36,367 nucleotides of DNA. Origin: a virus (Duplodnaviria; Heunggongvirae; Uroviricota; Caudoviricetes; Crassvirales). Position numbers and translations under genes: made by a program. The notes beneath the pieces are model-generated. The model did not search any database, was not told where the DNA came from, and saw only the letters and a list, made by a program, of their open reading frames with translations. This document shows positions 1 through 36,367 of this stretch, in pieces. Each line of letters begins with the position of its first letter. The stretch's first letter is position 1. The stretch lies in the IMG/VR virus record IMGVR_UViG_3300029521_000003; one strand, written 5' to 3'.

Positions 1-223
1 GAGCCAGAGCATCTGATGATGTAGCCTTTGCAGACATTACATTCTTGATGTCAATCTTATCACTTGATACAATTCCAGCAGGTGACATGTACTGAAAGTA
101 CAAAGTAGTCTTAGCTGTGTCTGCCTTTGGGACAATATCACCAGCAGTTGTAAGGGCTGCTGTATTAGCTTTTAGAGCCTTTGCAACATATAACTGTCTT
201 ACTTGATTAATAGAAATTACCAT
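1..223 (-). CDS. 5' part of a virion structural protein (probable auxiliary capsid protein), truncated by the window edge
   Basis: ATG at 223, open to the window start (MVISINQVRQLYVAKALKANTAALTTAGDIVPK...). Position after MCP and two ring-protein genes fits the recalled crAss001 gene order. Confidence 0.55.
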   Translation of the reverse strand, partial: MVISINQVRQLYVAKALKANTAALTTAGDIVPKADTAKTTLYFQYMSPAGIVSSDKIDIKNVMSAKATSSDALA

Positions 224-254
224 AATCTTTTTAGTTTAATTAAACATTTATAAT

Positions 255-947
255 TTATTCTTTATTTCCTGTCAGTTGAGTTTTACTTATTATGGCAAGC
301 TGTACAGCCCTCTCAAGTATTGCTCTGTGTACTACAGGATTTAGTTCACATTCACTTTCAGTACTTACACCATTGATACTTAGTCCATCAGGTAAATCTT
401 CAAGTATAATAGGAGTGGGTTGAGAAATATATCTCATTAAATACTTGTCCACATTATACTTGCTTATTAATTCAGCTAAATTACTTTTTATATCAAGTCT
501 TAGTACCCTGTCTTTACTTGGTCCTCTAAATGGATTATCCTTTGCTCTGTATAAATCATCCTGTGGTAATGGAACCACACTTGCCTCTATACCATCCAAG
601 CAACCTAATTTACTATCCTTGAGGAATGCCACTTCATAAGTAATGAACCAAGTATCTTGTGGTATATTAAAGAATACTGAGTCTTGTGATAATCCCAGTT
701 TTCCTGTAACCTTAGTACTTGTTTCATAGGTCTCCACCAAATTGCTCAAATATCTTCTTATTTCTTCTGTCTGTTCAAAGGACTTGCCATAAACAACATT
801 CCTTCCAGAGTAGATGTCAATAATCAATTCTTCTTGAGCATTAGTGAGAAATGTTGATTTCTCATATTCATCAAGGGTTATATTAGGAGTGATACCAAAT
901 GAGTTAAGTAAAGTACTGAATCCATCAGAAAATTCTTTATTTGTCAT
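255..947 (-). CDS. tail ring/tubular (neck) protein
   Basis: 230 aa. Paralogous to 947..1663 (shared N-terminal EFS..EYEKS..LT.AQEE and C-terminal ING...SECELNP..H..IL.RAV.LA). crAss-like synteny. Confidence 0.7.
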   Translation of the reverse strand: MTNKEFSDGFSTLLNSFGITPNITLDEYEKSTFLTNAQEELIIDIYSGRNVVYGKSFEQTEEIRRYLSNLVETYETSTKVTGKLGLSQDSVFFNIPQDTWFITYEVAFLKDSKLGCLDGIEASVVPLPQDDLYRAKDNPFRGPSKDRVLRLDIKSNLAELISKYNVDKYLMRYISQPTPIILEDLPDGLSINGVSTESECELNPVVHRAILERAVQLAIISKTQLTGNKE

Positions 948-1663
948 TATTCACTTCTTTGTCCTAATTCAACACTTGCCTGTAAGTCTCCTTGGTAAGC
1001 TGCCTTAGCCAATTCAACTGCTCTCTGTAATATCTCACTATGAATAATTGGGTTAAGCTCACATTCTGAAACAGTGCTTACACCATTTATTGTGACATCA
1101 CCATATTCAGAAGATAGATTAGTAGTGATAATTGGAGCAGGTCTTCTTATATATCTTACCTTATAGCCTGTAATAGTTTCATTACTGTTCACTATTAGTT
1201 CTACAGAGATATTGTTTATAGAAGTAGTAATTATTCTCCATGCCTGATATTTAACTGGTTCCTTATAAGGTCTTGACATAAGCCTTGTATAATCAGAATA
1301 ACTGATTGGAACTATCTGTTTAGTTCCTGCATTAGTATCAACAGCCTCATTTATAACCAAGAATAAGTCAGCAGGTAAATCATATACCTTAGCTCTCTTA
1401 TCAAAGGTGACAGTAGGAGCACTTGTATTAAGTACCCCTTGTCCTACCTTTATTAATTCTGAAAAATCTATTTGTCTTTTTGGTGAATCATCTAATCCTT
1501 TTCCATACTTATTACCAGCAGGTTCAAAATAATTCTTAACTATCTCTTCCTGAGCCTTAGTAAGCAGTACAGACTTTTCATACTCATTTAATCCCGGAGC
1601 AGTATTGCTCATTATGTTATTATAGAGTACATCAAATTCATTAGAAAATTCATTAACATTCAT
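947..1663 (-). CDS. tail ring/tubular (neck) protein
   Basis: 238 aa. Paralog of the adjacent gene, whose start overlaps this stop codon. Confidence 0.7.
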   Translation of the reverse strand: MNVNEFSNEFDVLYNNIMSNTAPGLNEYEKSVLLTKAQEEIVKNYFEPAGNKYGKGLDDSPKRQIDFSELIKVGQGVLNTSAPTVTFDKRAKVYDLPADLFLVINEAVDTNAGTKQIVPISYSDYTRLMSRPYKEPVKYQAWRIITTSINNISVELIVNSNETITGYKVRYIRRPAPIITTNLSSEYGDVTINGVSTVSECELNPIIHSEILQRAVELAKAAYQGDLQASVELGQRSE

Positions 1664-1667
1664 ATCT

Positions 1668-2660
1668 TTATTCTTTTAGCTTTGCTTCCAGACTGAACTT
1701 CAATTCTTGTCTCTTAGGAGCACTTAAGAACTTAGCAGCTACACTCAAAGTAGGTTCTTCATTATCTCCACATAGAGGAGAACCATCAGATTTCAGGTAT
1801 AACATACCACCTCTGTTACTAATTAGACCTTCTTCAATAGCCTTCTTAATCAGAACTTTAGTATCAAGATACTGGTCTTCTGAAACTCTTAAGAAAAGTT
1901 TTGGGTCAGCTTGAATTAGCTTGTTAATCTTCTCATGTAAGAATTCAATCTTAGTTGTCTTAGCAAGAGGTCTTCCATCAATAGTTTCAATGATTACTCT
2001 TAGCTTATCAGCATCATCTTGAATTTCACCAAACTTCATGTATGACTGCATTGTAGCATTCATTTCCTTCTTAGCAGTCTTAGCTTCCTCACCTTCTTGT
2101 ACAATTACAAACTGATAAGTCATTTTAGGTCTATCTTGCAGCTCTTGAAGAGAAGATGCAATATAGTCCTTGTTTGCTAAAAGGATTTTATATTTGATAT
2201 AGTCATCAGGGTCAGCCAAGTTCAAGAAATTATCTTGCTTAGTTAATCTGACTGCGAGATTATCCCAATAATTATCTACCTTCTTATAGATAGACAGAGC
2301 ATTGTATTCAAGACCCATTACATCTTCAAGGTAAGCCTTTTCTTTATCAGTGAGGGCATTTACATACATACCAGAACTCAATCTTGGTAGGGTAAACCAT
2401 CTTACTGCTGCTTCTGCCATACCTCCATATAAGATATGCTTAGGGTTTGAAACTAAACCAGTCTGCTTGGGAACAAACCTTACTATAACTCTTTCATTTC
2501 TTAGGCAGCTAATAGGTTCATCATTATCCTCCATTACTGCTTGTTTCTTTGTTCTTCTTGTCTTTGGTTCTTCAAAGAGGTTATCTACATCAGGTACAAC
2601 TGGTGTTTCCTTCATAATCTCTTCATCATCCAAAACCATCTTACTAACTTCTTTTGCCAT
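1668..2660 (-). CDS. conserved crAss-like protein immediately downstream of MCP
   Basis: 330 aa ORF in the structural operon. Confidence 0.6.
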   Translation of the reverse strand: MAKEVSKMVLDDEEIMKETPVVPDVDNLFEEPKTRRTKKQAVMEDNDEPISCLRNERVIVRFVPKQTGLVSNPKHILYGGMAEAAVRWFTLPRLSSGMYVNALTDKEKAYLEDVMGLEYNALSIYKKVDNYWDNLAVRLTKQDNFLNLADPDDYIKYKILLANKDYIASSLQELQDRPKMTYQFVIVQEGEEAKTAKKEMNATMQSYMKFGEIQDDADKLRVIIETIDGRPLAKTTKIEFLHEKINKLIQADPKLFLRVSEDQYLDTKVLIKKAIEEGLISNRGGMLYLKSDGSPLCGDNEEPTLSVAAKFLSAPKRQELKFSLEAKLKE

Positions 2661-2683
2661 ATTACTTCTCCATTTAATATCTT

Positions 2684-2722
2684 AAAAAAGAAAAGGAGAG
2701 GGAGAATTTCCCTCCCCCTTTA
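2684..2722 (-). terminator. probable intrinsic terminator after MCP
   Basis: GGAGAGGGA/TCCCTCCCC inverted repeat with an A-run that gives a U-tail on the minus strand. Confidence 0.6.
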
Positions 2723-2731
2723 TTCTATGCT

Positions 2732-4246
2732 TTATCCTTGCAGAATTGCAGGGATTAATGATGCTGTTCTTGTTGGGTCAAGCACACAAACACCCAATGT
2801 AGCCATTCTGTGAATTACAGCAGAATCTTCATCAAATGACATATAAGGATTACCCTTTTGTCCTGTGAAAGGATTCCTGATACCCCACTGGTATCCTCTG
2901 TATTCATTGTCACCCTTAATCTTACACTTGAAGATATTAGGTTGGTCCATAGTACCAATGTACCAAATATCATATCTATAAGAGAAGGCAACACCACCAT
3001 TTGGGTGAAGAATCTTATTTCTTACAGGGTCATCATAGAATGGGTCAACATCTAATCTTACCCTTACACCATTAGGAGCCTTGTATTCAACAAATTGGAA
3101 ACCAGCACTCAGTGCATTGCTGTGCAGCTTAGATTGAACTTTCTCAACAACTCTTGTAGAGTTATTATCAAGTACAAATGTAGTCCAACCAGATACAGTC
3201 TTCAATACTTCCTTATGGAACTGAATAGCACCTCTTTCACCAGTCTTAATGATGAATAGTCTATCATCCATTGCAAGTTTTGAAGCAGATAGTTCATACA
3301 ACATGTCTTCAAGTAACTTCAAGCTGAATGTATTATAGTACATAGTATTAGCAACCTCTGTTTGTTCAAAGATACCAGCACCAGTCTTAATTACATTACC
3401 TGACTTACCAAAGTTCATGTATTCACCATTCAGATTTCTGTTTGAAGTACCCCATGCCATAGCATTGTTCTTGTACTCATCAAATTGAAGTTCTACTTCC
3501 CAATCTACATAGTGCATCCACATGTTTGCAGTGTCCTTCACTTGCTTTCCACTTTCAAGATTTCTAACCATAGGAATACCCATAGCAAGTTTCTTGTTCA
3601 GCTTATTACCAGCTACCTTATGTTGGATTCTGATTGTAGTCCATTCATTTCTCATAGATACAGGAGAAGTGAATCTAACATCACCAACCTTTCTTGAAAG
3701 TTCTTTTTCTACAGGAGCAAATTCAATAGAGAATCTTTCTCCTTGTTGCAGTCTTTCAGCAGGAACACCTTGAGTATTACCACCCATAAGTTCTACCTTG
3801 TACACTGCATTAGTACCTTCCATTCTTGCATCACCAAGGATTCTAAATGGATATACTTGGTTCAAGTTACCTACAATAACTTCACCATCTGCAAACCAAT
3901 CTTCTGGGAATACCAGATAGAAAGGAGATGTACCAACTCCCACATTAGCTGCATCAGCAGCAACTACAACACCATTTTCATCTCTTGCTTCTACAAGAGG
4001 AATGTTTCTCCTTGAAGAACCAATAACATCCCAGTAGTATTCATTGTCATCTTCAAACTCTCTTGTAGGGAATGAATTAAGGAATGTATCCAAGCTCTTT
4101 CCTCTATAGAAAGCCAACAGTTGCACCATAAGGTTTGTAGCCTTCTGAGGTGCTTGTTGGAAGATAGCTCCAAGGTGGTTGTCACTTGTCAGACCCTTCC
4201 AGTGTTGGAAGCCTAACATTTGAAATTTACCTAATTTACCAGCCAT
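2732..4246 (-). CDS. major capsid protein
   Basis: 504 aa. Size, sequence (GLTSDNHLG, KTGAGIFEQ, GIRNPFTG) and position fit a crAss-like MCP. Confidence 0.9.
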   Translation of the reverse strand: MAGKLGKFQMLGFQHWKGLTSDNHLGAIFQQAPQKATNLMVQLLAFYRGKSLDTFLNSFPTREFEDDNEYYWDVIGSSRRNIPLVEARDENGVVVAADAANVGVGTSPFYLVFPEDWFADGEVIVGNLNQVYPFRILGDARMEGTNAVYKVELMGGNTQGVPAERLQQGERFSIEFAPVEKELSRKVGDVRFTSPVSMRNEWTTIRIQHKVAGNKLNKKLAMGIPMVRNLESGKQVKDTANMWMHYVDWEVELQFDEYKNNAMAWGTSNRNLNGEYMNFGKSGNVIKTGAGIFEQTEVANTMYYNTFSLKLLEDMLYELSASKLAMDDRLFIIKTGERGAIQFHKEVLKTVSGWTTFVLDNNSTRVVEKVQSKLHSNALSAGFQFVEYKAPNGVRVRLDVDPFYDDPVRNKILHPNGGVAFSYRYDIWYIGTMDQPNIFKCKIKGDNEYRGYQWGIRNPFTGQKGNPYMSFDEDSAVIHRMATLGVCVLDPTRTASLIPAILQG

Positions 4247-4280
4247 AATCTGTTAATTATTTTTGTTAGTTAATATGTTT

Positions 4281-5450
4281 TTAGACATCAAGGTCCCAGC
4301 CCTTTCCAATATAAGACTCAGTATCTTCCTCAACTCCTCCAACATATCTTGGATTACCTGTTGAGGTTCTGGCAGTGCTGCTGAGTTTATGCTCTAATTC
4401 TCTAAGACTTTGCTTGACTTCTTTCTTTACTTTACCTTTTACAAGACCATCAATATTCTTGAAGCCATCAGTCATAGTGAACAATACGGACAGATACTTT
4501 CTGAACTCAACTGGATTATCCATTTCATATTTTTGAATGGCAGTCAAATATTCTCCATCTTCTGTTTTAAAGACAGGCTTAGTTATATTCTCAAATGCTT
4601 TTTGTCTTGTAGTCTTGTCAAGTGTAATACCTGTAAATACTTCCTTATCCTCCAGCATTGCTTTCTTTAACTGAGCAGCCTCTTCTTTAATTTTCTTTTG
4701 TTCTTCTTTTGCCTCTTCTTGAGCTTCCTTGATTAGGTCTTGATATTGATTGCTAAAGTACTCTCTGTTACTTTCCAATGCTTCTTTTGCATCTTCAATA
4801 TCTGTACCAGCATTAAAAGATTTTTCAACTTCTCTTTTAGCTCTGGCTTCACTATAACCTCTGTTCCTAAAGTCTTGATAGATTAAGTTCTTTCTCAATC
4901 TTTCACCCTTTTCAGTTTCATCAGTTATATATTCCTCCTTGATTGCATCCAAATTAGCAAGGGTTTGTTCATACCTTCTTACTTCATCTGGTTCTACATC
5001 AGCTTGTAATGCAGCATCAATTCTCTTTTGTCTTTCATCCAATCTTGCTTGAACAGTCTTTTCAACTGCTTCTGCAAAATCTTCTGGAGTCTTGATACCA
5101 TTTAATGTATCATCATCAAGGTCAGGGAAGATACCTTCTTCTTTCAAGGCACTGGCAATGGAAGAGTAGAAGTTAGTTTTGGGAGAAGTACCTTTGTCCT
5201 TTTCAGATTGGGTATCTTCCTCTTCTTCTTGATTATCTTTTCCACTACCTACGCTCTCTGGATTATCAAATAAATCATCTGGATTTATCTCTTCTTCCTC
5301 AGTAGTTGTTTCTTTCTCTTTTTCTTCTTTCTCCTTTGGGGCAGGTGGAGTTACCTGTGTTTCTTCTTCACCCCCATCATCAGAAAATAGATTATCAACA
5401 TCTATTTCATCCCCTGTCATAATGAGGTCTTCACTTAATTCTCCTATCAT
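4281..5450 (-). CDS. acidic coiled-coil protein, probable capsid scaffold
   Basis: 389 aa, very E/D-rich N-terminus and helical C-terminus, directly upstream of MCP. Confidence 0.6.
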   Translation of the reverse strand: MIGELSEDLIMTGDEIDVDNLFSDDGGEEETQVTPPAPKEKEEKEKETTTEEEEINPDDLFDNPESVGSGKDNQEEEEDTQSEKDKGTSPKTNFYSSIASALKEEGIFPDLDDDTLNGIKTPEDFAEAVEKTVQARLDERQKRIDAALQADVEPDEVRRYEQTLANLDAIKEEYITDETEKGERLRKNLIYQDFRNRGYSEARAKREVEKSFNAGTDIEDAKEALESNREYFSNQYQDLIKEAQEEAKEEQKKIKEEAAQLKKAMLEDKEVFTGITLDKTTRQKAFENITKPVFKTEDGEYLTAIQKYEMDNPVEFRKYLSVLFTMTDGFKNIDGLVKGKVKKEVKQSLRELEHKLSSTARTSTGNPRYVGGVEEDTESYIGKGWDLDV

Positions 5451-5480
5451 ATTTCTACTCCTTTAGTTATTAAACTGATG

Positions 5481-5488
5481 CAAAGATA
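5481..5488 (-). promoter_or_regulatory. Bacteroidetes-type -7 promoter element (TATCTTTG)
   Basis: Matches TAnnTTTG about 30 nt upstream of the 5450 start. Confidence 0.6.
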
Positions 5489-5563
5489 GTAGGAGTTTAT
5501 GACTTCTACAACATAGTAAATAAGACCCTTGTAACTCTATAAATAAATTACTTATTTACTGCC

Positions 5564-5597
5564 AAAAAGTAAGGGTATAGTAATTAAACTATACCCT
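5564..5597 (-). terminator. probable terminator
   Basis: AGGGTATAGT/ACTATACCCT hairpin with an adjacent A-run. Confidence 0.55.
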
Positions 5598-5605
5598 CTA
5601 CAATT

Positions 5606-6067
5606 CTACTCAATTGTAAGACTTAGTTCCTCTCCAAGGAGCTTTGCTTTCAGCATAACTGAATATAACTCCTGAAAGGTAGCTGTGCTATTGATTACTT
5701 GTCCCTTTATCTTGTTTTCACCAACAAGGATACAACCTAAAGTATCCTCAGCTTTATTACCCACATGGATTAGTACCCCCTCATATCCTTTAACATCTAT
5801 AAGTCTGGGTAATTTTCCCCCACAGAATTTAGCCCATGACCTATCCTTGAATTTAGGACTTACAGTATTCATATCAATCTTGTAAGTTCCATAAGGAATT
5901 GCTGTCTGTCCATAGACCTTCTTACTCTGTATCTCCAGAAGAGATTGTGTTTGATGGAGACCTCTATCAGTATCCTCTAAAGTATCACATTCATAAACTC
6001 CATTTACATAGAGTTTACCTATGGTATATTGAGGTCCTTTGAATGTTCTTTTAAGTAATAGTTTCAT
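5606..6067 (-). CDS. DUF5675-like protein (putative endolysin/peptidoglycan enzyme)
   Basis: Motifs YTIGKLY, CDTLED, TAIPYGTY, LIHVGN...DTLGCILVG. Confidence 0.75.
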   Translation of the reverse strand: MKLLLKRTFKGPQYTIGKLYVNGVYECDTLEDTDRGLHQTQSLLEIQSKKVYGQTAIPYGTYKIDMNTVSPKFKDRSWAKFCGGKLPRLIDVKGYEGVLIHVGNKAEDTLGCILVGENKIKGQVINSTATFQELYSVMLKAKLLGEELSLTIE

Positions 6068-6068
6068 A

Positions 6069-6443
6069 TTAGCTTGGGTTAAGTTGCAGCACTATCTTTC
6101 TTGTAATATTTGAACAAGCTACATCAGTTCCATTTTCAGTTTGATAACCAATATTGGCTACTGAATATGTGATAGCAGTTCCTTTTTTAACTGTAACTGA
6201 CTTAGTAGCTTGACCATTGATAGTAACTGTTGCTCCATCAGGAACCGGATTAATAGCAAAGGTTACTTCTGTTTCATCAGGAGATATAATAGATGTAAGC
6301 ACACCATTAATTCTCTTCTGAACATCAAGTATCATTTCTGGGTTATTAGGGTCTCTAATAACCAATATTTCATCATTAGTCACTTCATTAGGGTCTCCTT
6401 CAACTAATCTTGAAAGTTTGCCAAGGTTAAGTACTCTCTTCAT
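6069..6443 (-). CDS. small virion protein with C-terminal PEGA/Ig-like domain (possible head fibre)
   Basis: INPVPDGATVTING...YSVANIGY beta-sandwich pattern. Synteny. Confidence 0.5.
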   Translation of the reverse strand: MKRVLNLGKLSRLVEGDPNEVTNDEILVIRDPNNPEMILDVQKRINGVLTSIISPDETEVTFAINPVPDGATVTINGQATKSVTVKKGTAITYSVANIGYQTENGTDVACSNITRKIVLQLNPS

Positions 6444-6447
6444 ATTA

Positions 6448-6783
6448 TCACTTCTTTAATTTAATTACATCCTCATAATTCCCCTTTCTTATCTGACAAG
6501 ATAAATCAGTACATATACTTGTCATTAAGCCCATCACCTGTTGTCTCAATTCTTTTACTTCCTTTTCAAGTTCTTCATTCCTTGATAAAGCTCTGTCTAA
6601 CCTAAGTTTATTATCCTCAGAAAGTCTTGTGTAAAATTCAAGAGACTCCTTCATGTTATTTATAAGATTATTGTCAACCTCACTATTATACTTCTTTCTT
6701 GCAAAGAACCATGCAGTAAATCCCGAAGTAAATGTGGTCACAATACCTATTAATGCTGTAATAAGTATTCCACTTTCAATCAT
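6448..6783 (-). CDS. probable holin-like membrane protein
   Basis: N-terminal TM helix followed by coiled coil, located in the lysis cluster. Confidence 0.5.
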   Translation of the reverse strand: MIESGILITALIGIVTTFTSGFTAWFFARKKYNSEVDNNLINNMKESLEFYTRLSEDNKLRLDRALSRNEELEKEVKELRQQVMGLMTSICTDLSCQIRKGNYEDVIKLKK

Positions 6784-6785
6784 AA

Positions 6786-7427
6786 CTATTCAATTATTTG
6801 TATAAATCTTTGAGTCTTGTTTTTAACATAAGGGTTCATTTCTCTTACATTAACTTCTACTACTGTATGTTTCTTCTGGAACCACCTAAATAAGAAGAAC
6901 TTCTTTGGTGGATTCACAGTCTCCCTTTTACCATTTATGAATGTATATCTCTCTAATTCTATCTCAGGACTAAGTGCTATAGTGCTTGGGAACTTTAAAT
7001 GAAGATTGGTTTTAAACCACTTATCTCCCACTATAGTATCAAGACTAAAGTCATTTCTAAAGATTGTATCAGTCAATGTGATGGTATCATGTCTTTGTGC
7101 ATGACTTGCTTCATATTGAAGCTGCTGCAATCTCTTATCCTTTATTCCTAATTCCTTCTGGACCACTTTCATCTTCTTGATGATTGAGTCATTGAAGTAA
7201 TTAAGTTGTTCAACTGTTAGTTTCAATACTCTATTATCACCTTCAAGTCCACTCAACTGAGCATCATATGCTTTAATATTCTCAATGGAAGTTTCATACT
7301 TAGTAGTTAATTGTTTGTTCTGATATGACAGGTAAGTTATAGCCCCAATCAATATTAGAACAAGGATTATTACATACTTTCTCACATTATATTTTATTAG
7401 AATAATCACTAATTGTTCCTGTTCCAA
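6786..7427 (-). CDS. membrane-anchored coiled-coil protein, probable spanin (true start may lie downstream)
   Basis: TM helix plus coiled coil. C-terminal KKFFLFRWFQKKH...NPY motif typical of Bacteroidetes phage lysis genes. Confidence 0.5.
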   Translation of the reverse strand: MEQEQLVIILIKYNVRKYVIILVLILIGAITYLSYQNKQLTTKYETSIENIKAYDAQLSGLEGDNRVLKLTVEQLNYFNDSIIKKMKVVQKELGIKDKRLQQLQYEASHAQRHDTITLTDTIFRNDFSLDTIVGDKWFKTNLHLKFPSTIALSPEIELERYTFINGKRETVNPPKKFFLFRWFQKKHTVVEVNVREMNPYVKNKTQRFIQIIE

Positions 7428-7606
7428 AATTTCCTAAGGAATCTTAATACTAAAATCCACATACCATACCCTATCCCTGAAAACAAAGAGGTCCATCCTA
7501 TTATTGGTAAAGAGTCTTTAAATCCTAAAGACATTATAAAAAATACAGATAAGAATAATAATATTCCTATTGTGATTTTTCCGATTTTCTTCTCTAAATA
7601 TCCCAT
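7409..7606 (-). CDS. small two-TM membrane protein
   Basis: 65 aa hydrophobic ORF that fills the gap in the operon. Confidence 0.5.
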   Translation of the reverse strand: MGYLEKKIGKITIGILLFLSVFFIMSLGFKDSLPIIGWTSLFSGIGYGMWILVLRFLRKFWNRNN

Positions 7607-7612
7607 AAATAA

Positions 7613-9010
7613 TTAAGATTTAATTTTAATTGCAATAACACTAACATTTTCAATACTATTAATTACAGATTCATTCTCCCAAGTAACTTGACCTTGTTGA
7701 CCAAAGTTACTTGAGAATCTATCCATACTAATGGTAATAGAAGAATTAATTGTTACAAAAGGAGTAAGTGATATAATATTAATCAAATTACCTCCAGATG
7801 TAATATTACCAATAGGAGGAGAAGCTACTGGAGTAGATGTTTCATTGGAAAAGTTATTAGGAATTATAAAACTGCCTTTTACCTTATTCACAGGAGCCAC
7901 CCAATTAAGGGTGGTATTGAGGGTTACAGAATAGCTAATTACAAACATATAATTAGCTATTCCTTTTCCAAAGGCTGATTCATCATAGTCACTTGGGAGA
8001 GTAATATTAAGAGTTTTTTCAACCAAAGAACTTTCACACAATTTTACAGTAGCACTCTTATCTATAGGTAAACCAAAAGAAAAATTAAAAATCTTAGCAG
8101 TATCAGGTCCAGATGCTTGAACCTGAACTGTAGCTGGAGAAGTTATTGGTAACTCACTGATTGATGCAGTAGGAGTTCCAAATCCAGCAGAAGCCCCATC
8201 TGAACCATTTTGCCCAGTAGGACCTATTGGACCCACTGGACCAGCAGGTCCTATTCCTCCTGTTTCTCCTTTCTGTCCCCTTGGAATAGAAAAGTTAAAG
8301 TTAAACACTTTGGCTGTATCTGGACCAGAAGTAGATACTGTAACATTTGCATCTTCTTCTGGAGGTAATGTATTTACAGATACTGTTGGTTGTGCTATGC
8401 CTGCTGGGGTTCCACTTTCACCAGTATCCCCTTTCTGTCCTGTAGCTCCTTTTGGAATTTTAAAATTAAATTCAAAATTTGTTTCACTTCCCTCTCCATA
8501 AGTTCTTACAGTAGCTTGTGCATCACTACCAGGAGGTAATGTGTCAGCATAAGCTGCAACTTTACCAATTTTAGGCACTGGAATGGAGAACTTGAACTTT
8601 AAAGTATTATTATTTACAAGCTCACATACTACTGCTAATTCTCCATCTGATATACTTGCTATAGTATTTAGATTAAGTGAAAACAATGTATAATCAACCC
8701 AGTTTTCATCAGAAGACCAGTTTTCATCATCTATATGATGGTTGTTATAAAATTGAGTAATATTATCTCCTGCTCCATTTACAAAGCCTACCCACAAATT
8801 TTTCTTTCTAAATTTAGAAGGAAGTAATAACCTTGTAGAACTGTTACTACCTTGCCAAGGTAGATATATGAAATTATATCTGGTTAATATTTCCTCCAAG
8901 GTTTCTGAGGTTTCCCTATCTTTTACAGAGGATGTATAAGTGATAGGGAATATACTTCCATATTTCCCTTCTTGACCATCCTTCTTAATTAATTGTTGTA
9001 TTTCTTTCAT
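7613..9010 (-). CDS. collagen-like tail fibre protein
   Basis: Gly-X-Y runs (GPAGPVGPIGPTG) alternating with three copies of a ...A.V..SGPDTAK.FNF.F.IP module. Confidence 0.75.
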   Translation of the reverse strand: MKEIQQLIKKDGQEGKYGSIFPITYTSSVKDRETSETLEEILTRYNFIYLPWQGSNSSTRLLLPSKFRKKNLWVGFVNGAGDNITQFYNNHHIDDENWSSDENWVDYTLFSLNLNTIASISDGELAVVCELVNNNTLKFKFSIPVPKIGKVAAYADTLPPGSDAQATVRTYGEGSETNFEFNFKIPKGATGQKGDTGESGTPAGIAQPTVSVNTLPPEEDANVTVSTSGPDTAKVFNFNFSIPRGQKGETGGIGPAGPVGPIGPTGQNGSDGASAGFGTPTASISELPITSPATVQVQASGPDTAKIFNFSFGLPIDKSATVKLCESSLVEKTLNITLPSDYDESAFGKGIANYMFVISYSVTLNTTLNWVAPVNKVKGSFIIPNNFSNETSTPVASPPIGNITSGGNLINIISLTPFVTINSSITISMDRFSSNFGQQGQVTWENESVINSIENVSVIAIKIKS

Positions 9011-9021
9011 ACCCTATCTAT

Positions 9022-11223
9022 TTACAAAGTTGTTCCATCCGCATTAACCCAGTTAACACCATTCCATACTATTATTTTACTCAAGGTTTTATCATAAAAT
9101 ATGAATCCATTTTCTGCTGATGTAAGAGTGGGTCTTTGGTTTGTTTCTCCTCTACCAATAGCATTACTATTGACCATACCTAATGCAACCCAAGTACCGG
9201 GGCTTCCCCCCTCTGAACAAATCCATCCACTTGGTGAACCTAATGTGGGATTACCATTCATAGCTAAATCCCCCTTTTCCCAAGTACCTTGTATTGGAGG
9301 TTCAGTTTGTATTATAAGTTTATTCTTTCCAAGTTGTATATAGCTGCCATTGTAGTAAGTTCCTCCCTTTGTAATATCAGTCCAAGTTATCACTTGTCCT
9401 TCTGTTCCATCTGCAATACTATAAGTCATTGAGTTATTAGTAAAAGCTATTTTGAAGCACTTTCCAGTAGATATTGCAATATGATTAGCTGTAGTTACAT
9501 CAGAGTAAGCATTACCTAATATAGTATATTGTCCATTATCAGAATTTATATAATCTGTTACTGTAAAATCTCCAATGGTTTTAACTTGATTTATACCATA
9601 TTTTTTGGACCATATCATTGATTTAGCACTTCCATTAAGTCCACTGGGCTTATCAGGTCTTCCAACATAATTATATTCACCAATAGAAGAATATCCATGA
9701 TAAGTTGTAATCTGAGTACCAATAAAGGAGGCTCCTGCTGTTTTAAATATAGTGCCTATATTAATGACTTGCCCTCCTTGACCTTCAAGTAATTCAACTG
9801 AATTAAATAAGTAACATCCCATTAAAGTTAATGGTTGTGGACCAGTCCATACTATAGACTTAGGAGTATTCTCAGCAGTCATACTTCCTTCATAATGTCT
9901 TGCACCGCTAATTACACTTGCAAAGTTTGCATTAACTGAGTTAATGAATAATCCCGGAGTATCACTCCATGCTCCAAAAATTCTTAGTCCTCCATAATTT
10001 TGGTATATATCACCATCTTTAGGATAATCATCAGAATTACCTCCACTTACATATCCATAGATGTCAAGTTGTCCACCACCAAAGTAAAGATTAGCTCCTA
10101 CATTTGACCCTGATGGGTTTTTACCATTTGAACCAAACCATATTGAAGAACAATTTACAGAAGTATTACCTCCTGATATATTTAAACCTTGGCTCTTATT
10201 TCCTGTAAAAGTACAAGAATCTACATTTATAAAAGCATCATCTGGAGAAACCTCAGTATTCTGTGCTCCTATAACCATACCAATATCACAGTTTTGAAAT
10301 TTACAAAAAGATACTTTCATAAATTTAGCACTGCTATTTTGTGTGTTCTTTTGTGATAATTGTAATCCAATTACTCCAGCTATATTATTTCCATTAAATG
10401 ACAGATTCTCCAACTTTACACCAAAGGTATAATGACCTAACATCATAGCATAATTTGCAGGACCATCCCAAACAAATAAAGATTTAACACCTTCTCTTGA
10501 CCCATATAACAGACTGTCACAATATATGTGTGCATTCCATAATTCTGAAATATCAAGAGTATGTTCTAATCTATAGTATTTATCTGGAGTTGGTATAAAG
10601 ATAGAACCTGACCCTTTATTACTATAATTACTTGAGATGGCATTAATAGCTTGTTGGATGGGTATGCTATCATCAGAAATTCCATCCCCCTTAGCACCAA
10701 ACCATTTAACATTAATACCGCCTGATATATGACCCTCTATTGCAACATCAGTAAATATTGCATAAGAACCATTACTATCAGAATTGATAGTTACATCATC
10801 AAACTTTAAAGTACCATTATAAAATGCACCCCCCTCAAATAGTAATGTACTTCTGGAAGGAATTGTTAATACTCCGTGTTGTAAATCATACACTTTTGTT
10901 ACCTTATATACAATATCCTCTCTATTAAACTTATTCTGAAAATTTGCCTGAATATTTGGATATGTTGAAGGAGAGGTTACAGTTTCAGGAGTAGTAGGAG
11001 TGTTATCAGATACAGTAACACTAAATGGAGCTATATTGCTAAGAGTCATAGCAACTTTAGTTTGTACTTGTGTTCCTACTAATTGAAATGAATCTTCGCC
11101 TATAGCCAAGCTATAATTGTATGGAGAAGTTCCACCATTTACTACTACATCAGCAATCTTAGTATTAGCTGGTATAGTAGTAAATATTGTAGATACCTTA
11201 TTTATTGTTACACTTAGTGCCAT
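9022..11223 (-). CDS. tail spike/fibre with pectate-lyase-like beta-helix (likely start MALSV at 11223)
   Basis: NVKWFGAKGDGISDDSIPIQQAIN motif, Asn/Gly-rich beta-helix repeats, C-terminal G.T..RP...YDKTL..W motif. A promoter element at 11249-11256 argues against the 11271 start. Confidence 0.75.
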   Translation of the reverse strand: MALSVTINKVSTIFTTIPANTKIADVVVNGGTSPYNYSLAIGEDSFQLVGTQVQTKVAMTLSNIAPFSVTVSDNTPTTPETVTSPSTYPNIQANFQNKFNREDIVYKVTKVYDLQHGVLTIPSRSTLLFEGGAFYNGTLKFDDVTINSDSNGSYAIFTDVAIEGHISGGINVKWFGAKGDGISDDSIPIQQAINAISSNYSNKGSGSIFIPTPDKYYRLEHTLDISELWNAHIYCDSLLYGSREGVKSLFVWDGPANYAMMLGHYTFGVKLENLSFNGNNIAGVIGLQLSQKNTQNSSAKFMKVSFCKFQNCDIGMVIGAQNTEVSPDDAFINVDSCTFTGNKSQGLNISGGNTSVNCSSIWFGSNGKNPSGSNVGANLYFGGGQLDIYGYVSGGNSDDYPKDGDIYQNYGGLRIFGAWSDTPGLFINSVNANFASVISGARHYEGSMTAENTPKSIVWTGPQPLTLMGCYLFNSVELLEGQGGQVINIGTIFKTAGASFIGTQITTYHGYSSIGEYNYVGRPDKPSGLNGSAKSMIWSKKYGINQVKTIGDFTVTDYINSDNGQYTILGNAYSDVTTANHIAISTGKCFKIAFTNNSMTYSIADGTEGQVITWTDITKGGTYYNGSYIQLGKNKLIIQTEPPIQGTWEKGDLAMNGNPTLGSPSGWICSEGGSPGTWVALGMVNSNAIGRGETNQRPTLTSAENGFIFYDKTLSKIIVWNGVNWVNADGTTL

Positions 11224-11248
11224 ATTATTTTCTATTTTAAATTTATTG

Positions 11249-11256
11249 CAAATATA
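11249..11256 (-). promoter_or_regulatory. -7 promoter element (TATATTTG)
   Basis: TAnnTTTG about 25 nt upstream of ATG 11223. Confidence 0.5.
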
Positions 11257-11282
11257 AGTAAAAGTTATCATATATACAAGTA

Positions 11283-11318
11283 AAAGTAGTATTTGATTTA
11301 TATATCAAATACTACTTT
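11283..11318. terminator. 15-bp perfect inverted repeat (terminator-like)
   Basis: AAAGTAGTATTTGAT / ATCAAATACTACTTT between two spike genes. Confidence 0.55.
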
Positions 11319-11324
11319 ACTTAA

Positions 11325-13748
11325 TCAGACTATTACTACTCTTGTTGTAAGAGTACCATCTTCATTCATCCAAAGATTATTCTCACTATCATAGATGACC
11401 CACTGCATTAAATCCACATCAAAGTATCTGTATCCTGTAGAAGGATATTCAGGTCTTTGAGCTGTAGTACCTGCTTTTCTATTAGACTTAAACCCATCTC
11501 CATCTACCCATGTGTTATGGTTCCACCATACAGGGTGATTTAATGTACTATCAAAATAAGTCTTACCATTATCATAAGTGAGGTCTTGTAGCACAGGAAG
11601 GTCAGTTGTAGCAAAAGTCTTGACTAAGCTATCCTTAGAAACCATTCCTTCTGTAAAGAAGTGGGATAATGTATAGCTTCCTGTAGTTGGTAAGTCACCT
11701 CCACCATCCAAGTAAACTATATTATTATCATAATCACAGCTTCTTACATAGGCTTGTATTCCATTCAGAATAACCAAATCACCTCCATTGAAGTTGGCAG
11801 AAGCCCCTGCATTAGTCATATTACATACACCATAACCATTCACAGTACATGGTATATTAGTAGCAGGATTAGTTGGATTCAAGAAAGCTCTTGCACTTGA
11901 ATATTGAGTACTATTACCATACCAGTCATAGAATTTCTGATTAGGAAATACTCTTGTATAAGCTCTGTTATTCTGTACTAATGCCTCAAAGTCCAGCTTG
12001 TAATTAGCTAATCTTGGTAATACCTCAGCTAAAGCTACTGAATTGATACCTGTGTGAATTTCTGGGTATAATGAATGTCTGTTTACATTTATATTACCTG
12101 TATATTCAACTCTACCATCAATAGCTACATACAGGTTATTATATGCAAGTTCTCTAAACACACACTTAGTAACAGCTAATCCAGCAATAGTCTTATAGGT
12201 CTTTATACCATAATCACCCCCTCTTATATAGCTGTTTTTAATCTCACAATTAACCAACAGATTGTCAGCAACCTTGTTAAGCTCAATACATTTCTTATTC
12301 TTTGGATTCTCAACATAGCAATTATCAACTATTATGTTGCATATATTATTGATAAGTAGTGTACCCCCATCCCAAGAGAATCCTTGCAGCATTATTCTGG
12401 CTCCTTGATAATCATCAAGCACTGCATCACCAAAGTCAGTATCACCAACAATAACTGAATATTCTCCTGTAGGAGAGCTGTAGTTACCACCAGTAATATT
12501 TATATCATTAGCCATGTAAGCATTGCTATAAATACTCAGGTTCTTAGTGTTGTAATTAGACATACAGTTAAGAATATTAATTGTATATTTCTTGGCAAGA
12601 ATACCTATCTTACAATACTTGACCTTTACATTATCAAGAACTACATAAGGAGCATCTATATCTATACCAGTAATAGTTGAAGTAGTAACCATTCCAGTTC
12701 CCAAATCATTACCTTCTACATATAAATCCTTAATAGTAGTTACAAAAGGAAAGCTCCTTTGATTAATATGTATCAAAGAGTAAGCTGTTTGTACTTCTTT
12801 ATTCTTGATTCTACTGCTATTACCTATAATGTCATTATATACTTCAAGTGTAGAACTAACAACATAAGTCAAATTAGTAGCTAAAATAAGAGGGGCTTTT
12901 AATGCTAAAGCTCTCTTAATTGCAAGTGTATCATCTGTAAGTCCATCCCCTTTAGCTCCAAACCACCCTACTTCAATATTAGCATTAGCTATAGTGCCAG
13001 TTATATCTGCTATTATATTAGGATTTCCAGCTAAGGTAGTGTTATTAAAGTGTAGAGTACCATTACTTATACTGCCTCCTTCAAAGTATAGAGTACTGTT
13101 AGAAGGAATATCTAAAGTAGTTCCATTCAAATCATGGTCATATTGAATTACATAGATAGTAGAACCAGTTGGAAACTGTTCTTTAGATAAAAGGTTTATT
13201 CCATCTACTATATTCTTCCTAACAAAATTCCTTCCAAGACCAGAGAAGTTTTCTGGATTATAGTCTTTGTTCTTAAACTTTAGGTATTCATTAGAACCAA
13301 TTCTAACTCCAGTCAAATCTTCTTCATCTGGTAATATTGAATCTACAACAATGGATTTTATAATATCAACCCATAATGTAAGATTATTCCACTGATTCTT
13401 AGCAGTTCCCCTAAATTGGTATATAACCCATTTACCTTCTTCATTTAAGAAGGTAATTACTTGCCCTGTTTTCCTGCTTTTGTATGGTATCAAAGAAATG
13501 GCTTGAGACAGAGTAATGTAAGACTCTCCATATTTATCTGTAATATTTAGGAAGTCTGATGCTCCTAATAAGAATAATTGCTTTGTCAAGTCATTTAGTA
13601 ACACCTTGACATTATGACCATCTTGAACAAAAGCAATAGTCTCTGTTCCTGTCAGAGGAGTTGCAGCTCCTACAAAGTCAGTATCTTTCTTACTGTTTGC
13701 AAGGAGCCACTTCTCTATCTTTCTATAATCTTCTTGTGTAAAAAACAT
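11325..13748 (-). CDS. tail spike/fibre with beta-helix domain
   Basis: VGWFGAKGDGLTDDTLAIKRAL motif. N-terminal crAss-type fibre attachment region. Confidence 0.75.
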   Translation of the reverse strand: MFFTQEDYRKIEKWLLANSKKDTDFVGAATPLTGTETIAFVQDGHNVKVLLNDLTKQLFLLGASDFLNITDKYGESYITLSQAISLIPYKSRKTGQVITFLNEEGKWVIYQFRGTAKNQWNNLTLWVDIIKSIVVDSILPDEEDLTGVRIGSNEYLKFKNKDYNPENFSGLGRNFVRKNIVDGINLLSKEQFPTGSTIYVIQYDHDLNGTTLDIPSNSTLYFEGGSISNGTLHFNNTTLAGNPNIIADITGTIANANIEVGWFGAKGDGLTDDTLAIKRALALKAPLILATNLTYVVSSTLEVYNDIIGNSSRIKNKEVQTAYSLIHINQRSFPFVTTIKDLYVEGNDLGTGMVTTSTITGIDIDAPYVVLDNVKVKYCKIGILAKKYTINILNCMSNYNTKNLSIYSNAYMANDINITGGNYSSPTGEYSVIVGDTDFGDAVLDDYQGARIMLQGFSWDGGTLLINNICNIIVDNCYVENPKNKKCIELNKVADNLLVNCEIKNSYIRGGDYGIKTYKTIAGLAVTKCVFRELAYNNLYVAIDGRVEYTGNINVNRHSLYPEIHTGINSVALAEVLPRLANYKLDFEALVQNNRAYTRVFPNQKFYDWYGNSTQYSSARAFLNPTNPATNIPCTVNGYGVCNMTNAGASANFNGGDLVILNGIQAYVRSCDYDNNIVYLDGGGDLPTTGSYTLSHFFTEGMVSKDSLVKTFATTDLPVLQDLTYDNGKTYFDSTLNHPVWWNHNTWVDGDGFKSNRKAGTTAQRPEYPSTGYRYFDVDLMQWVIYDSENNLWMNEDGTLTTRVVIV

Positions 13749-13760
13749 AACATGATAATT

Positions 13761-14141
13761 TTAGTCTGGTACCATAATTCCTGCTGTCTTGAGAGACAAT
13801 AGGATAGAATTAATAGCTGAAACCACAGAATCTAACTGAGTCCCTGGAATTAACTGTGGAATGTTTATAAGTTGACAAACTCCTCCTATTGTATCTGGGG
13901 TTGCAGCAGGTAAATTATAAGGTGGAGGTATAGTAGGCTTGTTTGATAAATCATTATAGTTTCCACTTGTTGCTACCTTGGAAAATTCAGGTTTATCTTT
14001 AACATTATCCCACTCTATAGAATCATTCCCTATTGCAGTCCATTCACCATTATTAAAATACTTAGCAGTGCCTTTATTAAGCCATACTGAATTAGTATCA
14101 GGAGCATTAGGACTTATTACTAAAGTTCTTATTGTCTTCAT
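13761..14141 (-). CDS. probable head fibre protein
   Basis: KVATSGNYNDLSNKP and LPAATPDTIGGV motifs. Follows the portal gene. Confidence 0.6.
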   Translation of the reverse strand: MKTIRTLVISPNAPDTNSVWLNKGTAKYFNNGEWTAIGNDSIEWDNVKDKPEFSKVATSGNYNDLSNKPTIPPPYNLPAATPDTIGGVCQLINIPQLIPGTQLDSVVSAINSILLSLKTAGIMVPD

Positions 14142-14146
14142 ATCTT

Positions 14147-16567
14147 TTATTTATTAGTTGTACTACTTTTCTTTCTTAGAGCTTGCCTCTTTATACTTGC
14201 ATCAGTATTGGCTTTCTCCTTTTCAAGTTTTAATTTATCCTTGTCAAGTTGTAACTTAAGGTCAAACTCTCTTATCTTCTCAGCAAGATTAGCTTTAGCT
14301 TCTGGACTATAATCATCAATCATAATTCCATCATCAAAATCTGCCTTTGATTCAGCTTGCATTTGAGCTACTATTATCTTGGTCTGATTATCTCTTATAT
14401 TAGCTTCTTCCTTCTGGAGAAGTTCTGCTTCTTTCTGTTGTTGCTGCATAGCAGCTATTTGCTGTTGAGCTTCAAGTTGTTCCTTTTGAGCCTGTGCCTG
14501 TCTTTCTCTAATCTGCTTTTCATCTTTCTCAATCAGTCTTTGCTTTTCAGCCAAGCTGCTTGATGTATAGAGCTTAGTAATAGTAGAGAATGATAAAGTT
14601 TGAGTCTGTAATGCAGCCTGAGCCAAAGTATCTAACTTTTGTTGAAGCTCTTGGGTTCCATTACTATTATCTACAACTAAACCATAGTCAGCCTCAGCAA
14701 ATTCATCACCATCAATCTCCATTACTCTTGTAGATGTATCTGATAATATATACTGGAATTTCTTGCTTCTACCTTTTAAAGCCACTTTTGCAGTTTCTAA
14801 AAAGCACTCTAAAGCTCTCTTCTTAACATCATCGTGAATAGTAAATAACCACTCAGTAATATGACTTGATTGAAGAGTGGCTCTCTCAACTCCACCTACA
14901 GTTTCTCTTTGAGAAATCTGACCTTCTCTTTGCTTGGATATACCTGCAACCTCAGCCATTTCCATCTTAATAAACTCAAGAAGGTTAATCTGTTGCTGAA
15001 TATAGTTACCTATATTGGTTTCAATCATTCCCTTTCCAGCATTATTAAGAGCACCTGCCAGTTTACCTGTAGAAGCTCCTATAGTACCTTCCTTGAAGCT
15101 ATCTATAACTGCAATATGGTTCACTCTTGCATAATACATCCACTTACCAACATCCCATCCTTTAGGAACTTTAGATAAGTCAAGCTCTAAGATAGAACCC
15201 CAGTTTGAAGCAATAGCTTTATTCAATCTATCATGAATAGCATCATATAAATAGTTATATGGCTTCATCATATCTACCAAACTGAAAGGTCTGCTGTCAT
15301 TTAGATTATAAATTGAACCTACAATACCAAAGTGACATCTTGAAGGATTATTCAACCTGTTATATTGAATCAATCTTGGTCTCATATTGACAAATATTTC
15401 ATTGCCAATCATGGTTCCTTCCCATGCTTCATTAACCCAGAATGATTGTACCTCTTCTCCTGCTTCCTTATTTACTACATAATTCTCAGGATAAAAGTTC
15501 CATTCTTCCTCACCAGTTTCAGGGTCATAAGATTTAATCTTGAGTATCTTTCTTTTAGACTTCCAGTATAATCTGAGTACCCTAAGATTACCTGCCAAGT
15601 CATAAGGAAGCAATGAATTTGCTATACCTTCTGTGAATAGATTAGCTGGGTCAAAGAAATAGGTTCCATCTCTGACAGTTATTTCATCACCAATCATATT
15701 CTGATTGACAAATCCATATCTCTCATCAATATTATCCATCTGGTCAACAGCTCCCTGACCTATATAATCAGGCATAGTTTCAATATACTTTATGTCCTTT
15801 GGAGATAATACATCATAATATGTATCTATTACTCTACCCGGAGACCAATAATCCTCAAGGATTATCATGTCAGCATCTTCCACCTTATTACTGTACCCAG
15901 ACTTGAATATCCTAATCTTCAATGGATTCACTCTCTCAATGACTGGTTCTCCACCTACAATATCACATTGATAGATTTCCTCACCTACAGTCATTGCATC
16001 CATGAAACCATTATTGAATATAAGAGGAATATCATATTCCTTGATATAATGATTAAGCAATTCATTTGCTCTTACCTCTCTTATATCCTGCCATTCATAA
16101 GTATAATAGTCATTTAATTTTTCAAGTTTGATATTATATTCATCCTCAGATATTGAGGTGTCAGTTATCATTTCTTGAAGCCTTTGTAATAGCTCATTCT
16201 TTTTATTATCCTCTATTTCTGAGATAGCATTAGGATTGGTTACTACTACCTTAAAGTCAAATACTCTCTTACTTTCCTCACCTCTAAGTACATTCAACTT
16301 ACTATTCATGATAGGATAATGTTGTAACCTATCAGGAATGTAAGCTGCCTTTATACCATCTGGATTGAGTACCAGTTCTAAGTCTGACATATGTAGCCTA
16401 CCATTAAGTAAGTCATAGTTTATCTTTTTATGGATTACTGACTTCCTAACCAAGCTATAATTGAAGAATGTCTTCTGATTAGCCCACAACAGACAATCCT
16501 TTCTCCATTGCTTAGTCTTCTTAGAGAAAGGAAGCATCTGTCTGGGAAAGTTTAAAAAATCTGCCAT
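14147..16567 (-). CDS. portal protein
   Basis: 806 aa, adjacent to the terminase. AGISKQREGQI..RETVGGVER motif and Q-rich coiled-coil C-terminus. Confidence 0.9.
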   Translation of the reverse strand: MADFLNFPRQMLPFSKKTKQWRKDCLLWANQKTFFNYSLVRKSVIHKKINYDLLNGRLHMSDLELVLNPDGIKAAYIPDRLQHYPIMNSKLNVLRGEESKRVFDFKVVVTNPNAISEIEDNKKNELLQRLQEMITDTSISEDEYNIKLEKLNDYYTYEWQDIREVRANELLNHYIKEYDIPLIFNNGFMDAMTVGEEIYQCDIVGGEPVIERVNPLKIRIFKSGYSNKVEDADMIILEDYWSPGRVIDTYYDVLSPKDIKYIETMPDYIGQGAVDQMDNIDERYGFVNQNMIGDEITVRDGTYFFDPANLFTEGIANSLLPYDLAGNLRVLRLYWKSKRKILKIKSYDPETGEEEWNFYPENYVVNKEAGEEVQSFWVNEAWEGTMIGNEIFVNMRPRLIQYNRLNNPSRCHFGIVGSIYNLNDSRPFSLVDMMKPYNYLYDAIHDRLNKAIASNWGSILELDLSKVPKGWDVGKWMYYARVNHIAVIDSFKEGTIGASTGKLAGALNNAGKGMIETNIGNYIQQQINLLEFIKMEMAEVAGISKQREGQISQRETVGGVERATLQSSHITEWLFTIHDDVKKRALECFLETAKVALKGRSKKFQYILSDTSTRVMEIDGDEFAEADYGLVVDNSNGTQELQQKLDTLAQAALQTQTLSFSTITKLYTSSSLAEKQRLIEKDEKQIRERQAQAQKEQLEAQQQIAAMQQQQKEAELLQKEEANIRDNQTKIIVAQMQAESKADFDDGIMIDDYSPEAKANLAEKIREFDLKLQLDKDKLKLEKEKANTDASIKRQALRKKSSTTNK

Positions 16568-16592
16568 AGTCTTCCATCATTTAATTTTGTGA

Positions 16593-16600
16593 CAAAAGTA
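16593..16600 (-). promoter_or_regulatory. -7 promoter element (TACTTTTG)
   Basis: TAnnTTTG about 25 nt upstream of the portal ATG. Confidence 0.5.
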
Positions 16601-16640
16601 AGTAAAAAAGTCCATTTAGTCAAGTACATAAGTGATTTGT

Positions 16641-18908
16641 TTATCTAATTGCATCTTCTGTACTAAATTTACTGGGTTTCTGGAAAGGCACTTCTACCCC
16701 TCTGTAATTCTCAGTAAAGAACTTATCATTCCCTAAATAATCCTTTGGTACTTCTTCTGAATCTCTTAAAGGGTTTCCTTGATATAGAACCATCTTCTCC
16801 TCTCTATATAGCATAACCATACCTAATGCCCTAATTCTATCCACATTTATCTCTGGGTTAAATGCAATTAACTCTTCAATTAATGCCCTGTTTCTCAAGA
16901 AGTTAAGGTTATATACAGTCACTTCTTGGTCTTCTCCATCAATGTTCTGTATAATAGTAACAGGCTTCATCAACCAGTCTCTTATCAAGTTATTGGCATA
17001 AGCATTGATAGCTGCTGAGGCATTAACACCCTTAGCATTAGAACCAAAGTTACTATACTTAACCAACTGTTTGTCTCTTAAGAATTCTGGAGTATCAGCC
17101 AGTAAATGAGTACAATTCATCTTACTAAAGTAAGCAAAGATACCCTTCTTATTTGATTCATATAGACACTTGGCATTATAGAATAGACACAGTAATCTTA
17201 CTATTTCATAGTTATCATCAGCAAATGATTGCCTACCAGTGTACTCAGCTACAATCTTATCAGTCCATAAGTCAAGAACAAAGGTAGAAGAGAGAGAGGA
17301 AGATTCAGCTTGGTCATTATCTACAGGGTCATGACCAATAATATATCTTGTATGTGGAACCTTTCCACTCCTATCCTTCTCTGGCATTTCAAAGATTTCC
17401 ACAGCACCCGGAGTATCATTCTCTACACCAAACTTTCTGATAGGTACATCACTGGTTGGTGTAAATTCTACTCCATTACTATTCTGTACCAATTTACCAA
17501 CATACACATCATCATAAGCATGTACATCTTGGTCCAATTGACTTAATCTTTCAGTCAAAGCTGTAATAGGAAAGTATGCTGCCTTAACCTTAATAATAGC
17601 TTCTGCTGGTGTAATAGGGTCCTCAGCAATCACTCTAAGAACAGATTTAGGGTCTGAACTATATTTAGACCTATATCTTTGCATTAAAATCTCAATAAGA
17701 GCTTTAACTACATCTGATACACCATCCTTATTATAACACCCTGCTCTATTAACATAAGAGGGAAAGAAGAAACCAAACTTAGGTTTACCCTGCTTAGGTC
17801 TGTCAAACACATTATCTATAGATAGTATATTGTAACCATCAGGATTATAAAGTAAAGTCTTGGCTGAGCTAAAGTCAGACTCACTCTCAGCAGCAGTACC
17901 TACAAGGTACATAGTAGCAAAGGTGTAGTCACCATCCTCTACTGACTTTCTGGTAATATCATAAAGAGACAGCAATCCTTTAAAAGAACCCATTTCCTCA
18001 AATAGAATCCAACCTCTCTTACCTCTTAACTTTTCACTATCATCCTTTGCAGATACAGCAAGTACCTGATTTAGAGAACCTTTCTCTATACCATATTCAT
18101 CCTTATAACCCATCTGCCAAGACATTTCATTAGGAGAATTCTTTAGCATAAGATGTGGGAAAGGAGTATTAGAGAAGCTAAAGTTAATTGAAGGCTTGAA
18201 CTTAGATAAAGTACCATCCTTATCATCTTTCAAATATTCCTTCTGATAAGCTGTAAGTACAGTAATAACTCTTCTCTTAGATTCTTCACTTTCTCCAAGT
18301 ATAAGATTATGGCTCATAATTGCTGCCAAGCTATAAGACTTGGCACAACCTCTCTTTGCCAATTCAATGGCATGTTTACCACTCTCTCTTGCTTGCCACA
18401 GATAATGGAATCTCCAATATATACCTTCAAAGAAGAAAGGAAAAGCCTCTGTTCTAATAGCCTTCTTTCTTCCTTCTATCAGCTTATTAACCATCATAGG
18501 ACAGTAATTCATAAACCAATAGTTAAAGCCTGTAACCCACTCTCCATCAGACTCTCTCACATAGCCTTCATAACATCTTCTTTGCTCTTCATCCCAATGT
18601 CTTCTAAACTCTGAATTAGGATTACTATTGGGCTTCAAGAATGTATAACACCCATGTTTCAAGAAATGCAGAGCTGGTTGTCTGAAATAATCAGCATCCT
18701 CAATGATATGTGGATTAGTAATATCTACTATAATCCTACCCTTTTCATCCCTTGGTAAATCTCTTGCATAGGGTCTGTTGGGAGATATAAGCCTTTTGAT
18801 AAACTCAACTGTTGTGAGTGTCTCAAGTAACTGTTCCTGAACCTCCTGAGGAAGAGTATTCATCAGTTCCTCAGTAAGCTCAGTTTGATATTTATTCATT
18901 GGAATCAT
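16641..18908 (-). CDS. terL: terminase large subunit
   Basis: Walker A-like AKRGCAKS, Walker B ILFEEMG, motif VGTA, nuclease YIIGHDPVD and NVDRIRA. Confidence 0.92.
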   Translation of the reverse strand: MIPMNKYQTELTEELMNTLPQEVQEQLLETLTTVEFIKRLISPNRPYARDLPRDEKGRIIVDITNPHIIEDADYFRQPALHFLKHGCYTFLKPNSNPNSEFRRHWDEEQRRCYEGYVRESDGEWVTGFNYWFMNYCPMMVNKLIEGRKKAIRTEAFPFFFEGIYWRFHYLWQARESGKHAIELAKRGCAKSYSLAAIMSHNLILGESEESKRRVITVLTAYQKEYLKDDKDGTLSKFKPSINFSFSNTPFPHLMLKNSPNEMSWQMGYKDEYGIEKGSLNQVLAVSAKDDSEKLRGKRGWILFEEMGSFKGLLSLYDITRKSVEDGDYTFATMYLVGTAAESESDFSSAKTLLYNPDGYNILSIDNVFDRPKQGKPKFGFFFPSYVNRAGCYNKDGVSDVVKALIEILMQRYRSKYSSDPKSVLRVIAEDPITPAEAIIKVKAAYFPITALTERLSQLDQDVHAYDDVYVGKLVQNSNGVEFTPTSDVPIRKFGVENDTPGAVEIFEMPEKDRSGKVPHTRYIIGHDPVDNDQAESSSLSSTFVLDLWTDKIVAEYTGRQSFADDNYEIVRLLCLFYNAKCLYESNKKGIFAYFSKMNCTHLLADTPEFLRDKQLVKYSNFGSNAKGVNASAAINAYANNLIRDWLMKPVTIIQNIDGEDQEVTVYNLNFLRNRALIEELIAFNPEINVDRIRALGMVMLYREEKMVLYQGNPLRDSEEVPKDYLGNDKFFTENYRGVEVPFQKPSKFSTEDAIR

Positions 18909-19206
18909 AGCACAACTCCTTAAATTTTTCTGTATTAATATACTCCAGAAGAGATTTGGTAATAGCAGTGGTTAGTTCAGATATGACTTTATTCTCTTCT
19001 GCATCAGTAACAATTCTACCAGAATATTCAGCACCAAATGCAGGTATTCTCTCCTTCTTACTTACAAACCAAATCTGTATTCTATAAGTCTTTTGTGACT
19101 TAACTACAGGATTAGTATCTATTATCTTATGTAATACAAAGTATCCTTTTCTTCTATTAGAAAAGGATTCATAATACTGATTTAATCCTTCAATTATATT
19201 TGTCAT
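18892..19206 (-). CDS. hypothetical protein
   Basis: 104 aa, overlaps neighbouring genes in the operon. Confidence 0.6.
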   Translation of the reverse strand: MTNIIEGLNQYYESFSNRRKGYFVLHKIIDTNPVVKSQKTYRIQIWFVSKKERIPAFGAEYSGRIVTDAEENKVISELTTAITKSLLEYINTEKFKELCYDSNE

Positions 19207-19730
19207 AGGTCTTCATATATTGCTTTTTCCTGTGCTCCTCTTACCTTATCATTCTGTGCAAGTTCCTTAGCAATAGCTCTTTCAGCTTCATCCAAGTCCT
19301 TAACCATTGATGGTATAAGTTTGATAATAGCACCTAATTCTTTAGTCTCTTTAATATCAAGTTCTTCCAAGTCCATAGACCTTAATTTAAGTCTATACTT
19401 ATCCACAAGAGTTCTTGTGTCCTCAAGTAACAGCTCAGAAGTAGTCTTGAAACTTGCATACAATGCTTGAGCTTCTTTCACAGTAGTATCAGGTTCCCAT
19501 GATGGTTTCATACCTTCACCCTGCTTAATAGCTTCTTTTCTCTCTCCTTCATCAATTATATACTTGTAATCACTTCTGGAGTCCTCCATAAAGTAACAAT
19601 ATCCAAGCTCTGTAATTGCTCTCTCCTTTGAGAGAGATTTATCTCTATTCCATATCTGTCTGAATGCTTTTAAAGCATAAGCCTCATCAGATATGACCAG
19701 ATTATAACCATCTCTTTTAAATAATCTCAT
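19203..19730 (-). CDS. conserved crAss-like helical protein (candidate small terminase)
   Basis: 175 aa, located upstream of terL. Function is inferred from position only. Confidence 0.45.
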   Translation of the reverse strand: MRLFKRDGYNLVISDEAYALKAFRQIWNRDKSLSKERAITELGYCYFMEDSRSDYKYIIDEGERKEAIKQGEGMKPSWEPDTTVKEAQALYASFKTTSELLLEDTRTLVDKYRLKLRSMDLEELDIKETKELGAIIKLIPSMVKDLDEAERAIAKELAQNDKVRGAQEKAIYEDL

Positions 19731-19763
19731 ACTGCTTAAAACTAAAAAAGCCCATAGAATTAA

Positions 19764-20165
19764 CTACAGGCTTTTGTTTAAATATCTTAATAAACTCTCT
19801 ATTCTGTTAGGATTATCTTTAAGTAATCCTAAAGCTAAATTACACTCTCTACATAGAACCCCTCTAATCTGATTATCAGAATGCCTATGGTCAATACATA
19901 AGTTTTCAGAAGAGCCACAAACTTCACAAACTTTTAATAATTTTATAGCCTCATTAGCTTCTATATTATATTTATAGACTCTCTTACCTTTGTTTACTCT
20001 ACTTGTAATTTTCATACAGTCTTTGCAATAACTGTAGTAATACTTTATAGGTTCTCCTTTCTTATTAAGTCTATTATATCTTATATTTATATAAAAATTA
20101 TCAACAGGAAGTAATCTATTACACCTTTTACAGGTTTTAAAGGTTTGCTCCTCAAATTTACTCAT
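19764..20165 (-). CDS. endonuclease VII-like HNH homing endonuclease
   Basis: CxxC pairs and CEVCG...LCIDHRH...IRGVLCRECNLALG motif. Confidence 0.85.
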   Translation of the reverse strand: MSKFEEQTFKTCKRCNRLLPVDNFYINIRYNRLNKKGEPIKYYYSYCKDCMKITSRVNKGKRVYKYNIEANEAIKLLKVCEVCGSSENLCIDHRHSDNQIRGVLCRECNLALGLLKDNPNRIESLLRYLNKSL

Positions 20166-20576
20166 CTATACTATAAGTTGTGGTCCTGTAACAATAGTAG
20201 GATTTTCTTCAAATTCCTCAATCTCTGCAACAAATTTAACATCACCATCTTGAATCATCATGTGTTCCACTCCATCAATATCCATGATGTCAAACTTGTA
20301 TCCTATTACAGGATTATCCTTAATAACACCATCTTGCAATGAGCCGGGTTTATGTTGCATTACTGCATATCTTTTAGGATTGATATATACAATATCACCT
20401 ACTTCAATACCTCTCACCATTGGTCCAACAGCTACTACTGTCTGGTATTCTTTCACTGAACCAGCTCTGGTACTGTCTATAATACCTCCTGTAGTCTTTA
20501 GGTCAGTAGGATACTTATTTAATGTGACTACCATGTTATTAAACATGGGTTTAACTTTCTTGATTGTTGTAATCAT
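20166..20576 (-). CDS. GroES-like co-chaperonin
   Basis: VKPMFNNMVV, TTGGII, VVAVGP...IEVGDIV motifs. Confidence 0.75.
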   Translation of the reverse strand: MITTIKKVKPMFNNMVVTLNKYPTDLKTTGGIIDSTRAGSVKEYQTVVAVGPMVRGIEVGDIVYINPKRYAVMQHKPGSLQDGVIKDNPVIGYKFDIMDIDGVEHMMIQDGDVKFVAEIEEFEENPTIVTGPQLIV

Positions 20577-20835
20577 CTCTTAACTTCCTTATATGTTCAA
20601 ATCTCTTCTTTACTCCTATCATCCTATCATAAGTACAGCTTAACTTACCTATTGATGGGACATTGAAATTGGTTCTCAACTTATCAAACTCCTCTTTGCT
20701 TAGGTCTTCCTTTAGAGGCAAGGCTTTGATGTTATTCCTAATAAAAGTCCAGTAGGACTCATAGGCTTCCTTTACCACTTGGGGTGGTAATCCAAGCTCT
20801 GTAGATACCTGTTTAATTGCTTCTGAGTATATCAT
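20551..20835 (-). CDS. HU/IHF-like DNA-binding protein
   Basis: Helix-helix N-terminus (AIKQVSTELGLPPQVVKEAYES) and FNVPSIGKL strand. Confidence 0.45.
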   Translation of the reverse strand: MIYSEAIKQVSTELGLPPQVVKEAYESYWTFIRNNIKALPLKEDLSKEEFDKLRTNFNVPSIGKLSCTYDRMIGVKKRFEHIRKLRDDYNNQES

Positions 20836-21215
20836 GAGAAATCAAATAATAACATCATCTTGAATGAACCATTCTCTTCATCTACTGATGGAATGTATCT
20901 TGGGTTTATTTTCCCATCAATGATGACTTTATTCTTTCTTAACTTACCCATGATGACCTGAAAGTGAGGAAGAGATATATCACACTCTTCCCTTACTTTC
21001 TTCTTACTATCTTCACTCATAGTAACCTTATCAAGTATCTCATTATCTTTAATGACCTTGCTGAGTTCATATCTTTGCTTCACAAAGGAAGTTATGACAT
21101 CCATTTCTCTCTCAGTCAAGTTATGAAAAGGTTGTAAGAATTCAAACCAATATCTAAAGAACTTACCATCCACCTTGCAAGGAATCCTAACTATTGAATC
21201 CACTTGCTTAGCCAT
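20832..21215 (-). CDS. hypothetical protein, possible winged-helix DNA binder
   Basis: LTEREMDV and LPHFQVIMGKLRKNKVI patterns. Confidence 0.5.
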   Translation of the reverse strand: MAKQVDSIVRIPCKVDGKFFRYWFEFLQPFHNLTEREMDVITSFVKQRYELSKVIKDNEILDKVTMSEDSKKKVREECDISLPHFQVIMGKLRKNKVIIDGKINPRYIPSVDEENGSFKMMLLFDFS

Positions 21216-21218
21216 AGT

Positions 21219-21548
21219 TTATTCTCCTTCCTTTACTTCTTCCTCAGGTTCTTGTTCAGGTTGAGTCATTAGTACTTCAAATTCTGCACCACACTTCTGC
21301 TTGAACTCTTCTGAGATATAAGGTGTAGTAGAAGTAATTACTGTCCACAACCACTTCAATCTTTCATAGAAGTTAGTAAGATTAGCTTCCTGCAAAGCCT
21401 GATTCAACTTCTGGTTTTGCATATATAACTGCCTGCTTTGTTCAGACAACTGATGTGCAGTATTCTCCAGTTCTTCATAACTAAGTTTTCTCACTTCTGG
21501 AGCAGCCTTGCCACCCTTTACAACTTTCATGTTATTCTTCTCTTCCAT
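21219..21548 (-). CDS. coiled-coil hypothetical protein (likely start MEEKNN)
   Basis: ORF track 21219..21605. The internal ATG avoids overlap with the upstream gene. Confidence 0.55.
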   Translation of the reverse strand: MEEKNNMKVVKGGKAAPEVRKLSYEELENTAHQLSEQSRQLYMQNQKLNQALQEANLTNFYERLKWLWTVITSTTPYISEEFKQKCGAEFEVLMTQPEQEPEEEVKEGE

Positions 21549-21550
21549 TT

Positions 21551-21784
21551 TTATTTTTCTGTTAGATAATTTCCACCATACTTTTGTCCATACATTTTCT
21601 CCCATTCATGTATGTGTGCCTCACCAGTTTCAGTTCCACCACATTTGTCACAGTAATCTATGCCATCTGAGTTTCTTATTGCTAATGAAAGACAATGTTT
21701 ACAATATACAACAGGTATATTATTATATTCTTCTTTGGGAGTCTCAAGCTCAAACTGCTTGACTTCTGTACTTAAGTTCTCCAT
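21551..21784 (-). CDS. small zinc-ribbon protein
   Basis: YCKHCLS...YCDKCG. Confidence 0.65.
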   Translation of the reverse strand: MENLSTEVKQFELETPKEEYNNIPVVYCKHCLSLAIRNSDGIDYCDKCGGTETGEAHIHEWEKMYGQKYGGNYLTEK

Positions 21785-21998
21785 AAATCTTCTCTTTAGA
21801 AATCTGTAACTCCCTACCAGAGGTCCTCTTTCTATTATTGAAAGGTCTCTTTGGTACTTCTTCTCCCCAAGATGTTACATGACCTTTTCTGATAGCTCTT
21901 CTAATACTCTTGTACTTACCAACAGCACTATAAACAGCAAGATATAACATCATCTTAGGTTCATTGTACTGAGGTTCTTTTGTCTTCTTCTCTTCCAT
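21750..21998 (-). CDS. small basic hypothetical protein
   Basis: 82 aa ORF in the operon. Confidence 0.55.
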   Translation of the reverse strand: MEEKKTKEPQYNEPKMMLYLAVYSAVGKYKSIRRAIRKGHVTSWGEEVPKRPFNNRKRTSGRELQISKEKIYGELKYRSQAV

Positions 21999-22012
21999 AA
22001 TGCCAGTTGTTT

Positions 22013-22162
22013 TTACTTATAAAATACCAAGTAAATCTGTCCTCCTAAAGGAAACATGCTTACTATATCTTCTCTTTTAATCTCAAGCTCTTGAGCTTGC
22101 TTGATTACTTCTCTAACTGTAGAGCCTATAATACAAGTGATTAATGTCTTCTCCTTTTCCAT
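22013..22162 (-). CDS. small hypothetical protein (49 aa, not in the ORF track)
   Basis: MEKEKTLITCIIGSTVREVIKQAQELEIKREDIVSMFPLGGQIYLVFYK* fills the gap. Confidence 0.55.
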   Translation of the reverse strand: MEKEKTLITCIIGSTVREVIKQAQELEIKREDIVSMFPLGGQIYLVFYK

Positions 22163-22181
22163 ATTATTCACTTTAACTTAG

Positions 22182-22268
22182 TTGCGAAGGGAAGACTCGA
22201 ACTTCCAACACAGTATTACTGCTTCTTGTGGTTATGAGCCACACATGTTGCCATTACACTACCTCGCG
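22182..22268 (-). tRNA. tRNA-Met(CAT), initiator-like, long variable arm
   Basis: CGCGAGG/CTTCGCA with C1:A72 mismatch, TGTGG-CTCATAA-CCACA, T loop TTCGAGT. Confidence 0.85.
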
Positions 22269-22276
22269 ATTTATTG

Positions 22277-22348
22277 TGCAGATATAGAGACTCGAACTCT
22301 AACCAGAAGATTGGAAATCTCCTATACTGACCTTTATACGACACCTGC
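22277..22348 (-). tRNA. tRNA-Gly(TCC)
   Basis: Cloverleaf. GGAGA-TTTCCAA-TCTTC. Confidence 0.85.
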
Positions 22349-22750
22349 ATTTCTTTCTTTATAGTGTAAATCTCTATGGCAGTTAGCACATAGGACTATA
22401 CACTTCTTTAATTCTTCTTGCAATCTTCTTGGAGATTCAATGAGTTTTGCTATCTCCCCTTCTTTCTCCTCAGGATTTATATGATGAAAATCCAAACACC
22501 AAGGTCTATTTTCACCACATATTTCACATTTTAATGTGCTTTTAAACTCTTCTAATTCTTTAGTCTTCTTTCTTTTATAGGCTGCTGCTTTTTCTTTATA
22601 ATACTCTTTATGAAGTCTATAATGTTCATCCCTATACTTCTTTCTACAAGACTTACAATCAGAAGCATGACCATCTTTTCTGGTCTTATTTAAAGCAAAT
22701 TCACTTAGTGGCTTTTCTATACCACATATACTACAAACTTTACTTTCCAT
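22334..22750 (-). CDS. HNH endonuclease
   Basis: CSICG..CKSC zinc finger and CEICGE...LDFHH...CIVLCANCHR..H. Confidence 0.85.
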   Translation of the reverse strand: MESKVCSICGIEKPLSEFALNKTRKDGHASDCKSCRKKYRDEHYRLHKEYYKEKAAAYKRKKTKELEEFKSTLKCEICGENRPWCLDFHHINPEEKEGEIAKLIESPRRLQEELKKCIVLCANCHRDLHYKERNAGVV

Positions 22751-22752
22751 AG

Positions 22753-22825
22753 AGTAGATAAACAGATTTGAACTGTCCCCTTGACATTGGCAATGTCATG
22801 TGCTAACCACTAACACCATACCTAC
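22753..22825 (-). tRNA. tRNA-Gly(GCC)
   Basis: TGACA-TTGCCAA-TGTCA. Confidence 0.85.
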
Positions 22826-22831
22826 AAGTTG

Positions 22832-22902
22832 AGGGAATGCCCAGAATTGAACTGAGAAATCTGCTTTACAAGAGCAGTGTTTTACCATTAAACTACAAAC
22901 CC
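22832..22902 (-). tRNA. tRNA-Thr(TGT)
   Basis: CTGCT-CTTGTAA-AGCAG. Two U:U mismatches in the acceptor stem. Confidence 0.8.
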
Positions 22903-22906
22903 ATTA

Positions 22907-22985
22907 TGGTAGCCCAAGAGGAAGTCGAACCCTCACTTTTACAGGGCTTAAACCTGTTGTGTCTACCAAGTTGCACCACTGAGCC
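22907..22985 (-). tRNA. tRNA-Leu(TAA), short variable loop, encoded CCA
   Basis: ACAGG-TTTAAGC-CCTGT. Confidence 0.8.
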
Positions 22986-22986
22986 A

Positions 22987-23463
22987 TCATTCAGTCAGCA
23001 TAAACCTAAATACATACTGATTAATCTTTAGTATGAATGTCTCTGTCTCAGATTTAATACCAGCACATATAGTTGTTTCTGGTATTCCATCATAAAACTC
23101 TTTGGTCTTATCCTGTACATACTTCATAAATTCCTTTGTTGAAGTAGCATTGAAAGGAGTACCATGAACTGTATTAAAGTCAAAAGAAACTCCAGTAATA
23201 CCCATAGCTGATTCAGCTACCAAGTCTTGAAAATCACCTACTTCTTCAAGGAAATCATCCAAGTATAGATGTGCTCCTCTTTTATCTCTGTTTGGAAGTT
23301 TGAGAGAAGCCCAATGTACATTCTTAGTCTGAGTTTTAATACCCTCAAGAACATTCACATATTCATGGAAGAATCTGAATAAACCAGCATCCTTATCTTC
23401 TTCCATTACTGTTTCTTCTCTTTGAAAACCCTCCAATAGATTGTCTCCAAATGTATCTATCAT
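22987..23463 (-). CDS. ferritin/Dps-like four-helix protein
   Basis: KNVHW...HLYLDDF......QDLVAE ferroxidase-type pattern. Confidence 0.65.
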   Translation of the reverse strand: MIDTFGDNLLEGFQREETVMEEDKDAGLFRFFHEYVNVLEGIKTQTKNVHWASLKLPNRDKRGAHLYLDDFLEEVGDFQDLVAESAMGITGVSFDFNTVHGTPFNATSTKEFMKYVQDKTKEFYDGIPETTICAGIKSETETFILKINQYVFRFMLTE

Positions 23464-23483
23464 ATTGTTTTAATTTGATGTTA

Positions 23484-23491
23484 CAAAGATA
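23484..23491 (-). promoter_or_regulatory. -7 promoter element (TATCTTTG)
   Basis: About 20 nt upstream of ATG 23463. Confidence 0.55.
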
Positions 23492-23538
23492 TGTATTATA
23501 ATTTATATATGCAAGTAAATCTGCATATTTTTTTTTTG

Positions 23539-23613
23539 TACCCTCAGTAGGAGTCGAACCTACAGCCTTCTGAGCCTAAATCAGACGTGTCTTAACCATT
23601 TCACCATGAGGGC
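23539..23613 (-). tRNA. tRNA-Leu(TAG), short variable loop
   Basis: TCTGA-TTTAGGC-TCAGA. Confidence 0.85.
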
Positions 23614-23623
23614 ATTTAGCTTC

Positions 23624-23881
23624 TTATTTTGAAGCTAACTTACTTTGTAGGGTGTATCCTAAAAGGAACCAAACCTTATCTTCAATTCTTTTTAAACATA
23701 CTTCCTTTCCTATATCTTCACTATAATTAGAAGGGTCTACACATGTAGTAGATTCTCTTAATGTAAATCCATTTTCCATTCTAACTGTTACATAAGTAGT
23801 AGGTTTACCAAACTCTTCTACTGTTCTAACAAGAACATCTTTCATATTCCTGTTTACTTCTTCCTGTGTTACTGTATTCAT
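23624..23881 (-). CDS. Phage gp49/gp66-family protein
   Basis: NGFTL.E..TCVDP.NY..DIG...C...I..K.W.LLGY.L motif. Confidence 0.75.
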   Translation of the reverse strand: MNTVTQEEVNRNMKDVLVRTVEEFGKPTTYVTVRMENGFTLRESTTCVDPSNYSEDIGKEVCLKRIEDKVWFLLGYTLQSKLASK

Positions 23882-23899
23882 ATAAATAAAAATTAGTTG

Positions 23900-23972
23900 T
23901 GGAAACTAATGGAGTTGAACCATTATCTAAGGATTTTCAGTCCCCCGCATAGACCACCTTTGCTAAGTTTCC
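23900..23972 (-). tRNA. tRNA-Phe(GAA)
   Basis: GGGGA-CTGAAAA-TCCTT. Confidence 0.85.
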
Positions 23973-23981
23973 ATTAATAAG

Positions 23982-24076
23982 TGGGCACAGAGAGACTCGA
24001 ACTCCCCTACTCCAAAGTCCATTACATCAATTTGATAAAGGAGGGCAGATTTACAGTCTGCTGATGTTATGTACCC
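23982..24076 (-). tRNA. tRNA-Tyr(GTA), lacking a D arm, oversized variable region
   Basis: GGGTACA/TGTGCCC acceptor, GCAGA-CTGTAAA-TCTGC, normal T arm. Confidence 0.7.
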
Positions 24077-24087
24077 ATTATATTTTG

Positions 24088-24159
24088 TTCCCCCATGAGG
24101 AATTGAACCTCACCTCATAGATTAAAAGTCTATTGCCTACACCTGTCTGCTATAGGGGA
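24088..24159 (-). tRNA. tRNA-Lys(TTT)
   Basis: ATAGA-CTTTTAA-TCTAT. Confidence 0.85.
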
Positions 24160-24164
24160 ATATG

Positions 24165-24237
24165 TACCTCCACTAAGAATCGAACTTAGAATCTTCTCCT
24201 TAAGAGGGAGCAGCTTTAACCATTCAGCTATAGAGGC
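24165..24237 (-). tRNA. tRNA-Lys(CTT)
   Basis: CTCC-CTCTTAA-GGAG. Confidence 0.85.
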
Positions 24238-24247
24238 ATTTAATAAG

Positions 24248-24320
24248 ACTCCAGTGGGAGACTTGAACTCCCATACCACAGTTTTGCAGACTGGGACCTC
24301 AACCATTCAGACAACTGGAG
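24248..24320 (-). tRNA. tRNA-Cys(GCA)
   Basis: CAGT-CTGCAAA-ACTG, U73. Confidence 0.85.
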
Positions 24321-24326
24321 GAATAG

Positions 24327-24400
24327 TACTGAGGGTAGGATTTGAACCCACTATCTTATGGATATAAGCCATCTGCATTTACCACTTGTGCTACCTCAGC
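24327..24400 (-). tRNA. tRNA-Ile(TAT)
   Basis: ATGG-CTTATAT-CCAT. Confidence 0.8.
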
Positions 24401-24414
24401 ATTAATAAATAAAG

Positions 24415-24485
24415 GGTGTGGCAGGGACTCGAACCCTATCTCTTCATCCACAGTGAAGCACTTTTACCAGATAAGCTATCCACAC
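24415..24485 (-). tRNA. tRNA-His(GTG), ends approximate
   Basis: CTTCA-CTGTGGA-TGAAG. Confidence 0.8.
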
Positions 24486-24487
24486 AG

Positions 24488-24560
24488 TTCTGATAATAGG
24501 ACTTGAACCTATAACTACTGCCTTATGAGAGCAGCCTTCTGCCTATTGAAGTATATCAGA
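24488..24560 (-). tRNA. tRNA with CAT anticodon (elongator Met or Ile2)
   Basis: CTGCT-CTCATAA-GGCAG. Confidence 0.8.
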
Positions 24561-24567
24561 ATATAAG

Positions 24568-24639
24568 TTGGTACACACAGAATTGAACTGTGATTGCATC
24601 CTTATCAGAGATGTTTCCTAACCTTTAGAAGATGTACCA
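24568..24639 (-). tRNA. tRNA-Ile(GAT)
   Basis: CATCT-CTGATAA-GGATG. Confidence 0.85.
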
Positions 24640-24647
24640 ATTTTAAG

Positions 24648-24718
24648 CATACCCTAATAGAATCGAACTACTACCTTTGCTTTTGGAGAGCAACATTCTA
24701 CCATTAAACTAAGGGCAC
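24648..24718 (-). tRNA. tRNA-Trp(CCA)
   Basis: TTGCT-CTCCAAA-AGCAA. Confidence 0.85.
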
Positions 24719-24722
24719 ATCA

Positions 24723-25055
24723 TTATGTGCTATAATGACCTAATGTATCATTACCCATGTTCTTAAATAGAACATAAGATTCATAGTTCACTATTTCTTT
24801 CTCACTTGTTTCAAACTCTAATGTACACAATAAAGTCTTTTCATCAAACTTCTTTTTCTTTTCTGTGAGTTTCTTTTCTAACTCTCTCACAACTTCTCTT
24901 GCATTATAGAGTTCCTCTTCAAGAGATAATAATTCATTATAATCATTCTTAATATCTTCTTGAGCACTTTCATTCATCATTTCAGGATATTTAAAGTGAA
25001 CTGCTTTCACCTTAGTTCTATCCTCAACTATCATTTTACTTCTGATTTCTTTCAT
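24723..25055 (-). CDS. coiled-coil hypothetical protein
   Basis: 110 aa ORF between tRNA genes. Confidence 0.6.
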   Translation of the reverse strand: MKEIRSKMIVEDRTKVKAVHFKYPEMMNESAQEDIKNDYNELLSLEEELYNAREVVRELEKKLTEKKKKFDEKTLLCTLEFETSEKEIVNYESYVLFKNMGNDTLGHYST

Positions 25056-25074
25056 GACTTTTATTCTTTAATTG

Positions 25075-25149
25075 CTGGAGAGATAGGACTCGAACCTACT
25101 ATCCTCTGATTAACAGTCAGTAGCTATATACCACTTAAGCTTCTCTCCA
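25075..25149 (-). tRNA. tRNA-Asn(GTT)
   Basis: CTGA-CTGTTAA-TCAG. Confidence 0.85.
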
Positions 25150-25154
25150 ATATG

Positions 25155-25228
25155 TTGCTCCTATTAGAATCGAACTAATGACCTTCACTGTGTAAAAGTG
25201 TTATTCTAAACCACTGAACTAAGGAGCA
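25155..25228 (-). tRNA. tRNA-Val(TAC)
   Basis: CACT-TTTACAC-AGTG. Confidence 0.85.
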
Positions 25229-25299
25229 ATGTAGGACACTTTAGGTGTGTCCTTAACCTGTTAAAAAAAAAAACAAACATTATGAAAACATGAAACATG

Positions 25300-25373
25300 T
25301 GGATACATGTGGGACTTGAACCCCAACTTCACTTTGCAAAAGTGATGTGTTAGCCATTTACACTACATGACCC
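25300..25373 (-). tRNA. tRNA-Ala(TGC), irregular acceptor and T stems
   Basis: TCACT-TTTGCAA-AGTGA, G3:U70 present. Confidence 0.75.
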
Positions 25374-25378
25374 ATTTG

Positions 25379-25451
25379 TATAGTAGAGAAGACTCGAACT
25401 TCCAACATCTTGCTCCCAAAGCAAGTACACTACCCATTGTGCTACTACTAT
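25379..25451 (-). tRNA. tRNA-Pro(TGG)
   Basis: CTTGC-TTTGGGA-GCAAG. Confidence 0.85.
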
Positions 25452-25554
25452 ATTATTGTCAGCTAAGTAGGTTTTCTAATGTTTATGTACACTATTAAAT
25501 TATACTAACCTTGGGGATGCTTAGCCACCCTCATATTCCCATTTTATTTTAATG

Positions 25555-25641
25555 CGGAGGATATAGGATTTGAACCTATACATCTTTTAAGACTACTGAC
25601 AGTTTAGCAAACTGCTCCCTTACCATTAGGGTTAATCCTCC
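25555..25641 (-). tRNA. tRNA-Ser(GCT)
   Basis: GCAGT-TTGCTAA-ACTGT, long variable arm, G73. Confidence 0.85.
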
Positions 25642-25642
25642 A

Positions 25643-25957
25643 TTACTTAGGAACACTCTCAATCACTATCTTAGGTGATTCTTGAGCTATTTGCCAAGCT
25701 CTTATAAAGTCTTCCAAATCCATGCCAGTAGGTAACTTACTTAAGTCTATATCTGGCATAAGTTGCTCTCTTTTAAGATATAAATTACAATGACAAATAT
25801 CTTTTTCTCTATAATCAGAACAAGGACATTTCTTATCCTCACCTGTATTATGACATGGACACTCTCCATTATTAGCTTCACATCTTCTCAGTATAGCATT
25901 CACTACCTTATCATTGGGATTCAACACCCATCCTTCTTTTCTCAAAATTTGTATCAT
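25643..25957 (-). CDS. ferredoxin-thioredoxin reductase catalytic-chain-like protein
   Basis: CPC...CPC...CHC.LY signature. Confidence 0.75.
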   Translation of the reverse strand: MIQILRKEGWVLNPNDKVVNAILRRCEANNGECPCHNTGEDKKCPCSDYREKDICHCNLYLKREQLMPDIDLSKLPTGMDLEDFIRAWQIAQESPKIVIESVPK

Positions 25958-25961
25958 AATG

Positions 25962-26046
25962 CGGAGAAAGGAGGTCCCGACCCCCAGTCAAATAAATGAC
26001 CAATCTGTTTTCAAGACAGTTCCCAGACCCTCTGAGTTCCTTCTCC
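25962..26046 (-). tRNA. tRNA-Ser(TGA), non-canonical T loop
   Basis: CTGT-CTTGAAA-ACAG, long variable arm, T loop GTCGGGA. Confidence 0.75.
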
Positions 26047-26087
26047 ATTTGCCCCTCCAACTCTTTGGTAGAGGACTTAGTTCAGGG

Positions 26088-26160
26088 CAGTCTATGAGGG
26101 AATTGAACCCTGTTCTCTGCATTGACAGTGCAGCACTTTAACCATTAAGCTACATAGACT
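26088..26160 (-). tRNA. tRNA-Asp(GTC), 8/4 fold
   Basis: CTGCA-CTGTCAA-TGCAG. Acceptor AGTCTATG/CATAGACT. Confidence 0.8.
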
Positions 26161-26166
26161 ATTTTG

Positions 26167-26239
26167 TAATGGGTAGGGGATTTGAACCCCTCTCTGCAAG
26201 GTTGAAAACCTTGTGTACTAACCACTATACTAACCCACC
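26167..26239 (-). tRNA. tRNA-Glu(TTC)
   Basis: CAAGG-TTTTCAA-CCTTG. Confidence 0.85.
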
Positions 26240-26322
26240 ATTTTGACTATCCTATCTTCACAGACCAGATAGTCCACTCTTTAAAAATCATGAAACAAAA
26301 AAAAAATTCCACCTTCAAAATG

Positions 26323-26394
26323 TACCCCCTGATAGAATCGAACTATCATTCTAAGTTTAGAAGACTCATGTACTATCCATTGTACTAAGAGGGC
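26323..26394 (-). tRNA. tRNA-Arg(TCT)
   Basis: TGAGT-CTTCTAA-ACTTA. Confidence 0.85.
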
Positions 26395-26401
26395 ATAATA
26401 G

Positions 26402-26473
26402 TTGTTCCAGCAGGAATTGAACCTACATTACTTGAGCCAAAATCAGGTGTAATAGCCATTATACTATGGAACA
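26402..26473 (-). tRNA. tRNA-Gln(TTG)
   Basis: CCTGA-TTTTGGC-TCAAG. Confidence 0.8.
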
Positions 26474-26498
26474 ATGTTCTTATCTTCTAATCATGATG

Positions 26499-26530
26499 CA
26501 AAGATAAGTCAAATATTTGATATATGCAAA
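26499..26530 (-). promoter_or_regulatory. Bacteroidetes promoter of the tRNA cluster (-33 TTTG / -7 TATCTTTG)
   Basis: TTTG at 26530-26527 and TATCTTTG at 26506-26499, 20-nt spacer. Confidence 0.7.
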
Positions 26531-26609
26531 TCTTTCACTAATTATTTTCAAGATGGTATGAAAATACTCCAGAAGTGAATTAAGATAATGGGCTGAATTA
26601 TTATCTTAA

Positions 26610-27027
26610 TTAAATACCCATTATCTTATTAGCCCATTTTTCAGTATAAAAATGATAATAATTATATTTTCCATTCTTCCAACAACATCCAATATAATTA
26701 TTAAGCCAAGCATGTAGTATAGAGGGAATACCAATAACCAATAACCAATAAATATAAAGGACCAAGTATCTTACTCTGCTTTACATGACCACATTCATGT
26801 TTTATAACTATTTCTTTGTCAATGTAATCTTGATTAATAAAGATATATTTCCCAAGAGATATACCACCCTTAGTTTTCTGTAAATATACTTTAGCACCTA
26901 CACTCCTTGAGTCATTATTCTCTATAACACATATTCTATTATCTTTAGATATAGACCTATAGATTATACCACATAAATTCTGTGGGAATTGCCACAACCA
27001 AAGTAGAAAACTAATTAACCATTTCAT
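26610..27027 (-). pseudogene. HExxH metallopeptidase-like membrane protein frameshifted by a 7-bp tandem repeat
   Basis: HECGH motif. (TTATTGG)x3 at 26731-26751. Removing one unit gives a 136-aa frame ending ...HFYTEKWANKIMGI*. Confidence 0.7.
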
Positions 27028-27173
27028 ACCTTATATCTCTTTACATCTAACATTCTTGAACTAACTCCCTGTGCATAGTATCTCCTATCATTGTTATTTA
27101 CTGATACACAGATAGCACCTTCACACTTAACAATGTTTACATTCTTAATAACTTCTTCAATAACTCTTTTCAT
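27024..27173 (-). CDS. small hypothetical protein (49 aa)
   Basis: MKRVIEEVIKNVNIVKCEGAICVSV...; ATGA overlap with the next gene. Confidence 0.5.
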   Translation of the reverse strand: MKRVIEEVIKNVNIVKCEGAICVSVNNNDRRYYAQGVSSRMLDVKRYKV

Positions 27174-27199
27174 ATATTTGTTCTTTATTCTTTAAAGTG

Positions 27200-27514
27200 T
27201 ATAACAATCCCTTAAGCAGATTGGTTCTCTGCCAGAGTAAAGTTTCCAGTACCCCTACCATGACACTTCATTACAGGCGGTTAATCCCCAAGAGCACTTT
27301 ACCCTCAACCTTTTCTCATATACATAGGTGTGCTACTGTAACTTATAATCAAGGCATTTTTTAGCAGGATTTTCACCTCATCCACAGGCATACCAGCCTT
27401 TATATAAGCTCCCTATTTATGGGAGAAGTGGATTACTACCCTGTCAGCTCCAAAGCCTGAACTTCTGTAAGGGACTTCTTTGGAGGAGAAATTAGATGTA
27501 TAGTTCTAATTCTG
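27200..27514 (-). ncRNA. candidate structured ncRNA or long leader
   Basis: ORF-free, relatively GC-rich, several hairpins, directly downstream of the TATGTTTG element at 27518-27525. Confidence 0.35.
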
Positions 27515-27584
27515 GTGCAAACATACAAAAAATAAATGACATATCCAAATCTGAGACTATTATTTATGAAAGTTTAACTATTGA

Positions 27585-27890
27585 CTATATAATATGTTGT
27601 TCTTTTAAGGCTTTTAAACATCTTGCAGTCCATTCTACTAATGGTTCATCATTATCACAACTCATATATTGTCCAGTTTGGAATATAGAATGTACTATCT
27701 CATGTAGGACAGTAAGTTCAATTTCATCCTTTGAAAGTTTACTACCATCAGGCTTCTTTGTGCTAATGGTTATTACCCTTGAAGGACTCTCTGTTTCTCC
27801 AAATAACCATCTATCATTTTCATCAACTACTTCATCTACAAACTGTATTCTCCAAGTACTCCCAAATAAATTATAACTCTTCTCTTTCAT
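27585..27890 (-). CDS. small zincin-like (HExxH) protein
   Basis: TVLHEIVHSIF...DEPLVE. Promoter element TATCTTTG at 27907-27914. Confidence 0.7.
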   Translation of the reverse strand: MKEKSYNLFGSTWRIQFVDEVVDENDRWLFGETESPSRVITISTKKPDGSKLSKDEIELTVLHEIVHSIFQTGQYMSCDNDEPLVEWTARCLKALKEQHII

Positions 27891-28083
27891 ACTTTTAATT
27901 TTTGGTCAAAGATAAGTATATAGTAGATACTATCCAAATAATTTAATTTTTTTTTAATTTTTTTTTTGATTCATAGTCATGAGGGGGATATACACCAACC
28001 CCACCTCCCCCATCACTTAGCCAGTGGGGTCATACCCCCGTGGTTTAAACAATTATTCATTAACAATTTAAATCATTTACATT

Positions 28084-28344
28084 ATGGACAATCAGTTAAA
28101 ATTCCGTGAGACATTGACAGTTGAACAGTTTAAAGCAGCTCAACATGTGGACAAAATCCAAGTGAAACAGAATCCTAAGACCAACAAGCTGTTCTTCACC
28201 TTTGGTGCCAAGACAGGAGCTGTTGCAGTTAAGGGCATTCCTCAGCATCCTATGGTATCACAGGTTGAAACACCTGATGGTGAAGTATTCTGGTTGCTGC
28301 ATGAAGAAGGCACAGGTGGTGCACCAGTGTTGGCAACATTCTAA
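28084..28344 (+). CDS. hypothetical protein, first gene after the strand switch
   Basis: 86 aa, A-rich leader, followed by a terminator. Confidence 0.7.
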   Translation: MDNQLKFRETLTVEQFKAAQHVDKIQVKQNPKTNKLFFTFGAKTGAVAVKGIPQHPMVSQVETPDGEVFWLLHEEGTGGAPVLATF

Positions 28345-28349
28345 TGAAG

Positions 28350-28382
28350 GAGGGCTTTGCCCTCTTTCTGTTTTATTCTTTT
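28350..28382 (+). terminator. intrinsic terminator
   Basis: GAGGGC-TTT-GCCCTC plus T-rich tail. Confidence 0.6.
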
Positions 28383-28416
28383 GAGCATTAATAGTATCTT
28401 TTAAGCATTAATAGTT

Positions 28417-28566
28417 ATGGACAAGATAATTTGGTTAGATGGTCATACATCAAGTATAAACTCTGATGAAGCCTTCTCAAAGCAATACACTGAGAATGGT
28501 AATTGGCATATGAAGTATGCTGGTTCTACATTTGTTTGGATGGCTAATTGTTGGATGGAGATTTAA
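28417..28566 (+). CDS. small hypothetical protein (49 aa)
   Basis: MDKIIWLDGHTSSINSDEAFSKQYTENGNWHMKYAGSTFVWMANCWMEI*. Confidence 0.45.
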   Translation: MDKIIWLDGHTSSINSDEAFSKQYTENGNWHMKYAGSTFVWMANCWMEI

Positions 28567-29544
28567 TCTCTGTCCAATATACCATTTCTCTTAGTATTAA
28601 TAGTACTTGGGTCCCAAATATTCCCAAACTCCTTGGAAGATTAGGTATGGGCAGATAAATCTATTGGTATAAACAATGTCAAACCCCTTGAAAGAAAGGT
28701 ATGCTTTGTTCTTTAGATTATACTGAGTGCAGATTAGGTGAAACAGACTAATCAAGCACTAATATTTATTTCCAAGTATTATAGTACTCCAGAAGTGAAG
28801 TAGATAATAGGCTTTTTTATTTAGTACTTTCCCAGCTTATTATTTATTTCCACTTCTGGAGTGTTAATATCATTAACATCATTTGTTAGTGAGTATTAAT
28901 AGTACTTAGAAGAATATTGTATGCTTTGAGTAGTCTTTCTTTATGCTTTGAAGACTATAAAAGAGTGCAAGAATGAATAGGTCTTAAATGTCCTTTCTCT
29001 ATGCTTTCTTTCTATGTTTATTGAGTGTTTCAAACTATGATTGTTTGATGGTTCAAATGATGGAAGAGTGAGTGGTTTATCATATCATCTCACCCACATT
29101 ATGCCACAATCAAAGACATGTCAAAAAGAAAAAGAGGAGTAATAGAATAACTGAATTTACTGGTTACATTGTTAGACTAAACAATGCTTTTAGTTTAATT
29201 GGACCACAAAAAGGCATATAATAAGCACACAGTAAGCATACCAATGGGCTAATTTAGGCAATCAGATATGAATAATAGTAGCATTTGACAGAACACATGC
29301 CATTAAAATGTGTTAAGAAATGACTAATATATAATAGAATAAATGATAAGGATAAGATATTTGATGGTATTATATTGTAAGTGTTGACCACTTAGGAGAC
29401 TAAACAAACATCCACCTGAAAGATGAAATATTATAAATGAAGGCATATACAGAGTTGAGTCCACTGAGTACTAAGAGTAATTAAATTACTTCTTATACAA
29501 TAGGTGGTATATTACCAAGTATCCCCGAGGGATTTATAACTATT

Positions 29545-29576
29545 AACCGAGTAAAGGAAAAACCGAGTAAAGGAAA
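29545..29576 (+). repeat. 16-bp tandem duplication
   Basis: (AACCGAGTAAAGGAAA)x2. Confidence 0.85.
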
Positions 29577-29643
29577 ACTAAAAAGATAGTCAGCCTATTT
29601 AAGGAAGAGTACATGGGTGGATATAATAACATCAATATCAAAA

Positions 29644-29733
29644 GGCACATTAGCTCAGTGGTTAGAGCATCATATCCAATGATTTTAAAGGTAGTTGGAA
29701 TGAAGGTCACTGGTTCAAATCCAGTATGTGCTT
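29644..29733 (+). ncRNA. tRNA-like RNA with elongated anticodon arm
   Basis: GGCACAT/ATGTGCT acceptor, GCTC-AGTGGTTA-GAGC D arm, ACTGG-TTCAAAT-CCAGT T arm. The anticodon arm is about twice normal length. Confidence 0.75.
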
Positions 29734-29762
29734 CAATTATTAACAAACTAACTTATAAACAT

Positions 29763-29972
29763 ATGGGACATCCAAAATTTTTAAGCTATTGCAATAACCT
29801 TTATCAAAAGGTTGATTCTACAGAAGCTCACAAAGATAATCCTTTGTATATTCAATCATTCTATGGTGAAATAAACCTCAATCTACCAAAGTCATTATCA
29901 AACTATAATGACTTAGTATCCAGAGGATTTAAAGAGCCGGAAGAAAGAGAGTTATTAAGATTAATAAAATAA
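29763..29972 (+). CDS. hypothetical protein (likely start MGHPK)
   Basis: The upstream part of the track ORF overlaps the tRNA-like RNA. Confidence 0.55.
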   Translation: MGHPKFLSYCNNLYQKVDSTEAHKDNPLYIQSFYGEINLNLPKSLSNYNDLVSRGFKEPEERELLRLIK

Positions 29973-29974
29973 TT

Positions 29975-30181
29975 ATGGCAAAGGAATACAACAGAAGTAA
30001 CTGCGACTCTACATTAAGAGCTACAGTTACAGACCAATTGGGTAGAACAGTTTCACTGTTTGGGACACATGCTTTTGAATGGTCAATAGTAATTGCATCA
30101 AACAATAGCATCACTATGCAGACATTCTCCAAAGGAGATGTTGCAAGAAAAGAGTTCAATAAATATAAAAGAAAAAGATAA
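29975..30181 (+). CDS. hypothetical protein
   Basis: 68 aa, tightly packed with neighbours. Confidence 0.6.
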   Translation: MAKEYNRSNCDSTLRATVTDQLGRTVSLFGTHAFEWSIVIASNNSITMQTFSKGDVARKEFNKYKRKR

Positions 30182-30363
30182 TGGATTTAAAAGAATATAC
30201 TCAATTATTGAAGCATAATAGGTACACCCTGTATAAACACATAGGTAACAACCTTATTAATGTTGGGGATATTTATGCAAATACAGTTGAAGAAGCTGAG
30301 CATGTGGCATTATTGAATCACATTAAATATGATATTATTACAGTAACAGAATTCTTAAAATGA
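30181..30363 (+). CDS. hypothetical protein
   Basis: 60 aa, start overlaps the upstream stop. Confidence 0.55.
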   Translation: MDLKEYTQLLKHNRYTLYKHIGNNLINVGDIYANTVEEAEHVALLNHIKYDIITVTEFLK

Positions 30364-30512
30364 AAAATACATTCGGACTTATAGCAATAATGGGAGTATT
30401 ATCCACTATGTGTGGTATAGTCACTGAGATTACAGCAATAATAACAGTAATCTGTGGTATTCTTTACCTGTTTTATCCAACCACTAATATCAATAGATAT
30501 GAAGAAGATTAA
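30360..30512 (+). CDS. small membrane protein (50 aa)
   Basis: MKNTFGLIAIMGVLSTMCGIVTEITAIITVICGILYLF..., ATGA overlap. Confidence 0.5.
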   Translation: MKNTFGLIAIMGVLSTMCGIVTEITAIITVICGILYLFYPTTNINRYEED

Positions 30513-30729
30513 AATGATATTCAAGGGTATGTTGTTGTACATAACTGTCCTTGTAACCATGATATTCATGATGGGTGTAGATGGTATTTATGACCAAGGA
30601 TATTTCTTTTATGGTATAATGCTGGTGGCTGCACTTGTATTTGTGTGTTATAAAACTATTAATAAAGAAGAACTTGAGGTGCTTACATTATGTAAGTATC
30701 TCAATGATTCTGATGAAGAACTTAAATAA
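30499..30729 (+). CDS. two-TM membrane protein (likely start MKKIK)
   Basis: Two hydrophobic segments. Confidence 0.55.
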   Translation: MKKIKMIFKGMLLYITVLVTMIFMMGVDGIYDQGYFFYGIMLVAALVFVCYKTINKEELEVLTLCKYLNDSDEELK

Positions 30730-30739
30730 TCAATAAACT

Positions 30740-31480
30740 ATGGTACGGACAATTTATGTGGTCTATACAGACCAAAAACTGAGTTATTCAGAGACAAGAA
30801 AGATGAAACAATACATGTTCTTGTGTCCTTTTGATAATATCCAAGCAGGAGATATGATTAAGGATAAAAGATATTCTACTGCTATGCAGGTAGTAGGATG
30901 GGACAAGAACTCTTGTGAGGTTCAAGGTGGCATCAAACTTAAGGTCATAGAGCCTTTCTTGTTGAATGGAAAGGTAATGAACCAATGTACTGGAAGTGAT
31001 TTTGACATTGATAAACAAAGAAATAACATGGAAGAGAAAAGAAGTGTTTCCATATCTCTTGAAGAAGCAAGGGAATGGTATAAGAGTGGTAACAATGCCC
31101 TTAAAGCAATTGCATTGAAGGCTTACTCTGAAAATGAACTGGCTGGTTATGAATACATGAAGAGGCAAGTAAATACACAGCCCTCTGGATGCTCTATACC
31201 TTATTCAGAAAGAGATAAATGGGACACACTCCACAAATTAGCTATTATGGCTAAATACTACAATGGTAGTTGGGAAATGAAAGCTGGTAAGACTGGTTAT
31301 TTCATTGGCAAATCTTCTATGGGTGGTTCAGCAATAGTACAACAGGTAAATCTGACTGATGGCATTGCAATCTATGAACACAGAACTGTACAGTATGCAG
31401 GTATTGTGTACTTCAAGAGTGCTGAGGATGCAAAGAAAGCAGCCAAAATGCTTGGTGCTGATATAAGATACTTGTTTTAG
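30740..31480 (+). CDS. hypothetical protein
   Basis: 246 aa ORF. Confidence 0.7.
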   Translation: MVRTIYVVYTDQKLSYSETRKMKQYMFLCPFDNIQAGDMIKDKRYSTAMQVVGWDKNSCEVQGGIKLKVIEPFLLNGKVMNQCTGSDFDIDKQRNNMEEKRSVSISLEEAREWYKSGNNALKAIALKAYSENELAGYEYMKRQVNTQPSGCSIPYSERDKWDTLHKLAIMAKYYNGSWEMKAGKTGYFIGKSSMGGSAIVQQVNLTDGIAIYEHRTVQYAGIVYFKSAEDAKKAAKMLGADIRYLF

Positions 31481-31546
31481 GTATGTGCTTTAATTATAAG
31501 GTTAACTAAAGAGTAGCTCATGTTGTGAAACACAGCTACTTAAACT

Positions 31547-31618
31547 GCCCTCATAGTTCAGTGGATAGAACAAGAGTTTCCTAAACTTTAGACAGAAGTT
31601 CGAGTCTTCTTGGGGGTA
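31547..31618 (+). tRNA. tRNA-Arg(CCT)
   Basis: GCCCTCA/TGGGGGT acceptor, AGAGT-TTCCTAA-ACTTT. Confidence 0.85.
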
Positions 31619-31624
31619 CAATAA

Positions 31625-32063
31625 GGGGCATGGTTTGGCTTTGATTGCTAATTATTTGGTAAGAGAACATGCAAAGACTGATGGAAAGACATCAAACAAT
31701 TAACTGACAACACTTATAGAGTTGCTGCCTAAACAGGCTGAGCAGCACTTGCTTGGAAACAGAAAGGTGCAAAAGAAGTAAAACTCTTAGTTTGAATCTA
31801 TCATAGTTAGTGATATGGAGAAGGGCAACCTGAAACAGTGGTTATACAATAATAAATTATTGTATTAGGGGACTTCCCGCACTAAAGGGAAGTGTTAGAC
31901 TATGTAGAGCTTCAAGGATTTCTTGCATAGATTAATGCAAGTGGTGGATTGTGTTGATTTCTGGTCAACCCCAGTGGATAACTAACCACATCAAAAATAG
32001 TAAGCATGTGTAATTCTTTTATTAAAGATTGGTAAGACAAGGGTTCGAGTCCCTTATGCTCCA
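31625..32063 (+). ncRNA. ssrA: tmRNA
   Basis: GGGGCAT/ATGCTCC-A acceptor with G3:U70, 3' GAC-AAGGG-TTCGAGT-CCCTT T arm, tag frame DNTYRVAA* at 31706-31732. Confidence 0.9.
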
Positions 32064-32218
32064 CAACTGTAAATGGTTTCTAAAAGGTTCTGCGATACAA
32101 TAAATACAGAAACCAATTGCTAATAGGTAAGCTATAAAGGGTGTTATGGGCTGTCAGACATTTCTACCTTGTAAATCATATAGAAATGCTCAAGAGTAAA
32201 TTCTTAAAACTTAAATAT

Positions 32219-32446
32219 ATGCAAGTGATTATTAATTCCTCTGTTGTTGCAGATGGTGTAGCAGATTTACAAGTAGATTGCTACAAAAATGGGGTACTAT
32301 TATGTACAAAGTCCTTACTAAAAGCTACTCTTCTTGAGCAGCAATTAGTCTCTCATCACATTTCTTATACCAGATTTGGTGGAGAAAATGGTAAACAATT
32401 TGAAATTAACTGTAAATCAATTAGTGCATATAGCACAGAAGTATGA
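32219..32446 (+). CDS. hypothetical protein (likely start MQVII)
   Basis: Track ORF 32141..32446. ATGA overlap with the next gene. Confidence 0.5.
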   Translation: MQVIINSSVVADGVADLQVDCYKNGVLLCTKSLLKATLLEQQLVSHHISYTRFGGENGKQFEINCKSISAYSTEV

Positions 32447-32862
32447 AGAACTTTGAATACTATGGCTTATTTCTTACAGAAGAGAGTAAGGCTAAACTGA
32501 AGGCTTGGTTAATTGATTCTAACTATCGACCTGAAATCTTGAAGTCTGAAAAAGAGTATTTAGACCATTGTACAATGTTACATAAATCTCAAAGAGGAGA
32601 GGATACCTACCTTATAGAGGAAGACCTTAAGTTCATGTTATCTGTACAAGTTAAAAATATGCGCTTGGAAATTGATGGCATTGGTGTGTCAGATAAAGCT
32701 CTGGCATTCAGATGTAATCTATCAGAGGAACTATGTGCTAATAAAGTTCCACATATAACTATTTGTACATTTAATGGTGGTAAACCAGTGGATAGTAACA
32801 ATATTACTGAGTGGAAGGATATTAAACCAATTATTGTTGAAGCTAAATTAGGAAAGAAATAA
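32443..32862 (+). CDS. 2H phosphoesterase (cyclic phosphodiesterase-like)
   Basis: Two HxT motifs (DHCTM, PHITI) and C-terminal KPVDSNNI..W. Confidence 0.75.
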   Translation: MKNFEYYGLFLTEESKAKLKAWLIDSNYRPEILKSEKEYLDHCTMLHKSQRGEDTYLIEEDLKFMLSVQVKNMRLEIDGIGVSDKALAFRCNLSEELCANKVPHITICTFNGGKPVDSNNITEWKDIKPIIVEAKLGKK

Positions 32863-32879
32863 TAAAAGAAAGGAGTCTT

Positions 32880-33104
32880 ATGAATTACAAAGAAATGCTT
32901 GAGGCAGCTAAGTCTCATAGAGTTACTCATCCTTTAATGCAAGAAGCAGATAAAAGTTCTTGGGTGACATTTTGTGAAGGGTGTGGATATTGGCATAATG
33001 CTTCAGGAGAGGCTTTAGCTGATGAACAATTTCAAATTGACCTACAGGAAGCTATAACAGATAATCCAGCTCTTGAAGAAAATTGGGAAATAGTAAAAGA
33101 ATAA
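32880..33104 (+). CDS. hypothetical protein
   Basis: 74 aa ORF. Confidence 0.55.
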   Translation: MNYKEMLEAAKSHRVTHPLMQEADKSSWVTFCEGCGYWHNASGEALADEQFQIDLQEAITDNPALEENWEIVKE

Positions 33105-33191
33105 AGATATGAAAGTAGCTTATAGAAAAAGAGGGGTATTATTCATGTTAATTGCAACATGTAGTGGTAAACAACTAAAAATATATAAGTA

Positions 33192-33644
33192 ATGAATTTA
33201 GTAAAGATATTAGAAGGTAGGGAGGGTACATCATTATACTCTTCTTTATATGGGGAGTTAACATTGTTTAATATTAATGAAACAGATAAATTTCCTATTG
33301 CTTGTTATGTTATTGGAACAGGTGAAAAAGTGTACTTTACAAAGGAGGGACTCTATTTTAGAGAGTATAAGGATGCTGAATGTGTATTATTTCCATCAAA
33401 ATCTAACAGAAATTGGGAGAAATTCAGATATGACTTACCCAAAGGAACTCCTGTCATGGTCCGTAGTAATACTGAAAGTTCATGGATGTTTAGATATTAT
33501 GCTGGGGACAGTTATGCCTATTATAAACAAGAATCCTCTTGTAGAGATAAGAGTCAGTGGAAGTACATTATTCCTGTAGATAAATTCAACTTTAAAGACA
33601 GAACTTTTAATACAGAAGATAACTATGGTACAGCTAATAGGTGA
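33192..33644 (+). CDS. Bacteroidetes-phage hypothetical protein
   Basis: LYSSLYG...FTKEG...ECVLFPSK..R.W pattern. Confidence 0.65.
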   Translation: MNLVKILEGREGTSLYSSLYGELTLFNINETDKFPIACYVIGTGEKVYFTKEGLYFREYKDAECVLFPSKSNRNWEKFRYDLPKGTPVMVRSNTESSWMFRYYAGDSYAYYKQESSCRDKSQWKYIIPVDKFNFKDRTFNTEDNYGTANR

Positions 33645-34047
33645 GTTTATCCTGATTGGAGTAATAGGAGGATTGTTGGGCATATTCTACAGGAATTGTC
33701 TTAAGGCTGAGGGAATGATATTCAATGGATTTTATTATAGAATACTCAAACCTTGGGCTGAACTTGAAGATGATTTGGAAGAAGAATGTATATATTACAA
33801 ATTATCCTTTGCAGATAAATTAAGAAGGTGGGTATCTTATCCTCTTGGTTACTGTATATATTGCAGTTCTACTTGGATTACATTCTTCTTATGTGCATTA
33901 TGGTTCACTAACTGGCAATCATTGCCTGATTGGAATATGATAGTAATAGGAGTATTAGCTGCAACAGGTGTACAACATCTGGTAGTAGCTTGTGCTTGTA
34001 GATTCCTAATTTATAAACATCCAGATTTAGATGAAAACAACATTTGA
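33625..34047 (+). CDS. membrane protein with CxxC..TW motif
   Basis: PLGYCIYCSSTWI flanked by hydrophobic helices. Confidence 0.6.
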   Translation: MVQLIGEFILIGVIGGLLGIFYRNCLKAEGMIFNGFYYRILKPWAELEDDLEEECIYYKLSFADKLRRWVSYPLGYCIYCSSTWITFFLCALWFTNWQSLPDWNMIVIGVLAATGVQHLVVACACRFLIYKHPDLDENNI

Positions 34048-34133
34048 GTATGGCAAAGATTATTTGCCTGAGATTTGGTATTAAATAACAAAAGAATGTT
34101 AAGGGTGGAAATATATTTGCGTATCCTTTGACA

Positions 34134-34141
34134 TATCTTTG
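34134..34141 (+). promoter_or_regulatory. -7 promoter element upstream of Ro60
   Basis: TATCTTTG about 30 nt before ATG 34171. Confidence 0.6.
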
Positions 34142-34170
34142 CAGTGTCAATTAAATAAAGAAACAATTCT

Positions 34171-35589
34171 ATGGGAAAGTTAAATCCATTAGTGAAGCCA
34201 ACTTCAAAGTTGGATACAGAAAGACTGGCTGGTGGTTCAGGTGCATTGGCAGCTAAACAGAGTAATGTAGCATTATTGAGGAGAGCTGTATTAGCTAATC
34301 TTCTTTGGGAAGATGTTGCATATATGGATGGTAAGAAGGTAGCAGAAGAAATCAAAAGGTTAATACCCTTGTGTCCTGCCATTGATGTGTATAATATTGC
34401 TCTTGAAGCAAGATTAATGCAGAAGCTGAGACATACACCTCTATTCATAGCAGTGGAAATGTGTAAATATCCTGAACATAAGCTGTTTGTAGCTGACTTG
34501 TTGCCTAAGATTATTACAAGGGCTGATATGCTTACAGATTTCTTGGCATTATATTGGAAGGATGGTAAAAAGCCTATCTGTAACCAAGCTAAGAAAGGAT
34601 TGGCAGCAGCTTTTCATAATTTCAATGAATACAAGTTTGCTAAATATGACAGAGATGCAGCCATTAAGCTGAGAGATGTTATGTTCTTATGCAGACCTAA
34701 GCCAAACAATGATTATGAAACCAAGCTGTTCAAGAAGATAGCTGACAGGACTCTTACATCACCTGAAACATGGGAAGTATTACTTTCTGCTGGTGAAGAT
34801 AGGAAAGAGACTTGGACTAAACTAATCTTTGAGAATAAGATTGGTGGTTTGGCTATGTTGAGGAACATAAATAACATGAAGAAGGCAGATGTGGATAGAA
34901 GAGTTATTGTTGAGGGATTGACAAAACTCAGGTCTTCAATGTTATTACCTCTTGACTTCTTAAAGGCTAACAGGATGAATCCTGAGTTCAGTAGAGATAT
35001 TGAAGATGCTATGCTTGAAGCATACAAGAATCTACCTAAACTTCCGGGTAAAACCTTGTTTATAGTAGATGTCAGTGGTTCTATGGGTAGTCTTACTTCT
35101 GGTAATTCTCAGTTCAACAGAATGGACCAAGCATGTGCAATGGCTATGTTAGCTATTAATCAATGTGAGGACTATGAACTTGTTGCCACAGCAGGTAGTG
35201 ATGCAGCAAGAAAGCAAGCATCAGAACATATCAAGTATCCTCAAAAAGGATTTGGTGTATTCAATCAGATTATGGAAACCAGAAATAGAATTGGTGGTGG
35301 AGGTATCTTCACTAAACAATGTCTCGACTGGTGTAGAAACCAGTTTAAAGGAACCAAGTTTGATAGAATCATCATATTCTCAGATTCACAGGATATAGAC
35401 TTCTACTATAATAAGTCTATCCTTCCTGAGCCTTTTGGTCAGTACAATTACATTTGTGATGTATCAGCCAATACAAGAGGTGTGAATTATAGGGGTAGAT
35501 GGACTGCTGAGATTTCAGGTTGGTCAGAGCATTTTCTCACTTATATTGCAGCTTTAGAAGGCTTGCAGAATAAGTTTGAGGAACAATAA
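34171..35589 (+). CDS. Ro60/Rsr-like TROVE + vWA RNA-binding protein
   Basis: 472 aa. FNEYKFAKY, LRDVMFLCRPKP, PETWEVLLS, AMLRN motifs and vWA MIDAS DVSGSM ... SDSQD. Confidence 0.92.
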   Translation: MGKLNPLVKPTSKLDTERLAGGSGALAAKQSNVALLRRAVLANLLWEDVAYMDGKKVAEEIKRLIPLCPAIDVYNIALEARLMQKLRHTPLFIAVEMCKYPEHKLFVADLLPKIITRADMLTDFLALYWKDGKKPICNQAKKGLAAAFHNFNEYKFAKYDRDAAIKLRDVMFLCRPKPNNDYETKLFKKIADRTLTSPETWEVLLSAGEDRKETWTKLIFENKIGGLAMLRNINNMKKADVDRRVIVEGLTKLRSSMLLPLDFLKANRMNPEFSRDIEDAMLEAYKNLPKLPGKTLFIVDVSGSMGSLTSGNSQFNRMDQACAMAMLAINQCEDYELVATAGSDAARKQASEHIKYPQKGFGVFNQIMETRNRIGGGGIFTKQCLDWCRNQFKGTKFDRIIIFSDSQDIDFYYNKSILPEPFGQYNYICDVSANTRGVNYRGRWTAEISGWSEHFLTYIAALEGLQNKFEEQ

Positions 35590-35592
35590 TAT

Positions 35593-35677
35593 AATGCCAT
35601 TAGTGTATTACAGATTTACATCAATGAACTTTTAATTCGTGTAGATTACAAAAATCTGTTAAATGTTCTATGGCATT
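35593..35677 (+). ncRNA. Y-RNA-like unit 1
   Basis: AATGCCAT/ATGGCATT closing stem, TAGTG, ACAGATT/AATCTGT, TTACATC, GTTCT. Confidence 0.7.
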
Positions 35678-35684
35678 TTCTTAT

Positions 35685-35765
35685 AAGACATCATTAGTGA
35701 AGCAAAGAGTTACTTCCTAATGGTTATATGGCAATATTACTCTTTGCACTATTCTATGATGTCTT
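35685..35765 (+). ncRNA. Y-RNA-like unit 2
   Basis: AAGACATCAT/ATGATGTCTT, TAGTG, GCAAAGAGT/ACTCTTTGC, TTACTTC, ATTCT. Confidence 0.7.
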
Positions 35766-35775
35766 TTATTTTTAT

Positions 35776-35917
35776 AGGGGGATAGCTCAGTTGGTAGAGC
35801 AATAGAATGAAAATTATACTCTGTTTAAGGTTCTACAGTAATATGTTAGTGTGGAACAGAGTTACTTCAATAAGCGGGAAAATCTATGGGTCATTGGTTC
35901 AAGTCCAATTCCCTCCA
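35776..35917 (+). ncRNA. tRNA-Phe-like RNA with a permuted Y-like module in the anticodon loop (unit 3)
   Basis: Full D and T arms, ATAGA/TCTAT anticodon stem, 69-nt insert at 35814-35882. Confidence 0.75.
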
Positions 35918-35919
35918 CA

Positions 35920-36009
35920 AAATCACCAGACTTCACAGGGGGTAAAGCCAACAGGAGTTCATAACACTTAGAAAGCACTAAGTTGTGGTTCAGGAATAAA
36001 TGGTGATTT
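35920..36009 (+). ncRNA. candidate structured RNA within the array
   Basis: AAATCACCA/TGGTGATTT stem enclosing two hairpins. Confidence 0.4.
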
Positions 36010-36021
36010 AAAAACTAAAAT

Positions 36022-36160
36022 GGGGATGTGGTGAAATAAAGCAAGTTTTATCCTCTTACAATTGTTCTATGGAAGCATTAGTGATTTGTGAGAGTTACTT
36101 CAAGGTTTACACAATTGTCAGTAAAACAATCAAATGTTAGTTCGAGTCTAACCATCCCCA
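36022..36160 (+). ncRNA. tRNA(GTA)-like RNA with a permuted Y-like module in the D loop (unit 4)
   Basis: GGGGATG/CATCCCC, ATTGT-CAGTAAA-ACAAT, GTTAG-TTCGAGT-CTAAC. Insert of about 66 nt at roughly 36038-36103. Confidence 0.75.
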
Positions 36161-36163
36161 CAC

Positions 36164-36280
36164 AAAGATTAGTGATATACAACACTTACTTCATATCATA
36201 ATTATACAATAAATTTTAAAGTAAGAAAGGAGTAGATTTTATATCAACTTTTAAAGAGTGTTGTAGAATATTCTGTCTTT
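36164..36280 (+). ncRNA. Y-RNA-like unit 5
   Basis: AAAGAT/GTCTTT, TAGTG, TACAACACT/AGTGTTGTA, TTACTTC, ATTCT. Confidence 0.7.
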
Positions 36281-36281
36281 T

Positions 36282-36320
36282 AAAGGCTACCAGTTTTATT
36301 ACTGGTAGCCTTTTCTTTTT
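36282..36320 (+). terminator. intrinsic terminator closing the Ro60/RNA-array operon
   Basis: AAAGGCTACCAGT/ACTGGTAGCCTTT perfect 13-bp stem plus T-tail. Confidence 0.85.
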
Positions 36321-36367
36321 ATGCACATTCTTGTGATAATTAAGATATGTTTTACTAAAAAAAAAAC

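Follow-up and report, generated by a model that had tools for sequence, protein, structure and literature searches.

A conserved RNA gene of YrlA kind, with a permuted handle in the D loop of a predicted tRNA cloverleaf, downstream of Ro60 in a crAss phage

The 36,367-nucleotide stretch of viral DNA analysed here (the window) is a fragment of a human-gut, Kehishuvirus-like crAss phage of the Crassvirales (major capsid protein match, E 1.8e-228). On its plus strand, at 34171-35589, lies a Ro60/TROVE-vWA gene of 472 amino acids (Pfam TROVE 45.3 bits, cut-off 23), whose product is 93.6% identical to gp96 of crAss001 (Kehishuvirus primarius, host Bacteroides intestinalis). The predicted model of the protein is confident (pLDDT 91), and all 13 Foldseek matches at E ≤0.001 are Ro60 structures, among them the phage Ro60 9kop (E 3e-16) and the Ro autoantigen-RNA complex 1yvp (E 4e-14); the best structural match is the Ro60 of Thermus phage phiLo. 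About 2 kb upstream of the Ro60 gene there is a tmRNA gene (31625-32066, plus strand, Rfam 52.7 bits) for which ARAGORN makes no call in the window.

Downstream of the Ro60 gene is an array of five plus-strand RNAs that share a structural module, here called the handle. Handle RNA 1 (35596-35674) is in standard orientation with a variant core; it was found by direct reading, recurs in homologous loci and stands outside the exact-pattern count. Handle RNA 2 (35685-35765, standard orientation, 23-nt cargo) was identified by the handle-core pattern, as were a tRNA body with a permuted handle in its anticodon loop (35776-35917; Rfam tRNA 48.4 bits with a 71-nt insert) and handle RNA 5 (36164-36280, standard orientation, with 65 nt of cargo that includes a conserved purine-rich stretch). 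Between the last two lies the subject of this analysis, the D-loop RNA (36022-36160), a tRNA cloverleaf with a permuted handle before G18G19, recognised by reading, by a parser and by covariation. The array closes with a hairpin resembling an intrinsic terminator (36282-36323, 13 pairs and a T tail), a consensus match only; a promoter scan found 5 sites against 10.6 in shuffles, fewer than by chance. In the three units with a standard handle the RNA's own ends make the outer helix, and in the other two the handle is permuted inside a tRNA. The handle core occurs four times in the window, all within 35694-36192, whereas 0.04 copies would be expected for the window and 100 shuffles gave at most 1; this is not due to chance. 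An earlier note, made from the letters of this DNA, had described the D-loop insert as a permuted copy of the module in the neighbouring RNAs, and this is supported. The spacer between the two tRNA-shaped RNAs (35920-36009) has an inverted repeat at its borders and is absent, or swapped for unrelated stem-bounded spacers, in close relatives.

The D-loop RNA begins 433 nt past the Ro60 stop codon on the same strand, inside the span of about 4 kb taken for a Y RNA gene. Read directly, it has an acceptor stem (36022-36028 with 36153-36159) and discriminator A36160, U8, A14 and A15, a D stem of GTG (36031-36033) and CAC (36110-36112), and an anticodon stem at 36114-36118/36126-36130; the variable loop of 5 nt ends in U48, the T arm occupies 36136-36152 and CCA is not encoded. 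The exposed anticodon arm (36114-36130) bears the loop CAGTAAA, with anticodon GTA and A33, and is one of three alleles in close relatives. A linker of 14 nt (36038-36051) leads into the handle (36052-36101), AA comes after it, and G18G19 follow at 36104-36105, 3' of the handle. The handle consists of an inner helix (36053-36061/36086-36094), TGTTCT (36063-36068), a capped helix (36069-36078), TAGTG (36079-36083) and TTACTTC (36095-36101); its helices pair in an alignment of 31 sequences, and it maps onto the terminal module of Rfam YrlA. The handle is internal and capped by a 4-nt loop, and the ends of the RNA form the acceptor stem rather than a Ro60-binding stem. The stems, anticodon arm and T arm that the earlier note had listed are all where it placed them, and so are the handle parts of its insert, although it left out the 14-nt linker and the trailing AA. 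Two features depart from a canonical tRNA: the D loop, oversized by an insert of about 65 nt, and A33 in this copy. ARAGORN gives no call on the D-loop RNA and Rfam scores its 3' half only (14 bits, E 9.7), which explains why it is unannotated in matching phage records: 20 Bacteroides phage records match, with no annotated feature under the array match, and the cultured phage crAss001 carries an unannotated copy.

Is the tRNA scaffold kept in homologous loci? Samples comprised 53 loci gathered by Ro60 relatedness and at least about 480 loci gathered by DNA patterns, the loose form of the pattern scan yielding chance matches for the most part. A parser run over these loci and the window returned 84 distinct candidates; visual inspection removed 10 that were false parses or had other layouts, which left at least 74 distinct D-loop versions from the Ro60-gathered loci, the pattern matches listed and the window. 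For a candidate to pass the parser, at most one of 5 pairs could be missing in the T stem and in the anticodon stem, one of 7 in the acceptor and one of 3 in the D stem. Part of the stem pairing therefore holds by construction; the handle helices were not required. Each stem position is paired in 73-74 of the 74, with several pair types at nearly all, and the D stem is paired at all three positions in every version, again with several pair types, though only two were required. A14 and the D-loop GG are present in 74/74, U8 in 65/74 and A15/U48 in 60/74. In 57 versions the GG follows the handle, in 12 it precedes it, and in 5 there is a GG on either side. From these, 31 chosen for diversity were aligned. 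RNAalifold, unaided, missed the D stem but recovered the other three tRNA stems (acceptor, anticodon and T) and the two handle helices; once the D stem is specified, 97.5% of 924 cells are paired, against 40-47% in slid controls, and 27 of 30 pairs show compensatory change on both sides, a number reached by 0/500 shuffles. In the two handle helices 92.9% and 94.2% of cells are paired, and two-sided change occurs in 3/5 and 5/5 pairs. The earlier note had held that a scaffold not conserved in homologous loci would speak against it; since the scaffold is conserved across the parsed versions with compensatory changes, that objection fails.

Covariation supports all four stems of the cloverleaf, whereas folding energy alone does not favour the D and anticodon stems. 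The cloverleaf of the window copy lies 2.7 kcal/mol above the minimum, with probabilities of 0.01 for the D stem and 0.06 for the anticodon stem, and with nearest-neighbour energies the predicted minimum pairs the D strand with the linker. By folding alone, the probability exceeds 0.5 for the acceptor in 74/74 homologues, for the T arm in 68/74 and for the anticodon arm in 25/74; for the D stem it does so in 8/74, compared with 9/19 ordinary tRNAs. The cloverleaf, resting as it does on covariation, would need tertiary contacts or a protein to form.

The handle is, judged by its sequence relationships, a divergent form of the YrlA terminal module, because the L223 locus aligns to YrlA and the putative YrlAs of phage CcrColossus bear it, and Ro60 binding is predicted for it. 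In L223 the handle's TAGTG is aligned with the 5' motif of Rfam YrlA and its GTTAC with the CUAc motif, at E 4e-6 and a score under the gathering threshold. In distant phages the standard-orientation handle closes RNAs ordered T arm, loop-closed acceptor, D arm, which is the YrlA order, and these score 25-43 bits against Rfam YrlA in 7 of 10 loci, the gathering score being 69. Three putative YrlAs are listed for CcrColossus in the consulted part of Chen et al. 2014 (PMC4201824); at the coordinates given there, variants of the handle can be read in all three and an anticodon arm in one, and they adjoin a Ro60 that is 35% identical to that of the window. Rfam finds no Y RNA or YrlA in the window, and the D-loop RNA neither shows the permuted YrlA order given above nor reaches the 69 bits of a YrlA match, but at the sequence level it possesses the tRNA-like core of YrlA type (GG, T loop, Levitt pair and YUAY), with TTAC aligned to CUAc. 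The canonical YrlA motif near the 5' end is GNCGAAN0-1G; GNCGAA is found in just 2 of the 74 inserts, and TAGTG stands at the equivalent place in 70. Further handle-bearing units lie beside the listed YrlAs of CcrColossus (L545, 2480-3700), about seven in all by eye. Other handle layouts occur in L034-L038, L043, L051 (first unit), L198, L223, L267 and L201: the acceptor stem is replaced, or a whole tRNA is extended, or the handle is placed where the D and anticodon arms of a permuted tRNA meet, or anticodon and T arms are all that the handle carries.

The D-loop RNA is within the fetched flank in 42 of the 53 loci with a close Ro60 relative and is dispensable, given that the other 11 lack it there. 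Among distant virus records with any handle RNA, 15 of 23 have a TROVE protein, including all four of those at least 90% complete. Where the distant record has a D-loop version, TROVE is present in 7/14 and was not found in the other 7, which are 14-83% complete; five of these seven, retested with our own profile and a vWA model, still gave no match. TROVE is also present in 7 of 10 bacterial-collection assemblies with handle-pattern matches, and among the matches listed from that collection D-loop versions occur in three loci (L311, L322, L338), in assembled bins. The D-loop RNA is a real, conserved and unannotated RNA gene of YrlA kind, and most likely a Ro60-bound Y RNA that mimics a tRNA, a prediction that draws on homology only.

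How could a terminal module come to lie inside a D loop? The earlier note took its presence at two tRNA positions to imply independent grafting of a portable tag, but this does not follow: the module is the YrlA terminal module, and intermediates with a doubled D-arm strand exist. The anticodon-loop RNA (35776-35917) is a circular permutation of the YrlA layout. Where two YrlA-type units stand in tandem, the latter half of the first together with the opening half of the second would read as an intact tRNA with a permuted handle, and we infer that duplication followed by loss of the outer halves in such an array could have produced the permuted handles. In 5 of the 74 versions (L040-L044 and L053 being the loci named) the 3' strand of the D arm is found on both sides of the handle, and copies of this kind may mark the path to the D-loop form. 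The linker in the window resembles a relic of that strand. Independent grafting of the handle is possible, while reshuffling within the array would suffice.

In their anticodon arms the 74 versions display 24 distinct seven-base loops, amounting to 16 anticodons and 12 amino acids, and one acceptor stem carries seven different loops, Tyr, Pro and Thr among them; with arms varying on shared acceptors, faithful decoding is unlikely. The loop is nevertheless 7-8 bases long in 74/74, and purine 37 is kept in 67/67 seven-base loops (24/24 distinct ones). U33 is present in 54/67 (19/24 distinct), and all 10 A33 copies have GTA or GTC anticodons; the A33 of the window copy is a lineage variant. GTC and GTT loops always accompany G73 (9/9 and 6/6), as in Asp and Asn tRNAs. 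Twelve of the 24 distinct loops are identical to loops among 556 ordinary tRNAs of the same loci, compared with 6.0 and 5.8 in two controls, each of which reached 12 in 2 of 2000 draws. The ordinary set excluded 87 ARAGORN calls lying close to a handle motif; with these included, 14 of 24 matched. The other 12, including those of the window copy (A33) and of crAss001, match no ordinary tRNA loop and would imitate a host substrate poorly. In 27 close relatives, three anticodon/T-arm alleles are represented 9, 9 and 9 times and occur together with either handle allele. Mapped on the Ro60 gene tree, they require 10 changes, where the minimum is 2 and the shuffled mean 13.2, so labels are still somewhat clustered (shuffles as low in 5/200). 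This pattern fits exchange under selection, and also plain recombination in a repetitive array.

The idea that the D-loop RNA supplies a missing tRNA-Tyr was rejected, as crAss001 has another loop at the site and a Tyr-like gene almost without a D arm is present in both phages. A pattern search for Tyr tRNA had matched in 0 of 12 records, the pattern being blind to that gene, which lies on the minus strand of the window at 23982-24076; its variable region is long and its anticodon arm is that of Tyr (GTA). Neither ARAGORN nor Rfam picks it up, but our own model did, and the same sequence is in crAss001, unannotated. Another tRNA body (29644-29734, plus strand) has an extended hairpin instead of an anticodon loop; its homologues receive differing ARAGORN anticodons, the crAss001 copy is called pseudo and the L025 copy has a handle-like motif. 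It is possibly a decayed handle RNA.

RNA data took the form of assembled contigs only. Contigs of runs X9-X12 and X17 match locus L011 at ≥99% and cover all or most of its array without a splice joint. One contig of run X16 starts with the first base of the anticodon-loop RNA and passes into adapter 1-2 bases beyond the D-loop RNA's discriminator, and that of X17 ends 3 bases short of it; contig ends near the same 3' end in two runs of two studies are a weak hint of expression. In four runs of one study (X9-X12), a contig joined to adapter begins at L011:5703, which is position 11 of the anticodon-loop RNA; reverse transcription may have stopped there, close to a processed 5' end.

The cargos of the standalone RNAs bear likenesses to ribosomal RNA. 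Within the purine-rich stretch of handle RNA 5 (36164-36280), 9 bases are complementary to the 3' end of the 16S rRNA from one Bacteroidota genome, which is not significant against shuffles; the stretch is kept across many loci and could bind the anti-Shine-Dalgarno sequence. In the last handle RNA of L034, L036, L037, L042, L045, L051 and L052 a cargo hairpin loop resembles a conserved stretch of 23S rRNA, which we take to be the peptidyl-transferase centre; the loop is kept while its stems differ, and the likeness is not significant per sequence. These resemblances were discarded as evidence, best matches of 10-13 bases being reached by 9-100 of 100 shuffles.

What might a phage gain from such an RNA? 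The handle would dock it on the phage's Ro60 ring, and the docked RNA would offer its anticodon loop and acceptor end as a decoy to host enzymes that cut or modify tRNAs. tRNA cleavage is an established anti-phage defence, according to the sections consulted of two reports (PMC10264068, PMC7824862). This putative decoy role is our best single guess, put forward tentatively and at somewhat less than even confidence; the 26 tRNA genes that ARAGORN calls in the window count against it. The earlier note had suggested a bait for anticodon nucleases, and the diversity of the anticodon arms lends that suggestion indirect support. Ranking close behind, though itself rather doubtful, is the explanation that the tRNA body is a mere shell for end processing, for stability or for tethering Ro60 to a nuclease such as PNPase, in the manner of RYPER, with the anticodon arm an inherited passenger. 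Such a role is established for bacterial Y RNAs, and in the consulted portions of the literature cutting by RNase P and the addition of CCA are reported for the YrlA of M. smegmatis (PMC4201824) and a phage Ro60 with its Yrls is reported to bind and dampen host PNPase (PMC12135203). The acceptor and T arm, moreover, fold well alone and the anticodon arm less so, and degenerate anticodon loops are tolerated. A passenger arm is harder to square with the constant loop length, the invariant purine 37 and the excess of loops matching real ones, but recent capture of real tRNAs could leave the same pattern. A broader idea, which we also rate as rather doubtful, is that in gut crAss-like phages Ro60 forms the base of a display particle on which one handle mounts interchangeable imitations of the translation machinery, the D-loop form being a full-size, chargeable but non-decoding tRNA whose arm is swapped between strains under host defences that target tRNAs. 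If true, these phages would be countering host defences with an RNA system whose alleles cycle, an idea that lends itself to tests in crAss001 and PhiCrAssBcn isolates.

The remaining explanations have less in their favour than the decoy role. It is unlikely that the RNA acts as a guide or scaffold that brings tRNA-binding host proteins to Ro60 for a phage enzyme of a repair or ubiquitin-like E1 system: a ThiF/E1-family gene is present in 10 of 21 records, including all five close crAss relatives, but in G001 it lies about 14 kb from the D-loop RNA, and no such cassette is annotated beside the crAss001 Ro60. (The five relatives, G001, G027, G029, G030 and G032, have one such gene each.) A working tRNA, charged and decoding despite the insert, would be consistent with the retention of all core positions and the 7-bp acceptor and with the constant G73 of GTC and GTT loops; it is very improbable in view of the Tyr, Pro and Thr loops on one acceptor, A33 in the window copy, D-loop regions of 61-83 nt and the different loop at the same site in crAss001, by which the RNA fills no fixed gap in the tRNA set. 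Most improbable of all is that the handle is an intron or small mobile insert, excised to leave a normal tRNA. Its occurrence at several tRNA positions and the repeated D-arm strand around a few copies could be read that way, but the same module also ends free-standing RNAs, linker lengths vary, and RNA contigs from 8 runs contain no joint that removes the handle from either tRNA body, although contigs drop rare forms.

The purpose of the tRNA-like domain in bacterial Y RNAs is described as an open question in the consulted part of PMC4201824. In the natural variants described here one handle is found at several places in the tRNA, and in the D-loop form the two functional ends of the tRNA stay free. 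The RNA stands unannotated in crAss001, which serves as a culturable representative of the most abundant order of gut phages, and with 20 matching records and three alleles at hand, both the decoy idea and a Ro60-binding rule other than GNCGAA are directly testable. The earlier note knew of no described Y RNA attached through a D loop, and our literature search agrees: among what were largely titles and abstracts, where reviews may describe more Y RNA classes, there was neither a D-loop-attached Y RNA nor a description of the Ro60 RNAs of crAss phages. The geometry, with tRNA ends and anticodon arm retained and the handle in the D loop, appears to be new.

Its nearest counterpart is YrlA (RF02553; PMC4201824; 10.1101/312249), which, as far as the consulted sections of these sources describe it, is likewise encoded on the same strand adjoining Ro60, with a two-helix terminal module on a tRNA-like domain that has D and T loops and the Levitt pair. 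In YrlA, however, the tRNA is permuted, its acceptor is loop-closed and the module is formed by the ends of the RNA, and the Salmonella YrlA is without an anticodon loop; in the D-loop RNA the tRNA keeps its normal order, its acceptor ends are free and an anticodon arm is present, the module itself is permuted within the D loop, and the GNCGAA motif of the handle has been replaced. The Deinococcus radiodurans Yrn1 of RYPER (PMC4201824, in part) is also a Ro60 partner with a T arm and possibly an anticodon arm, but there the Ro60 stem takes the place of the acceptor stem, which is whole in the D-loop RNA; the Yrn1-type layout is found in sister RNAs of the same arrays (L034-L038, L051). Thermus phage phiLo, with Ro60 and the neighbouring Yrl1 and Yrl2 (PMC12135203; 9KOP, 9L5Y), provides another phage Ro60 with adjacent RNAs, but its Yrls have CGAA motifs, and no tRNA body or anticodon arm is described for them in the portion consulted. 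Finally, the phage tRNAs thought to counter anticodon nucleases (PMC10264068, in part) are proposed to answer the same host pressure and have loops with changed bases; they are tRNAs of the usual kind, predicted to withstand cleavage and to serve in translation, unlike the D-loop RNA with its large insert and its lack of a fixed identity.
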